A stretch of DNA of 61,663 bases, filler included. It is 6 parts of 6 records of this genome, joined end to end, with 100 filler letters (N's around TTAATTAATTAA, not from the genome) between each part and the next. Parts side by side here need not be neighbours in the genome. Positions count along the whole stretch, not along the records: positions 8,586 to 20,838 come from SRR20825010_5260; 5 more parts are not named here. The stretch is one strand, 5' to 3'. Position numbers and translations under genes: made by a program. Of the stretch, positions 1 through 61,663 are shown piece by piece (the stretch's first letter is position 1; each line of letters opens with the position of its first letter). Below the pieces are notes generated by a model, which saw nothing but the letters and a program-made list of their open reading frames with translations, searched no databases and was not told where the DNA came from.

Positions 1-1218
1 GCCGTATTCCGTGTCGTTCGCCTTTTCCAGCACTTCGACCTCACTCTCGAAGCGGATGATCGGCGCGACGGGGCCGAAGGTTTCCTCGCGATAGATCAGC
101 ATGTCTTCCGTGACATTGGCGAGCACGGTCGGGGCGTAGAAATAACCCTTGTCGAGCCCGTTGGACTTGATCGGCACACCGCCGGTCACGAGTTCGGCGC
201 CCTTGGATATCGCGTCCTGCACCTGCCGTTCCACTTTGTCGATGGCCGTCTGATTGACGAGGGGGCCGATGGCAACGCCATCCTCGAACCCGCTGCCTGC
301 CTTCATTTTCGAGACACGCTCTTCGAAGGTCGCGACGAACTGGTCGTAGGAGCCGTTCTGCACGAAGAAACGGTTCGGGCTGATGCAGGCCTGCCCGGTA
401 TTGAGGAACTTGACGAGCGAGCCACCCTTGGCCGCATGGGCCGGATCGACATCCTCGAACACGACGAACGGCGCATGGCCGCCGAGTTCTGCCGAGACGC
501 GCTTCATATTGGCGCTGGCCTGTCCGGCCAGCATCTTGCCGACATTGGTGGAGCCGGTGAAGGTGAGCTTGCGGACCGACGGATGGCTGGTGAATACCTC
601 CCCGATGGGTTTCGGATCGGCGGCGGTCACCAGATTGACAACCCCCGGCGGGATGCCGGCGGCCTCAAAAATCTCGAACATCGCAATGGCGCAGAGCGGT
701 GTGGCTTCAGCCGGTTTCAGGACAATGGTACAGCCAGCCGCAAGCGCCGGGCCGGCTTTCCGTGTGATCATCGAGATCGGGTAGTTCCAGGGGGTCACTG
801 CCGCGACAACGCCGACGGGCTGATGCAGCACCATGAAACGCTGATCCCCGCGAGAGGAGGGGAGGATTTCCCCATTCACGCGTTTCGCTTCCTCCGCGTA
901 CCAGAGCAGGAAATCCGCGCCATATTGCACTTCATTGCGGGCGGCTTTAAGTGGCTTGCCCTGTTCTTCGGTCATAATGCGGGCGAGATCCTCTTTGCGC
1001 TCAATCATGATCTGATAGGCCTTATAGAGGTAGGCGCTCCGCTGATAGGCGGTGGTCTTCGACCAGTCGCGGAAGGCAACATCCGCCGCCTCGATTGCGC
1101 GGGTAGCCTCCAAAGCGCCGCCATCGGCGACTTGCTTGATCACATCTCCCGTTGCGGGATTGAAAACGTCGAAGCTGTTACCGCTGTCGGCGGTAACCCA
1201 TTTTCCGTCTATATACAT
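1..1218 (-). CDS. gabD: NAD(P)-dependent aldehyde dehydrogenase, succinate-semialdehyde dehydrogenase (GabD)-like; 3' end runs off the window
   Basis: Not in the ORF track; translated by hand from the minus strand. ATG at 1218 gives MYIDGKWVTADSG...TPWNYP...KPAE...FTGST...AELGGHAP...NTGQACISPN...EETFGP, which are the ALDH motifs including catalytic Glu and Cys. Confidence 0.88.
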   Translation of the reverse strand, partial: MYIDGKWVTADSGNSFDVFNPATGDVIKQVADGGALEATRAIEAADVAFRDWSKTTAYQRSAYLYKAYQIMIERKEDLARIMTEEQGKPLKAARNEVQYGADFLLWYAEEAKRVNGEILPSSRGDQRFMVLHQPVGVVAAVTPWNYPISMITRKAGPALAAGCTIVLKPAEATPLCAIAMFEIFEAAGIPPGVVNLVTAADPKPIGEVFTSHPSVRKLTFTGSTNVGKMLAGQASANMKRVSAELGGHAPFVVFEDVDPAHAAKGGSLVKFLNTGQACISPNRFFVQNGSYDQFVATFEERVSKMKAGSGFEDGVAIGPLVNQTAIDKVERQVQDAISKGAELVTGGVPIKSNGLDKGYFYAPTVLANVTEDMLIYREETFGPVAPIIRFESEVEVLEKANDTEYG

Positions 1219-1301
1219 TTTTTGAAACCTTTCGCGTCGGCGAGATATTTGTTTTTGTGTTTTGGCGCAGTCTACTGATTTATCCGCGTCCGTAAAGCGG
1301 A

Positions 1302-2213
1302 TCAATCCGCCGCATCCGCGGCCTGACCCGTGAGGCGTGTTCTCTCCCGCTCCTTGATCATCCGGGAGGTAAGGCGGGAGCCGTCCTCGCTCCAGCCGGG
1401 CGGGCCGAAGACATACATAAAGGCGGCCTTAAGGCTCTTCGCATGGATAAGGTCAGCAAAAATTCCCGCCCATTCATGGAAAGCGATAATCAGGGGATTA
1501 AAGCTCGCGATCTGCTTGACGATGCCATAACGGCAGGGCTCGGCCTTGTCCTCCGGTACGAAGCTGCCGAACAGCTTGTCCCAGATGATGAAAATCCCGG
1601 CGTAGTTGGCATCGAGATAGCGCGGATTGGTCGCGTGATGCACCCGGTGGTGGGACGGCGTGTTCATCACCGCCTCAAACGGCTTCCACATCTTGTCAAT
1701 CGCCTCGGTATGGATCCAGAACTGATAGACGAGACTGATCCCCTTCTGGAAGACGATGAGGGCAAGCGGAAAGCCGATGAAGGAGAGTAGCAGCCAGAGT
1801 ATCCAGGTTCCGGCAAGACTGCCCGTCCAGGTCTGACGCAGCGCGGTGGTCAGGTTATAATATTGCGAGGAGTGATGATTGATATGCGCGGCCCACCAGA
1901 TGCGATGCTCATGGCTGAGGCGATGGAACCAGTAATAGACGAAATCCTCCGCGAAGAGGATCAGGACGAACGCCCACCAGTGATAACCGATATCGAACAG
2001 GCGATATTGATAAACCCAGAGTGAGACCGCGCCGACAATCCCGAAGTTCACCAGCCCGATGGCGAAATTGCCAAGCCCCATAAAGAGTGACGCGGCGCTG
2101 TCCCGCGCCTCGTAATTGGATTTTTCCGGCGCAAAACGACCGATGACCGCCTCAATCAGAATTAGAAGGACAAAGGCCGGAATGGCGAAAGTGACCGGAT
2201 CAGGCAGCTGCAT
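1302..2213 (-). CDS. Fatty acid hydroxylase/sterol desaturase family di-iron membrane enzyme, alkylglycerol monooxygenase-like
   Basis: His boxes YYWFHRLSHE, WAAHINHHSS, QFWIHTE and TPSHHRVHH, plus several hydrophobic helices. Confidence 0.85.
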   Translation of the reverse strand: MQLPDPVTFAIPAFVLLILIEAVIGRFAPEKSNYEARDSAASLFMGLGNFAIGLVNFGIVGAVSLWVYQYRLFDIGYHWWAFVLILFAEDFVYYWFHRLSHEHRIWWAAHINHHSSQYYNLTTALRQTWTGSLAGTWILWLLLSFIGFPLALIVFQKGISLVYQFWIHTEAIDKMWKPFEAVMNTPSHHRVHHATNPRYLDANYAGIFIIWDKLFGSFVPEDKAEPCRYGIVKQIASFNPLIIAFHEWAGIFADLIHAKSLKAAFMYVFGPPGWSEDGSRLTSRMIKERERTRLTGQAADAAD

Positions 2214-2625
2214 CTTTTCCTCCGTTTATCATCGCCTCAATGATCGTGCGATCTGTCTCGCTCGCGGCGAAGGTGATCGAGGGAAACGCAAATCCCTGAC
2301 GCGGGATATAAAGTTCCCCGTCCTGCCGCCAGTCCGTTTTTTCGATGTCTGCGGCCCCTAATGTTTGAAGCACCAGCGTGTTCCCGAAACTCCGGATGAG
2401 ACCGACGCCCAGAGAATTGCGCCAGCGAACCAGAGCATATTTCCCGTCGTTGCTGATAACGGAACTTGCGATCATCTCGCCCGGCTCTTGTTGGCTGAGG
2501 AATTGCGCCACGGTCTCGGCTGTCAATTCAGCATCCCGCCGGCCTGCCACCAGCCGGATGACAAGGATTACGATCAGCACTGCGAGCGCCGCCGCAGGCA
2601 GGAGGATCAGCGGATCGATGGCCAT
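2200..2625 (-). CDS. Hypothetical protein with N-terminal membrane anchor
   Basis: 141-aa ORF with an N-terminal hydrophobic helix; overlaps the desaturase start, suggesting an operon. Confidence 0.65.
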   Translation of the reverse strand: MAIDPLILLPAAALAVLIVILVIRLVAGRRDAELTAETVAQFLSQQEPGEMIASSVISNDGKYALVRWRNSLGVGLIRSFGNTLVLQTLGAADIEKTDWRQDGELYIPRQGFAFPSITFAASETDRTIIEAMINGGKDAAA

Positions 2626-2852
2626 TCCCGAAAGCCCCTTGATTCGTTGTTTTCTGCGCTATTGTTACAAAAATTACGCGGGTTTGACAAAATTCATGCT
2701 TTGTAACACTCGCCGTGCCCCGTCTCCCCTGCGTAAAGGGCCTTCAGATATATGAAAGTCCAGCGAATCTCAAAGGGTCTTTACCTAAGGCGAGGGCGGT
2801 TTTATGCTGCTCTCAACAGTCTAACAAACAACACAAACATGGGATGTACTTA

Positions 2853-4481
<1,629 letters not shown>

Positions 4482-4510
4482 TGCTAATGCTGTCCGTGTG
4501 ATGCAAATGG

Positions 4511-4537
4511 AAAAGCCGGGCGAAAGTCCGGCTTTTT
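4511..4537 (+). terminator. Rho-independent terminator
   Basis: AAAAGCCGGGC-GAAA-GTCCGGCTTTTT downstream of the ligase stop. Confidence 0.75.
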
Positions 4538-4619
4538 GTCTTTCAAGTGATAAATTCCATTGTATTGGCGGGTAAATGCAATAACTGTGGCAGGAAGCAA
4601 ACTAAGCAGGGAAAACATC

Positions 4620-5630
4620 ATGCCGACACTGAACAAGCAATATCGTCTCGCCGCGCGGCCCGTTGGCGTCCCGAAGGACAGCGATTGGGAATTTACCACA
4701 GAAGAACTGCCGGAAATTGGCGCGGATGAGGTGCTGGTGAAAATTCATTATGCCTCTCTCGATCCCGCCATGCGCGGCTGGATGAACGAGGGGCGCTCCT
4801 ATATCCCGCCGGTCAGGATTGGCGAGGTGATGCGTGCCGGAACTGTGGGCGAGGTGATTGCTTCCAACAGCCCGGATTTCAAGGTTGGCGATTTTGTAAG
4901 CGGCACCCTCGGCATTCAGCAATATGGCAAGGCGCTCGCGAAAGACCTCACCAAAGTCGATCCGAACCTCGCGCCGATCGAGACATATCTCGGCGGTCTC
5001 GGCATGCCGGGCCTGACAGCCTATTTCGGTCTGCTCGATGTGGGCGCGGTGAAGGAGGGCGATACAGTGCTTGTCTCCGGTGCGGCCGGGGCCGTTGGTT
5101 CCCTCGTTGGGCAGATTGCGAAAATCAAGGGCGCGCGCGCAGTCGGGATCGCGGGCGGAGCGGATAAATGCGCCTATGTGGTCGATGAACTCGGCTTCGA
5201 TGCCTGCCTCGATTACAAATCGGGGACCTTCATGCAGGATCTGAAGGAGCCGCTGAAAAGTGGTGTTGATGTCTATTTCGATAACGTCGGCGGGGAGATT
5301 CTGGATATCGCGCTTGCGCGCATCAACCGCCATGCCCGCATCGTGATTTGCGGCGCAATCTCTCAATATAACAACACGACACCGATGCGCGGACCGCAAA
5401 ATTACATCAACCTTCTGGTGCATCATGCCCGCATGGAAGGCTTCGTGGTTTTCGATTATCTCTCGCGCTATGGTGAAGGTGTGAAGGAGTTGGCGACATG
5501 GTACTCCGAGGGCAAGCTCAAATTCCGCACCCAAACAGAGACGGGCATCGAGAATTTCCCTTCGGTTCTTCTCAAGCTCTTCAAAGGCGAAAACACCGGA
5601 AAACTGGTTCTGAAAGTTCTAGATGACTGA
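4620..5630 (+). CDS. NADP-dependent oxidoreductase, MDR superfamily (prostaglandin reductase/CurA-like)
   Basis: LAARPVG, SLDPAMRGWM, GMPGLTAYFGL, SGAAGAVGS, YFDNVGG, CGAISQYN and GENTGKL. Confidence 0.9.
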   Translation: MPTLNKQYRLAARPVGVPKDSDWEFTTEELPEIGADEVLVKIHYASLDPAMRGWMNEGRSYIPPVRIGEVMRAGTVGEVIASNSPDFKVGDFVSGTLGIQQYGKALAKDLTKVDPNLAPIETYLGGLGMPGLTAYFGLLDVGAVKEGDTVLVSGAAGAVGSLVGQIAKIKGARAVGIAGGADKCAYVVDELGFDACLDYKSGTFMQDLKEPLKSGVDVYFDNVGGEILDIALARINRHARIVICGAISQYNNTTPMRGPQNYINLLVHHARMEGFVVFDYLSRYGEGVKELATWYSEGKLKFRTQTETGIENFPSVLLKLFKGENTGKLVLKVLDD

Positions 5631-5657
5631 CAGATAAGCGTTTTTCACGTATGATAG

Positions 5658-5688
5658 AGGCGTCGCCGATTTACGGCGACGCCTTTTA
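5658..5688 (+). terminator. Rho-independent terminator
   Basis: AGGCGTCGCCG-ATTTA-CGGCGACGCCT followed by TTT. Confidence 0.7.
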
Positions 5689-5733
5689 TCTGTAGGTTGC
5701 TACAGAGGCGTTGCGTAGTGTGAAAGACGGACC

Positions 5734-6969
5734 ATGGAGTCGCTCGAGTTAATCCTGATACTGGTATCCTTCCTTTTTCTGATCGGTTGTCTGTTGACGC
5801 CCATCGCCGACCGGTTAGGCGCGCCATTCCTGCTTCTTTTCCTCTGTATCGGGATGCTCATGGGGGAGGATGGCATCGGCGGGGTCCGCTTTGATGATTT
5901 TAACCTCGCCTATAACATCGGGTCCATCGCGCTGGCCCTGATCCTCTTCTCCGGCGGTCTTGATACCAGCCGGGAGATTTTCAGGAAAGCCGCCGCGCCC
6001 TCCATGGCGCTGGCGACCTTTGGCGTGGTGGCGACGACTGTCATCATGGGTGCGTTGATCCATTTCCTGTTTGACCTGCCGCTTGCCATTTCGCTGCTTC
6101 TGGGCGCAGTAGTCGGATCGACCGACGCCGCGGCAACCTTTCTTCTGCTGCGTCAGCGGAATATCAAGCTGAAAGACGGTTTGGGTGAGACCCTGATGGT
6201 CGAGGCGGGGATCAATGACCCGATGGCGATCTTCCTGACCATTACCATGGTGGCGATTGTCGATAACGATTTACCGGTCGATCTGCCGACGCTGATCAGC
6301 TTTCTGCCGGAACTCGCGCGGCAGCTAGGCTTAGGTTTGGTTGCGGGTATTGTCGGCGGTGTTGTGACCGCGTTCCTGATCAACCGGGTCAAGATGCCGG
6401 TCAGCCTGTTCGCACCCTTCGCCATGGCGTCGGCCTTGCTTCTCTTCAACCTGACCGCCCTCGGAGGGGGCAGCGGGTTTCTCGCTGTGTTCATTTGCGG
6501 CGCGGTTTTGCGGGACCGCATGACCCATCAGACAGAACGGGTCCGCCAGTTTCATGATGGCCTCTCCTGGATATGCCAGATCGTTCTCTTCCTGATGCTG
6601 GGTCTTCTGGTGTCGCCGACCGACGTGATGGCCCATATTCCGCTCGGCCTGGGGGTCGCGGTTTTGCTGATCTTTATCGCCCGACCGCTGGCGACAACAC
6701 TCTCACTGACGCCGTTCCGCATCGGCTGGCGGCAGCAGGCGTTCGTCGGCTGGGTGGGCTTGCGCGGTGCGGTGCCGATCTTCCTCGCTATTATCCCGGT
6801 GATCAGCCCGGGCCCGCTCAGTTCGGGCTTTTTCGATGTGGTTTTCGTGGTGGTGGTTGCCTCCCTTTTCCTGCAGGGCTGGACACTCTCGCTGGTGGCG
6901 GGCTGGCTTGGCCTGATCGCGGAACCGGAGGAGGAGCCGTCGCTGCCCCTCGGCGAAGGCAAGGATTGA
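5734..6969 (+). CDS. K+/H+ antiporter, CPA1 NhaP2/CvrA type (membrane domain only)
   Basis: GAPFLLLFL, GEDG, STDAAA, EAGINDPMAIFL and WVGLRGAVPI motifs; many TM helices. Confidence 0.85.
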   Translation: MESLELILILVSFLFLIGCLLTPIADRLGAPFLLLFLCIGMLMGEDGIGGVRFDDFNLAYNIGSIALALILFSGGLDTSREIFRKAAAPSMALATFGVVATTVIMGALIHFLFDLPLAISLLLGAVVGSTDAAATFLLLRQRNIKLKDGLGETLMVEAGINDPMAIFLTITMVAIVDNDLPVDLPTLISFLPELARQLGLGLVAGIVGGVVTAFLINRVKMPVSLFAPFAMASALLLFNLTALGGGSGFLAVFICGAVLRDRMTHQTERVRQFHDGLSWICQIVLFLMLGLLVSPTDVMAHIPLGLGVAVLLIFIARPLATTLSLTPFRIGWRQQAFVGWVGLRGAVPIFLAIIPVISPGPLSSGFFDVVFVVVVASLFLQGWTLSLVAGWLGLIAEPEEEPSLPLGEGKD

Positions 6970-7082
6970 TTTTTACCCTAAAAGGCCTTATTTAAGCGCC
7001 AGCCCGCGATGGGGAATTTCCCCCTCGCTGGCTCTTTTTTAATCCCGTGACGGATGAACCCGCGCGGGGATCAGGACATATC

Positions 7083-8485
7083 ATGACGACGCTGGAAGAA
7101 CGGGTCGCCAACCGGCGGACCTTCGCGATTATCGCCCATCCGGATGCGGGCAAGACGACGCTGACCGAGAAGCTGCTATTGTTCGGCGGCGCCATTCAGC
7201 TTGCCGGCGCGGTGAAGACGCGCGGGGAGCAGCGGCGCGCGCGCTCCGACTGGATGAAGGTGGAGCGCGAACGCGGCATTTCCGTGGCCTCCTCCGTCAT
7301 GACGTTCGATTATCGCGAAAAGACCTTTAACTTGCTTGACACTCCGGGCCATGAGGATTTCAGCGAGGATACCTACCGTACGCTAACTGCGGTCGATAGC
7401 GCCGTCATGGTGCTCGACGGCGCGAAAGGCATCGAGAGCCAGACCCGTAAACTGTTCGAAGTCTGCCGCCTGCGCGATATGCCCATCACCACCTTCATCA
7501 ACAAGTTTGACCGAGAGGCGCTGGACCCGTTCGATTTGCTGGATGATATCGAGCAGACCCTCGCCCTTGACGTGGTACCGGCGAGCTGGCCGATTGGTAT
7601 GGGCCGGAATTTCCTTGGCTGTTATGACCTGTTTAACGACCGGCTCGTGCTGGTCTCGAAGGGGAAGGGGAATCATCTCGACGAGGGCGTCACTTGTAAC
7701 GGGCTTGATGATCCGAAACTCGATGAACTGCTGCCCGCCATTGAGGTTGCCAAGCTGCGCGAAGATATCGAAATGGTGCGGGGCCTCTGCCCGGAATTTG
7801 ATATGCAGGCCTATCGGGACGGCACGATGACCCCGGTCTATTTCGGCAGCGCGATCAACAACTTTGGCGTTGAAACTTTGCTCAACGGCTTGACCGAGAC
7901 AGCACCGAGCCCGCGTGCGGCGCCGTCGGCGGGGCGTGATATTTCTCCGCTTGAGAACAAGGTTAGCGGCTTTATCTTTAAAATTCAGGCGAATATGGAC
8001 CCCAAGCATCGCGACCGGATTGCCTTCATGCGGCTTGTGTCGGGCCATTTTAAGCGGGGCGCGAAGCTGAAGCATATCAGAAGCGAGAAGACGCTTAATA
8101 TCCATAACCCGGTGCTCTTCCTCGCGCAGGATCGCGAACTCGCGGAAGAAGCCTGGCCCGGCGATATCATTGGCATCCCCAACCATGGCAACCTTCGTAT
8201 CGGCGATGCGCTGACTGAAGGCGAGGAAATTCGCTTTACCGGTATCCCGAGCTTTGCGCCGGAGCTTTTGCAGAAGGTCCGCCCGGTTGATCCGATGCGG
8301 GCGAAACATTTGGGCCGGGCGCTGATCCAGCTCGCGGAAGAGGGTGCTGCCCGCACCTTCAAGACGCGGATGGGCTCGGACTGGGTGGTCGGTGTTGTCG
8401 GTGCGCTGCAGTTTGAAGTGCTGGCGGATCGTATCCGCACGGAATATGATATCCCGGTTAATTTTGAACAGACCGAGCTTTATAC
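7083..8485 (+). CDS. prfC: Peptide chain release factor 3 (truncated by the contig end)
   Basis: RRTFAIIAHPDAGKTTLTEKLLLFGGAI, DTPGHEDFSEDTYR, NKFD and KIQANMDPKHRDRIAF. Confidence 0.97.
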
Positions 8486-8585
8486 NNNNNNNNNNNNNNN
8501 NNNNNNNNNNNNNNNNNNNNNNNNNNNNNTTAATTAATTAANNNNNNNNNNNNNNNNNNNNNNNNNNNNNNNNNNNNNNNNNNNN
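8486..8585. other. Artificial contig spacer 1
   Basis: 44 N + TTAATTAATTAA (stops in all six frames) + 44 N; base composition changes across it. Confidence 0.98.
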
Positions 8586-8824
8586 TTGTAGAAACACAAC
8601 AATTGTTCCTGATCCATTATTCCCCCTCCTTGGTAGGGGGTAGTGGGAGGACTATAGTAAGGACTGGGTTCAAAGTGGCGAAACAATCTGCCCCTTGCCA
8701 CGATTACAATTAAGTTGTTAAATAATGTTGAACTAACAAACCATTGCCTATTGGCCAATGGCTTTTGGCAAAACGGCACTGAAAATTTTGTTATGGCTAA
8801 TTGTTAATCGTTCGCTGAATAAAA

Positions 8825-8855
8825 CAGATTGCCTCGCTTCGCTCGCGAATGACGG
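8825..8855 (-). repeat. REP-like extragenic element (CGTC-type)
   Basis: Reverse complement CCGTCATTCGCGAGCGAAGCGAGGCAATCTG resembles the GTCATTGCGAG...GCAATCT family of palindromic repeats; only one copy is in the window. Confidence 0.45.
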
Positions 8856-8987
8856 TTTGTAGAAGTTAGATATTAGAACTGAGACATTGTAACATTATAA
8901 CAGACTTTAAACCTTGATATTTGAACATAAGTATCCAGTCTATTTTCTAACCTCTAGTTTCTAGTATCTCACTACTCTCTACCAACA

Positions 8988-9830
8988 TCATCGTTGTCTG
9001 CGGTAATCCGTTGGGGTAAGACCTTTAATTTCTTTAAATTTTCTATTGAAATTGGCAATGGTTCCAAAACCACATTGTTCGGATATCATGGCAATTGAAA
9101 GGTCGGGACTGCTTGTGATAAGTTTACAGGCATTTTCAATTCGTATTTCAATCAAAAATTGAAAAAATGTTTTGTTGGTTCGTTTTTTAAAATAGCGGCA
9201 AAATGAATTCTTGTTCATATGGGCCTTGTCCGCAATTTCTTCCAGAGTAATAGGTTCATAAAACTTTTCCATGGCATATTCAAACACATCGTTCATTCGT
9301 TTTCCCTCGTCGTCCGTATACCTTTTTTTGTAAACAAAAGAAGACAGGGGAGTGGATTCCGCTGTACTTATTAAATTTAGTATTTTCAAAAGTGTAGCTA
9401 CCCTTTCAATCTTATTTTGATGGCTTAACTTATTGAATTGTTTTGTGATTTTCTGTTTTTTGGATAGCACCTTCAGTCCGTATTCCGAACCTTTAAAAAA
9501 TTCCTTGGTTTCTGCCATATCCGTTAACTCGAAAAAATGTTTTCCAAATGAGTCCTTTTTAAAAAATAGGGAACACATGATAGATTCATCACTTTTGTCG
9601 GAATCACTTTTAAAGACATGGGGAAGATATTCACCTATTACCAAAATGTCTCCTTCCTGATATTCATTTATAGTGTCTGCCACAACAAAGGAGCCAGATC
9701 CCTTTACGACAAGGCTTATTTGTATTTCTTGATGTTGATGAAGTTGGCCATAGAATATTTTTTGGCGATCCTCTTGGTAGATGAGTGCTTCGTTTTTTGG
9801 TTTTGGTATTTTAAATGGCAGTACCTTCAA
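8988..9830 (-). CDS. AraC-family transcriptional regulator (cupin + HTH)
   Basis: LHQHQEIQI cupin motif and C-terminal SFCRYFKK...CGFGTIANFNRKFK...TPTDYR; TTG start. Confidence 0.92.
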   Translation of the reverse strand: MKVLPFKIPKPKNEALIYQEDRQKIFYGQLHQHQEIQISLVVKGSGSFVVADTINEYQEGDILVIGEYLPHVFKSDSDKSDESIMCSLFFKKDSFGKHFFELTDMAETKEFFKGSEYGLKVLSKKQKITKQFNKLSHQNKIERVATLLKILNLISTAESTPLSSFVYKKRYTDDEGKRMNDVFEYAMEKFYEPITLEEIADKAHMNKNSFCRYFKKRTNKTFFQFLIEIRIENACKLITSSPDLSIAMISEQCGFGTIANFNRKFKEIKGLTPTDYRRQR

Positions 9831-10263
9831 ATTGTGTTTTTTGCAAATATTATTTAAAAATATGATATTATGCGGTAATTGGGGTAATATAGTTTTATGA
9901 TGTGCTATTCTGGAAAAGACCTAATATATGTCACGATAGCTGCCTATAATTATTTGGATCTAGGCATTTGGACCGACATTTAAAATCAGATCTAATCTTG
10001 ACTCCAATATTTAATGGTTGTTATAACGTTTAGTTTATAGCTTTACCCTTTTTTGGATATCCCTAAAGTCTACAATTACGTATTTTCTTGGCGGCATTTC
10101 TATCAATGCAATAGTCTTATATCTCAACAAACCTGAATATCAAAATATATTAAGACGGGCCAATAGTCTATATTGACAGTAGCTTGCCAAAGATAGAGGG
10201 GGCATTTTAAAAAATGAAAGCTATATTTCTCCAGAACTGTCGATTGCCAAAAGTATTTGCAAT

Positions 10264-10635
10264 TTACATCTTCTTGATTTTCTTTACAATTTGCTCAAAA
10301 ATATGAAGTTCATCTTCCAATTTTGAACGGGTATTATATTTTTTCTTTAAGTCGTAGTCCGTTAAAATGATATGTTCATTGGGTTCAATGTCGATGTTCT
10401 TCAGACACTCTTTGGCACATTGGAGGGGGCATCCGTCAACCACAATTATGGGTCTATTGGACCTAGCCGTTTTGACCAGTGATTTTACTTTGCCACCTAC
10501 TCCAGCTATACACGACATTTCTGCAATACCATCAGAATTAATTTTTACGGCAATATCGTTTGCCAATTGTGCTACATTGCTACAGCCTGAACAAGAATAT
10601 ATTAGAGGTACCGTACTATGCTTATGTTTTTCCAT
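10264..10635 (-). CDS. DGC-domain putative metal-binding protein
   Basis: YSCSGCSN, EMSCIAG and VDGCPLQC motifs. Confidence 0.85.
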   Translation of the reverse strand: MEKHKHSTVPLIYSCSGCSNVAQLANDIAVKINSDGIAEMSCIAGVGGKVKSLVKTARSNRPIIVVDGCPLQCAKECLKNIDIEPNEHIILTDYDLKKKYNTRSKLEDELHIFEQIVKKIKKM

Positions 10636-10663
10636 TGTTGGAATTTAAAAATGTTTTTATGAA

Positions 10664-12253
10664 CTACAACCTAACCTTTAACCAACTTACCTTATCTGTT
10701 CTTACATTGTCTATATTGTAATAACCACCTTTATTATGTTTTTGTTCCAAGGATTGGCTAATTATAAGATGTGCTATATTTACCATATTTCTTAATTCAC
10801 AGAGGGTAGTGTTGATCTTTGCACTTTTGTAAAGTTCCTCGACCTCATTGTAAATTAAATCAAGATGCCGGGCAGCCTTCGTCAATCGACCGTTGCTACG
10901 CACAATTCCCACATAATCCCGCATTATGGCCTGCAACCGCTTTATATTGTGTTGAATTAGAATATATTCCTTGGGAATGCTTGTTCCTTCATAATTCCAA
11001 TCCGGAATATTCGTATAGTTCGGATTTGGCGGATTTGCAGTGTGGTATGCATAAATATTATGGGCGTAAACCAAAGCTTCCAATATGGAGTTGGATGCCA
11101 ATCTGTTGGCCCCATGTAATCCAGTTCTTGAACACTCACCACAGGCAAATAGGTTGGCAACCGAAGTTTGCCCGTTCTTGTCCACAACAATGCCACCACA
11201 TAGGTAATGTGAAGCTGGAACAACGGGAACCCAATCCTTTTCAACGTCGATATGATTAGATAAACATTCTTGATAAATATTTGGAAAATGATTTTTGAAG
11301 GCATTTATATCTAGGTGGGTGCAATCTAAAAAGACGTGGGTATCCCCTGATTTTTTCAACTCGGCGTCAATGCTTTGGGATACAATATCCCTCGAAGCCA
11401 ATTCAGCTCTATTATCATATATCGGCATAAACCTCTGTCCGTTTTTATCCCGTAAAATGGCACCAAAGCCCCTGACCGCTTCGGAAATCAGAAATGAGCG
11501 CCCATCTTTATTGTTATAAAGGGCGGTAGGATGAAATTGTACAAATTCCATATCCTTAATTTCTGCTTTTGCCCTATAAGCCATGGCTATGCCGTCTCCC
11601 GTTGCGATTGTTGGGTTCGTGGTATTGCCATATACGCGACCAATACCGCCCGTTGCCAATAAAGTAGTATCCGCTTTAATCGTAATTATATCTTCTTTCT
11701 TTTGATTCAGTACATAAGCGCCATAGCATGTTATATTTTTTGATTTCGTAATATTAAGGTGATGTTGCGTAATCAGGTCCAATGCAAAATGATGGGGCAA
11801 AACGGTAACATTCGACAGTTTATGAACTTGTTGCAATAATACGCGCTCTACTTCGAAACCGGTAATATCCTTATGGTGCACAACACGGTATTCTGAATGT
11901 CCACCTTCCAGTCCTAAATCCAGTTTGCCAGATTCATCAACATCAAAACTGGCACCCCAATGCATTAATTCCTTAAGCCGTTGTGGACCTTCCTTTATGA
12001 CCATTTCGACTACAGCCTCATCACACAAGCCGTCTCCGGCAACCAGGGTATCCTGTATGTGTTTCTTAAAAGAATCTTCCACTAAATCCAACACTACGGC
12101 AACTCCGCCCTGGGCATATTTGGTGTTGGACTCATGCTCATCCGCCTTGGTGACTATAATAACTGTCTTATTGGGAAATCTCTGGGCAATTTTTACGGCG
12201 TAAGTCAATCCTGCAACCCCGGAACCTATAATAAGATAATTTGTATATAACAT
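10664..12253 (-). CDS. nadB: L-aspartate oxidase
   Basis: IIGSGVAG, NTKYAQGG, EGGHS, QFHPT, LISEAVRG, ASRDIV, HYLCGG and GLHGANRLASNS. Start at MLYTNYL, 1 nt after the nadA stop. Confidence 0.96.
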   Translation of the reverse strand: MLYTNYLIIGSGVAGLTYAVKIAQRFPNKTVIIVTKADEHESNTKYAQGGVAVVLDLVEDSFKKHIQDTLVAGDGLCDEAVVEMVIKEGPQRLKELMHWGASFDVDESGKLDLGLEGGHSEYRVVHHKDITGFEVERVLLQQVHKLSNVTVLPHHFALDLITQHHLNITKSKNITCYGAYVLNQKKEDIITIKADTTLLATGGIGRVYGNTTNPTIATGDGIAMAYRAKAEIKDMEFVQFHPTALYNNKDGRSFLISEAVRGFGAILRDKNGQRFMPIYDNRAELASRDIVSQSIDAELKKSGDTHVFLDCTHLDINAFKNHFPNIYQECLSNHIDVEKDWVPVVPASHYLCGGIVVDKNGQTSVANLFACGECSRTGLHGANRLASNSILEALVYAHNIYAYHTANPPNPNYTNIPDWNYEGTSIPKEYILIQHNIKRLQAIMRDYVGIVRSNGRLTKAARHLDLIYNEVEELYKSAKINTTLCELRNMVNIAHLIISQSLEQKHNKGGYYNIDNVRTDKVSWLKVRL

Positions 12254-12254
12254 A

Positions 12255-13181
12255 TTAGTTCGATAATTCCAACATTCTTTGAATAGGCTGTAGTGCACGT
12301 AGCCTTATGTTATTTTGAACCTCTATTTGTGGTGTTTCATTTAAAAGACAATCATAAATTTTTTGAAGGGTATTTACTTTCATATAGGCACATTCACTAC
12401 AGGCACATGTATTTTCTTCCTCGGCAGGGGCCGGAATTAGAACTGTGGTGGGCACTTCTAGTTGCATTTTGTGCAATATACCTGCTTCCGTGGCAACAAT
12501 AAACTGTTCCTTGGAATGGGTTTTTACATAATTGATCATACCGGCAGTGGAGCCAATGTAGGTGGCAAGATCCAAGATGTGCTCTTCTGATTCGGGATGG
12601 GCTATTATTTTTGATTCGGGATAGGTCTTGTATAGTGCCAATAATTTATCTACGGAGAAGGCTTCGTGTACTACACAGGAACCATCCCATAGCAATAAAT
12701 CCCGTCCCGTTTTTTTACTTATGTAGCGACCCAAATTTTTGTCGGGCGCAAAAATAATCGGTCTGTCCTTAGGTACCGACTCAACTATTTTTAGGGCATT
12801 TGAGGAGGTACATACTATGTCGCTCATTGCTTTAATTTCCGACGAACAATTAATATAGGTAATAACCAAATGCTCGGGGTGTGCTTTTATGAATTTTGCA
12901 AATGCCTCTGGCGGACAGGAATCTGCCAACGAACAACCAGCATTTAAGTCGGGCAGCAGCACTTTTTTCGTCGGATTTAGGATTTTTGCCGTTTCTGCCA
13001 TAAAATGTACCCCGGCAAATACAATAATGGATGCATCGGTTTCAGCGGCCATTTGTGAAAGCCCCAAACTATCGCCAACGTAATCTGCGATTTCCTGTAT
13101 TTCATCGCGCTGGTAGTAATGCGCGAGAATTACGGCATTCTTTTCGTGCCTCAACTTGTTGATTCTCTCTTTTAAATCCAT
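12255..13181 (-). CDS. nadA: Quinolinate synthase
   Basis: [40 protein letters not shown] and CAYMK. Confidence 0.97.
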
Positions 13182-13186
13182 AAGAT

Positions 13187-13249
13187 CAAAGGTATTTTTG
13201 AATCGGAAAAGTTATGGGTTCCGCTAACTTTAAAAAATGATAAATGTCA
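13187..13249 (-). promoter_or_regulatory. nadA promoter: Bacteroidetes -7 element plus Crp/Fnr-like box
   Basis: Minus-strand TACCTTTG at 13187-13194 matches TAnnTTTG; TGATAAATGTCA at 13238-13249. Confidence 0.6.
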
Positions 13250-13250
13250 T

Positions 13251-13278
13251 GATAAAAAGATAAAAATATCTTTTTATC
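13251..13278. promoter_or_regulatory. Perfect inverted repeat, candidate repressor operator (Rrf2-like)
   Basis: GATAAAAAGATA-AAAA-TATCTTTTTATC (12-bp arms), next to the Fnr-like box upstream of nadA. Confidence 0.5.
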
Positions 13279-13471
13279 GTCTAATAGGTGCGGACTGAAA
13301 TTGTGGCCGGCTTTTGCCTAGTCCTAAAATGATACCGAAAGCTAGGTTTGAAGAATTTTGTTCCGGAATTATGCACCGCTGTATGCTTCGGAGGAATTCG
13401 ATGTCAATATTTTTTATTTTATATAAAAGTCTAGAGGCCTAATAGCTAGATTACCTTTTCATAGTGGGCAA

Positions 13472-14707
13472 TTAGGAACCGGAAGAATTTTTGTTTTTGT
13501 ATCTCAACTCTCCCAACTCAATACCTATTGCGGTTTTAGCAAGGATAGTGAATACAAATGCTCCCAATGCCCAAATTCCGATTGTAACCCCTATTTCTAT
13601 TTTAGTGGGTAGGTATTCTACTATTTTACCGTAAGGTCCTGGAATAAACCCAGGGACTATTAAGCCAAATCCTTTCTCGATCCATATGGCCACAAAGAGG
13701 ATAAAACAGCAGAAGTACAATACTTTTAGATTATTTCTAAATTTACCAAAGGTTAGGATTACAGTGGCCAAAATATTTAAAGGTATTGCGGTCCATATCC
13801 ATGGAAGCAAGGCGTTCTTGCCGTGTAATCCAAAGAATAGATAATAAGCACTTTCGCTATGATGGGTGGGTGCGTAGAATTCCTTGAACAATTCTGAGAC
13901 TAGCATTATTAAATTTATTTGAGCTGCTACGGTCACGATCATTGCAATTTTTTTGATGGTTTTATCTTCTATTTTAAACGCAGTAAAAGATCGGATAACG
14001 GCCAAGACCAAAATTATCAATGCCGGTCCAGCTGCAAAGGCCGATGCTAAGAAGCGAGGACCTAGCAGTGCATTATTCCAAAATGGTCGCGCTTGTAAAC
14101 CTTGGTATAGAAAAGCGGTCACAAGGTGAATGCCAACGGCCCAGAAAACAGACAAAACAGCCCCTGGGACGTATACTTTTTGCTTGGCTTCCTTACCTTG
14201 ATAATGTCTAAAGAGTATATAAAAGGGAATACTAATATTTATAAAAAGATACCCGTTTAAAACTATGACGTCCCATGTCAACATCGAATTGGGAAAATTA
14301 AAAACTCCTATTCCAGGAATCATATGCCAAAGTACAGATGGCCCGCCCATATCGGCCACCACAAAGGCCAAACACATTATTAAGGCAGCTACGGCCAATC
14401 CTTCGCCAATTAGGACGGCCTGTTTAAAGTCTATATCCTTAAGAACATAAGTTGGCATTACCAGCATAACCGCGGCTGCGGCAACTCCTACTAAAAAGGT
14501 GAAATTTGAAATATAAAGTCCCCAACTTACCCGGTCGGACATTCCTGTAACACTGAGTCCCTCATCCAATTGAATGGAATAGCAATACATGCCTATGAGC
14601 ATCACCAAGGTCAGAAATCCCATCCAAATATGATACTTCATAGATCCTTTGGTAATGGTATCCAGACTATCGATTACTAAACTCTTTAATACTTTTAGTT
14701 GTCCCAT
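13472..14707 (-). CDS. NrfD/PsrC-family integral membrane quinol-interacting subunit, DsrP-like
   Basis: TGMSDRVSWGLYISNFTFLVGVAAAAV, VVADMGGP, FPNSMLTWD and GPRFLASAF; about 10 TM helices. Confidence 0.88.
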   Translation of the reverse strand: MGQLKVLKSLVIDSLDTITKGSMKYHIWMGFLTLVMLIGMYCYSIQLDEGLSVTGMSDRVSWGLYISNFTFLVGVAAAAVMLVMPTYVLKDIDFKQAVLIGEGLAVAALIMCLAFVVADMGGPSVLWHMIPGIGVFNFPNSMLTWDVIVLNGYLFINISIPFYILFRHYQGKEAKQKVYVPGAVLSVFWAVGIHLVTAFLYQGLQARPFWNNALLGPRFLASAFAAGPALIILVLAVIRSFTAFKIEDKTIKKIAMIVTVAAQINLIMLVSELFKEFYAPTHHSESAYYLFFGLHGKNALLPWIWTAIPLNILATVILTFGKFRNNLKVLYFCCFILFVAIWIEKGFGLIVPGFIPGPYGKIVEYLPTKIEIGVTIGIWALGAFVFTILAKTAIGIELGELRYKNKNSSGS

Positions 14708-14804
14708 TATATATTATATATTGATTTGAAAATCAATCTCAGAGGCCGTAATCATTATACTCAGCGTTCTGTTTACAATTTTCCTATTGCTACCCTTTTG
14801 GTGG

Positions 14805-15926
14805 TTAATCCATAAAGTACCAGAACTTGGGTTCTGTTCCTAAATCTTCCTTCAGCCTAAAGACTTTTTTGTTTTCCAATACCCATCTGATGGTACTGTT
14901 AGGGTCTAAGAGGTTGCCAAAAATTCTTGCTCCCGTTGGGCAAGCTTCAGCACAGGCCGGATTCTTTCCTTTCCTAGTACGTTGCACACAAAAAGTGCAC
15001 TTTTCCATTACTCCTTTTTTACGCATTCTATTCCCTAGATAGTGCTGATTTTTATTAATTTCATTTTCTGGAACTTCAGGTTTGCTCCAGTTAAACCTTC
15101 TGCCGTCATAAGGACAGGCGGCCATGCAATAGCGGCACCCTACACACCAATCATAATCTATGACTACCAGACCATCTTCTTCTTTCCAAGTAGCTTGCAC
15201 AGGGCATACTTCCACACAAGGTGGATTGTCGCAATGAAAGCATTGGGTACCCATATAAAAATGACCTTCTGCAGGAACTTCGTGATAGTAATTGTCATCT
15301 GCCTTATCAAACTTAAATCCTTCCCCATCTTTCATTTCGTGGATACGGATGTACTGCATTTGTGAATTTCTATCTTGATTGTTCTCCTCCACGCAGGCAG
15401 TTACACAGTTCATATACCCCTGACATTTCGAAATATTAAAAGCATATCCAAAGAGAACGTCTTCTGCGGCATTTTCTGCCGTCATACTAATATTCTTGCC
15501 GGTACGTAATTCATACGATCGCATAAGTCTATTAATTGTACTTTGCTTCTCGTTATCGGTCATTAGCTTATAGTTTCCCTTAAACTGTTCTTCCCAATCA
15601 ATTTGTGCTTTTTCTTTAGTTTCATCGTCAACTATAACACTACAAGAGGTGCTAACTGCTCCGGCTCCTATAAGTAGGCTAGCTGTTAATTTTCTAAAGG
15701 CAGTCCTTCTGTCCATCTTTACATCAAAAACCTGCTCAAAACCATCTCTATGTCTTTCCTCGCCTATTGAAGCATTGATGGCAGCCTCATAAAATTCATC
15801 GGCGCTGAGTTCTTCTTTCTGGCTATTGCAACTACCTTGGGCCTTACCACATCCACAAGATCCGGAAGACTCTTTTTTCTTATTTGAACCTAGATCCAGG
15901 GAATACCATTTTTTACTAACACTCAT
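14805..15926 (-). CDS. Four-cluster ferredoxin-type Fe-S protein, NrfC/DsrO-like, with an internal twin-arginine motif
   Basis: CQGYMNCVTAC, CFHCDNPPCVEVCP, CVGCRYCMAACP and KCTFC...PACAEACP; MDRRTAF followed by a hydrophobic stretch. Confidence 0.9.
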   Translation of the reverse strand: MSVSKKWYSLDLGSNKKKESSGSCGCGKAQGSCNSQKEELSADEFYEAAINASIGEERHRDGFEQVFDVKMDRRTAFRKLTASLLIGAGAVSTSCSVIVDDETKEKAQIDWEEQFKGNYKLMTDNEKQSTINRLMRSYELRTGKNISMTAENAAEDVLFGYAFNISKCQGYMNCVTACVEENNQDRNSQMQYIRIHEMKDGEGFKFDKADDNYYHEVPAEGHFYMGTQCFHCDNPPCVEVCPVQATWKEEDGLVVIDYDWCVGCRYCMAACPYDGRRFNWSKPEVPENEINKNQHYLGNRMRKKGVMEKCTFCVQRTRKGKNPACAEACPTGARIFGNLLDPNSTIRWVLENKKVFRLKEDLGTEPKFWYFMD

Positions 15927-15936
15927 ACCTTTGTTT

Positions 15937-16566
15937 TTAATGATCTAAACCTTCTTTTCGTTCTTCCAATGTTTGGGTATTAAATTGTACCGGCCACCTT
16001 TTTTCAAAACCGGGACTGTGCGGATTATGACAATTTACGCAGGTCATTGAAGCTCGTGGCGGTGCCCATCCAGCAACTTTTTTACCGTGGGCACCTCCTT
16101 TCCAATCTTCGAACTGACTAAAGTGGCATTGTGCACAAAGTTTATAGCTAAGGTTGAAATCTATGTTTTGGCCAGTTAGGGCATTTAGATTGTTCATATC
16201 ATTTCCGTTATGGCAGGTAGCACAATTCATTACCTCACTATTTGCGTGATTCAATTTAATGTCCCAGTGGGCTTTTTGAGCATCGGAGTTCTTCATTTGT
16301 GCAACAGGTCTTGTATGACACTCCGTACATGCAAATGATTTTATTTGTCCTTTTCTTTCCGGTATCAGGAATGTATGTTCTCCTTCGGTAATTGTAATTA
16401 ATTCAGAATCGACCAATAATGGGTCTGAGCTAAGCTTTCCGTGGTAAGGTTTGCCCTCTGCTTCAATCTTATCTGAAATGGAATGATATTCCCCTTCTTC
16501 TTTGCAAGAGTAGAACCCCAGAATGAATAGGACTATAAAATAATATGTAAGGGTTTTATTCTTCAT
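15937..16566 (-). CDS. Tetraheme cytochrome c, predicted lipoprotein
   Basis: Four CXXCH motifs (CTECH, CATCH, CAQCH, CVNCH); signal peptide ends in the lipobox-like GFYS-C. Confidence 0.85.
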   Translation of the reverse strand: MKNKTLTYYFIVLFILGFYSCKEEGEYHSISDKIEAEGKPYHGKLSSDPLLVDSELITITEGEHTFLIPERKGQIKSFACTECHTRPVAQMKNSDAQKAHWDIKLNHANSEVMNCATCHNGNDMNNLNALTGQNIDFNLSYKLCAQCHFSQFEDWKGGAHGKKVAGWAPPRASMTCVNCHNPHSPGFEKRWPVQFNTQTLEERKEGLDH

Positions 16567-17272
16567 ATGAACTATTAAATTGTCTTAGGAAGGTGCTGGC
16601 ATCCATTTGGAGTTTCTCATTTTTTATGGGTAAATGGCATTGTCTACAATTAATGCGCTCCGGATGTGAGACTCTAATTTCTTTAGGAGCGCTTGGTCCG
16701 GAATGACAGGAAATGCAGTTTTCCCTCATCTGTAATTGGTGGGGGATCATAGGAGGACTTCCCGGCATGGCGTTATTTGCACCAACCCCTACTTTTGGAG
16801 GTTGTACTTTGGCGAAAGCAAATTCCTTAAACGTGTTATTGGAGTTTATGGCAACATGGCATTGCCGACAATTTATCATCTCAGGATGCGGGGTTACAGG
16901 GGCGTATGCATTGAATTTTTCTACAAATCCGCCATTCTGGTGACATTGCAAGCAGGTGTTACCTCCCAAGCTTCGATCCTTCGCTACCGGATGTGGAATA
17001 CTTGGTGGAGCTCCGGGATAAGCCCTGTTGTCATAGTAACTTTCAAGTGTACGTTGATGGTTCTGGTCTATTGGCATATTTGAGTAATCCATGCCTTTAT
17101 TGTCGAACCTCTTAAAAACATTACTTTCCGAAGGAATAAAATTTCCAGTGGGAGTATCAATAGTAGGGATGTCTGCTTCTTCCAATCCTTCTTGGTAACT
17201 ATAGTTCCAAGTGATTATAAACGCTATGAAGATGATTACAAAAAATGATATGATTCCCAGTCTCTTTTTCAT
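16556..17272 (-). CDS. Membrane-anchored tetraheme cytochrome c made of two NapB-like diheme units
   Basis: N-terminal TM helix; the unit PP(S/M)IPH...CXXCH...HPE(M/R)INCRQCH occurs twice; directly downstream of napA. Confidence 0.8.
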   Translation of the reverse strand: MKKRLGIISFFVIIFIAFIITWNYSYQEGLEEADIPTIDTPTGNFIPSESNVFKRFDNKGMDYSNMPIDQNHQRTLESYYDNRAYPGAPPSIPHPVAKDRSLGGNTCLQCHQNGGFVEKFNAYAPVTPHPEMINCRQCHVAINSNNTFKEFAFAKVQPPKVGVGANNAMPGSPPMIPHQLQMRENCISCHSGPSAPKEIRVSHPERINCRQCHLPIKNEKLQMDASTFLRQFNSSYEE

Positions 17273-17275
17273 ATT

Positions 17276-19603
17276 TTATGCTTTTTCAACTTTAACAGCG
17301 CATTTCTTGTAATCAGGTTCTTTGGAAATGGGACAGAAAGCATCAAGAGTCACATCGTTAATAAGCATATTTTCGTCAAAGAACGGAACAAATACCTGTC
17401 CTTTGGTGGGCAGTCCTCTTTCGTTAATAGAAGCGGGTAATTTACAAGAGCCCCTACGGGAGGTTATTTTGATATTTTCGCCATTTCTTATGCCTAATGA
17501 CTTGGCATCATCCGGATGAAACTCCACATAGGCATGGGGCATGGCTTGATGTAATACGGGGATTCTGCGGGTCATGGAACCGGTATGCCAGTGTTCAATT
17601 ACACGTCCTGTATTCAACCAGAAGGGATATTCTTGATCTGGTTTTTCCGGAGCTTCTTCAAAAGGTCGTTGCCATATCACAGCTTTTCCATCTGGTTTTC
17701 CATAAAAATGAAAGTCTTTGCCATTGGAACAGGCAGGATCATATTTCGCGTTAAATCGCCATTGGGTCGATTTTCCGTTTACATAGGGCCAAATGGCGCC
17801 AGATTCTTTTTTCAGAACTTCCAATGGTGCCATACCGTGTTTGGCACCTTCATGGAACTGTCTGTATTCGTTGTATATTTCCTCTACGTGATTTTCTTTA
17901 CTATATGGAAACAGATTTCCATATCCCATTCGTTTTGCTACTTCGATAAACATCCAGGCATCTGCTGTAGACTCACCAGGACCTTCCACCATTTTGTCCC
18001 AATGTTGGGTTCTTCTTTCAGAGTTGCCATAAAGTCCACTTTTCTCGATATGCCAGGACGCAGGAAGAATAACATCTGCGACATCCGAGGTAGGCGTTGG
18101 AAACACATCTGAAACAACAATAAAACAAGAATCCTTTTCCATTCCTGGTCTGTAACGGCTCGTTTTTGGTAGTGAAACCAACGGATTAGTGGCTTGGATC
18201 CATATAAACTTGATATCCCCTCTGTCTACGGCCCTAAACATTTCAGTTGCGTGATAGGTGGGTTTGGGTGGAATATTTTCAACAGGGACCTTCCAAATTC
18301 TTGCAGCCATTTCCCTATCTTCCTTATTGGTTACAACACCGTGAGGTAATTTATGGGTAAAAGTGCCCACCTCGCGGGCAGTACCACAAGCGGAAGGTTG
18401 CCCAGTTAGGGAAAATGGGCCATTCCCCGGTTGGGAAATTTTTCCTGTTAGTAAATGTATATTGTATACTAAATTATTTATCCAAGTTCCGCGCGTATGT
18501 TGATTCATTCCCATACACCAATAGGAAACTACCTTTTTATTTGGATCACCATAAATAGAGGCTAAATATTTAATGTCCTTCACGGAGACTTTAGAATATT
18601 TTGAAACCTTTTCCGGACTGTAATCTTTCAGAAACTCCTTATAGGCATCAAAGTCTATTTTTTCTGGCTTATCCGTAAATTCATAATGGTCTTCCAGGCC
18701 GTATCCCATATTGGTGAGCCCTTTGCTAAAACTACAGTGATTTTCAACAAAGGATTTGTTTACCCAGCCATTCTTGATAATCTCATAACAAATGGCATTG
18801 GCAACTGCTAGATCGGTTTGGGGCTCAAATAGAATGGACTTGTCCGATGCCGTACTGGAGCGTGTTGTTCTTGTGGCAAAATCAATAATTTTGGCACCGC
18901 GTTGTGATTTCTGCTCCAGCATTCTCGAGAATAATACAGGGTGCATTTCGGCCATATTATTACCCCAAGTTACAAAGTAATCTGCATGATCAATATCTTC
19001 ATAGCAACCCATTGGTTCATCTGCACCAAAGCTGGTCAGGAAGCCTGTTACGGCACTTGCCATACATAGGCGCGCATTGCAATCCAGATTATTGGTGCCT
19101 ATGGCTCCTTTCATTAGTTTTGAAGCTATATAACCTTCTGGAATTGTGGATTGTCCGGAGGTGTACATAGCGACCGAATCCTTACCATGCTTTTCAATAG
19201 TTCCTTTCATTTTAGAAGCCACAAGGTCCAAAGCCTCGTTGATAGGGGTCTGAACATACTTGCCATTTTTCTTGACCAACGCATGTGTAAGTCTATCCTT
19301 GGATTGTATGCACATAATCTGGTGATACCCCTTTACACAAAGTAATCCTTTATTGACCGATGAGTTGGGATCTCCTTTTACTGCAACAGCCCTTCCGTTT
19401 TCAGTGCCCACAAGTATTCCGCATCCCACGCCACAGAATCTACAAGGGCCTTTTTTCCAATCCAGGTTGGCACCTTCAGGAATTCCTTTTTCCTGTTCAC
19501 TTGCAAATATAATTCCGGGAAACATGGATGCAGCGGCGGTCATGGCTGATAACATGGCCATTTTCTTAATAAAATTTCTTCTATTTGTTGCAGACTTGTA
19601 CAT
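17276..19603 (-). CDS. napA: Periplasmic nitrate reductase catalytic subunit
   Basis: Tat signal TNRRNFIKK; CRFCGVGC...LCVKGY; NARLCMASA (Mo-ligating Cys); SLTGQPSACGTAREVG; TGRVIEHWHTGSMTRR; CPISKEPDYKKCAV. Confidence 0.93.
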   Translation of the reverse strand: MYKSATNRRNFIKKMAMLSAMTAAASMFPGIIFASEQEKGIPEGANLDWKKGPCRFCGVGCGILVGTENGRAVAVKGDPNSSVNKGLLCVKGYHQIMCIQSKDRLTHALVKKNGKYVQTPINEALDLVASKMKGTIEKHGKDSVAMYTSGQSTIPEGYIASKLMKGAIGTNNLDCNARLCMASAVTGFLTSFGADEPMGCYEDIDHADYFVTWGNNMAEMHPVLFSRMLEQKSQRGAKIIDFATRTTRSSTASDKSILFEPQTDLAVANAICYEIIKNGWVNKSFVENHCSFSKGLTNMGYGLEDHYEFTDKPEKIDFDAYKEFLKDYSPEKVSKYSKVSVKDIKYLASIYGDPNKKVVSYWCMGMNQHTRGTWINNLVYNIHLLTGKISQPGNGPFSLTGQPSACGTAREVGTFTHKLPHGVVTNKEDREMAARIWKVPVENIPPKPTYHATEMFRAVDRGDIKFIWIQATNPLVSLPKTSRYRPGMEKDSCFIVVSDVFPTPTSDVADVILPASWHIEKSGLYGNSERRTQHWDKMVEGPGESTADAWMFIEVAKRMGYGNLFPYSKENHVEEIYNEYRQFHEGAKHGMAPLEVLKKESGAIWPYVNGKSTQWRFNAKYDPACSNGKDFHFYGKPDGKAVIWQRPFEEAPEKPDQEYPFWLNTGRVIEHWHTGSMTRRIPVLHQAMPHAYVEFHPDDAKSLGIRNGENIKITSRRGSCKLPASINERGLPTKGQVFVPFFDENMLINDVTLDAFCPISKEPDYKKCAVKVEKA

Positions 19604-19610
19604 AGTTATA

Positions 19611-19847
19611 TTAATTAGGCGGTGTATTAAAACCGGAGACTAGGGATAACATTTTGAGACTGTCTATGGCTTCAATTTTTTCTTTAAGAATTTCTTCCTC
19701 CATTTCGTTGGTCGTTTCGGTTACCAAGGCAAGGACATCTTGATTCTGGGCCGGGACGACCTCACATTGATGAAGACTTCTCAATGCCTTTATCAACTCT
19801 TCTTTTTTTCCCGTGATGGGAAGTGCTAGGTAACTTTTAATCGGCAT
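19611..19847 (-). CDS. napD: Small NapD-like chaperone
   Basis: 78 aa with a ferredoxin-like beta/alpha pattern, immediately upstream of napA. The call rests mainly on position and size. Confidence 0.6.
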   Translation of the reverse strand: MPIKSYLALPITGKKEELIKALRSLHQCEVVPAQNQDVLALVTETTNEMEEEILKEKIEAIDSLKMLSLVSGFNTPPN

Positions 19848-19886
19848 TGAAATGAATTATTAATAATTTGAATACGTCTTCTTTGG

Positions 19887-19949
19887 CAAATTCACTATTA
19901 ATTTAGCAAAATTCAGAAAACATTATTAATATAAAGGTGATAAAAATCA
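19887..19949 (-). promoter_or_regulatory. nap promoter: near-consensus Bacteroidetes -7 element plus Crp/Fnr-like box
   Basis: Minus-strand TGAATTTG at 19887-19894 and TGATAAAAATCA (TGAT-N4-ATCA) at 19938-19949; same spacing as at nadA. Confidence 0.6.
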
Positions 19950-20204
19950 TCAATGATGTAAAATGAAGTAGTTTTCCGATAGTATATTGTGCTGATGGGT
20001 TTAGCTGAAATTAAATGAAAAACAAAAGGATTTATCTATTTTAGAGAAAAAGGTGTGTTGTTAAATATGCTCTAAATAAGTTTTATAAAATAATTTCAAT
20101 GGCAGAATACTATATGTGAAGTGGCAATGTCCAAAACAATTCGCTTTTGGAAGGCCTACTTCAAAATTTACCTGCACATTATAGGGTCTAGAAAAGTATA
20201 AAGC

Positions 20205-20654
20205 TCATATCCCTGGATTCCATCCAATAGCAATTGCAACTTGTTTTTTATCTTTAATCACGGACCTTATTATATAGGGCCGGTCATTACCGACATTTTC
20301 TAGAGTGGTATCCATAGGTTCGCCGTCTATAAGGACAGTTCCTGTGAAGTTGCTTTTTGGTTGGTGACCTAGTCCGTATCGGTTGTCTTCTACAAGGATG
20401 AGCATTAACATCTTTTCTGGATCGGCAGATGAGCAGAAAATGCCCAATTCATCCCAAAGATATACGCTGTTTTTGGTTTGCTTAACAGGTTCGATACGTG
20501 TGGCATCACCCAAAATGTTTTTTATGATATTGTAGCTAGTTGGAAAACTAATGGATGAATTATTTATCCTTATCGCTTTAGGGTCACACTCAATAATGAC
20601 AGAACCTGTCTTATTTTTTCTTTTGCTTGGATCTCTAAAGTCGAATATTCCCAT
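20205..20654 (-). CDS. Hypothetical protein
   Basis: About 150-aa ORF in AT-rich DNA (ATG 20654, alternative TTG 20663); no motif recognised. Confidence 0.65.
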   Translation of the reverse strand: MGIFDFRDPSKRKNKTGSVIIECDPKAIRINNSSISFPTSYNIIKNILGDATRIEPVKQTKNSVYLWDELGIFCSSADPEKMLMLILVEDNRYGLGHQPKSNFTGTVLIDGEPMDTTLENVGNDRPYIIRSVIKDKKQVAIAIGWNPGI

Positions 20655-20838
20655 AAGACGCAAGATATTTATTTTTTAAGAATAGTGGAAGGTTTAGTTG
20701 TTTAGAATTTTTGGGATATGTGCTGGGGTAAGTAATATTGGAATATGGGAAGAACACAATAATGCACAGCCTAATATTTCCTATGGCTTTTTCCAATAAA
20801 CAAAGAACGGATCAATCCTAAAAGTTGTGTGTGAATTG

Positions 20839-20938
20839 NNNNNNNNNNNNNNNNNNNNNNNNNNNNNNNNNNNNNNNNNNNNTTAATTAATTAANNNNNN
20901 NNNNNNNNNNNNNNNNNNNNNNNNNNNNNNNNNNNNNN
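20839..20938. other. Artificial contig spacer 2
   Basis: 44 N + TTAATTAATTAA + 44 N. Confidence 0.98.
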
Positions 20939-21083
20939 CCCTTTACCTCCCCCTCTAACCTAGGTATTTAGATTTTTGTGGCCCGCAAGTGTCGAAGTAT
21001 GTGATAATGCTTTTCATAAGTGGCAAAAAATAAAATATAGCCACGAATAAAATAATTAGTTCCGAATGGGAGGAAATTAAAAA

Positions 21084-22130
21084 ATGATCAAGCGTACATT
21101 TATGTCGATTGCAGCGTTCTCGGCTGCATCAATGATGGCGTTCAGCGTATCCGCTGCTGACGTCGTAGATGGACCCGAAGTAAGCTGGAATGTGTCCACA
21201 TGGGGCAAACAAAGAGCCTTTACGGCAAGTGTCGAAACCATCAGGGACTATGTGGCCGAACGTACGGGCGGAAAATTCAAAATCAAGATTCACTACGGTG
21301 AAGCTCTCTCCAAGGCGAGAGAAAATCTGGATGGCATTAAGCTTGGTGCCTTTCAGATGGCAATGTTTTGTTCCGCTTATCATCCGGCAAAGCATCCGAC
21401 ATTGTCTGGACTTGACCTTCCGTTCCTGCCATTTCCTAACCTGCGGGTTCAAACAAAGGTGCATGAAGCATATTATGCTGACCCTGCTGTCGCAAAGGAC
21501 TTGGCCCGCTGGGATGCCAAGTTGCTGATGAGCTCACTCTTGCCACAGTATGAATTCACAGGCGTCGGCGAACCTCCAGTCAAATTGGAGGACTGGGATG
21601 GTATGCGCGTCCGTGCATTAGGCGGCATTGGTGAGGCAATGAAGAAAATTGGAGCAGTTCCTACAACAGTGCCTGCACCAGAAGTCTACACCTCGCTGGA
21701 ACTCGGTACGATTGAAGCCGCTTCCTTTCCGTTCACCTATGCGCATGTGGCCTACCGGCTGACTGATATCGGGGAATGGTATACAGCGAATATGTCACCC
21801 GGCGCGAACAACTGCCCGGTTGTTGTTAACATACCGGCATACGAAAAGCTTCCGCCTCAGTATCAACAGCTTCTTCAGGAAGCTAAACCTTCTGCATATG
21901 AAGCCCTTTATGCTGCATATGAAGCCGCGGATGCCAAAAACTTCCCGCTCATGAAAGAAAAAGGAATGATAGCAATCACCTTCTCTGATGAAGAGATTGC
22001 TAGGTTCCGTGAAGTCGGTGCAAAACCGGTTTGGGACGAATGGGTCGCGAAAATGAATGCCGATGGATTTCCCGGCGATCAGCTTTTCGAATTGATCATG
22101 ACGACTTCAAAAGAAGCCGCCAGCAATTAA
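21084..22130 (+). CDS. dctP: TRAP transporter substrate-binding protein
   Basis: Signal peptide, GGAGG RBS, and LDLPFL, GMRVRALGG, VPAPEVYTSLELGTIEA. Confidence 0.9.
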   Translation: MIKRTFMSIAAFSAASMMAFSVSAADVVDGPEVSWNVSTWGKQRAFTASVETIRDYVAERTGGKFKIKIHYGEALSKARENLDGIKLGAFQMAMFCSAYHPAKHPTLSGLDLPFLPFPNLRVQTKVHEAYYADPAVAKDLARWDAKLLMSSLLPQYEFTGVGEPPVKLEDWDGMRVRALGGIGEAMKKIGAVPTTVPAPEVYTSLELGTIEAASFPFTYAHVAYRLTDIGEWYTANMSPGANNCPVVVNIPAYEKLPPQYQQLLQEAKPSAYEALYAAYEAADAKNFPLMKEKGMIAITFSDEEIARFREVGAKPVWDEWVAKMNADGFPGDQLFELIMTTSKEAASN

Positions 22131-22141
22131 ATCTTTGAATT

Positions 22142-22165
22142 GAGGGCCTGGCATGCCAGGCCCTC
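22142..22165. terminator. Intercistronic hairpin after dctP (partial terminator or mRNA stabiliser)
   Basis: Perfect 24-nt palindrome GAGGGCCTGGCATGCCAGGCCCTC followed by TTT. Confidence 0.6.
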
Positions 22166-22185
22166 TTTCGACATAAGAAAAAATC

Positions 22186-22854
22186 ATGACATCAACAAAT
22201 CCTCCTAGGGGCTCTGCGTCAGGATCGGCATTTGCCGCATTTGACCGCGGATTTTCCAAGCTCGAAGATTTCCTGAACGGCGCTTCAGCCCTCGCAATAT
22301 TTTTTGTGATGTTGATCGGTGTCGTCCAGGTATTCAGCCGGAAGCTTCTCAATATACCGATCCCCGGCTATATCGATTTTATCGAACAAAGCATGGTTGT
22401 CTTTGCTTTTTTCGGAATAGCCTATTGTCAGCGGCTTGGCGGGCATGTGCGTATGGACCTTTTTATGGCCAAATTTAGCGATCGGCCGCTGTATTTCTTT
22501 GAGGCATTAGCGACGCTGATTGGGCTTGTTGTTATCACGATCCTAATAGACACCAGTTGGCTACATTTTATGAGAGCCTACGAACTTGGGGATTCAACGA
22601 TTGATGTCGGGCTTCCTATCTGGCCCGCGAAACTCGCCATTCCGCTTGCCTTTGGAATACTCTGGGTTCGCTTTGCGCTACAACTCATCGGCTTCATCAG
22701 GCTCTTCATTTATCCGAGTGCGGAGATTATTGCAGTTCCCGTTATTGAAGACGTCATCACTACGGCCCGCCACGAGATTGAAGATGCGCTTGGCGAAGAA
22801 GCCGCCAAAGAAGCAAAATTCGACGAAACTTACATTAAAAAGGGTAAAAAGTGA
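22186..22854 (+). CDS. dctQ: TRAP transporter small permease
   Basis: Four TM helices; GGHVRMDL and LPIWPAK. Confidence 0.9.
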   Translation: MTSTNPPRGSASGSAFAAFDRGFSKLEDFLNGASALAIFFVMLIGVVQVFSRKLLNIPIPGYIDFIEQSMVVFAFFGIAYCQRLGGHVRMDLFMAKFSDRPLYFFEALATLIGLVVITILIDTSWLHFMRAYELGDSTIDVGLPIWPAKLAIPLAFGILWVRFALQLIGFIRLFIYPSAEIIAVPVIEDVITTARHEIEDALGEEAAKEAKFDETYIKKGKK

Positions 22855-24161
22855 TGGAGATAGATCCTCTCCTCTCCGGCGTGATCGGCATGGGAGCCCT
22901 GATCGTGATGGTGTTTTTGGGTGTCCGGGTCTATATCGCCGCAACAGTTGTTGGCATGATAGGCATCGTATCCATTATCGGCTGGGATGCCGGTACAGGT
23001 ATCGTAGGAACGATCCCGCACTCGAAATCCACTCTTTATTCCCTGAGCGTGCTACCGATGTTCATTCTCATCGGTTTTCTCGCGTTTCACGCAGGAATTA
23101 CCACTGCCGCATTTGACGCCGCCAAAAAATGGATCGGCTGGGTGCCGGGCGGCCTCGCGGTCGCGAGCGTTTTTGCCGCCGCTGGATTTGCGGCGGTATC
23201 GGGTGCCAGCACGGCAACCGCTGCCGTATTTAGCCGGGTCGCCATTCCGGAAATGCTGGCAAATGGGTATGACAGGAGACTGGCGGCAGGCGTTGTTGCT
23301 GCTGGTGGAACGCTCGCCTCCCTGATCCCGCCGAGCGCAATTCTGGTGATCTATGCCATTATTGTCGAGCAATCCGTTGGCGCACTCCTTCTGGCCGGCT
23401 TTATACCGGGAATAGTTTCCGCGCTTATCTATGCGCTGATCATTATGATCCGGGCAACCATCAACCCCAAGCTGGGACCGCCTGTTCGCGGCTTCACTTT
23501 CAACGAGCGGGTTAAATCCCTGCCGGGCACGCTTCCCATTGTTGCCGTTATTGGTATTATTTTCAGCGCCATATATGGTGGCTGGGCGACGCCGACGGAA
23601 GCCGGGGCGCTTGGCGCCTTTGTTGTGCTTATCATCGCTCTTTTCCATGGGATGCGGACCAAGGAGCTGAAAGACGCGCTGTTCGAAACCGCCAAGCTTA
23701 CGGTAATGATCTTCTCGATCATCTGGGGCGTACTGGTTTTTGTCCGATTTCTTGGATTTTCGGGCCTGCCCGAAGCCTTCGCCGAATGGATCCTGGGCCT
23801 GCCCCTGCCACCGACCATGATCATCATCCTGATTCTTTGCGGCTACGCCATCCTCGGCATGTTTATGGATGCCATCGGGATGCTGCTCTTGACGCTTCCC
23901 GTTGTTTATCCTGCGATTATCGGGCTTGGGTATGACCCGATATGGTTTGGTATTATTGTCGTGAAGATGGTGGAAATCTGCCTGATCACGCCACCAATCG
24001 GGCTCAATTGTTATGTGGTTAACGGGGTCAGACCGGATATACCGCTTTCGGATGTGTTCCGGGGGATTGGTCCGTTTTTTATCGCCGACGTCTTAACGAT
24101 TGCCCTGTTCATCGCGTTCCCGGCTTTGATTGTCTGGCTGCCGCAAACCATGCTAAACTGA
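22851..24161 (+). CDS. dctM: TRAP transporter large permease
   Basis: LPMFILIG, AAVSGASTATAA, GGTLASLIPPS, TPTEAGA and ITPPIGLN. Confidence 0.93.
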   Translation: MMEIDPLLSGVIGMGALIVMVFLGVRVYIAATVVGMIGIVSIIGWDAGTGIVGTIPHSKSTLYSLSVLPMFILIGFLAFHAGITTAAFDAAKKWIGWVPGGLAVASVFAAAGFAAVSGASTATAAVFSRVAIPEMLANGYDRRLAAGVVAAGGTLASLIPPSAILVIYAIIVEQSVGALLLAGFIPGIVSALIYALIIMIRATINPKLGPPVRGFTFNERVKSLPGTLPIVAVIGIIFSAIYGGWATPTEAGALGAFVVLIIALFHGMRTKELKDALFETAKLTVMIFSIIWGVLVFVRFLGFSGLPEAFAEWILGLPLPPTMIIILILCGYAILGMFMDAIGMLLLTLPVVYPAIIGLGYDPIWFGIIVVKMVEICLITPPIGLNCYVVNGVRPDIPLSDVFRGIGPFFIADVLTIALFIAFPALIVWLPQTMLN

Positions 24162-24217
24162 TTAAAACTACATCTTCCGGCTTCCTGCCAAAATCAAAAA
24201 TAACAAGGAGTAGGTAA

Positions 24218-25384
24218 ATGGATTTCACGCTCACTGAAGAGCAGCATGCCATTGTCGAGAATGTCGAGGCGCTATGTGCGCGCTTCGATGACAGTTACTG
24301 GCGCGAAAAGGATCGCACAGGCGACTTCCCGTTCGATTTTCACGCCGCAATGGCGGAAGCCGGATGGCTTGGCATCACCATGCCGGAGGAATTCGGCGGC
24401 GCAGGGCTCGGCGTTGTCGAGGCGGCACTGATGATGCATACGGTCGCAAAGTCTTCCGGCGGAATGTCGGCGGCATCGGCCGTTCACATCAATATTTTCG
24501 GGCCTCATCCGATTGTAGTTTTTGGCAATGAGACTCAGAAGAACCGCTGGCTCCCCCCGCTCATCAAGGGAGAGGTCAAAACCTGCTTCGGGGTAACAGA
24601 GCCTAACGCCGGCCTGAATACAACAGCTCTTGAAACACGGGCGGAAAAAACGGCAGACGGCTATCTCGTGAATGGCCGCAAGATCTGGACCACGACGGGG
24701 CAGGAAGCGGATAAGATCATGCTGCTGGCCCGCACAACGCCGAAAGAGAACTGCAAGAAAGCGACCGACGGCCTGTCCATCTTCTACACGGACATGAACC
24801 GTGACTATATGGACGTCCGCGTTATTGACAAAATGGGCCGCAAGGCCGTCGATTCCAACGAAGTTTTTATCGACAATCTGCCAGTACCGGAAGAAGACCT
24901 GATCGGAGAAGAAGGCAAGGGATTTTATTACCTCCTGCACAGCCTGAACCCGGAGCGCGTTCTCGTCGGGATGGAAGCGATCGGCCTTGGCATGAATGCA
25001 CTTGGTCGCGCGGCACAATACGCCCGGGAGAGAGAAGTGTTCGGCCGCCCTATCGGCAAGAATCAGGCAATTCAACATCCGCTTGCAGAAAACTGGATGG
25101 AACTAGAGGCCGCCTATCTGATGGCGATGAAAGCCGCCTCAAACTACGATGCCGGACTTGAAGCAGGCGTTTATGCCAATGCCGCGAAATATCTTGGCGG
25201 TGAAGCAGGTTTCAAGGCGTGCACCCAGGCTGTCATGACCCATGGCGGCATGGGCTATGCCAAAGAGTTCACCGTTGAACGGTTGATGCGCGAAGTCATG
25301 ATCTGCCGGATTGCCCCTGTCAGCCCGCAACTGGTGCTCTGTTACATTGCCGAAAAGGCGCTCGGATTGCCGAAATCCTACTGA
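24218..25384 (+). CDS. Acyl-CoA dehydrogenase family protein
   Basis: PEEFGGAGLG, FGVTEPNAG, NGRKIWTT, REVFGRPIGKNQAIQ and HGGMGYAKE. Confidence 0.93.
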   Translation: MDFTLTEEQHAIVENVEALCARFDDSYWREKDRTGDFPFDFHAAMAEAGWLGITMPEEFGGAGLGVVEAALMMHTVAKSSGGMSAASAVHINIFGPHPIVVFGNETQKNRWLPPLIKGEVKTCFGVTEPNAGLNTTALETRAEKTADGYLVNGRKIWTTTGQEADKIMLLARTTPKENCKKATDGLSIFYTDMNRDYMDVRVIDKMGRKAVDSNEVFIDNLPVPEEDLIGEEGKGFYYLLHSLNPERVLVGMEAIGLGMNALGRAAQYAREREVFGRPIGKNQAIQHPLAENWMELEAAYLMAMKAASNYDAGLEAGVYANAAKYLGGEAGFKACTQAVMTHGGMGYAKEFTVERLMREVMICRIAPVSPQLVLCYIAEKALGLPKSY

Positions 25385-25414
25385 TAGAAAATTTTTGATG
25401 GATAAAGGTGACGA

Positions 25415-25764
25415 ATGAGCAAAGCCAATAATGGGCCTCTGACAGGGATAAGAGTTGCCGACCTTACGTCTGTTCTACTAGGACCATATGCGTCGCAAAC
25501 TCTCGGTGACATGGGCGCCGACGTGATCAAGATAGAGGGGCCAGAGGGTGATACCACCCGCGATCTCGGGCCGCGCCGCTCACCTGGTATGGCGGCCATA
25601 TATCTGAATGCCAACCGCAACAAGCGGGCATTGGGCATTGATCTAAAATCTGAGGACGGGCGCGCCGCCCTTCTCAAACTGCTCGGGACTGTTGATGTCT
25701 TCCTGCACAACATGCGGCCTTCCGCGATTAAGCGGCTGCGCCTTACCTACGATGATGTGAAGGC
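25415..25764 (+). CDS. CaiB/BaiF family III CoA-transferase (truncated by the contig end)
   Basis: GPLTGIRVADL...GPY...LGDMGADVIKIE...GD.TR and NRNKR. Confidence 0.92.
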
Positions 25765-25864
25765 NNNNNNNNNNNNNNNNNNNNNNNNNNNNNNNNNNNN
25801 NNNNNNNNTTAATTAATTAANNNNNNNNNNNNNNNNNNNNNNNNNNNNNNNNNNNNNNNNNNNN
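25765..25864. other. Artificial contig spacer 3
   Basis: 44 N + TTAATTAATTAA + 44 N. Confidence 0.98.
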
Positions 25865-25970
25865 TGCCTTTCGAAACTCGCTTCTCGTAACTCGCAACTG
25901 TTTTGATTGAGCTGTCTACCCGAGGGGCACAGAGAGCGATGCTCCTTCGGAGGACGGTTCTCCGCACAAA

Positions 25971-26002
25971 CGAAAACGCCCCGCGATGCGGGGCGTTTTT
26001 CG
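25971..26002 (-). terminator. Rho-independent (probably bidirectional) terminator downstream of pfk
   Basis: AAAACGCCCCGC-GAT-GCGGGGCGTTTT. Confidence 0.8.
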
Positions 26003-26027
26003 TTTCGGGGTGTGGCTTAGGTGTGGC

Positions 26028-27290
26028 TTACACCTCAAAGGCGTCGTTCAGCTTTTTGGCCACCGGTGCCAGTTTCAGCTTGGCGAACTGTGGAAGGCCG
26101 TTTTTGAAGGGGGGGTAGGATTCGCCACCGATCAATGGTTCCAGATAGGCACGGCCGGCAGGGGTAATGCCGAAGCCATCCTTGCTGATGTACTTGCGTG
26201 GCATTTTCTTTTCCACGTTGGCGACTTTCTTCAGTGGTGCTTCGCCGATGGTCCAGCTGTATTTCTTGGTGTCTTTACGAACCACTGTAGGCATAACCGC
26301 GTTCTTGCCGGCTACGGCGAACTCCACGGCGGCACGGCCAACGGCGTAAGCCTGCTCCACGTCGGTGGCGGAGGCAATGTGACGTGCTGCCCGTTGCAGG
26401 TAGTCGCTCACCGCCCAGTGGTATTTGTAGCCCAGTTCGTCTTTCACCATCTGCGCAATGACCGGGGCCACGCCGCCCAGCTGTTTGTGGCCAAAGGCGT
26501 CGGTGTTGCCGGCATCGGCCAGGAAAGTGCCGTCTTCGTAACGTGCGCCTTCGGAGACAACGATGACACAGTAACCGGCTTTCTTGACGGTGGCGTCCAC
26601 CTTCTTCATGAAGGCGGCCTTGTCGAAGGCAATTTCCGGGAACAGGATCAGGTGCGGCGCATCATCGGCGTCTTCCTTGGCAAGACCGGCGGAGGCGGCA
26701 ATCCAGCCTGCGTGGCGGCCCATGACTTCCATCACGAACACCTTGGTGGAGGTGGCGCACATGCTGGCCACGTCCAGGGCGGCCTCGCGGCAGCTCACGG
26801 CGGTGTACTTGGCCACGGAACCGAAACCCGGGCTCACGTCGGTGAAGGGCAAGTCGTTGTCCACGGTCTTGGGCACGTGGATGGCCTGGATCGGGTAGCC
26901 CATTTTTTCGGACAGTTGGGACACCTTCAGGCAGGTATCGGCGGAGTCGCCGCCGCCGTTGTAGAAGAAGTAGCCGATGTTGTGGGCCTTGAACACCTCA
27001 ATCAGGCGTTCGTATTCGCGCTGGGAGGTCTTCAGGTCTTTCAGTTTGTAGCGGCAGGAGCCGAAGGCGCCGCCCGGGGTGTGCTTGAGCGCTTCAATGG
27101 CGCTTTTGCTTTCTTTGCTGGTATCGATCAGCTCTTCGGTCAGTGCGCCGATGATGCCGTTTCGGCCGGCGTAGACCTTGCCGATCACATCCTTGTTTTC
27201 CCGGGCGGCTTCGATAACGCCGGCGGCGGAAGCATTGATGACAGCGGTGACGCCGCCGGACTGAGCGTAGAAAGCGTTTTTACGCGCCAT
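26028..27290 (-). CDS. pfkA: 6-phosphofructokinase with PPi-dependent signature
   Basis: AQSGGVTAVIN, GSCR, NGGGDS, PKTVDNDL, EVMGRHAGW, VSEG and DYLQR. Confidence 0.92.
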   Translation of the reverse strand: MARKNAFYAQSGGVTAVINASAAGVIEAARENKDVIGKVYAGRNGIIGALTEELIDTSKESKSAIEALKHTPGGAFGSCRYKLKDLKTSQREYERLIEVFKAHNIGYFFYNGGGDSADTCLKVSQLSEKMGYPIQAIHVPKTVDNDLPFTDVSPGFGSVAKYTAVSCREAALDVASMCATSTKVFVMEVMGRHAGWIAASAGLAKEDADDAPHLILFPEIAFDKAAFMKKVDATVKKAGYCVIVVSEGARYEDGTFLADAGNTDAFGHKQLGGVAPVIAQMVKDELGYKYHWAVSDYLQRAARHIASATDVEQAYAVGRAAVEFAVAGKNAVMPTVVRKDTKKYSWTIGEAPLKKVANVEKKMPRKYISKDGFGITPAGRAYLEPLIGGESYPPFKNGLPQFAKLKLAPVAKKLNDAFEV

Positions 27291-27539
27291 GTGAGACCCC
27301 TTGATTCAATTTGCGTGCATTCTAGCGAAGCAGGCCATGAAACACACCCGGTGTTGTCGGACGAAAAAGACAAGCCAGGCGCTTCCAGCTGTGAGACGCG
27401 GGATGGGGGGCTACCTGGTGCGCTGTGCCCTAGGGAGGAAGGGAGTCACGGCAGTGGTTTTATGTTTTCTAGTAGCTGGAAGCTGACAGCTAGTAGCTGT
27501 TTCCCCCCGGCTCTGAAAGAATAGCGGCCCGGAGGATCC

Positions 27540-28064
27540 ATGACTGTATTGATGACCCTGTTTTGGCGGTTGGCCATATTTCGTGCCAGCCCGGAGAATG
27601 CCCCGTATTCCCCATCGTTGCTGGCGTTGGTGCTGGCCGGCTGGTTTGTGTTGCAGCTACTGGTGGGCAGCCTGCAGACCGCATTGCCCATTGGAGTGTT
27701 GGTAAGCAGCCAGTTGCTGTCGTTGACGGTAGTGCTGGCGGGCACTGGCCTGTTGCTATCGTTCAAGGGCTTGCAGGGGCGCTGGTTGCAGACCGCCCTG
27801 TCGCTGGTAGGGGTGGATGTGATTCTGACCCTCATGAGCCTGCCGTTGCTGGCGCTGAATGCCAGCATGGAGCAGTCGCTGAGTGCTATCGAGCTGCTGT
27901 ATCTGGTGCTGGTGAGCTGGCAGTTGGCGGCGCAGAGCTTTATTTACCACCGCTCTCTGAACGTGGGCCCGTTCCTTGGGCTTGGGGTGGCCATGACGTT
28001 GTTGGTGGCCAGTTATGCGGGGGTGGTATTGCTGCTCCCTGAGGTGGTGACCGGCGCTCAGTGA
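27540..28064 (+). CDS. Hypothetical inner-membrane protein
   Basis: GGAGG RBS and about 5 TM helices; 3' end overlaps the convergent response regulator. Confidence 0.75.
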   Translation: MTVLMTLFWRLAIFRASPENAPYSPSLLALVLAGWFVLQLLVGSLQTALPIGVLVSSQLLSLTVVLAGTGLLLSFKGLQGRWLQTALSLVGVDVILTLMSLPLLALNASMEQSLSAIELLYLVLVSWQLAAQSFIYHRSLNVGPFLGLGVAMTLLVASYAGVVLLLPEVVTGAQ

Positions 28065-28963
28065 ATCTGGGTAAGGTACTGAATGACCATGGCGGCTGCG
28101 GCGGTTCGGTTCTCCACACCCAGCTTGCGGAAGATCTGTTCAAGGTGTTTGTTCACGGTGCGGGGGCTCAATTCAAGAATCTGTGCAATCTCCCGGTTGG
28201 TTTTACCGTGGGCAATCCACACCAGCACCTGTGCTTCGCGGTGCGTTACATGTAATGCACTCTTCAGTAGCTCCAGCTCCGCATCGCTGTCGTGATGTAA
28301 CAGCCGGAACAGATGCTCTGCGTTTTCTTCCCCGCTTGCCGAATGGCCCAAATAACGTAATCCCAGGTTGCCGGGGAGCTGGTTGAGTTGTTGGCCCCGT
28401 TCGGGCTGATGCTTCAGCCAGCGCTCTATGGGCTCGGCCAGGGCGCTGCGGTCCACATTGGCTTTTTCCAGTAGCAGGTCTGTCTGGGGGGTGGCCCAGC
28501 GCCATTGTCCGGTCGGGTCGGTGGAGAAACTGGTCTGGCCGAGCCGGTCGAGGGTGGTGTGGGCGCTTTGCGTCATACGGGCATTGTTCAGATGTACGCG
28601 AATCCGGGCGATCAGTTCGTTTGGCCGCACCGGTTTGGTGATGTAGTCCACGCCTCCGGCTTCCAGCCCCCGCACTACATCTTCACTTTCAGTCAGCCCG
28701 GTCATGAAAATTACCGGGACGGAGGCCAGTGCGGGATGCTTTTTCAGGCGCCGACAGGTTTCGAAGCCGTCCAGGTTGGGCATGATCGCATCCATCAAGA
28801 TCAAATCCGGTGTCATTTTTTCAGCAATGCTCAGCGCCTGCTGCCCTTCAAGCGCAATCAGTGCGGTTAGCCCTGCCTGATCCAGTGCCTGGTGGATCAT
28901 GCCGAGGGAGTCGGGGGAGTCGTCCACGACCAATATCAGGTCTTTACGTTGCGAGGCTGTCAT
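28058..28963 (-). CDS. DNA-binding response regulator (REC + LuxR/NarL HTH)
   Basis: LVVDD...DLILMDAIMP..DGFE...DYITKP; C-terminal THREAQVLVWIAHGKTNREIAQILELSPRTVNKH. Confidence 0.93.
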   Translation of the reverse strand: MTASQRKDLILVVDDSPDSLGMIHQALDQAGLTALIALEGQQALSIAEKMTPDLILMDAIMPNLDGFETCRRLKKHPALASVPVIFMTGLTESEDVVRGLEAGGVDYITKPVRPNELIARIRVHLNNARMTQSAHTTLDRLGQTSFSTDPTGQWRWATPQTDLLLEKANVDRSALAEPIERWLKHQPERGQQLNQLPGNLGLRYLGHSASGEENAEHLFRLLHHDSDAELELLKSALHVTHREAQVLVWIAHGKTNREIAQILELSPRTVNKHLEQIFRKLGVENRTAAAAMVIQYLTQIH

Positions 28964-31900
28964 GGGGTGGTCTCCAGTAATCGGATTACGGACTGAAAAT
29001 CGAATACTTTGAGCAGAGCCTGCATGTCTTCAGCCAGGCCCGCGTCCAGATGAGCATTGTCGCGTGCTTGCACGATGCGCTCGCGCAGGCCAGTGAGGTG
29101 GCCGATTTCAGCCAAGGCGAGAAGTTCATCGCGCAATGGGGCTTGCAGTGTGTGCACGGGGCTGGTCTGTTGCACCACGGCGATGCGCTTTTGCAACGTA
29201 TTCTGGCGATGGACCCAGGTGAGTGACAGGTGGCGGGCGAGACTATCGAGCAGACTATTGAGCTTCAGGGGTTTGGTCAGGTAATCGTTGTGCAGGCCGT
29301 CGGCAATGGCCGGGTTGTTTTCGCGGGCATTGGCCGACAGCATGACCACCGGACCACGATAGCCCTGGCGGCGAATATGCTGGGCGGTTTCCCAACCGGT
29401 GAGGCCAGGCATGGCAATGTCCAGTAGTATCAGGTCGGGGTTGATGTGGCGGGCCAACTGCATGCCGGCTTCCCCGTCAGGGGCTTCATTGATGATGAAT
29501 CCCAATGGGGTGAGCAGGTCACTGATCAGGCCACGGTGTGAAGGATCATCATCAATGATCAGCAGGGTCTTGCGCTCACCGTCATAACCGGCCACTGGCT
29601 GGCGTTCCTGGCGCGTGGGGGCTGGGCCGCTGAGCCTGGAGAGCATGACCGACAAGCGGAATTCGCTGCCTTGTCCTGGCACACTGTCCACTTGAATATC
29701 CCCCCCCATAATGTCTGCCAGCAACTGGGTAATGGTGAGTCCCAGGCCGGTGCCATGGACGCTGGGGGTGCCGGGTTTTCGCACTCGCTCGAATGGCCGG
29801 AAAATTCGCTTCAGGTCTTCTTCGTCAATGCCGACGCCGGTATCAGCGATTACAAACTCTGCTACCTGGTTGCGATAGCGGAAGGTCAGTGTGACCTGTC
29901 CGTCGCGGGTAAACTTTATGGCATTGGAAAGCAGATTGATCAGAATCTGGCGTAGCCGTTTTTCATCGGTGGTCACCCAGGCTGGCATCGGGCTTTTGCT
30001 GCGGAATTCAAAGCCGATGCCCTTTTCTGCCGCCTGCAACTGAAACATGGTGACCAGCTCGTCGATCAGTTCCGGTACACATACCTGATTTCGATACAGC
30101 TCCAGCCGACCCGCTTCGATCTTGGATATTTCCAGCAAACCTTCAATTAAATCGGAGAGATGTTCGGTGCTGCGCCGTATGGCACTAATAGCGTCGCGCC
30201 GGTTTTCCGGGATGCTTGGGTCTTGCTCCAACAGTTGGGCATACCCGAAGGCGGCGTTCAGGGGGGAGCGCAGTTCGTGGCTGAGCCCGGTAAGGTAGCG
30301 GCTTTTTGCCTGATTCGCGGCCTCCGCCACTTCCTTGGCTGCCTGTAATGCCAGGTCGGTTTTTTCGTGGGCCTTGATCTCTTCCATCAGCATGCGGGTT
30401 TGCCGCCGGCTTTCTTCCTGGGCGACCACCCGGCTTTCATGGGCGAGCACAAATAACCAGGCCACCACGCCACTGATAATAATCAGAATGGCGAAGACCT
30501 TGGTCAGCGTGTCTGCCATGAGCTCTTTGATGAGTGGATCTGTGATAGGGATCTGATAATAAATGAGCGCTAGCAGCCCGCTCATGATCAGAGTCACGAT
30601 AACCAGCAGGCCGAGAAAATGCCCCATGCGTGAGCGCAACAGATTAATCAGTGACGCGGGCAGAAGGCCGCCCATCCAGTCAATCAGTTGTTCGGAGAAT
30701 CGAGCGTGATGTTTACAGCTGTCGTTGCAGCGCGCATCCAGTGAGCAGCACAGCGAACAGATAGGGCCGTTGTAGGCAGGGCAAAAGGCCATGTCTTCCC
30801 GGTCAAAATGATGTTCGCAGATACAGCAGGCGAGCCCCTCCAGTTCCCGGCTGGGACTGGGAGGGCGAGCGATGTAGTAGCGGCTGCGGGTGAGCAGGGC
30901 AATCAGTGGTGCGGTGATAAAGGTGCTGAACAGGGCAATGAAGGAAGCCAGAGCCAGGGCAGTTTCGCCCCACAGGCCCGCGCGGGCGCTGAGGCCGATG
31001 GCGGTGGCTATGACCATGGAGCCAAACCCAACCGGGTTCAGGTCGTAGAGGTAGGCGCGCTTGAATTCAATATGTTTTGGGCTTAATCCCAGTGGCTTGT
31101 TGATCACCAGATCGGCTACCAGAGCGCCCATCCAGGCCACGGCGACTACCGCGTAGCTACCAAGGATGGATTCAAAGGCCCGGTAAATACCGATTTCCAT
31201 CAGTACCAACGCGATCACAACGTTGAAGACCAGCCACACCACCCGGCCGGGATGGCTGTGGGTGAGCCGGGAGAAAAAATTGGACCAGGCGATGGAGCCG
31301 GCATAGGCGTTGGTGACGTTGATTTTCAACTGCGAGAGGATCACAAAAATGCCTGCCAGCGCCAATAGCATGGTGGGGTTGTGAGTGACATGACTGAATG
31401 CCACCAGGTACATGTGCATGGGTTCCTGGGCCTGTTCCAGAGGGAGCCCGGAATAAAAGGCTAATACCGCCAAAAAGGAACCGGCCAGGGTTTTCAGGCC
31501 GCCAATCACGACCCAGCCTGGCCCGCCGGCCAGCAAGGCAGTCCACCAACGCAGCCGTTTGCCTTTTTCCGGTTCCGGCATGAAGCGCAGGAAATCCACT
31601 TGCTCACCGATTTGCGCTACCAGCGAAAACAGCACGGTGGCACCGGCGCCGAACATGATCAGGTTGAAGCCGCCGCCATCGTTGTTCAGGCCCTCGAAGG
31701 CGGCCCAGCGAGGCAGGGTGGATGGGTCCTGCAGAAGGATGAAAACAAACGGTAACAGTTGCAGGAATACCCATACGGGCTGTGTCCACAACTGGAAACG
31801 GGTGAGCGTAGTGATGCCATGGATGACCAGAGGAATGGCAACCAGGGAGCTGAGAAGATAGCCAATAGTGGGAGGAATACCGAACAGGATTTCCAGCGCC

Positions 31901-32316
31901 ATGGCCATGATGGCCGCTTCCAACGCGAAGAAAATAAACGTAAACGACGCGTATATCAGTGAGGTGATGGTTGAGCCCAGGTAGCCGAACCCCGCGCCTC
32001 GGGTAAGCAGGTCGATATCCACCCCATAGCGTGCGGCGTAATAACTGACCGGTAGCCCGAGCAGAAAGATCACTCCCATCACCGCACAGATAGCCGCCAC
32101 GGCATTGGTAAAGCCGTAATTTAGCGTAATGGCGCCGCCGATAGCCTCAAGGGCAAGGAACGTGATGGCTCCAATGGCCGTGCCGGCCACCCGCCCGGCA
32201 GACCAGCGGCGCGCTCCCTTGCCGGTAAAGCGCAGGGAGAAATCCTCCAGGGTCTGGTTGGCAACCCATTGGTTGTAACTGCGTCGCACACGGAAGATGC
32301 GCTGCTCAATAGCCAT
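28960..32316 (-). CDS. Hybrid sensor histidine kinase: N-terminal NCS1/solute-symporter-like membrane domain, Cys-rich linker, HisKA-HATPase-REC
   Basis: About 12-14 N-terminal TM helices (DLLTRGAGFG, QLKINVTNAY); SHELRSPL; N-box NLLSNAIKFT; DTGVGI; GTGLGL; REC LLDIAMP. Start placed at MAIEQ (32316). Confidence 0.9.
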   Translation of the reverse strand: MAIEQRIFRVRRSYNQWVANQTLEDFSLRFTGKGARRWSAGRVAGTAIGAITFLALEAIGGAITLNYGFTNAVAAICAVMGVIFLLGLPVSYYAARYGVDIDLLTRGAGFGYLGSTITSLIYASFTFIFFALEAAIMAMALEILFGIPPTIGYLLSSLVAIPLVIHGITTLTRFQLWTQPVWVFLQLLPFVFILLQDPSTLPRWAAFEGLNNDGGGFNLIMFGAGATVLFSLVAQIGEQVDFLRFMPEPEKGKRLRWWTALLAGGPGWVVIGGLKTLAGSFLAVLAFYSGLPLEQAQEPMHMYLVAFSHVTHNPTMLLALAGIFVILSQLKINVTNAYAGSIAWSNFFSRLTHSHPGRVVWLVFNVVIALVLMEIGIYRAFESILGSYAVVAVAWMGALVADLVINKPLGLSPKHIEFKRAYLYDLNPVGFGSMVIATAIGLSARAGLWGETALALASFIALFSTFITAPLIALLTRSRYYIARPPSPSRELEGLACCICEHHFDREDMAFCPAYNGPICSLCCSLDARCNDSCKHHARFSEQLIDWMGGLLPASLINLLRSRMGHFLGLLVIVTLIMSGLLALIYYQIPITDPLIKELMADTLTKVFAILIIISGVVAWLFVLAHESRVVAQEESRRQTRMLMEEIKAHEKTDLALQAAKEVAEAANQAKSRYLTGLSHELRSPLNAAFGYAQLLEQDPSIPENRRDAISAIRRSTEHLSDLIEGLLEISKIEAGRLELYRNQVCVPELIDELVTMFQLQAAEKGIGFEFRSKSPMPAWVTTDEKRLRQILINLLSNAIKFTRDGQVTLTFRYRNQVAEFVIADTGVGIDEEDLKRIFRPFERVRKPGTPSVHGTGLGLTITQLLADIMGGDIQVDSVPGQGSEFRLSVMLSRLSGPAPTRQERQPVAGYDGERKTLLIIDDDPSHRGLISDLLTPLGFIINEAPDGEAGMQLARHINPDLILLDIAMPGLTGWETAQHIRRQGYRGPVVMLSANARENNPAIADGLHNDYLTKPLKLNSLLDSLARHLSLTWVHRQNTLQKRIAVVQQTSPVHTLQAPLRDELLALAEIGHLTGLRERIVQARDNAHLDAGLAEDMQALLKVFDFQSVIRLLETTP

Positions 32317-32470
32317 AACGTTTCCGTTGTCGGCAGCAGGATATCCATTTCGCGGATGCCGGGTTGAAGGCTGGGTGGAGCGCTTGCTCCAGGATGTTGC
32401 AAGAAACAATGCACAAAACGTGCCCACCCGTGTACGCGCATTACTTTATGGGTCCTTGAGCGAACCGGGA

Positions 32471-32488
32471 ATGCGTCAAATGACGTAG
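32471..32488. promoter_or_regulatory. Palindromic operator, copy 1 (divergent kinase/urtA promoter region)
   Basis: ATGCGTCAAATGACGTAG; matches the reverse complement of copy 2 at 17/18 positions. Confidence 0.7.
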
Positions 32489-32593
32489 TGCGATGGCGCA
32501 ATCACCGAATGGGCCGGGGGCGGGCAGGTTTCCATACTCGTTGGCGAGGGACACGACGTGCTTCCCGTGAATTTCGCTGATGAGGGGTAAACC

Positions 32594-33850
32594 ATGAAAT
32601 TGAGCAAAACCCGTTCTTCAAGTCACCGGTCGTCCTGGACGCGCCGGCATCTTCTGGGGGGGCTGATGGCGCTACCTGCGTTGTTCGCCCTGTCCAATAC
32701 GGCGCTGGCTGCCGATGTGAACACCACCGGCCTGGCGGTTACTGATGACACCGTGAAAGTGGGCATCCTGCATTCGATTACCGGCACCATGGCAATCAGT
32801 GAGACTGGCTCAGTCCAGGCCGAGAAGCTGGCCATTGAGCAGATCAATGCTTCCGGGGGGGTGTTGGGCCGGCAGATCGAATACATCCAGGAAGACGGCG
32901 CCAGTGACTGGCCCACCTTTGCTGAAAAATCCCGCAAGCTGCTGGTAAACGATAATGTTGCTGCGGTTTTTGGTTGCTGGACCTCCGCTTCCCGTAAAGC
33001 GGTTCTGCCAGTCTTTGAGCAGTACAACGGCATGCTTTATTACCCCACGTTTTATGAGGGGCTGGAAGAATCGCCGAACGTGATCTATACCGGTCAGGAA
33101 GCCACGCAGCAGATTCTTGCGAGCATTGACTGGCTGGCTGAAGAGAAAGGCGCCAAGACATTCTACCTGCTGGGTTCCGATTACATTTGGCCGCGCACCT
33201 CCAACAAGATTGCCCGAAAACACATCGACAAGCTGGGTCTGAAAGTGGTGGGCGAAGAGTACTACCCGCTTGGTCATACCCAGTTCAACTCGGTGATTAA
33301 CAAGATCAAGTTGAAAAAACCGGATGTGATCTTCGCGTCAGTGGTGGGTGGTTCCAATGTGGCGTTCTACAAGCAGATGAAAGCGGCTGGTATTGATCTG
33401 ACCAAAGAGAGCCCGCTGTTGCTTACCATCTCGGTTACCGAAGATGAAATTCTGGGTATTGGCGGTGAGAACGTGGAAGGTGCTTACGCTTCCATGAAGT
33501 ATTTCCAGAGCCTGGGTAATGATAATAACCAGGATTTTGTGAAAGCGTTCAAGGAGCGCTGGGGGGACGACATCGTTATCGGTGATGTGACCCAGGCCGC
33601 TTATCTTGGTCCATGGTTGTGGAAAGCGGCGGTGGAAAAAGCCGGCTCTTTCGATATCGACAAAGTGCGTGAAGCGTCTCCCGGTATTGAATTGACCACA
33701 GCTCCGGAAGGCTATGTTCGCATCCATGAGAATCATCACTTGTGGTCCAAGGCCCGTATCGGTCAGGCACAGAAAGACGGTCAGTACAAAGTGATCTACG
33801 AGACCGAAGAGCTGATGGAACCAGACCCGTTCCCTAAAGGTTACCAGTAA
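32594..33850 (+). CDS. urtA: Urea/short-chain amide ABC transporter substrate-binding protein
   Basis: LHSITGTMAISE, DGASDWPTFAEK, FGCWTSASRK, YPTFYEG and GSDYIWPR. Confidence 0.95.
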   Translation: MKLSKTRSSSHRSSWTRRHLLGGLMALPALFALSNTALAADVNTTGLAVTDDTVKVGILHSITGTMAISETGSVQAEKLAIEQINASGGVLGRQIEYIQEDGASDWPTFAEKSRKLLVNDNVAAVFGCWTSASRKAVLPVFEQYNGMLYYPTFYEGLEESPNVIYTGQEATQQILASIDWLAEEKGAKTFYLLGSDYIWPRTSNKIARKHIDKLGLKVVGEEYYPLGHTQFNSVINKIKLKKPDVIFASVVGGSNVAFYKQMKAAGIDLTKESPLLLTISVTEDEILGIGGENVEGAYASMKYFQSLGNDNNQDFVKAFKERWGDDIVIGDVTQAAYLGPWLWKAAVEKAGSFDIDKVREASPGIELTTAPEGYVRIHENHHLWSKARIGQAQKDGQYKVIYETEELMEPDPFPKGYQ

Positions 33851-33949
33851 GTTGCGTTACCGGCGCCCAGAACATCGGGCGTCGGATTTTCCTTTTCCAT
33901 CCTGTTTCTTTTACTGAATTTCCCTATTTCATTCTTGGGAGTACCTGCC

Positions 33950-34876
33950 ATGTTCGCTGACTACACCATGACGGAGTTGACTTCTATCTTCGCCATGCAG
34001 GGGTTTGCCGGTCTATCGCTATTTTCCATTTTTGTGCTGATGGCGCTGGGGCTGGCGATTATTTTTGGGCAAATGGGCGTGATCAACATGGCCCATGGTG
34101 AATTCATGATTCTGGGCGCTTACACCACGTACCTGACCGCTCAGTTGTTTGAAAACTATATGCCTGGGTTGTACGGGGGCTATTTCTTTGTGGCCATGAT
34201 ATTGGCCTTCTTCGTCACCGCCGCGCTTGGGGCGTTGGTGGAATGGTTAATGATACGGCATCTCTACCACCGCCCGCTGGACACATTGCTGGCCACATGG
34301 GGCCTGAGTCTGATTCTCCAGCAAACGTACCGCAGTGTCTTTGGTGCACGTGAAGTGGGTGTGAGTTTGCCGGACTGGATGATGGGATCGATCGCAGTTA
34401 CCGATCTGGTGGAAATTCCTATCAACGGGATCTTCGTTATGGTGCTGGCATTGGTGATTGCCTTTGGCGTTTATCTGTTGATGTTCCGCTCCGGCTGGGG
34501 AAGACAGGTGCGTGCAGTGGTTCAGAATCGCCCCATGTCTGAAGCTGTCGGTATCGATAGCGGTAAAGTTGACCGTGTCACCTTCGCGTTAGGTTGTGGT
34601 ATTGCGGGTGTGGCAGGCAGTGCGTTCACCATGATCGGCTCTACCGGTCCGACTTCCGGGCAGCTGTATATCGTCGACACCTTCCTGGTTGTGGTGTTCG
34701 GCGGAGCGCAAAGTCTGCTTGGCACGATTGCTTCTGCATTCACCATTTCCCAGGCTCAGTCCACGATGGAATTTTTCCTCAGTGGTTCCATGGCCAAAGT
34801 GCTCACGCTGCTGGTTGTGGTCGGCATTCTCATGCTGCGCCCGCAGGGTTTGTTTGCACTCAAGGTTCGTCGCTAG
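33950..34876 (+). CDS. urtB: Urea/amide ABC transporter permease
   Basis: GLAIIFGQMGVINMAHGEF, RPLDTLLATWG and RPQGLF. Confidence 0.93.
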   Translation: MFADYTMTELTSIFAMQGFAGLSLFSIFVLMALGLAIIFGQMGVINMAHGEFMILGAYTTYLTAQLFENYMPGLYGGYFFVAMILAFFVTAALGALVEWLMIRHLYHRPLDTLLATWGLSLILQQTYRSVFGAREVGVSLPDWMMGSIAVTDLVEIPINGIFVMVLALVIAFGVYLLMFRSGWGRQVRAVVQNRPMSEAVGIDSGKVDRVTFALGCGIAGVAGSAFTMIGSTGPTSGQLYIVDTFLVVVFGGAQSLLGTIASAFTISQAQSTMEFFLSGSMAKVLTLLVVVGILMLRPQGLFALKVRR

Positions 34877-34885
34877 GAGATCGCC

Positions 34886-36028
34886 ATGAAATCAACGTCA
34901 TTTTTTCAATGGTTAGGGTCCCGCGAGGGGATATACCACCTGCTTTTGGCACTGCTGCTGGTGGTGGTGTTTCCACTGGCACTGGATGCCTTTCGTCTTA
35001 ACATGGTTGGCAAGTACCTTACCTATGCGTTTGCTGCGCTCGGGCTGGTTCTTTGCTGGGGGCGCAGTGGCATTCTGAGTCTGGGGCAGGGGATATTCTT
35101 CGGTCTTGGCGGCTACTGCATGGCGATGTTCCTGAAGTTGGAAGCGTCCAGCCCGGAGAATACGTCAATTCAGTCTACCCCCGGTATTCCCGACTTTATG
35201 GACTGGAACCAGCTCACCGCGTTGCCCTGGTTTTGGGAACCCTTCCACAGCTTTTCATTCACTCTGATAGCGGTAGTTGCGGTGCCTGCGATTCTCGCCT
35301 TGATCATCGGCGTAGCCATGTTCAAGCGTCGAGTGGGTGGTGTGTATTTCGCCATTATTACCCAGGCGATCGCTGCGATCCTGACTATTCTGATTATTGG
35401 TCAACAGGGTTTCACGGGAGGGGTGAATGGTATTACCGACCTGCGCACCCTGATGGGTTGGGATATCCGTAGTGACGAAGCCAAAACGGCCTTGTACTTC
35501 GTGTGTGTAGGCATGTTGTTCCTGTGTCTGATCATTGGCCGCTGGGTTATGCACAGCAAGCTGGGTCGTATTCTGCTTGCCATGCGTGATCAGGAAGACA
35601 GGGTACGTTTTTCCGGTTACGACGTGGCTTCCTTCAAAATCTTCGTATTCTGCCTGGCGGGTATGTTTGCCGGTGTTGGGGGAGCGATGTTCACCCTGCA
35701 GGTAGGGTTCATGTCGCCAACCTTTGTCGGAATTGTGCCTTCCATTGAAATGGTCGTGTTGTGTGCCGTCGGCGGCCGTAACTCTTTGTTGGGTGCCGTT
35801 TATGGTGCCTTGATCGTTAATGCCGCGAAAACCGGTTTCTCCGAATCGTTCCCGGAGTTGTGGCTGTACGCCATGGGCGCCTTGTTTATTGGTGTGGTGC
35901 TGGCATTCCCTGATGGTCTTGCTGGCCTCTATAACCGCTATCTGCAGCCGCTGGAGAGAAAGCTGCCTTCGCTGCTGCGCCGCCGTCGTAGTGATGCCGG
36001 TAACTTGTCTGTGGAGGAAGCCAAATGA
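34886..36028 (+). CDS. urtC: Urea/amide ABC transporter permease
   Basis: GILSLGQGIFFGLGGY, PDFMDW, GVYFAIITQA and RDQEDRVRFSGY. Confidence 0.93.
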   Translation: MKSTSFFQWLGSREGIYHLLLALLLVVVFPLALDAFRLNMVGKYLTYAFAALGLVLCWGRSGILSLGQGIFFGLGGYCMAMFLKLEASSPENTSIQSTPGIPDFMDWNQLTALPWFWEPFHSFSFTLIAVVAVPAILALIIGVAMFKRRVGGVYFAIITQAIAAILTILIIGQQGFTGGVNGITDLRTLMGWDIRSDEAKTALYFVCVGMLFLCLIIGRWVMHSKLGRILLAMRDQEDRVRFSGYDVASFKIFVFCLAGMFAGVGGAMFTLQVGFMSPTFVGIVPSIEMVVLCAVGGRNSLLGAVYGALIVNAAKTGFSESFPELWLYAMGALFIGVVLAFPDGLAGLYNRYLQPLERKLPSLLRRRRSDAGNLSVEEAK

Positions 36029-36774
36029 GCCCGAGCAATAATGATTTCATTCTTTCGGTAGAAGGGCTGACGGTATCGTTCGATGGGTTCAAGGCCGTTA
36101 ATGATATGTCGCTCTATCTGGAACCCCAGGAAATCCGGGTGATTATCGGCCCCAATGGGGCCGGTAAAACCACCGTTCTGGATCTGATTTGTGGCAAAAC
36201 CCGTGCGACGGAAGGGTCGATAAAGTTCAAGGGTAAAGAGCTGAGCAAGATGAGCGAGCACAAGATTGTCCGCTCAGGGGTCGGCCGAAAATTCCAGAAC
36301 CCGTCCATCTATGAAGACCTCACCGTGTTTGAAAATCTGGAAGTCTCATTTCCCCGAGGTCGCTCGGTGATGGGGGCGCTGGCATTCAAGCGCGATGCAG
36401 AGGTTGTCGGCGCGGTGGAAGAGGTTGCCAGAACCATCTTCCTTGAAGAGCTTCTGGACCAGCCTGCGGCCTTGCTTAGTCACGGCCAGAAGCAGTGGTT
36501 GGAGATTGGCATGTTGCTGATTCAGAAACCGGATCTGCTGATGCTGGATGAGCCTGTGGCGGGTATGTCAGTCGCGGAGCGCAAGAAAACGGCGGAACTT
36601 CTGCGGGTTATTACCAAAAACCATACGGTGTTGGTGATCGAGCATGACATGCAGTTTGTCGGAGATATTGCCGATCGGGTCACGGTTATGCACCAAGGCA
36701 AGGTGCTGTCCGAGGGCTCACTGGAAAAGGTGAAGTCAGACCCGAAGGTCATCGAAGTTTATCTGGGACATTGA
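36025..36774 (+). CDS. urtD: Urea/amide ABC transporter ATP-binding protein
   Basis: GPNGAGKTT, GRKFQ, LSHGQKQWLEIG and LDEPVAGM. Confidence 0.94.
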   Translation: MSPSNNDFILSVEGLTVSFDGFKAVNDMSLYLEPQEIRVIIGPNGAGKTTVLDLICGKTRATEGSIKFKGKELSKMSEHKIVRSGVGRKFQNPSIYEDLTVFENLEVSFPRGRSVMGALAFKRDAEVVGAVEEVARTIFLEELLDQPAALLSHGQKQWLEIGMLLIQKPDLLMLDEPVAGMSVAERKKTAELLRVITKNHTVLVIEHDMQFVGDIADRVTVMHQGKVLSEGSLEKVKSDPKVIEVYLGH

Positions 36775-36829
36775 GCCGGTTGTGATCGGAGTTGAATCAT
36801 GACTCCGACGCGGATTGGGAGTGCAGATT

Positions 36830-37519
36830 ATGTTGAAAGTATCGAATTACGAGGTGGCCTACGGGCAAAGCACCATTATTCGCGATATGAACCTCAAGAT
36901 TGAGGAAAACGAAATTGTCGCAGTAGTGGGCCGTAATGGCATGGGTAAAACCACCCTTATGAAATCACTGATCGGAATGGAAAAAGCCCGGTCTGGAATA
37001 ACCGAGCTGGATGGGGTTGATCTGTCGGCCATGAAAAGTTGTCAGCGAGTAAAGGCTGGCCTGGGGTTTGTTCCCCAGGGACGCATGATTTTTCCGTCGT
37101 TGACGGTGAAGGAGAACATCGAAACAGGCTTGGCAGCGGTGGGCGAAAAGAAAGTGCCCCAAGATCTATATGAGCTGTTCCCGGTTCTGGAAGAAATGCA
37201 AAGTCGACGTGGCGGCAATTTGTCAGGCGGGCAGCAGCAACAGTTGGCTATTGCTCGTGCTCTGGCGACCCGTCCAAAGGTATTGCTTTTGGATGAGCCC
37301 ACCGAGGGTATTCAGCCCTCCATCATCAAGGATATGGCACGTACATTGAAACGTATCCGTGATGAGCGGGGGTTATCCATTGTGGTTTCCGAACAGGTTC
37401 TGAGCTTTGTTATGGATGTGGCAGACCGGATTCTAGTGATCGAGAAAGGCGAAATTGTTCATGAAGAAAGCGGAGAAAGCATGAATCAGGAAAAAATTGC
37501 CGCTTATCTTGCAGTGTAA
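36830..37519 (+). CDS. urtE: Urea/amide ABC transporter ATP-binding protein
   Basis: [22 protein letters not shown] and [11 protein letters not shown]. Confidence 0.94.
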
Positions 37520-37566
37520 ACAGGGCTGATCGAAACGGTTTATTCCCGGTAGTAGAGGAGAAGACA

Positions 37567-38613
37567 ATGCGACATGGCGATATTTCCAGTAGCAATGACA
37601 CCGTAGGTGTCGCTGTCGTGAATTACAAAATGCCAAGACTGCACAGCAAAGCTGAGGTTCTGGCTAATGCCCGTAATATTGCGGAAATGATTAAGGGTAT
37701 GAAAAAGGGGCTGCCTGGTATGGATCTGGTGGTTTTCCCGGAATATAGCACTATGGGCATCATGTATGACCCGGATGAAATGATGGAAACTGCAGCCACC
37801 ATCCCCGGCGATGAAACAGCCATATTTTCGGCGGCGTGTCGTGAAGCCGACACCTGGGGCGTATTTTCCCTGACCGGTGAGCGTCACGAACAGCATCCAG
37901 AGAAAGCGCCTTACAACACCCTGGTGCTGATCAATAACGAGGGCGAAATTGTTCAGAAATACCGCAAGTGTATTCCCTGGTGCCCTATTGAGGGCTGGTA
38001 TCCCGGTGATACCACCTATGTCACTGAAGGTCCCAAAGGGATGAAGATCAGTCTGATCATTTGTGACGACGGTAATTACCCGGAAATCTGGCGGGATTGT
38101 GCGATGAAAGGAGCCGAGCTGATCGTCCGCTGTCAGGGGTACATGTATCCCGCCAAGGAGCAGCAGGTAATGATGGCCAAATCCATGGCGTGGGCAAACA
38201 ATTGCTATGTGGCTGTCGCCAACGCCAGTGGTTTTGATGGGGTGTACTCGTACTTTGGTCACTCTGCGGTAATCGGTTTTGATGGCCGTACGCTGGGTGA
38301 ATGCGGCGAAGAGGATATGGGTATTCAGTACGCCCAGTTATCGATCAGCCAGATCCGTGATGCCCGTGCCAATGATCAGTCTCAGAATCATCTGTTCAAG
38401 TTGCTACACCGTGGCTATACGGGCATGCATGCTTCAGGAGATGGTGACAAGGGGATTGCGGATTGTCCGTTCGATTTCTATCGAACCTGGGTGATGGATG
38501 CACAGAAAGCCCAGGAAAATGTGGAGGCGATGACGCGTAAGACAGTGGGTGTGGCGGAGTGTCCGGTGGGTGAGTTGCCGGTTGATGGAAAAGAGAAAAC
38601 GGCAGGTGGCTGA
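37567..38613 (+). CDS. amiE: Aliphatic amidase (nitrilase superfamily)
   Basis: N-terminus [26 protein letters not shown] is characteristic of AmiE; Glu-Lys-Cys triad in FPEYS, YRKCIPW and IICDDG. Confidence 0.96.
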
Positions 38614-39647
38614 TGCCCTTTATCAATGAGAAATTGACGGCGAACGAGGCGGAGGCTGGTCGACTGAGCAGGACTGCCGATCCAGAGCGAATGAGCCGGT
38701 TTGTCTTTGATCCGGCTACGGTAATGGCTCTATTGAGAGAACATATCATCGGTCAGCCCCATGTGCTGGACAGCATCGATAATATGTTGCGGGTGCTCAA
38801 GGCGGATATTGTTCCTGATGATCGCCCTTTGGGGGTGCAATTGTTTGTGGGCCCGACCGGAGTCGGCAAAACTGAAACGGTGCGGCTGCTGGGCGAAGCT
38901 ATCCATGGTAGTGCTGATTCGATATGCCGTATTGATATGAGCACGTTGACCCAGGAACATTATGCTGCCTCTCTAACCGGGGCACCGCCCGGCTATGTGG
39001 GTAGCAAGGAAGGGCAGACCCTGTTTGATGTGGAGGCCATTCAGGGTAGTTTCAGCAAGCCCGGGATTGTGTTGTTCGATGAGTTGGAAAAAGCCAGCCC
39101 AGAGGTTGTGCGGGCATTGCTCAATGTACTGGAGCGCGGGCGGATGCGACTCAGTGCGGGAAACCGCGAAATTGACTTTCGTAACAGTCTGATTTTTATG
39201 ACCAGCAACGCCGGCGCGGCACAGGTGTCGGTTCTTAGGGGCCGACAGCAGAAACGGTGGTGGTCGTGGGGAGATTCAAAGACCCAGATCAACGAAGTGG
39301 TGGATCGGGCATTGCAGAAACATTTTGATCCGGAGTTTCTTAACCGCATTGATAACATCATTACGTTTAATCCTCTGGATAAGGATATCAGTGAAAAGTT
39401 ACTTGATATTGAGCTGGTAAAGCTCAACAAACGGCTACAAAAACGCAAGGTGCTGCTGAGCCTGGGTGAAGGGGCAAGGCGTTATCTATGTAACACCATG
39501 GATGCCCGTTATGGTGCCAGGGAAATGGCTCGCCGGATACGCAATGAACTCTCTCCTCCGTTGGCCAGAGTGATGCTGGATTACCCTCAAGCGGATACCT
39601 TCGAGGCCCAAGTGCAAGCTGGGGCGCTAATCGTTCTTCCGGTTTGA
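38613..39647 (+). CDS. amiB: AAA+ ATPase resembling the ClpA/B second nucleotide-binding domain (AmiB-like)
   Basis: IIGQ, GPTGVGKTE, LTGAPPGYVG, FDELEKA, MTSNAG, PEFLNRID and GARE; TGATG coupling to amiE. Confidence 0.85.
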   Translation: MPFINEKLTANEAEAGRLSRTADPERMSRFVFDPATVMALLREHIIGQPHVLDSIDNMLRVLKADIVPDDRPLGVQLFVGPTGVGKTETVRLLGEAIHGSADSICRIDMSTLTQEHYAASLTGAPPGYVGSKEGQTLFDVEAIQGSFSKPGIVLFDELEKASPEVVRALLNVLERGRMRLSAGNREIDFRNSLIFMTSNAGAAQVSVLRGRQQKRWWSWGDSKTQINEVVDRALQKHFDPEFLNRIDNIITFNPLDKDISEKLLDIELVKLNKRLQKRKVLLSLGEGARRYLCNTMDARYGAREMARRIRNELSPPLARVMLDYPQADTFEAQVQAGALIVLPV

Positions 39648-39669
39648 TCGATTATCGACAGGTTCACCC

Positions 39670-39695
39670 AACCGCCAGCTTGCTGGCGGTTTTTT
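39670..39695 (+). terminator. Rho-independent terminator after amiB
   Basis: AACCGCCAGC-TT-GCTGGCGGTT followed by TTTT. Confidence 0.8.
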
Positions 39696-39812
39696 GTTTC
39701 TGCCGGGGAGGCAATGCTTGCAGCTTGGAGCGCCTCGTTGACAGCCATCTCCAGGCAACCTTCTCTTGCCCGTTATTCATGAAGTGCTTGAGTACTGATT
39801 TAACGGGTTCGA

Positions 39813-39830
39813 GTACGTCATTTGACGCAT
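39813..39830. promoter_or_regulatory. Palindromic operator, copy 2 (upstream of amiF)
   Basis: GTACGTCATTTGACGCAT, followed by TATAAC near 39842. Confidence 0.7.
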
Positions 39831-39911
39831 TCACGTTACGTTATAACATTGCAATAATCTCCTTGCAGCCATCGAGTGGGTTGTTCAAAGACATCGTTAA
39901 GGAGTCGAAAA

Positions 39912-40919
39912 ATGGCGAGTACAGGTAGTGTCAGCGCTTGGGACGAGGCGCTTCTAACCGCGATGATTCAGTACCCTGTTCCTGTGATTAAAGGGCCTGA
40001 AGATATTCAGGTACAAGTAGATCAAATTTGTCAGGCTGTAGCTTCTACCAAGGCTGGCTACCCGGATTTGGATCTGATTGTTTTTCCGGAATACTCCACG
40101 CAAGGGTTGAATACGGCAATCTGGACCTATGACGAAATGCTGTTGACCCTCGACAGCCCCGAGATCGGCCGGTTCAAGGAGGCGTGTAAAGAGAATGATG
40201 TGTGGGGTGTTTTTTCTTTGATGGAGAAGAATGAAGACCCTTCCAAAGCGCCTTATAACACGGCCATTATTATCAACAGTGATGGTGAAATCGCCCTTCA
40301 TTACCGCAAGTTGCAACCTTGGGTTCCCATCGAACCCTGGTCACCAGGCAACTTCGGTATGCCCGTCTGTGATGGCCCCAAAGGCTCCAAGCTGGCGGTA
40401 TGTATTTGCCACGACGGCATGTTCCCTGAGCTGGCTCGCGAAGCAGCCTACAAGGGTGCGAACGTTTATATCCGGATTTCTGGCTATTCAACGCAAGTGA
40501 ATGATCAGTGGATATGGACTAATCGAACAAACGCCTGGCACAACCTGATGTACAGCATTTCTGTGAACCTGGCGGGTTATGACGGTGTTTTCTATTACTT
40601 TGGTGAAGGCACGGTGTGCAACTACGACGGTAACGTTATTCAGCAAGGTCATCGAAACCCTTGGGAAATCGTCACAGCGGAACTGTTCCCGCGTTTGGTT
40701 GACAAGGCCCGGGAGAACTGGGCGTTGGAGAACAATATTTTCAACCTGGGGTGCCGTGCTTACGTGGGAGAACCTGGTGGAAGTAAGGAAAACTACCTGA
40801 CATGGGTTAAAGATTTAGCTGAAGGGAACTACAAACTACCCTGGGATGACAAGGTGAAAATCCGTGATGGCTGGAAATATTATCCGGATGGCGTCAAGTT
40901 AGGTCCAATGCCGAAATAA
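39912..40919 (+). CDS. amiF: Formamidase (nitrilase superfamily)
   Basis: [52 protein letters not shown] and [22 protein letters not shown]. Confidence 0.92.
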
Positions 40920-40946
40920 TATTTATTTAAAATCATTGCGTTAGCT

Positions 40947-40976
40947 GCACACCTACGTTATTTGACGTAGGTGTGC
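40947..40976. promoter_or_regulatory. Palindromic operator, copy 3 (upstream of fmdA), with extended arms
   Basis: GCACACCTACGT-TATTTG-ACGTAGGTGTGC; core CTACGTTATTTGACGTAG. Confidence 0.65.
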
Positions 40977-41071
40977 TGTGCTATTAACTCATGGTTGTCC
41001 TCAAAGCTTTCATCAATAGTGATCATGTTGATGCCCACTCGACCTAAATGATTCGCTGAGGAGCTTTGATC

Positions 41072-42301
41072 ATGGCTGAAACGATTATCAAGATTGACCT
41101 GAAACAGTCGCCTTACGAAAACGAAAATGTTCACAATCGCTGGCACCCAGATATTCCCATGGCCAAGATGGTGAAGCCTGGAGATGATTTTATTCTGGAA
41201 TGCCATGACTGGACCGGTGGCCAGATCGAAAATAACGATAGTGCGGATGATGTCCGTGATGTTGACCTGACGCAGGTACACTTCTTGACCGGCCCTGTGG
41301 GTGTGGAGGGGGCTGAACCCGGAGATCTTCTGGTCGTCGATATTCTTGATATTGGCACTTTTGAGGAAAGCCAGTGGGGTTTCAATGGTTTCTTTTCCAA
41401 ACAAAATGGTGGTGGTTTTCTCACCGAGCATTTCCCGGAAGCGCAGAAATCCATCTGGGATTTCAATGGCATGTTTACCAAGTCACGCCATATCCCCAAT
41501 GTGGAATTTGCTGGGCTGATTCACCCGGGTTTGATTGGTTGTCTGCCGTCCAAGGAAATGCTGGATGAGTGGAACACCCGAGAGAAAGAGCTTTACGATA
41601 CTGAGCCGGACCGTGTTCCAGGGTTGGCTAATCTGCCTTATGCCGACACAGCCCATATGGGTAAGTTAAGTGGTGAAAAGAAGGCCAAAGCTGCTGCCGA
41701 AGGCGCTCGTACGGTGCCACCCCGTGAGCATGGAGGTAACTGTGATATTAAAGACTTGTCCAGGGGCTCGCAGGTTTACTTTCCCGTTTATGTAAAGGAT
41801 GCAGGTCTTTCTGTAGGGGATCTGCATTTTAGCCAGGGCGATGGTGAAATTACGTTCTGTGGTGCCATCGAGATGGCAGGATGGATCCATTTGCGGGTGA
41901 ATATCATTAAAGGGGGGATGGAAAAGTACGGTATTAAAAATCCTATTTTCAAGCCCAGCCCCATGGCGCCCAAGTACGATGATTACCTGATTTTTGAGGG
42001 CATCTCTGTCGACGAGCAAGGAAAGCAACATTATTTGGACGTACATGTGGCTTATCGTCAAGCCTGCCTTAATGCCATTGAATACCTGAAGAAATTTGGC
42101 TACACGGGAGCCCAGGCTTATGCCTTGCTTGGTTGCGCGCCTGTGCAGGGGCATATTAGTGGCGTGGTGGATGTGCCAAATGCTTGTGCCACGCTCTGGC
42201 TGCCCACGGATATTTTCGATTTTGATATCAAGCCGGGAATGGACGGGCCGCAGCACAGTGTGGCGGGTAGCGTTGATGTTCCTTTATCCAAAGACAAGTA
42301 A
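41072..42301 (+). CDS. fmdA: Formamidase, acetamidase/formamidase (FmdA) family
   Basis: HNRWHPDIP, DWTGGQI, HPGLIGC, PPREHGGNCDIK, GDLHFSQGDGEI and SGVVDVPNACAT. Confidence 0.95.
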   Translation: MAETIIKIDLKQSPYENENVHNRWHPDIPMAKMVKPGDDFILECHDWTGGQIENNDSADDVRDVDLTQVHFLTGPVGVEGAEPGDLLVVDILDIGTFEESQWGFNGFFSKQNGGGFLTEHFPEAQKSIWDFNGMFTKSRHIPNVEFAGLIHPGLIGCLPSKEMLDEWNTREKELYDTEPDRVPGLANLPYADTAHMGKLSGEKKAKAAAEGARTVPPREHGGNCDIKDLSRGSQVYFPVYVKDAGLSVGDLHFSQGDGEITFCGAIEMAGWIHLRVNIIKGGMEKYGIKNPIFKPSPMAPKYDDYLIFEGISVDEQGKQHYLDVHVAYRQACLNAIEYLKKFGYTGAQAYALLGCAPVQGHISGVVDVPNACATLWLPTDIFDFDIKPGMDGPQHSVAGSVDVPLSKDK

Positions 42302-42316
42302 CCACAGGAGCTGATC

Positions 42317-42646
42317 ATGCCGCTTTATGACTACAAATGTGTTGATCACGGCTTGTTCCATGACCTGGTTCCCATGCAGGCTTCAGGTGAGTGTGCGATG
42401 TGCCCTACCTGTGGTGCCCTGTCGCCAAGGGTGATCATGGTGCCACCTGAAATGCTGGATATGGCCCCGGAAAAGCGCCAGGCCATTGAACGTAATGAGA
42501 AGGCGATGCATGAACCTCGTCATGGCAATCAGCATTCAGAAAAAGAGCAGGGTTGTTGTCATCACAAGCGTAAATCCAAGCTTTTTTACACTGCGGAGGG
42601 TAACAAGATGTTCCCCTCGGCACGGCCCTGGATGATCAGCCACTAA
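42317..42646 (+). CDS. fmdB: FmdB-family zinc-ribbon protein
   Basis: MPLYDYKCVDHG...CPTCG and C-terminal RPWMISH; follows fmdA. Confidence 0.9.
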   Translation: MPLYDYKCVDHGLFHDLVPMQASGECAMCPTCGALSPRVIMVPPEMLDMAPEKRQAIERNEKAMHEPRHGNQHSEKEQGCCHHKRKSKLFYTAEGNKMFPSARPWMISH

Positions 42647-42685
42647 CTTTTTCAGGGTAACTACGGCAGTAAACATTCCCTTGTG

Positions 42686-42711
42686 GGGCCGCATGAAGCG
42701 GCCCTTTTTTT
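42686..42711 (+). terminator. Rho-independent terminator after fmdB
   Basis: GGGCCGC-ATGAA-GCGGCCC followed by TTTTTTT. Confidence 0.8.
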
Positions 42712-42748
42712 ATGCCGGGACGCGGTATTAAGTGATGAGTGTTTCTGG

Positions 42749-43756
42749 TTACTGCAAGCGATCCAGTGCGGCTGCCCGCTGTTGCTCGCTGGCGGAAAAG
42801 AGCTGGCGCCGCAGGGCATCCAATTGCTTTTGTTTGTCGTCACTGCTCAGGGCAGCGTTATGGATCTGGTCTCGCTGTAGCGTGTAATCCTGATAACGGT
42901 GTTGCCAGGCCTGCCGCTCTGCCGCCAGTGCCTGCAGACGCAGGGCGGCGGCATCGCCGAATTGCAGCTGCCGGAATGCATATAGCTCCTCGGTACTGGC
43001 TCCCTCTTGTTTCATCGACTGTTCCCGGGCCTCAAGGTGCTGCAGGTCATATTGCCGCTGGTATTGCTTTGCCAGCGTCTCCGGAAGGGTGTTGCGAAGG
43101 GCTCTCAGGGCTGTCGCCTTTTCCTCATCGGAACGGTCTGACGTCATGATGTCGTGTCGATTCAGACTGAATTGATCATAACGGTCTTCATCCGCGAACA
43201 GGGCGTTGGCGGTATCGGCGCCCAGGGTATCGGCGCGCAGTTGCTGGCGCTGTTGCAGCTTGCGGCGGATATCGTTGTCGCCATGACCTGCATAGCGGGC
43301 GGCGTAATCGCCGCTGGCAAACTTGCTGCGGTAATGCTGATAACGTTCGAGCAGGGCCAGCAAGTCGGCAGCGGCGGTGGCCCCCGCGTTATGCTCTGCC
43401 CACTGTGCCAGCGCTTTTCGGATCGCCGTGTCCGGCACTTCCCCATTCAAGGCAAGAAAATAATCCATGATGGCCTTGCTGTTACTGTCTACGATCAGGT
43501 GCCCCCGGGCATCGGTCATCAGGTTGCCGGGCACCTGTGTGCCGGCCAGCGATGTATTGGCCAGCGTGTCGGCCAGCGTCGGTTTAATGATGCGCGCTGT
43601 TGCGATGTCGAGCCCGCGGGAATGGTTCGTTTGAGCATCGGTTTGATGCGGTACCGGCTGTGCGTGGTGCTGGGGCACTGGAATACGTTTGAGCCCCCAG
43701 AATACCCCGGTGGCCAATACAAAGACGGTGGCCAGAAGTGCCAGTGTGCGTGTCAT
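42749..43756 (-). CDS. Lipase-specific foldase (lipase chaperone)
   Basis: N-terminal TM helix, SLAGTQVPGNL, KAIMDYFLALNGE (variant of RxxFDYFLS) and a helical C-terminus; downstream of a lipase. Confidence 0.88.
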   Translation of the reverse strand: MTRTLALLATVFVLATGVFWGLKRIPVPQHHAQPVPHQTDAQTNHSRGLDIATARIIKPTLADTLANTSLAGTQVPGNLMTDARGHLIVDSNSKAIMDYFLALNGEVPDTAIRKALAQWAEHNAGATAAADLLALLERYQHYRSKFASGDYAARYAGHGDNDIRRKLQQRQQLRADTLGADTANALFADEDRYDQFSLNRHDIMTSDRSDEEKATALRALRNTLPETLAKQYQRQYDLQHLEAREQSMKQEGASTEELYAFRQLQFGDAAALRLQALAAERQAWQHRYQDYTLQRDQIHNAALSSDDKQKQLDALRRQLFSASEQQRAAALDRLQ

Positions 43757-43814
43757 GGTCTTGTCTCGATCCGGATTGCCCCGCAGGGAAGTGGTCCCTG
43801 CGGGGAGGGTTGTG

Positions 43815-44771
43815 TTACAGGCCAGCGTTTTTCAGGCGGTTGGCCTGGTTGCGGTATAACGTCTTCGGGTCGGTTTCCCAGCCCATCAGCCCGAACAGCT
43901 GTCGGATGGCATCCGCGTGGTTGTGGCGATAGTTATGACGGATGGGTTTGCCCAGGTACATACCGCACAGGGGCAATACGCCGTCGTGTTTGACGCCGGA
44001 GGGGAAGGCAAACTGTGTGACGGTGACCAGCAGGCTGTCGAAGGGGTCGAACAGGTTTGTGTGCACGCCGGTTCCGCCCCAGGACCAGTAGCGCACACCA
44101 TTGACGGAATGCTGGCCGCTGGTGCCACAGGCAGAGCTGGGCATGGCCTGGGGGTAGCGCTGATTGAACGCGACCATGCCTGCGGTGGTGGAGTCGGCGA
44201 GTACTGCCGTGGCGGACTGGTCATTGGCATTGGGGCCGCCGGACGCCATTTCCCACAAGGCGCCAAAACCTCCGGCGATCATGTCGGCCAGCCCTTCCGA
44301 TACGCTGCCTTCGGGCAGTACTCCACGAATGATATCGGCAACCCGGGTGCCGCGGTTTTCACCGTGCACGGAGGTTACCGACGCCACCAGATCGGGGCGC
44401 ACTGCTGCCACATAGCGGGCGGTGGGGGCGCCTTGTGAGTGAGCGATCAGGTTGGCTTTCTGCGCGCCGGTGACGGCCAGGTAGTTTTCGATCTGGGTAA
44501 TCAGTTCTTCACCACGGTATTCATTGCTTTGCAGGGCACTGACGTTGCTTTCGTATACATCCGCACCGTAGTCGCGCATGTCATCGGCGATGCCGTAGAA
44601 ATAATCGATACCGGCAATGTCATCGAACGCGATGATGCCGCCCACCAGAACGATGGGGTAGCGGGTGTCGGCGTAGCGTGTGTCTTTTCCGAACCAGGAC
44701 CAGGCATGGGCCTGGCTGGTGCTCAATATCAGAGCGGTGACCATGAACAGGCCACGGGCGATGATCGACAT
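43815..44771 (-). CDS. Secreted triacylglycerol lipase, Pseudomonas family I-like, with variant motifs
   Basis: Signal peptide; YADTRYPIVLV, nucleophile AHSQG, VASVTSV, DPFD, HDGV and YRHNHAD. Confidence 0.88.
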   Translation of the reverse strand: MSIIARGLFMVTALILSTSQAHAWSWFGKDTRYADTRYPIVLVGGIIAFDDIAGIDYFYGIADDMRDYGADVYESNVSALQSNEYRGEELITQIENYLAVTGAQKANLIAHSQGAPTARYVAAVRPDLVASVTSVHGENRGTRVADIIRGVLPEGSVSEGLADMIAGGFGALWEMASGGPNANDQSATAVLADSTTAGMVAFNQRYPQAMPSSACGTSGQHSVNGVRYWSWGGTGVHTNLFDPFDSLLVTVTQFAFPSGVKHDGVLPLCGMYLGKPIRHNYRHNHADAIRQLFGLMGWETDPKTLYRNQANRLKNAGL

Positions 44772-44980
44772 GATTTTCTCCTATTTATTAGATGGCAGCC
44801 GGCGCCATGGCTGCGGGTTTTTGTGTCGACGACTGGACTATATGAAGGTTTGGTGATACTGACTTGTAGGAATGGGGCGTGGTTGAATCTGGATTTTCTC
44901 GCCCTGTGACGGGATTCACAGGCGGGGCTTTTTCGGCGCGGTTTGTCCTGGAAGGCTGTTTTTCGGTCGAGAATAATAAT

Positions 44981-45808
44981 ATGAACGACAAAAATAATAA
45001 CGCGAACGGGCAAGGCGTAATGCCGCCTTCCACGCTGTATTTGTGGCGTTTAAGGACGCTCTACGTTGGTTATCTCGAGCGACGCATTACCTTTTCCGCC
45101 GGGGCGCATACCTTTTTGCTCGGTTTGGAAGATGATGTGTTGTTAGAGGTGAACGGCGAAACATTTCGTGCGCGAACGCTGCTGTTGCCTGCCGGCATTT
45201 CGTTTTCTGCTGATTCGCAGGGAAAACGGATAGGCTGCTGTTTTCTGGATCCTCTGGGCCGGGATTATTTGTTTCATCAGCGCCTGATGCAGCGGCACGA
45301 ATCCGGTTTTTACTCTGCTTCTGCGCTGCAGGACAAACAGTTGTCGGTATTAACGCAGGCGTATAGCGATAGCCTGGAGGCAGATCAGGTGTATGCATTG
45401 CTGGCGGATTTGCTTTTCCCCGCAGCGGATACGACTGTAGCGGGATTCATGCCGGATGCCCGCATTGCCCGTATTATTGAGCTGATTCGCTCTGACCCGG
45501 CGCAGAATTATTCCAATGAGGATCTTGCTCGCCAGGTGGGGTTGTCAGGCGCACGCCTGCAGCGTGTATTCAAGGAGGCTACGGGGATTCCCATTCGTCG
45601 TTATCGCCTGTGGCACCGCCTGTTTGTGACCTCAACGATGATGTCCATGGGCAGCTCGCTCACGGATGCGGCGCTGACGGCGGGGTTTTCCGATTCGTCG
45701 CATTTGTCCCATGTCTTTCAAAGCATGCTGGGTATGCCGCCATCCGCCATGCTCAGCCATTCGCGGCAAAACCGGGTGCTGGTCGGTGCCGGGGAGCCGG
45801 GAGAATAG
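44981..45808 (+). CDS. AraC-family transcriptional regulator, divergent from the lipase
   Basis: LARQVGLSGARLQRVFK...RRYRLWHR...LTDAALTAGFSDSSHLS; start uncertain (44981 or 45020). Confidence 0.88.
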   Translation: MNDKNNNANGQGVMPPSTLYLWRLRTLYVGYLERRITFSAGAHTFLLGLEDDVLLEVNGETFRARTLLLPAGISFSADSQGKRIGCCFLDPLGRDYLFHQRLMQRHESGFYSASALQDKQLSVLTQAYSDSLEADQVYALLADLLFPAADTTVAGFMPDARIARIIELIRSDPAQNYSNEDLARQVGLSGARLQRVFKEATGIPIRRYRLWHRLFVTSTMMSMGSSLTDAALTAGFSDSSHLSHVFQSMLGMPPSAMLSHSRQNRVLVGAGEPGE

Positions 45809-45901
45809 GCTCCTTAACTGGCATTCCGCTGAGCAGGCACTTCACCTTGGGGGCCCTTGCCGTTATGGTGCAGGGAATTTAAATGTTGGCAGTCCCTTCC
45901 C

Positions 45902-47254
45902 ATGCATATTCATATTCTCGGTATTTGCGGCACCTTCATGGGGTCGCTGGCGCAGCTGGCCAAGGCCCAGGGGCACCACGTCACCGGCAGTGACCAGAAT
46001 GTTTATCCGCCCATGAGTGATCAGCTGGCGGCTGCCGGTATCACCCTGACCCAGGGGTACGATCCGGCCCAGCTGGAGCCGGCGCCGGATCTGGTGGTGG
46101 TGGGTAATGCCTTGAGTCGGGGGAATCCGGCGGTGGAAGCGGTGCTGGATCGTGGCTTGCCGTATACCTCTGGGGCGCAGTTGCTGGAAGAAGTGGTGCT
46201 TCCCGGGCGCTGGGTGCTGGCGGTGTCCGGCACCCACGGCAAGACCACCACCAGTTCCATGCTGGCCTGGATTCTGGAATACGCGGGCTTAAATCCCGGT
46301 TACCTGATCGGCGGTGTGCCAGGTAATTTTGGTGTGTCTGCCCGGCTGGGCGAGACGCCTTTTTTTGTGGTGGAGGCGGACGAGTATGACACGGCATTTT
46401 TCGATAAGCGCAGCAAGTTTGTGCACTACCGCCCCCGTACAGTGATCCTCAATAATCTGGAATTTGATCACGCGGATATCTTTGCCGATCTGGGGGCTAT
46501 TCAGACCCAGTTTCATCATCTGATTCGCACAGTCCCGTCCACCGGACGGTTGATCCTGCCACACGGTGAAACCGCACTGGAGGAGACGCTGGATAAGGGA
46601 TGCTGGAGTGAAGTGGAGCGCTTTGGGGAAGATGAAGCGCTGGGCTTCCGGCTGGATCAGGACGACGGCTCGGTCTTTACCGTGCTGGAAAACGGTGAGC
46701 CAGTGGCCCAGGTGCGGTGGGACCAGACCGGTCGTCACAGCGTCAATAATGGCATGGCCGCGTTACTGGCGGCCCGGCATGTAGGGGTGACCCTGGCCGA
46801 TGGCGCGGCGGCGTTATCGGAATTTGTGGGAGTGAAGCGGCGCATGGAACTGCGCGGCGAGGTGGATGGCGTGCGGGTTTACGACGACTTTGCCCACCAT
46901 CCCACGGCTATTGCCACCACCCTGGATGGGCTGCGGCGCAAGGTGGGCGACGGCAAGATTCTCGCGATCATTGAGCCTCGCTCCAACACCATGCGTCTGG
47001 GAAATCACAAGGCGGCCTTGGCAGGCAGCACAGGTTGTGCCGATGAGGTAATCTGGTATCAGCCACCGGGCCTGGACTGGTCGCTGGATTCGGTTCTGAG
47101 CGAGTCGCCAGTGCCCGCATCGGTCAGTGAATCGCTGGATGAGATTGTGGCCAAAGTAGTGAGCCACAAGGGCGAGCCGTTGAATGTGGTGGTGATGAGC
47201 AACGGCGGGTTTGGCGGTATTCACCAGAAGCTGCTGGATGCGCTGGCTGAATAA
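45902..47254 (+). CDS. mpl: UDP-MurNAc:L-Ala-gamma-D-Glu-mDAP ligase
   Basis: MHIHILGICGTFMG, GTHGKTTT, EADEYDTAFFDKRSKF, DDFAHHPTAI and MSNGGFGG. Confidence 0.97.
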   Translation: MHIHILGICGTFMGSLAQLAKAQGHHVTGSDQNVYPPMSDQLAAAGITLTQGYDPAQLEPAPDLVVVGNALSRGNPAVEAVLDRGLPYTSGAQLLEEVVLPGRWVLAVSGTHGKTTTSSMLAWILEYAGLNPGYLIGGVPGNFGVSARLGETPFFVVEADEYDTAFFDKRSKFVHYRPRTVILNNLEFDHADIFADLGAIQTQFHHLIRTVPSTGRLILPHGETALEETLDKGCWSEVERFGEDEALGFRLDQDDGSVFTVLENGEPVAQVRWDQTGRHSVNNGMAALLAARHVGVTLADGAAALSEFVGVKRRMELRGEVDGVRVYDDFAHHPTAIATTLDGLRRKVGDGKILAIIEPRSNTMRLGNHKAALAGSTGCADEVIWYQPPGLDWSLDSVLSESPVPASVSESLDEIVAKVVSHKGEPLNVVVMSNGGFGGIHQKLLDALAE

Positions 47255-47415
47255 ACGCTTCACGCCACAAGCAGCAACGCGTTCTGGCTGTTCATGTTAT
47301 GAGTGGCCATGTCCGCGCCCTGACTTTATTCGCGGGGCCAGGTTTGTGAACAGTACAAGCTAATACGCGTTGTAGCTTGAAGCGTGTGGCGTGATGCGGT
47401 TTCAAGGAGGTTGCC

Positions 47416-47874
47416 ATGTTCTGGTCTGTACTCTGGGCTTCGGTCCATTACCTCAGCATTCTGATGTTGTTTGCTTGCCTGTATGGCGAGCTGTTGCTGT
47501 GGCGTACCGGTATCAATGAACGCAATATCCGTACGCTCTTGTGGCTGGATATCGGTTATGGTCTGTCGGCATTGATGGTGTTGATCAGTGGTCTGGCCCG
47601 GGCCGGCTGGACAGAAAAAGGCTGGGATTTTTATCTTGCGAACCCCTGGTTCCATGGCAAGGTCACGCTGTTTGTATTGATTGCCTTGCTGAGCTTGTAC
47701 CCCACTAAGGTGCTGCTGGGGTGGCGCAAATCGGTAAACGCCGGCCACGTGCCGGAAATTGATGACAAGCTGCAACGCAACCTGCGCGGCGTGCTGGTGG
47801 CGGAAATTCATTTGGTGATATTGATGCCGATTCTGGCTGCGATGATGGCCAGAGGTGTCGGGATGGGGTCATGA
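47416..47874 (+). CDS. DUF2214-like membrane protein
   Basis: Four TM helices; D..YG, EKG..FY..NP.FH.K, LS.YPT and AA.MARG.G. Confidence 0.8.
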
Positions 47875-48473
47875 CGCAACGGGTTACGCTTGCTTTCACC
47901 GGCGCTTCCGGTGCGCCCTACGGGCTGCGTTTGCTGCAGTGCCTGCTGGAGGCGGAATGCGAGGTGTTTGTGCTGCTGTCCAAGGCTGCACGGGTGGTCA
48001 TCGGGACGGAAACCGAATTGAAGTTGCCGGCTGGCACCGGGCAGGCCGAGCAGGCTCTGCGTGAGTGGGTAAAGACCGACAAGGGACGGCTGGTCGTCTG
48101 CGGGCTGGAACAATGGACGGCTCCGGTGGCCTCCGGCAGTGGCGCGCCAGCGGCGATGGTGGTGTGTCCCTGTTCCACCGGAACCCTGTCCGCTATTGCC
48201 ACGGGCGCCAGTGATAACCTGATTGAGCGCGCTGCGGATGTGGCAATCAAGGAAGGGCGCAAGTTGATTCTGGTACCTCGCGAATCACCGTTTTCCGCCA
48301 TTCACCTGGAAAACATGCTCAAGCTTGCCCGCCTCGGTGTCACTATCATGCCGGCCGCGCCGGGCTTCTATCATCAGCCACAAAGCGTGGATGATCTGGT
48401 GGACTTTATGGTGGCCCGGTTGCTGGATCATCTTGGTGTGGAGCAAACCTTGGTGAAGCGTTGGGGGGAATGA
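47871..48473 (+). CDS. ubiX: Flavin prenyltransferase
   Basis: [33 protein letters not shown] and PGFY. Confidence 0.96.
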
Positions 48474-48522
48474 GTTGAGAGTACAAAGGTAAAACGCGCG
48501 CCAGGCATTCAATATTCCTGCG

Positions 48523-48566
48523 GCAAGAGGCCGCGCCCACAGCTTGGGCGCGGCCTCTTGCGTTTT
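48523..48566. terminator. 17-bp stem hairpin between convergent ubiX and the ZIP gene
   Basis: GCAAGAGGCCGCGCCCA-CAGCT-TGGGCGCGGCCTCTTGC followed by GTTTT. Confidence 0.75.
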
Positions 48567-48617
48567 AGCTCAGGGTAGCTGTTGTCGCGTTTCAACTTTT
48601 AACTTTGTACTTCCAAC

Positions 48618-49337
48618 TTACTGCACCAACAGGTGCCCCACCAGCCCCAGCGCAAAACCTGCCACCGCCCCTTGAGCGGGCATCCAGTGTTTTTCCAGGG
48701 GAACCTGCGGAGCAATGTCCTGGAAGGTGAGGTAAAGAATCCCGCCACTGGCAAACAACATGATGCCGCCGAGAATAAAGGGTTGTTCCACCAATACCTC
48801 GAAGCCTAACCAGGCGCTTAGTGGCCCCAGCAATGCCATGCCGGCAAAAGCCAGCACAATGCGGCTTTTGGATAGCGTATTACCATCACTGTTGTAGATT
48901 TCCCGGTAGGCGTTGAACCCTTCGGGCATGTTCTGCATGCCGATCAGGAAGGCGAGCAGGTAGGCCTGGCTGCCGCCGCTGGCCAGCGCCGCGCCCAGGG
49001 CGATGGCTTCAGGCACAAAATCCAGCAGCATGGCTAGTAGTTGCGACATGGCGCCGCCGCGTTTTGCCAGCGCCCGGTCGATCAGCATGAACACCAGCCC
49101 GCCACTGACAAAAAGCACGGTGGCGGAAAACGGGCTGTGGTGCTTGACGGCTTCGGGGACCAGCACCAGGGCCACGGCTGCGAGCAGAGCCCCGCCGCCG
49201 AAGGCAATTACGCCGTGGCGAACTTCCTGCTCCAGCCAGCTTCTGGCGATATGCTGCTGTACGCCGATCAGCGCGCCAACCGCCATGCTAAGGCCGGCGG
49301 CCAGGCTGAGGAGTAATGCCAGTGTTAATGGGCTCAC
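48618..49337 (-). CDS. ZIP/ZupT-like divalent metal transporter
   Basis: AFGGGALL, LVPEA, LDFVPEAIALG, QNMPEG and ASGGILYL..DIAP. Confidence 0.85.
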   Translation of the reverse strand: MSPLTLALLLSLAAGLSMAVGALIGVQQHIARSWLEQEVRHGVIAFGGGALLAAVALVLVPEAVKHHSPFSATVLFVSGGLVFMLIDRALAKRGGAMSQLLAMLLDFVPEAIALGAALASGGSQAYLLAFLIGMQNMPEGFNAYREIYNSDGNTLSKSRIVLAFAGMALLGPLSAWLGFEVLVEQPFILGGIMLFASGGILYLTFQDIAPQVPLEKHWMPAQGAVAGFALGLVGHLLVQ

Positions 49338-49481
49338 AGACCTTTCCCGTATAGTGAAGATGAGAGTTCGTCGTGGCAGGCCAAAACGGCCTGACAGGCC
49401 GCGCTGGATTGCACGTTAAACAGTAAAGACTGGTCGGGAGGGGATCAACTACCGGCGGTGGCAGGGGCACCGCCGGCATGG

Positions 49482-50225
49482 TCAGCCGTTGCTAAGGTCG
49501 TAGTCCACTGGCGCAATGACACGCACCGGGATGCTGCTGCTATCCAGCTCCTTGGGGGGCGCATCAAAGCGCAGGCGTGCAACCAGTTCCTTGGTGGCCC
49601 GGTCGAGAATGCGGCTGCCGGAGCTTTCCGTGATTTCGACCTGTTCAGCGCGGCCGGAGGCGTTGATGACGAAGGATACTTTCACCGTACCTTGCTGGCG
49701 GCGCATCTTGGCCCGGTGCGGATACTGCTTGTTGTAATCAATCGTATCGCGGACTTTGGCCAGGTATTTGTTGAGCGCGTTTTCCGTGTCGCCGGATTGA
49801 TGGACCCCTTTGCCCGGATCGCCTGCCATCCCCTTGGCGCCCTGGGTCAGCGGCTGGGTGGAGGCCTCTTCGTTGACACTCTCATCCGGGGTTTCCGTCG
49901 GTTTGGTTTCTGCTACCTGCGGTTCGGGCGTCGGCTCAGGCTTGGGCTCCGGTTTCGGTTTTGGCTTCGCTACCGGTTTGGGCTTGGGTTTCGGCTTTGG
50001 TTTGGGTTTGGGCTTCGGTTTTGGCTGCGGTGCAGGCTGGGCCTTGGGCTGTGGTGCTGGCGCCGCGGCTTTCGGGGCCGGTGGCGCCGACAAGTTGATG
50101 GCAATTTCGCTCACGCCGGGTTTGGCAGGGCGGCCGCCGGCCAGGGTCATCGCGCCAACAGTGACCAGTACACTGACGTGAACCAGAATGGAGACAATCC
50201 AGGCGGTAAGGTTGCGAGGTTTCAT
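49482..50225 (-). CDS. tonB: Energy transducer TonB
   Basis: SILVH TM motif, PK/PE-rich spacer, YP..A...QGTV and SSGS..LD. Confidence 0.92.
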   Translation of the reverse strand: MKPRNLTAWIVSILVHVSVLVTVGAMTLAGGRPAKPGVSEIAINLSAPPAPKAAAPAPQPKAQPAPQPKPKPKPKPKPKPKPKPVAKPKPKPEPKPEPTPEPQVAETKPTETPDESVNEEASTQPLTQGAKGMAGDPGKGVHQSGDTENALNKYLAKVRDTIDYNKQYPHRAKMRRQQGTVKVSFVINASGRAEQVEITESSGSRILDRATKELVARLRFDAPPKELDSSSIPVRVIAPVDYDLSNG

Positions 50226-50596
50226 TGGGCCTCCTCGCTTGCGCTTTCAGCGGCTGCGTCACTCTGGGTGACCAGGCGAACCTGTTCTACACCCATGCCC
50301 TGCAGGGTTTCCAGGCGACCACGCAAGGCTTGCATGGTGACTCCGGCGTCGGCGAGCAGGCGCACTTCCGCTTCTTCGGGTTTGTCACCGAGCAGGGCCA
50401 GCAGTGCCTCGTCGCTGAGCGGCTCGGCGCTGTCTTCGGCAAACCATTGGCCATCGTTCTGCATTACCAGCAGCAGCTTGTCCCGGGCTTCTTCGCCGTT
50501 GGCGGTCTGGCTCATGGGGGCTTCCACCGCCACGGTGGGGCGCTTGGCCAGTTGCCCGGCCAGCATAAAGAAGATCAACAGCAGGAAGACCACATT
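50222..50596 (-). CDS. exbD: Biopolymer transport protein ExbD (5' end missing)
   Basis: NVVFLLLIFFML TM helix and LLAD motif; overlaps the tonB start. Confidence 0.9.
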   Translation of the reverse strand, partial: NVVFLLLIFFMLAGQLAKRPTVAVEAPMSQTANGEEARDKLLLVMQNDGQWFAEDSAEPLSDEALLALLGDKPEEAEVRLLADAGVTMQALRGRLETLQGMGVEQVRLVTQSDAAAESASEEAQ

Positions 50597-50696
50597 NNNN
50601 NNNNNNNNNNNNNNNNNNNNNNNNNNNNNNNNNNNNNNNNTTAATTAATTAANNNNNNNNNNNNNNNNNNNNNNNNNNNNNNNNNNNNNNNNNNNN
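50597..50696. other. Artificial contig spacer 4
   Basis: 44 N + TTAATTAATTAA + 44 N. Confidence 0.98.
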
Positions 50697-50697
50697 G

Positions 50698-51096
50698 TCG
50701 ATCGATGCCCATTGCGGCAAGGATTACAAGCGGCTCCGGATCGGCATCGGCCATCCGGGTCACAAGGACCGGGTCAACCCGCATGTGCTCGGCGATTTAG
50801 CCAAGTCGGACCAGGAATGGCTGGAACCGCTGCTCGACGCCATCGCCGATCATGCCGACTTGCTCGCCAAGGGCGACGACGCCGGGTTTCTGAACAAGAT
50901 CGCGCTGGCCACCGGCGCCCCTGCGACCAATTCTGACAAGCCGGAAAAAAAAACTGAAACAGGAGCCGGCGGCAAGCCCGCACCGGCGGGCAAATCCCAC
51001 ATCCGCCAGGCCCGCAACTCGGCCCAGCCGAAATCGCTGCCGACATCCGGTCCGATGGCCGACATGCTGAAGAAGCTGTTCGGCAACAAGGACTGA
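50698..51096 (+). CDS. pth: Peptidyl-tRNA hydrolase, C-terminal part
   Basis: In-frame [33 protein letters not shown] and a rhizobial-type tail [12 protein letters not shown]. Confidence 0.92.
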
Positions 51097-51182
51097 GCCT
51101 CCGCTCACACGATCGTCATTCCGGGTTGAACGACACTTCCGCTATCCTGTCCCGGAAACCAAACCGGTGAGGGAGGCAATTC

Positions 51183-51632
51183 ATGTTCATATCAAGGATC
51201 ATCCGCGCGCACTTTGCGCTGCCGTTTTTCGTTCTGGCGTTCCTTTCCGGCGCAGCCATCGCCGGCGAGGCCAACCTGAACTTCCACGGGCTGGCGATCC
51301 AGGGCCATGATCCGGTCGCCTATTTCACCGACGCAAAACCGGTGCCGGGCGACCCGGAAATCACCGCCACCCATGATGGCGCCATCTACCGCTTTGCATC
51401 CGCTGAACACAGGGCCATGTTCGAGGCCGACCCCGGCAGGTATGTGCCACAATATGGCGGCTTCTGCGCCTATGGCGCGGCACAGGGATACAACGCCCCG
51501 GTAGAACCGGAGCAGTTCACCATCGCCGACGGCAAGCTCTACCTCAATTACAATGCCGATGTCCGCAAACGCTGGAATGAAGACCGCGGAGGCTACATCA
51601 GCAAGGCGGACGCCTACTGGGCCTCGCAATAG
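51183..51632 (+). CDS. Secreted YHS-domain protein
   Basis: Signal peptide; GHDPVAYF, YRFAS, PQYGGFCAYG and DGKLYLN. Confidence 0.88.
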   Translation: MFISRIIRAHFALPFFVLAFLSGAAIAGEANLNFHGLAIQGHDPVAYFTDAKPVPGDPEITATHDGAIYRFASAEHRAMFEADPGRYVPQYGGFCAYGAAQGYNAPVEPEQFTIADGKLYLNYNADVRKRWNEDRGGYISKADAYWASQ

Positions 51633-51644
51633 GCCTGGCGCCGC

Positions 51645-52034
51645 TTACAACTCGGCGATGCGTTGCCAGAACAGGTCGACGAAGCCGCCGATCACGGCTT
51701 CGATAAGGGCTGCGATGCCGAGCCCGGCGCCATCGACCAGCAGCATGGCGGCAAGCCCGCCGAAGACTGTGAACACCACCGACAGCCTGAGATTCTTCAG
51801 GCTGTCGAGCCGGTAATAACCTGCATCGTCGAATTCGGTTCCCCACAGATGGTCGGCCCATCCATAGTCGCTCGACACCATGATGTTGACCGCCGGCGTG
51901 TCGGAGATCTTGTCGGGAAAGACGTTGAAGACGGCCCTGACGACATGCGCCAGCGCCCCGAGCAAGGCGAAAATCACGCCTGCAGCGATAAAATGCCAGG
52001 TGGCAAGCTCGGTTTCCATCACGATCCCTTCCAC
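51645..52034 (-). CDS. Hypothetical membrane protein
   Basis: 129 aa with 2-3 hydrophobic segments; start uncertain. Confidence 0.6.
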   Translation of the reverse strand: MEGIVMETELATWHFIAAGVIFALLGALAHVVRAVFNVFPDKISDTPAVNIMVSSDYGWADHLWGTEFDDAGYYRLDSLKNLRLSVVFTVFGGLAAMLLVDGAGLGIAALIEAVIGGFVDLFWQRIAEL

Positions 52035-52152
52035 GTCCGAAGACGGTCAGGATCGCACGAAAACCTTTCAGCCAGATTGACCGGCCATGCCGGAACCGGG
52101 GCCGGCGGCACCGCCAGCCCCGTTTTGCAGATTGTCGGAAGCCGCCGCCGGC

Positions 52153-52911
52153 CTAGAGATACATCCCGCCCGAGACCTCGATCCGCTGCGCGGTCATCCA
52201 CCGGTTGTCGCCGAGCAGGATGCTGGCGATGGCGCCGCCGATATCGTCGGGCAGACCCGCCCGCCCCATCGCCGTGACGCTCGCCACAAAGGCGTTTGCG
52301 TCGGGGTTGTCACGCACCGCGCCGCCGCCGAAATCGGTCTCGATGGCGCCCGGAGCAATCACGTTGACCGCGATGCCGCGCGGACCGAGCTCCCTGGCGA
52401 GATAGCGGGTCAACACCTCGATGGCGCCCTTCATCGTGCCGTAGGCGGCGTATCCCGGCAGGCTGAACCGGGCGAGCCCGGTGGAGACGTTGAGGATGCG
52501 CCCGCCATCGGCAATCAGCGGCAGCAACCGCTGGGTGAGAAAGAACACGCCCTTGAGATGGACATTGACCAGCCTGTCGAACTGCTCCTCTGTGGTCTCG
52601 GCGAACCCCGCATGGATGCCCATGCCGGCATTGTTGACGAGAAAATCGAACGTGCCTCGCCCCCATGTTTTCTTGAGCGCATCGGAGAGCCGATTCGCGA
52701 AGGCGGCAAACTGTGCCGTGTCTCCGGTATCGAGCTGCAGCGCGACTGCCTTGCCGCCCAGCGCCTCGATTTCCGCAACAACGGCAGCTGCCTCGTCGGC
52801 GCGCGACAGAAAGGTGAGGATGATGCCTGTCCCCTGACGGGCGAGATGCAGGGCGGCGTTTCGGCCCAGGCCGCGGCTGCCACCGGTAATGAGTGCGATC
52901 GATTGGCTCAT
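52153..52911 (-). CDS. Short-chain dehydrogenase/reductase
   Basis: TGGSRGLG, NNAG, YGTMK (YxxxK) and PGAIETDF. Confidence 0.93.
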   Translation of the reverse strand: MSQSIALITGGSRGLGRNAALHLARQGTGIILTFLSRADEAAAVVAEIEALGGKAVALQLDTGDTAQFAAFANRLSDALKKTWGRGTFDFLVNNAGMGIHAGFAETTEEQFDRLVNVHLKGVFFLTQRLLPLIADGGRILNVSTGLARFSLPGYAAYGTMKGAIEVLTRYLARELGPRGIAVNVIAPGAIETDFGGGAVRDNPDANAFVASVTAMGRAGLPDDIGGAIASILLGDNRWMTAQRIEVSGGMYL

Positions 52912-53064
52912 GACGTGCTCCATGTGTTTGGGATGGCTGCAAGCTAGCCGCTGCCCCGCCGTCCGGCCTGCCGGATCCTCCGTGAGTTCTGCCTGATCCT
53001 CCGGGAATGCGATTCAGCACGTGACGGATCTGACCGGAGGGCGTATCCCTGTCGGGCGAAAGGA

Positions 53065-53874
53065 ATGCCCATGACACTGCAGGACCTTGCCCGGAGCGTG
53101 GATCAATTTGTCGGCGATCGTGCTGATACCGTTAAGGGTCGCGATACCGGGGTCGCGGGTCTTTTCGTCCACCGCGAGGCAAAGCCGAGCCCGTTCGAGG
53201 CGACGGTCTACCATCCGGTGATCTGCCTGAACCTGCAGGGCCGCAAGGAAGTGGCGATCGGAGACAGGTCCGTTGCCTTCGGCGCCGGACAATCGCTGAT
53301 TGTCAGTCACGATGTCCCGGTCATGGCCCGCGTCACCGAAGCCAGCGCGCAACACCCCTATCTCGCAATCATCGTGGCCCTGGATATCGCCATCATCCGC
53401 AGTCTTTGCGATGAAGTGGGCGAAACGGCGCTGGACCGGCAGCAGGCAAGCACGCTGACCGCCAACGCCACCGACAGCAGGCTTGTGGAGGCGATTGCAC
53501 GCTACTTTGCCCTCACCCGTGACCCGCTGGAAGCCAAGGTGATGCAACCGTTGATCTTCAGGGAAATCCATTTCCGGCTGCTGACGGCCAGCCACGGCGG
53601 CATGCTCCGCCAGCTGATGCAGCGCGACAGCCACGCGAGCCGGATATCGCGCGCCATTGGCCGCATCCGGACCGACTATCGCGCCCCCCTGGCGGTCGCC
53701 ACCCTCGCCGATGAGGCAAGCATGAGCCCGTCATCCTTTCACGAGCATTTCAGGCAGGTCACCGGAACCACGCCGCTGCAGTACCAGAAGGATCTGCGGC
53801 TGATGGAGGCGCGCCGGCTAATCTCGATGGACGGGTTTTCCGTCTCCTCGGCCGCTTACGAAGTGGGCTATGAG
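53065..53874 (+). CDS. AraC-family regulator (YqhC-like), divergent from the SDR; truncated by the contig end
   Basis: LQGRKE, MSPSSFHEHFR.VT..TPLQYQK.LRL.EAR and AYEVGYE. Confidence 0.92.
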
Positions 53875-53974
53875 NNNNNNNNNNNNNNNNNNNNNNNNNN
53901 NNNNNNNNNNNNNNNNNNTTAATTAATTAANNNNNNNNNNNNNNNNNNNNNNNNNNNNNNNNNNNNNNNNNNNN
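53875..53974. other. Artificial contig spacer 5
   Basis: 44 N + TTAATTAATTAA + 44 N. Confidence 0.98.
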
Positions 53975-53975
53975 G

Positions 53976-54554
53976 TGTACATCGACCACGCACAAATCGC
54001 TGCGTGGCCCACGTGGCGGCATCATCTTGATGAAAGAAGAGCTGGCCAAGAAAATCAACAGCGCAATTTTCCCCGGTATTCAAGGTGGGCCCTTGATGCA
54101 CGTGATTGCTGGCAAAGCCGTGGCTTTTCACGAAGCCCTGCAACCAGAATTCAAGGAATACCAGCAACAAGTGGTGCTGAATGCCAAAGCATTGGCTGAA
54201 ACCCTGGTTGAACGTGGCCTGCGCATTGTGTCTGGCCGCACCGAAAGCCATGTGATGCTGGTTGACCTGCGTGCCAAGGGCATTACCGGCAAAGCTGCTG
54301 AAGCCTGCCTGGGCAATGCACACATTACCGTGAACAAAAACGCCATTCCAAACGACCCTGAAAAGCCGTTTGTAACCAGCGGCATTCGCTTGGGCAGCCC
54401 TGCCATGACCACGCGTGGCTTCAAGGAAGAACAAGCCCGCGCGGTTGGCCACTTGATTGCCGATGTGTTGGAGAACCCAGAGGACGAAGCCACATTGGCC
54501 ACCGTTCGTGCCAAGGTCAAGGAATTGACCAGCCAGTTCCCTGTTTACAAGTAA
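53976..54554 (+). CDS. glyA: Serine hydroxymethyltransferase, C-terminal part
   Basis: [14 protein letters not shown] (PLP Lys), [17 protein letters not shown] and SGIRLG. Confidence 0.97.
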
Positions 54555-54572
54555 ACAAGGGGCGGCGGCGTT

Positions 54573-55082
54573 ATGAAATGCCCCTTCTGCGGCAACGCCG
54601 ACACCCAGGTAGTCGATTCGCGCACGTCTGAAGAAGGCGACGCGATTCGGCGCCGCAGGCAGTGCAACAGTTGTGGCAAACGCTTCACCACCTACGAACG
54701 GGCAGAACTGTTTCTGCCCGCCATCGTGAAAAAAGACGGTTCGAGGGTTGAATTCTCGCGAGAGAAACTGCGCGGCAGTTTGATGCTGGCACTTCGCAAA
54801 CGCCCTGTTCGCGCTGAAGCCATTGACGAAGCCATTTCCAGCATTGAAGAAAAGTTGCTGGTCAGCGCCGCCCGGGAAGTGGACACCAAGTTCCTCGGTG
54901 AGTTGGTGATGCAACAACTTAAGCAGCTCGACACCGTGGCTTACATCCGCTTCGCTTCGGTTTACAAAAGCTTCGAAGACCTGCAAAGTTTCTCGGAAGA
55001 AATTGCACATTTAACAGCCCCTGCGGAAAGCGCGGCCAACACCAGCAAACCCAAAGCACGCCCGACCAAAAAAGGCGATTAA
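54573..55082 (+). CDS. nrdR: Transcriptional repressor NrdR
   Basis: MKCPFC...VVDSR...RRRRQC..C..RFTTYE, ATP cone, and [10 protein letters not shown]. Confidence 0.97.
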
Positions 55083-55096
55083 AAGTAACTGAGGCC

Positions 55097-56230
55097 ATGG
55101 CGACCCAGCACCCCGACGATGAACACTGGATGCAACATGCGCTGAACCTGGCCTGGAAGGGACAGTACAGCACCACACCCAATCCGCGCGTGGGCTGCGT
55201 GTTTGTGCGTGATGGCCTTGCAATTGCAGAAGGCTTCCATGCCAAGGCTGGTGAAGGCCATGCCGAAGTACAAGCCATTGCCGATGCGAAAGCACGCGGT
55301 GTTTCGCTACTTGGCAGCACCGCCTACGTAACGCTTGAACCCTGCGCCCACCATGGCCGCACTGGCCCGTGTGCGGAGGCACTGGTGGCCACGGGTGTAA
55401 AACGCGTGGTGGCAGCCGTACTCGACCCCAACCCACTGGTGGCGGGCAAAGGCATGGCCATTTTGCAGGCTGCCGGCATTGAAACTGTTAACGGTGTATT
55501 GGTTGAGCAGGCCCGCTGGTTGAACCGCGGCTTTTTCAGCCGCATGGAACGCAAGCGCCCCTGGGTACGCTTGAAAGTAGCCAGCAGCGCCGATGGCATT
55601 AGCGCCTTGAACAACGGCGTGAGCCAATGGATTACCGGCGAAGAAGCCCGGCTAGACGGGCACCACCTGCGCGCGCAAGCCTGCGCCGTGCTTAGCGGCA
55701 TTGGCACGGTAAAGGCCGACAACCCGCAACTGAATGTGCGCGGAGTCAACACCGACCGCCAACCACTGAAAGTAATCGTGGACAGCAAGCTGGAAATTTC
55801 GCCAGAAGCCCGGCTTCTGCAAACCGGGCGGGTACTGATTGCACACACCGAACCTGAAGCACCAGCCTGGTTGAGCACCCACACCAATGCCGCCAATATT
55901 GAAGCACTGAATGTGGCACCAGTTGCGGCAGGCTTGCACGCTGGCAAGGTAAAAACCGACCTGCTGCGCCTGCTACAGGAACTGGCCGAACGTGGCATCA
56001 ACGAATTGCACCTGGAAGCAGGGTTTGGCTTGAACGGATCGTTCTTGCAAGCCGGGCTGGTCGATGAAATTGTGCAGTACATTGCCCCGCGTTTTCTGGG
56101 GCCAGGCCAAGGCCTGTTCCGCCTGCCTGAACTTGACGCCCTGCCCGCCTACGTGGACTGGGCATTGCATTCATTTGAACAAATCGGACAAGACCTGCGC
56201 ATTGTGTGGGTTCGCATTAACCAGGAGTAG
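55097..56230 (+). CDS. ribD: Bifunctional riboflavin deaminase/reductase
   Basis: PNPRVGC, HAE, TLEPCAHHGRTGPC, SQWITG and GIGTV.ADNP.L. Confidence 0.96.
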   Translation: MATQHPDDEHWMQHALNLAWKGQYSTTPNPRVGCVFVRDGLAIAEGFHAKAGEGHAEVQAIADAKARGVSLLGSTAYVTLEPCAHHGRTGPCAEALVATGVKRVVAAVLDPNPLVAGKGMAILQAAGIETVNGVLVEQARWLNRGFFSRMERKRPWVRLKVASSADGISALNNGVSQWITGEEARLDGHHLRAQACAVLSGIGTVKADNPQLNVRGVNTDRQPLKVIVDSKLEISPEARLLQTGRVLIAHTEPEAPAWLSTHTNAANIEALNVAPVAAGLHAGKVKTDLLRLLQELAERGINELHLEAGFGLNGSFLQAGLVDEIVQYIAPRFLGPGQGLFRLPELDALPAYVDWALHSFEQIGQDLRIVWVRINQE

Positions 56231-56238
56231 TAGCACCC

Positions 56239-56865
56239 ATGTTCACCGGAATTATTGAATCGATCGGCCAAATCAAAACTGTCGAGCCCCTGCAAAACTC
56301 TGCATATGCAGGCGTGCGCCTTGCCGTGCATGCACCCACGCTTGATTTTTCAGATGTAAAGTTGGGCGACAGCATCGCCATTCAAGGCGCATGCATGACC
56401 GTGGTGGCCATGGCTGACCACACATTCCATGTCGACGTGTCGCAGGAAAGTTTGTCAAAAACAGTGGGCCTGAACCAGCCCGGCGAAGTGAACCTGGAAA
56501 AAGCGATGCGCTTGTCTGATCGTGTGGGTGGCCACCTGGTCAGCGGCCACGTGGATGGCCTGGGCAGCGTTGCGGAATTTGAACCCGTGGGTGAAAGCTG
56601 GCACCTGCAAATTCGCGCACCAAAAACACTCTCGCCTTTCTTTGCGTACAAAGGATCTGTCACCGTGAATGGCGTCAGCCTGACCGTGAACAAAGTGGAC
56701 GACCATGCAAACGGCGAATGCGACATTCACATCAACCTGATTCCACACACCGTGCAAATGACCACGCTGAAACACTTGAAAGCGGGCAGCCCGGTGAATC
56801 TGGAAATTGACCAGATTGCGCGTTACTGCGAGCGGATTGTGAAGACAATGAATTTGAATCAGTGA
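56239..56865 (+). CDS. ribE: Riboflavin synthase (alpha chain)
   Basis: MFTGII, GDSIA..GACMTV, GGHLVSGHVD, NGVSLTV and VNLEID. Confidence 0.96.
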   Translation: MFTGIIESIGQIKTVEPLQNSAYAGVRLAVHAPTLDFSDVKLGDSIAIQGACMTVVAMADHTFHVDVSQESLSKTVGLNQPGEVNLEKAMRLSDRVGGHLVSGHVDGLGSVAEFEPVGESWHLQIRAPKTLSPFFAYKGSVTVNGVSLTVNKVDDHANGECDIHINLIPHTVQMTTLKHLKAGSPVNLEIDQIARYCERIVKTMNLNQ

Positions 56866-56874
56866 AGCGTCAGA

Positions 56875-57627
56875 TCACCGCGCACTAACCTTCCCAAACA
56901 AAGCCTTTGCTTTCGACTTGGTGTTGTCTGAATCAGCCCCCAAAGCAATGCCGGTGAACATCACCGGCCCTTCAGGCAGTTCGGCACCGAAGGCTTTGCG
57001 CGCATCGGCCTGCAAGTCGCGGTTTTCAGCAATCAGTTCGCTGCTTGTGGCGCTATCCCGCACCACAATGTTCTTCACCCGCTCGGTGAAGGGGTTATCA
57101 AATACCTGCCCCAATTTTTCACCGGGCGTGCCCCACACATAACACAAGGTGGCCGCGGGCAAACGTTCGCCCGACACGGTGCGCGCAGCAGCAAGGGCCA
57201 GCCGGGTTCCAATCCCCAGTTTTCGTTCGTCAATCTGTATGAATGCACACAACTTTGCGCCCGCATCGTCGCCAGCCTTGGTCTGTAAATTTGCCTTGGT
57301 GGGTTGGGTCAACATCTGCCATTCCCAGCTTAGTGTATTCAGCACAGTGGGTTTGGAAAAGGGGTGGATCAAGGTGCCATACGCCATGTCTGCGTCGGCC
57401 TGCAACACGGTTTTTTCACCTTGCTTGACCAGATTGAACTGGGTGTGTGCGGCAATGTCGGGGTGATATTGCGCCTTCCACGGTGCAGGAATGCCGGCAG
57501 CCACTTCCGCAGGCCAAGGCTTCAAAGGTTCAGCCGCGTTTGAAGGTGATGCAAAAACAATCACACTGAACAGCGCAAGCACACCAAATGCCACAAGCGG
57601 CGAGCTTTTGTAATTTGTAGTTTCCAT
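56875..57627 (-). CDS. DUF3047-like secreted protein
   Basis: Signal-like N-terminus; LSWEW, KAGDD, LCYVW, NPFT, RDLQAD...FG and ADSDNT. Start placed at 57627. Confidence 0.78.
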   Translation of the reverse strand: METTNYKSSPLVAFGVLALFSVIVFASPSNAAEPLKPWPAEVAAGIPAPWKAQYHPDIAAHTQFNLVKQGEKTVLQADADMAYGTLIHPFSKPTVLNTLSWEWQMLTQPTKANLQTKAGDDAGAKLCAFIQIDERKLGIGTRLALAAARTVSGERLPAATLCYVWGTPGEKLGQVFDNPFTERVKNIVVRDSATSSELIAENRDLQADARKAFGAELPEGPVMFTGIALGADSDNTKSKAKALFGKVSAR

Positions 57628-57676
57628 TCCATTTCCATTCACATGCATTGTGTTTGTGTTTCGCTGCTGGTTTGGC

Positions 57677-59041
57677 TTAAGGCTGTTCGTTCTTATAACG
57701 TTCAGTCCAATCGGCAGGTACACAACCGGTTGCAATCGCCCTTTTCAAATCCTCGGGTTCGTCGATGTCAATCTGGGGGAGCAGCCAATGTGCCTGTTGA
57801 TGTTGTTGACTCAGAATCATTCGGGTTTGTTCCGCAACCCGCGGTGTGCCCCAGTCAATTGACTCAGAAAACACAGCCGGCAAACAGCGGGTGCAGGCCA
57901 GTGCCACATACCCGCCATCATGCGCGGGCACAAAGGCAATATCATGCTGCCTAGCTGCCAGCTTCAATTTACCCAAATCGGCAAGCGTAAACTGCACTGC
58001 ATCAGGCCCGAGCAACACCACCAGCTCGCTGTGCTTCAGGTGCATTTCCACTGCGGTTTGCATGCGCAGGCCCAAATGCCCCGGGGGCTGAATGTGGCGC
58101 GCCACAGGCCTGCCATTCAACAATGCTGCCCATTCTTCATCGGTGCCACCATCGGTCCACAAAGCCACATTCACACCCTGTAATTTATCCAGGGTGCTCA
58201 ACAACAGGTAACGCGCGAAGGCTGCGCATTGCTGCGCACCCAGCAACGGTTCCAGACGGGTTTTTACGCGACCAGCCTGCGGGTACTTGGCAAACACGGC
58301 AACAATTACCGGCAGTTTTCCGCGCGTATCGGTATACCGCTGGGCCAGCTTGGCAGCTGGCACACCACGCCAGTATTGAAAGCGGAAACGCCACATCAGT
58401 ACGATGGTTGACCATGCGCCATGGGTGTCCCAACGCCGCCCAGAGGTAAGAACATGCGAACGAATCGCCAGAAAACATTCAGGTGCGGCGCGCTTCAAAC
58501 GCTTGCACAGTTCAATGTCTTCCATCAGGGGCTGATCGGGAAAACCGCCAACACGCTGAAACAAGTCGCGGCCCACAAACATGGCCTGATCGCCCGTACA
58601 AACTTTACTGAAACGCGACCGTTGGTTCATGAACCAGGCAACCACTGGCAACCACCTGCTTTGGCCTTCAATTTGCACATCAAAACGCCCCCAGACACGG
58701 GAGCTGGCTTGAGCCAACAAAGCATTCCAGGTTGCCAAACCCAACACAGTGTCTGCATGCAAAAATAGCAGCACATCGCCCTTGGCTTGCGCAGCACCAG
58801 CATTCATTTGCCGGGCGCGGCCTTTGGTGCTTTGAATGGCAGTTAGTTGTGGGTGCTTTGCCAGGGCCAGCAAGGCCTGCCAGCTAAAATCGCTGGAACC
58901 ACCGTCGACCAGCACAATTTCATCGCCTGCACGAAGCAATTCAAGCAAGGCTTCAATGCGAGGGGAAAATGAATCGGTTTGATGGTTCGGCACTTCGTTG
59001 TACACGGGCACAACTATCGAGACGGGTGGCATGTTGCCCAT
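57677..59041 (-). CDS. Fusion of a TIGR04283-type GT2 glycosyltransferase and a TIGR04282/DUF2064-type transferase
   Basis: N-terminal half: SIVVPVYNE, VDGGS, GRARQMNAGA, FLHADT, TGDQAMF, GGFPDQPLMED, TSGRRW. C-terminal half: VFAKYP..GRVKTRL, LGLRM, GPD, PAHDGGY, I.WGT, DID..EDL. Confidence 0.85.
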   Translation of the reverse strand: MGNMPPVSIVVPVYNEVPNHQTDSFSPRIEALLELLRAGDEIVLVDGGSSDFSWQALLALAKHPQLTAIQSTKGRARQMNAGAAQAKGDVLLFLHADTVLGLATWNALLAQASSRVWGRFDVQIEGQSRWLPVVAWFMNQRSRFSKVCTGDQAMFVGRDLFQRVGGFPDQPLMEDIELCKRLKRAAPECFLAIRSHVLTSGRRWDTHGAWSTIVLMWRFRFQYWRGVPAAKLAQRYTDTRGKLPVIVAVFAKYPQAGRVKTRLEPLLGAQQCAAFARYLLLSTLDKLQGVNVALWTDGGTDEEWAALLNGRPVARHIQPPGHLGLRMQTAVEMHLKHSELVVLLGPDAVQFTLADLGKLKLAARQHDIAFVPAHDGGYVALACTRCLPAVFSESIDWGTPRVAEQTRMILSQQHQQAHWLLPQIDIDEPEDLKRAIATGCVPADWTERYKNEQP

Positions 59042-59044
59042 GCC

Positions 59045-60541
59045 TTAAAAGAAAATCGAGGCCAGGCCCAGGAAAATGAAGAAGCCCATGCTGTCAGTGG
59101 TGAAAGTAAGCAACACCGAGGAACCCATGGCAGGGTCGCGGCCCATTTTTTCAAGGCCCAAGGGCACCATGACGCCAATCAGTGAACCCACCAACAGGTT
59201 CAGCATCACGGCCAGCGTCATCAGCAACCCCAGCATCACCGCATTCGGGGTGCCGTAATACAGGCCCCACGCGGCCAGGCCGGCAAGGCTGCCCCACACC
59301 AGGCCGTTCAGGCCGGCAATGGCCAGTTCTTTTTTCAGCAGCAGCTTGAAGTTCGCTGCCGTAACCTGTCCCAGCGCCAGCGAGCGGATCATCAGGGTCA
59401 TGGTCTGGTTGCCCGAATTACCGGCAATGCCCGCCACGATGGGCATCAGCGTTGCCAAGGCCACTACCTTGGCAATGGTGCCTTCAAAGGTGTCGATCAC
59501 GCGGCTGGCAAAAAATGCGGTGCACAGGTTCAAACCCAGCCACAGCCAGCGGTTTTTTGCCGATTCCCACACCGACGCAAACAGATCTTCTTCCTCGCGC
59601 AAACCCGCGCTGGAAAGCAAATCTGCTTCGCTTTCTTCACGGATCACGTCCACCACCTCGTTCACGGTGAGGCGGCCAATCAGCTTGCCGGAAGGATCCA
59701 GCACGGGGGCGGAAACCAGGTCATAACGCTCGAAGGCCTGTGCTGCTTCGTAGGCGTCGTCGAGTGCCGACAGCATCAGCACTTCACGGCTCATTACTTC
59801 TGAAACCAGTGTTTCAGGTTCATTCACCAACAAACGATCCAAAGGCAAACTGCCCTTGAAGTGGTCCACACGGTCAACCACAAACACCTGGTCAGTTTGT
59901 TCAGGCAGTTCATCAAAGCGGCGCAAATAACGCAACACCACTTCCAGGGTCACATCGTCGCGAATGGTCACCATGTCGAAGTCCATGCGCGCACCCACGG
60001 TGTCTTCGGGGTAGCTCATGGCGGCGCGCAGTTGTTCGCGCTCCTCAAGGCTTAAGCCGCTGGCCAGCTTTTCCACCACATCGCGTGGCAGGTCGGGGGC
60101 CAGTTCCGCAATTTCATCGGCATCGAGCGATTCCGTGGCAGCAAACAATTCCTCGCTGTCCATGGACTTGATCAGGGTTTCGCGAACTGCGTCGCTCAAT
60201 TCAAGCAGAATGTCGCCGTCACGGTCTGAGCGAACCAAGCCCCACACCAACATGCGGTCTTCTTGCGGAAGGCTTTCCAGCACATAAGCCACATCGGCGG
60301 GGTGAAGCAGGTACAGCTTGTTGCCAAGTTCGGTCAGGTGCTGGCGGTGCACCAGCTCTTCCACCAGGCTTTGGCGCTCGGGGTTGACTGTGGTTTGCTG
60401 GTTGTGAACAACACTCTCGATTACTTTTTGTTTGCGCAACAAGGCCTGCACTTCGGCCAAAGCCCGCTGTGCATCATCGAGATCATGAGGCAGCTCGACT
60501 GCTGGCTCCTGATCGTTGTAATCGATGTTTTGTTCGCTCAA
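59045..60541 (-). CDS. mgtE: Magnesium transporter MgtE
   Basis: LHPADVA, YPEDTVG, CBS pair, R..WL, MPIVAGIAGNSGNQ and DPA.GS....TTDSMG; TTG start. Confidence 0.95.
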   Translation of the reverse strand: MSEQNIDYNDQEPAVELPHDLDDAQRALAEVQALLRKQKVIESVVHNQQTTVNPERQSLVEELVHRQHLTELGNKLYLLHPADVAYVLESLPQEDRMLVWGLVRSDRDGDILLELSDAVRETLIKSMDSEELFAATESLDADEIAELAPDLPRDVVEKLASGLSLEEREQLRAAMSYPEDTVGARMDFDMVTIRDDVTLEVVLRYLRRFDELPEQTDQVFVVDRVDHFKGSLPLDRLLVNEPETLVSEVMSREVLMLSALDDAYEAAQAFERYDLVSAPVLDPSGKLIGRLTVNEVVDVIREESEADLLSSAGLREEEDLFASVWESAKNRWLWLGLNLCTAFFASRVIDTFEGTIAKVVALATLMPIVAGIAGNSGNQTMTLMIRSLALGQVTAANFKLLLKKELAIAGLNGLVWGSLAGLAAWGLYYGTPNAVMLGLLMTLAVMLNLLVGSLIGVMVPLGLEKMGRDPAMGSSVLLTFTTDSMGFFIFLGLASIFF

Positions 60542-60565
60542 AACAAAGTCCTGAATAAGTTGTGT

Positions 60566-61663
60566 TTACAAAAATTGAAACGCAACAACCGCCACCAAAG
60601 TTGGCCCCAAAGCGGCGACAAGCAATTTGCCAGCGTTAATGGAACCATCATTGAAATACTTTTGCAGAATTGCAAAGCCTGCCGGGTTGGGCGCGTTCGC
60701 GATCACGGTTAAACCACCGCCGGTTACCGCACCAGCCACCAGGGCGTATTTAAACTGGTCGTCTACACCTTCCACCAGCGAACCCAAATAAGTCAATGCC
60801 GCATTGTCGGTAATTGCTGTCAATGCTGTGGCGCCGTAGTACAGGGCTGTGGGGCTCATGCCCTTCAATACATCTTGCAGCCACCACGCCTGCATACCGC
60901 CCAGCACCACCAAACCTGCCAGGAAGAAGGCCACCATCAGGCCTTCTTTCAAAATCAGTTTGTCCTGGTACTGGCTGTAAGCACTGGTGTAACCCAAAAA
61001 GAACAGAAACAAACCCATGAACACCGCAGGGTGGTGCGCAAACACCACCACGCCCACCAAAAACAGCAAGTGGGTGACAATTACCCACACCGGCATGTTT
61101 TCTTTGGGGCCATTTTCGGAAGGCTTTTTCATGGCCGTTAATTCTTTGGTGAACAGGAAGGTCAGCGCCGTTGCATTCACAAACACTGCGATGGCCGCTT
61201 TCCAGCCAAACATGGTCAGCATGTATTGAATGTCGAAGCCCCACTTTGCAGCCACCATCAGCACAGGCGGTGCAGCAAACGGGGTCAGCGTTCCACCGAT
61301 TGAAATGTTCACAAACAGCACGCCGAGTGTGCCGTACATCAGTTTGTTGCTGATGCCCTGGGTATAAAAACGGTCGCGCAACAAAAAGGCGGCCAGGGTC
61401 ATGGCTGCCGGCTCGGTAATGAAGGAACCCAACAGCGGCACTATCGACAAGGTGGTAAAGAAATACGCCACTTGCCGGTCAATGGGGATAAGCGAAGCCA
61501 CCACACGCACAATGCGCCCAGCCAACACCAGGATTGGCTTGCTGGCGGCAATGACCATGATGGCAAACACAAACAGCGGTTCAGTGTAGTTTCGCGTGTC
61601 AACATATGCAATGGCGTCGGTTTGGCCAATCACGAAGAACATGAACACCACCAGCACCATGGC
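60566..61663 (-). CDS. Putative Na+/H+ antiporter (DUF1504-like); 5' end outside the window
   Basis: TEPLFVF, GSFITEPAAMT, NISIGGTLTPFAAPPVLMVA, TDNAALTYL and GGGLTVIANAPNPAG. Confidence 0.85.
   Translation of the reverse strand, partial: AMVLVVFMFFVIGQTDAIAYVDTRNYTEPLFVFAIMVIAASKPILVLAGRIVRVVASLIPIDRQVAYFFTTLSIVPLLGSFITEPAAMTLAAFLLRDRFYTQGISNKLMYGTLGVLFVNISIGGTLTPFAAPPVLMVAAKWGFDIQYMLTMFGWKAAIAVFVNATALTFLFTKELTAMKKPSENGPKENMPVWVIVTHLLFLVGVVVFAHHPAVFMGLFLFFLGYTSAYSQYQDKLILKEGLMVAFFLAGLVVLGGMQAWWLQDVLKGMSPTALYYGATALTAITDNAALTYLGSLVEGVDDQFKYALVAGAVTGGGLTVIANAPNPAGFAILQKYFNDGSINAGKLLVAALGPTLVAVVAFQFL

Follow-up and report, generated by a model that had tools for sequence, protein, structure and literature searches.

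How a periplasmic nitrate reductase could draw electrons from the quinone pool when its usual quinol dehydrogenases are missing is the question raised by a six-gene cluster in the window analysed here, a stretch of 61,663 nucleotides. The six genes are tightly packed and co-oriented, all on the minus strand (19847-13472), with intergenic spacings of 7, 3, -11 (an overlap), 10 and 97 nt in the order from napD to dsrP. The preliminary description had proposed this layout, and our ORF calls coincide with it to the nucleotide, while profile searches agree with the gene identities it assigned. The window consists of six contigs joined by N-linkers, one of which (8586-20838; 12.3 kb, GC 0.39) carries the cluster and has its best match in Arenibacter, with 98% for the DsrP-like protein. 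The other contigs (GC 0.52-0.63) are unrelated to the nap contig, and the high-GC ones match another organism, G001, at 98%; in G001, both the nap contig and any NrfD-family gene were absent. Because only 8586-20838 is flavobacterial, the earlier placement of the cluster in a flavobacterium is true of the nap contig and not of the window, the remainder of which is G001-like. The nap contig additionally encodes an AraC-type regulator, a DGC-domain protein, NadB, NadA and a DUF7738 protein. A promoter and terminator scan, whose models do not extend to Bacteroidota promoters, was uninformative: it returned 22 promoter sites (21.6 expected) and 8 terminator sites (7.1 expected).

The product of napA (17276..19603, minus strand, 775 aa) is predicted to be the periplasmic nitrate reductase catalytic subunit NapA. 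It exceeded the equivalog cut-off of NF010055 (947.1 bits; cut-off 904), fell just below that of TIGR01706 (911.8 bits; cut-off 930.55), contained the Pfam domains Molybdop_Fe4S4 (E 8.5e-16), Molybdopterin and Molydop_binding, and displayed the Tat motif 'NRRNFIKK' at residues 7-14, with E. coli NapA (2NYA, 780 bits) as its closest solved structure. Upstream, the napD-like gene (19611..19847, minus strand, 78 aa) ends 7 nt before the napA start. Its product alone matched Pfam NapD weakly (16.4 bits; cut-off 28; E 0.0097), and all 15 of 15 orthologues matched the same family at E<=0.01 (best 2.8e-6). The AF2 model (pLDDT 91) revealed a ferredoxin-like fold that is compatible with NapD but generic, and a fold search with this model ranked E. 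coli NapD (2PQ4) seventh, with a TM of 0.76. As a putative chaperone, the protein would serve in the maturation and escort of NapA.

Two tetraheme cytochromes follow. The first, cytB (16556..17272, minus strand, 238 aa), carries CxxCH motifs at residues 107, 135, 186 and 209 behind a single N-terminal hydrophobic helix (residues 5-23). All 14 of 14 aligned rows retained the four CxxCH motifs and two 'PGxPPxIPH' halves; the halves are 38% identical to each other (E 1e-11), the protein matched NapB PF03892 at 39.8 bits (cut-off 25.1), and its profile matched the NapB structures 3ML1_B, 1OGY_B and 1JNI. These matches indicate that CytB is a tandem NapB, in which the NapB-type diheme domain has been duplicated and anchored to the membrane. 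The second, cytL (15937..16566, minus strand, 209 aa), encodes a putative lipoprotein tetraheme of the c3/c7 type, with four CxxCH motifs (residues 80, 115, 144 and 176) invariant in 14 of 14 aligned rows, Pfam matches to Paired_CXXCH_1 and Cytochrome c3/c7, and a lipobox-like N-terminus ('...GFYSC') whose Cys is conserved in 11 of the 14 orthologues aligned; its AF2 model (pLDDT 45) was too poor for use. Solved NapB binds NapA. In NapA-free loci (L189, L190, L193-L196, L223-L226), cytL stayed with the dsrO/dsrP-like genes and the NapB-like cytochrome was absent. Since cytL remains with this pair without NapA and CytB resembles the NapA-binding NapB, we propose that electrons would pass from CytL to CytB and then to NapA.

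The fifth gene (14805..15926, minus strand, 373 aa) encodes a DsrO/NrfC-like Fe-S protein that scored 195.2 bits against NCBIfam DsrO, just below the cut-off of 200, matched Pfam Fer4_11 and contained no Molybdopterin domain; its solved relatives are ArrB, PsrB and ActB. An invariant RR Tat motif occupies residues 73-74, and the twin-arginine motifs in this protein and in NapA would place both in the periplasm. Fifteen Cys are conserved, and motif I reads C-x5-C-x3-C, one Cys fewer, in 14 of 14 Nap-linked alignment rows; because of this loss and the score below the DsrO cut-off, the four-cluster content of the DsrO-like protein is only putative. The sixth gene (13472..14707, minus strand, 411 aa) encodes a DsrP-like integral membrane protein of the NrfD family, a putative quinol-interacting subunit, which matched Pfam NrfD PF03916 at 117.1 bits (cut-off 25.8) and the NCBIfam DsrP equivalog at 423.2 bits (cut-off 350). 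Ten hydropathy peaks, read as 10 predicted helices, and the lack of any CxxCH motif indicate a polytopic, haem-free protein. The Lys of its 'WIEK' motif (residue 345) corresponds to the Lys found in the 'WI(E/D)K' of true DsrP, whereas ActC has Arg at that position. In the tree of the membrane subunit, the Nap-linked clade (16 rows) and the dsrMKJOP clade (18 rows) were separate, each at 100/100, and the true DsrP of dsrMKJOP operons was only 27-47% identical to the Nap-linked subunit. Judged from its sequence, the subunit is DsrP-like rather than DsrP, in a clade of its own. The initial label of a DsrOP/NrfCD-like module is therefore retained in one sense, as HMM searches named DsrP and DsrO as the nearest families, and is qualified in another, as the tree sets the subunit apart from true DsrP.

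No napC, napG, napH or napF gene was present on the 12.3-kb nap contig, as originally noted, and we also probed 49 carrier genomes (5 + 44), which are relatives of the source rather than the source genome. NapH was above cut-off in 0 of 49 carriers (0/5 and 0/44), and NapG, NapF and NarG were each found in 0 of 5 carrier genomes. Full-length members of the NapC/NirT family exceeded the cut-off in 20 of 49 carriers (1/5 and 19/44), and 28 of 49 had no such gene. Every NapC/NirT-family gene found in the carriers adjoins nrfA, 250-300 nt away, which identifies these genes as nrfH.

The arrangement proved to be strongly conserved. The same six-gene order occurred in 77 of 80 Flavobacteriaceae loci, and napA was present in 78 of the 80, the two misses being a contig end (L034) and a Haloflavibacter locus (L046) without napDA. 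Among 301 sampled Flavobacteriaceae genomes, 48 contained NapA and 47 the DsrP-like protein; the gene for the latter lay on the contig of NapA, 3-5 kb away, in 47 of 47 cases, and the forty-eighth NapA was cut by a contig end. The ordered core of napA, cytB, cytL, dsrO and dsrP was also recovered in 31 of 35 metagenome loci, a count limited to loci with at least 4.9 kb upstream, and a 32nd, L127, carried all of these genes and an additional dsrO/dsrP pair. The synteny survey thus bears out the linkage of the NrfD and Fe-S genes with napA that the preliminary description would have required. Its attribution of the arrangement to Flavobacteriaceae fits the wide occurrence in that family but is too narrow, since 21 of the 31 metagenome loci with the five-gene core were non-flavobacterial (51-71% identity, GC 0.38-0.69). 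In the phylum of G001 (401 genomes), the genomes searched contained no member of the Nap-linked clade; the best DsrP-like matches reached 36-47% identity, and NapA was absent from the top four DsrP-like loci. Other NapA-like loci of Bacteroidota had NapG and NapH in the donor slot (L208, with L209 similar by ORF layout alone) or an NrfH-like protein (L211).

Taken together, the gene identities, the conserved order, the missing usual donors and the distinct position of the membrane subunit in the tree make it likely, in our assessment, that the cluster is a nap operon in which the NapC/NapGH quinol dehydrogenase has been replaced by a module of DsrP-like subunit, DsrO-like subunit and lipoprotein tetraheme feeding NapA. 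Such a module would combine a haem-free 10-helix NrfD-family protein, a Tat-exported four-cluster ferredoxin and the lipoprotein tetraheme, possibly as a physical complex. The quinone is probably menaquinone, and Flavobacteriaceae use MK-6. The DsrP-like subunit would oxidise menaquinol and hand the electrons to the DsrO-like subunit, whose Fe-S wire would relay them to the lipoprotein tetraheme, from which they would reach the membrane-anchored double-NapB tetraheme and finally NapA, where nitrate would be reduced to nitrite in the periplasm. The direction of flow is the part that sequence leaves unfixed, because the cytL-dsrO-dsrP trio also sits beside an arsenite-oxidase-like enzyme (L189), where flow would be toward quinone.

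The best-known form of Nap combines NapAB with NapC or NapGH, as in E. coli, Paracoccus and Wolinella. The flavobacterial system resembles it in a NapA closest to that of E. coli and above the equivalog cut-off, an upstream napD-like gene, a NapB-type diheme domain and a predicted periplasmic, Tat-dependent location. It differs in an operon without NapC, NapG, NapH and NapF, in a tandem-duplicated, membrane-anchored NapB and in a donor slot filled by an NrfCD-type pair together with one more tetraheme, a lipoprotein. The E. coli NrfABCD system, with the architecture NrfD-NrfC-NrfB-NrfA as listed in Calisto & Pereira (2021), likewise runs from a haem-free NrfD-family subunit over a four-cluster ferredoxin and a multiheme relay to a periplasmic terminal reductase. 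In the present cluster, however, the terminal enzyme is the molybdoenzyme NapA, the membrane subunit is DsrP-like with 10 rather than 8 helices, the Fe-S protein reaches 124 bits against NCBIfam NrfC (cut-off 378), and two tetrahaems stand in place of one pentahaem. Alternative complex III (ActABCDEF) offers the nearest solved structures, ActC and ActB, and a comparable quinol:cytochrome c type of wire from an NrfD-family subunit over Fe-S clusters to a membrane-attached multiheme. Yet the membrane subunit scored only 42 bits to ActC, and the cluster has no molybdopterin-like B1 domain, no ActD/E/F and no further membrane genes. A Cys is lost in motif I here, whereas Sousa (2018) describes a loss in motif III of ActB, at a 3Fe-4S cluster near the membrane. 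Qrc of Desulfovibrio (QrcABCD) shares a multiheme lipoprotein-type cytochrome joined to an NrfCD-type module; it reduces quinone, and the match to it was poor (38.7 bits against the QrcD cut-off of 570; 151.6 bits against the QrcC cut-off of 400), with no QrcB-like subunit in the cluster.

The alternative that survives best would make the trio a general quinol:cytochrome c (or cytochrome c:quinone) oxidoreductase, with Nap as one client that is also fed by alternative complex III, soluble cytochromes or NrfH. Trios free of NapA do occur beside AioA-like, Rieske and MauG-like genes (L189), beside class-I cytochromes c (L193) and beside a c554-like multiheme (L224), and in Haloflavibacter the locus L046 has no napDA but retains both cytochromes beside the dsrO/dsrP-like genes. 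An ActC-like gene, typical of alternative complex III, was likewise present in all carriers examined (G002, G003), so an alternative route through soluble cytochrome c is possible, and the NrfH of 20 of 49 carriers could in principle be another feed to Nap. Against this, the link to NapA is near-absolute within the Nap-linked clade (47 of 47 sampled Flavobacteriaceae genomes with the DsrP-like gene; 31 of 35 metagenome loci), and the Aio- and cytochrome-linked subunits lie outside the clade formed by the Nap-linked ones, which argues for a dedicated variant and leaves the general oxidoreductase unlikely.

It is highly improbable that the dsrO/dsrP-like genes belong to a DsrMKJOP complex of sulfur metabolism that merely neighbours nap. 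The resemblance to the DsrJOP half of this complex, known from sulfate reducers and sulfur oxidisers, is considerable: it is the nearest named sequence family for both subunits, the DsrP equivalog is passed (423 bits against 350), the ten helices and the 'WI(E/D)K' Lys are held in common, a periplasmic c-type cytochrome is the partner of the Fe-S subunit in both, and public records even label the orthologues 'DsrMKJOP subunit DsrP'. Nevertheless, none of 80 metagenome loci (a count separate from the 80 flavobacterial loci) contained DsrM, DsrK or DsrJ, which accompany true DsrP, and in the flavobacterial loci the dsrO/dsrP-like genes stand directly behind napA and the two cytochromes. Moreover, NapA accompanies the DsrP-like gene in 47 of 47 Flavobacteriaceae, the DsrO cut-off is missed (195 against 200), the DsrO-like protein carries inserts, is extended at its N-terminus and has 15 Cys instead of 16, and true DsrP falls in its separate clade at low identity. 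A chance juxtaposition or assembly artefact, suggested by a window of concatenated unrelated contigs, has next to no probability and is refuted by the location of all six genes within one N-free contig and by the same order in isolate genomes, including the complete chromosomes L053 and L086.

For the dedicated Nap module, a further and more doubtful step is energy conservation. Speculatively, the module might be an energy-conserving menaquinol dehydrogenase, acting as a redox loop or proton translocator, so that nitrate reduction by Nap would itself generate proton-motive force in Flavobacteriaceae and in several further phyla; we hold this tentatively, as a possibility with the balance against it. 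The preliminary description credited NrfD-family subunits of several complexes with coupling quinone chemistry to ion movement, but to our knowledge Qrc is the sole experimental case. If the reading is true, Nap would have a third class, set apart by its bioenergetics from the NapC and NapGH types. Menaquinol and nitrate are separated by a large gap, and ion translocation is a candidate role of NrfD-family subunits, so genetically tractable aerobic carriers such as Zobellia galactanivorans, Cellulophaga baltica or a Maribacter isolate would suit tests of energy conservation by such modules during quinol oxidation.

The combination of NapA, two tetrahemes and a DsrO/DsrP-like pair seems to be a widespread, uncharacterised layout. 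The preliminary description knew of no biochemical account of it in Flavobacteriaceae, and in the full texts searched we likewise found no account of a Nap system that includes an NrfD/DsrP-type module. Passages of PMC5317091, PMC10732223, PMC8076601, PMC10949509, PMC4911364, PMC4584990, PMC11896075 and PMC3475470 contained none, and the term 'nap' had 0 occurrences in Calisto & Pereira (2021). With this module, periplasmic nitrate reductase would have a third connection to the quinone pool, next to those through NapC and NapGH. The arrangement is the rule in the sampled Nap-carrying marine Flavobacteriaceae (47 of 48) and extends to distant lineages, and models of nitrate reduction for these abundant degraders of algal polymers should adopt it. 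Because the DsrP-like protein passes and the DsrO-like protein nearly passes its NCBIfam model, and public records name them as subunits of sulfate reduction, metagenome counts of dsrO and dsrP would mistake flavobacterial nap operons for sulfur-cycle genes.

Four RNA libraries from two studies yielded contigs that cover all six genes at 95-99% identity, one of them spanning the junction of cytL and dsrO and another that of napD and napA; as DNA carry-over is possible, they are weak evidence for co-transcription of the six genes. The flanks (13000-13487 and 19832-20300) had no RNA-contig cover in the four runs, a gap that does not mark transcript ends. Separately, CytL falls into generic c3/c7 clusters of the ESM Atlas, in which Bacteroidota, Myxococcota, Methylomirabilota and Planctomycetota are the commonest taxa, which gives a lead on its range rather than evidence.

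The preliminary description had placed six co-oriented, tightly packed genes at 13472-19847 of the window, and our analysis found them exactly there, on the minus strand. They run from a napD-like gene (19847-19611; 78 aa) through napA (19603-17276), the NapB-like tetraheme cytochrome gene cytB (17272-16556; 238 aa), the tetraheme cytochrome gene cytL (16566-15937; 209 aa) and a gene for a DsrO-like Fe-S protein (15926-14805; 373 aa) to one for a DsrP-like, NrfD-family protein (14707-13472; 411 aa), with intergenic gaps of 7, 3, -11, 10, and 97 nt. The cluster is flanked by 290 nt before nadA downstream and by 357 AT-rich nt upstream; the downstream neighbours on the contig (8988-13181) encode an AraC-type regulator, a DGC-domain protein, NadB, and NadA. 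NapA exceeded the cut-off of the NCBIfam NapA equivalog (947 versus 904 bits), carries 'NRRNFIKK', and was closest to E. coli NapA (2NYA). The 78-aa protein matched NapD weakly as a single sequence; the Pfam NapD model was matched by 15/15 orthologues. The AF2 model of the 78-aa protein (pLDDT 91) shows a ferredoxin-like fold, for which NapD 2PQ4 ranked seventh in a list containing many generic folds. In the 238-aa cytochrome, a hydrophobic helix lies at the N terminus (residues 5-23), and 'PGxPPxIPH' stands before each pair of its four invariant CxxCH motifs. The first half of this cytochrome matched the NapB profile and solved NapB chains, and its halves share 38% identity (E 1e-11), which together with the helix argues for an anchored, tandem-duplicated NapB. 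The 209-aa cytochrome, of the c3/c7 kind, likewise contains four invariant CxxCH motifs, along with a lipobox Cys in 11/14 orthologues. The 411-aa protein displayed ten hydropathy peaks, a match to Pfam NrfD, and a score of 423 bits against the NCBIfam DsrP model (cut-off 350).

The window (1-61663) comprises six contigs joined by N44-TTAATTAATTAA-N44 linkers (8486-8585, 20839-20938, 25765-25864, 50597-50696, and 53875-53974), with GC contents, in order, of 0.57, 0.39, 0.52, 0.56, 0.63, and 0.55. The cluster lies entirely within the second contig (8586-20838; 12,253 bases, GC 0.39), the others ranging from 0.52 to 0.63. The large, high-GC fourth contig showed a 98% match to G001, the nearest of the genomes compared with the window, in which neither a match to the nap contig nor an NrfD-family gene was found. 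The nap contig therefore most likely derives from an organism other than that of the high-GC contigs, through co-assembly or mis-binning. Its proteins were nearest to those of Flavobacteriaceae; the DsrP-like protein was 98% identical to its counterpart in Arenibacter sp. F20364, and its identity with counterparts in Cellulophaga, Maribacter, Zobellia, Winogradskyella, Aquimarina, and Tenacibaculum was 87-95%. The earlier attribution to a flavobacterium thus holds for the second contig and fails for the window as a whole, of which only that contig is flavobacterial.

The association of the NrfD-family and Fe-S genes with napA, on which the preliminary description relied, was borne out in both directions. 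Across 80 genome loci collected with the DsrP-like protein as query, both cytochromes and the dsrO- and dsrP-like genes were present in 80/80, napA in 78/80, and napD in 77/80, in constant order. Among the misses, L024 (lacking only napD) and L034 were cut by contig ends, and L046 belongs to Haloflavibacter. In the latter (Haloflavibacter putidus, L046:7453-11248), both tetrahaems and the dsrO/dsrP-like genes occur with napD and napA absent from the locus, and divergent moeB-, moaE-, moaC/B-, and moaA-like Moco-synthesis genes lie upstream. Of the 80 loci, nadA recurred in just 8 and nadB in 12, so neither is a member of the unit. In the reverse survey, starting from NapA, 48 of 301 sampled Flavobacteriaceae genomes had NapA, 47 of them over the cut-off, and 47 had the DsrP-like protein; all 47 dsrP-like genes were on the contig of NapA, 3-5 kb apart, and the 48th NapA was cut by a contig end. 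Beyond the family, the most divergent full-length DsrP-like representatives were aligned and used as a query, which retrieved 80 metagenome loci. Upstream sequence reached 4.9 kb or more in 35 of these, and 31 of the 35 had napA-cytB-cytL-dsrO-dsrP in that order. In 21 of these 31, the DsrP-like protein was only 51-71% identical to that of the window, with GC from 0.38 to 0.69. On a high-GC metagenome contig (L127:1974-11197), a 32nd complete nap set was present, with an additional dsrO/dsrP-like pair after it. DsrM, DsrK, and DsrJ were found in 0/80 metagenome loci.

The nearest relatives of the membrane subunit outside Flavobacteriaceae in a phylum-wide sample were 40-47% identical and located in dsrMKJOP operons of small genomes. 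In an IQ-TREE phylogeny of 66 rows, whose bootstrap was not fully settled, 16 Nap-linked rows formed one clade (100/100), and a second clade (100/100) united the dsrMKJOP rows and 12 unlabelled representatives; the nearest neighbours of the Nap-linked clade (100/98) were unlabelled representatives and subunits of two loci without NapA, one encoding an arsenite-oxidase-like enzyme (L189) and the other class-I cytochromes (L193). Identity with true DsrP was rejected on this separation, and the subunit is best regarded as DsrP-like. At the Lys of 'WI(E/D)K' it agrees with DsrP, whereas Arg occupies this position in ActC and other NrfD proteins; Calisto & Pereira 2021 consider the position a possible proton gate. 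No close solved relative emerged from a structure search, the nearest being ActC (E 4e-10). The Nap-linked clade passes the NCBIfam DsrP cut-off, and its orthologues are publicly annotated as 'sulfate reduction electron transfer complex DsrMKJOP subunit DsrP', with DsrO likewise named; this sulfate-reduction naming is misleading. In the full-text literature searched, Nap was nowhere described together with an NrfD/DsrP-type module, and the above NrfD-family review makes no mention of Nap; an earlier figure of this gene order in reviews of Nap diversity is possible. The cluster is built from known parts on a known logic; what appears undescribed is how they are combined, how widely this combination occurs, and the separate clade of membrane subunits.

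The preliminary description named napC or napGH elsewhere in the genome as evidence that could count against its reading; judged by gene content, the carrier genomes searched gave no such evidence. Among five carriers (Arenibacter, Tamlana, Aquimarina, Zobellia, and Cellulophaga), NapH (0/5; best 66 bits versus a cut-off of 213, in 530-aa proteins), NapG (0/5), NapF (0/5), and NarG (0/5) were not detected, nor was NapH in 44 further carriers at E<=1e-22 (0/49 overall). With the same model, a genuine NapH of another Bacteroidota genome reached 1e-34. Full-length NapC/NirT-family proteins exceeded the cut-off in 1/5 and 19/44 carriers; all were encoded 250-300 nt from an NrfA gene and are thus NrfH. 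The family was missing from 28/49 carriers, and one more genome held only a 102-aa NrfH-like remnant (G1007:C1:1141366-1142994). NrfH, found in two fifths of carriers, is a possible extra electron route to Nap. In some Flavobacteriaceae, nrfH-nrfA directly adjoins the nap cluster (G827:C6:189849-193332 and G987:C32:22747-34961), possibly forming a nitrate-to-ammonium supercluster. Other Bacteroidota illustrate the usual occupants of the donor position: their NapA-like genes, more divergent and under the NapA cut-off at 610-670 bits, are partnered by NapG and NapH (L208; the ORF layout of L209, compared by layout alone, is the same), a 314-aa NrfH-like protein (L211), or none, which points to at least three Nap wirings in the phylum.

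The module also occurs apart from NapA. L189 (786-9297) and L190 carry the same trio of tetraheme, DsrO-like, and DsrP-like genes. After it come two genes for MauG-like dihaem peroxidases, one for a Rieske protein, and one for an AioA-like molybdoenzyme, which could represent a quinone-reducing use of the module. L193-L196 and L223-L226, the latter from the phylum of G001, likewise contain the trio but lack NapA, the NapB-like cytochrome, and DsrMKJ; its partners there are class-I cytochromes c or a c554-like multiheme. Throughout these loci, the lipoprotein cytochrome is kept beside dsrO/dsrP and the NapB-like one is missing.

By analogy with NrfABCD and alternative complex III, whose electron-path logic is the same, the module most likely oxidizes menaquinol at the DsrP-like subunit, from which electrons would pass along the chain of Fe-S clusters in the DsrO-like subunit, a Tat-exported protein, and through a multiheme relay to the terminal reductase NapA. 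Within this relay, the lipoprotein tetraheme would sit by the Fe-S subunit, because it stays with dsrO/dsrP in the NapA-less loci, and the NapB-like tetraheme by NapA, because it resembles the solved NapA partner. Four RNA libraries, from two studies, gave contigs that cover all six genes and bridge the cytL/dsrO and napD/napA junctions, which is compatible with, and no proof of, expression as a unit. The driving force is ample, with midpoint potentials of about -70 mV for menaquinone and about +420 mV for nitrate/nitrite. Since quinol oxidation and nitrate reduction would both face the periplasm, a simple redox loop would bring no gain; for any energy to be conserved, the DsrP-like subunit would have to take up protons from the membrane or pump them across it.

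The DsrO-like protein contains an invariant RR Tat motif (residues 73-74) and 15 invariant Cys. Its motif I (residues 168-178; region 15390-15430) reads C-x5-C-x3-C in 14/14 Nap-linked rows, three Cys where true DsrO has all four, so one of the clusters may be of the 3Fe-4S type or use a ligand other than Cys. In alternative complex III, by contrast, it is motif III of ActB that lacks a Cys (Sousa 2018). An unusual extension of ~70 residues precedes the Tat motif (15717-15926, minus strand), with a Cys-rich patch, 'GSCGCGK..GSC', kept in Flavobacteriaceae and also in the fetched loci L129 and L143; metal binding and a later true start are candidate explanations.
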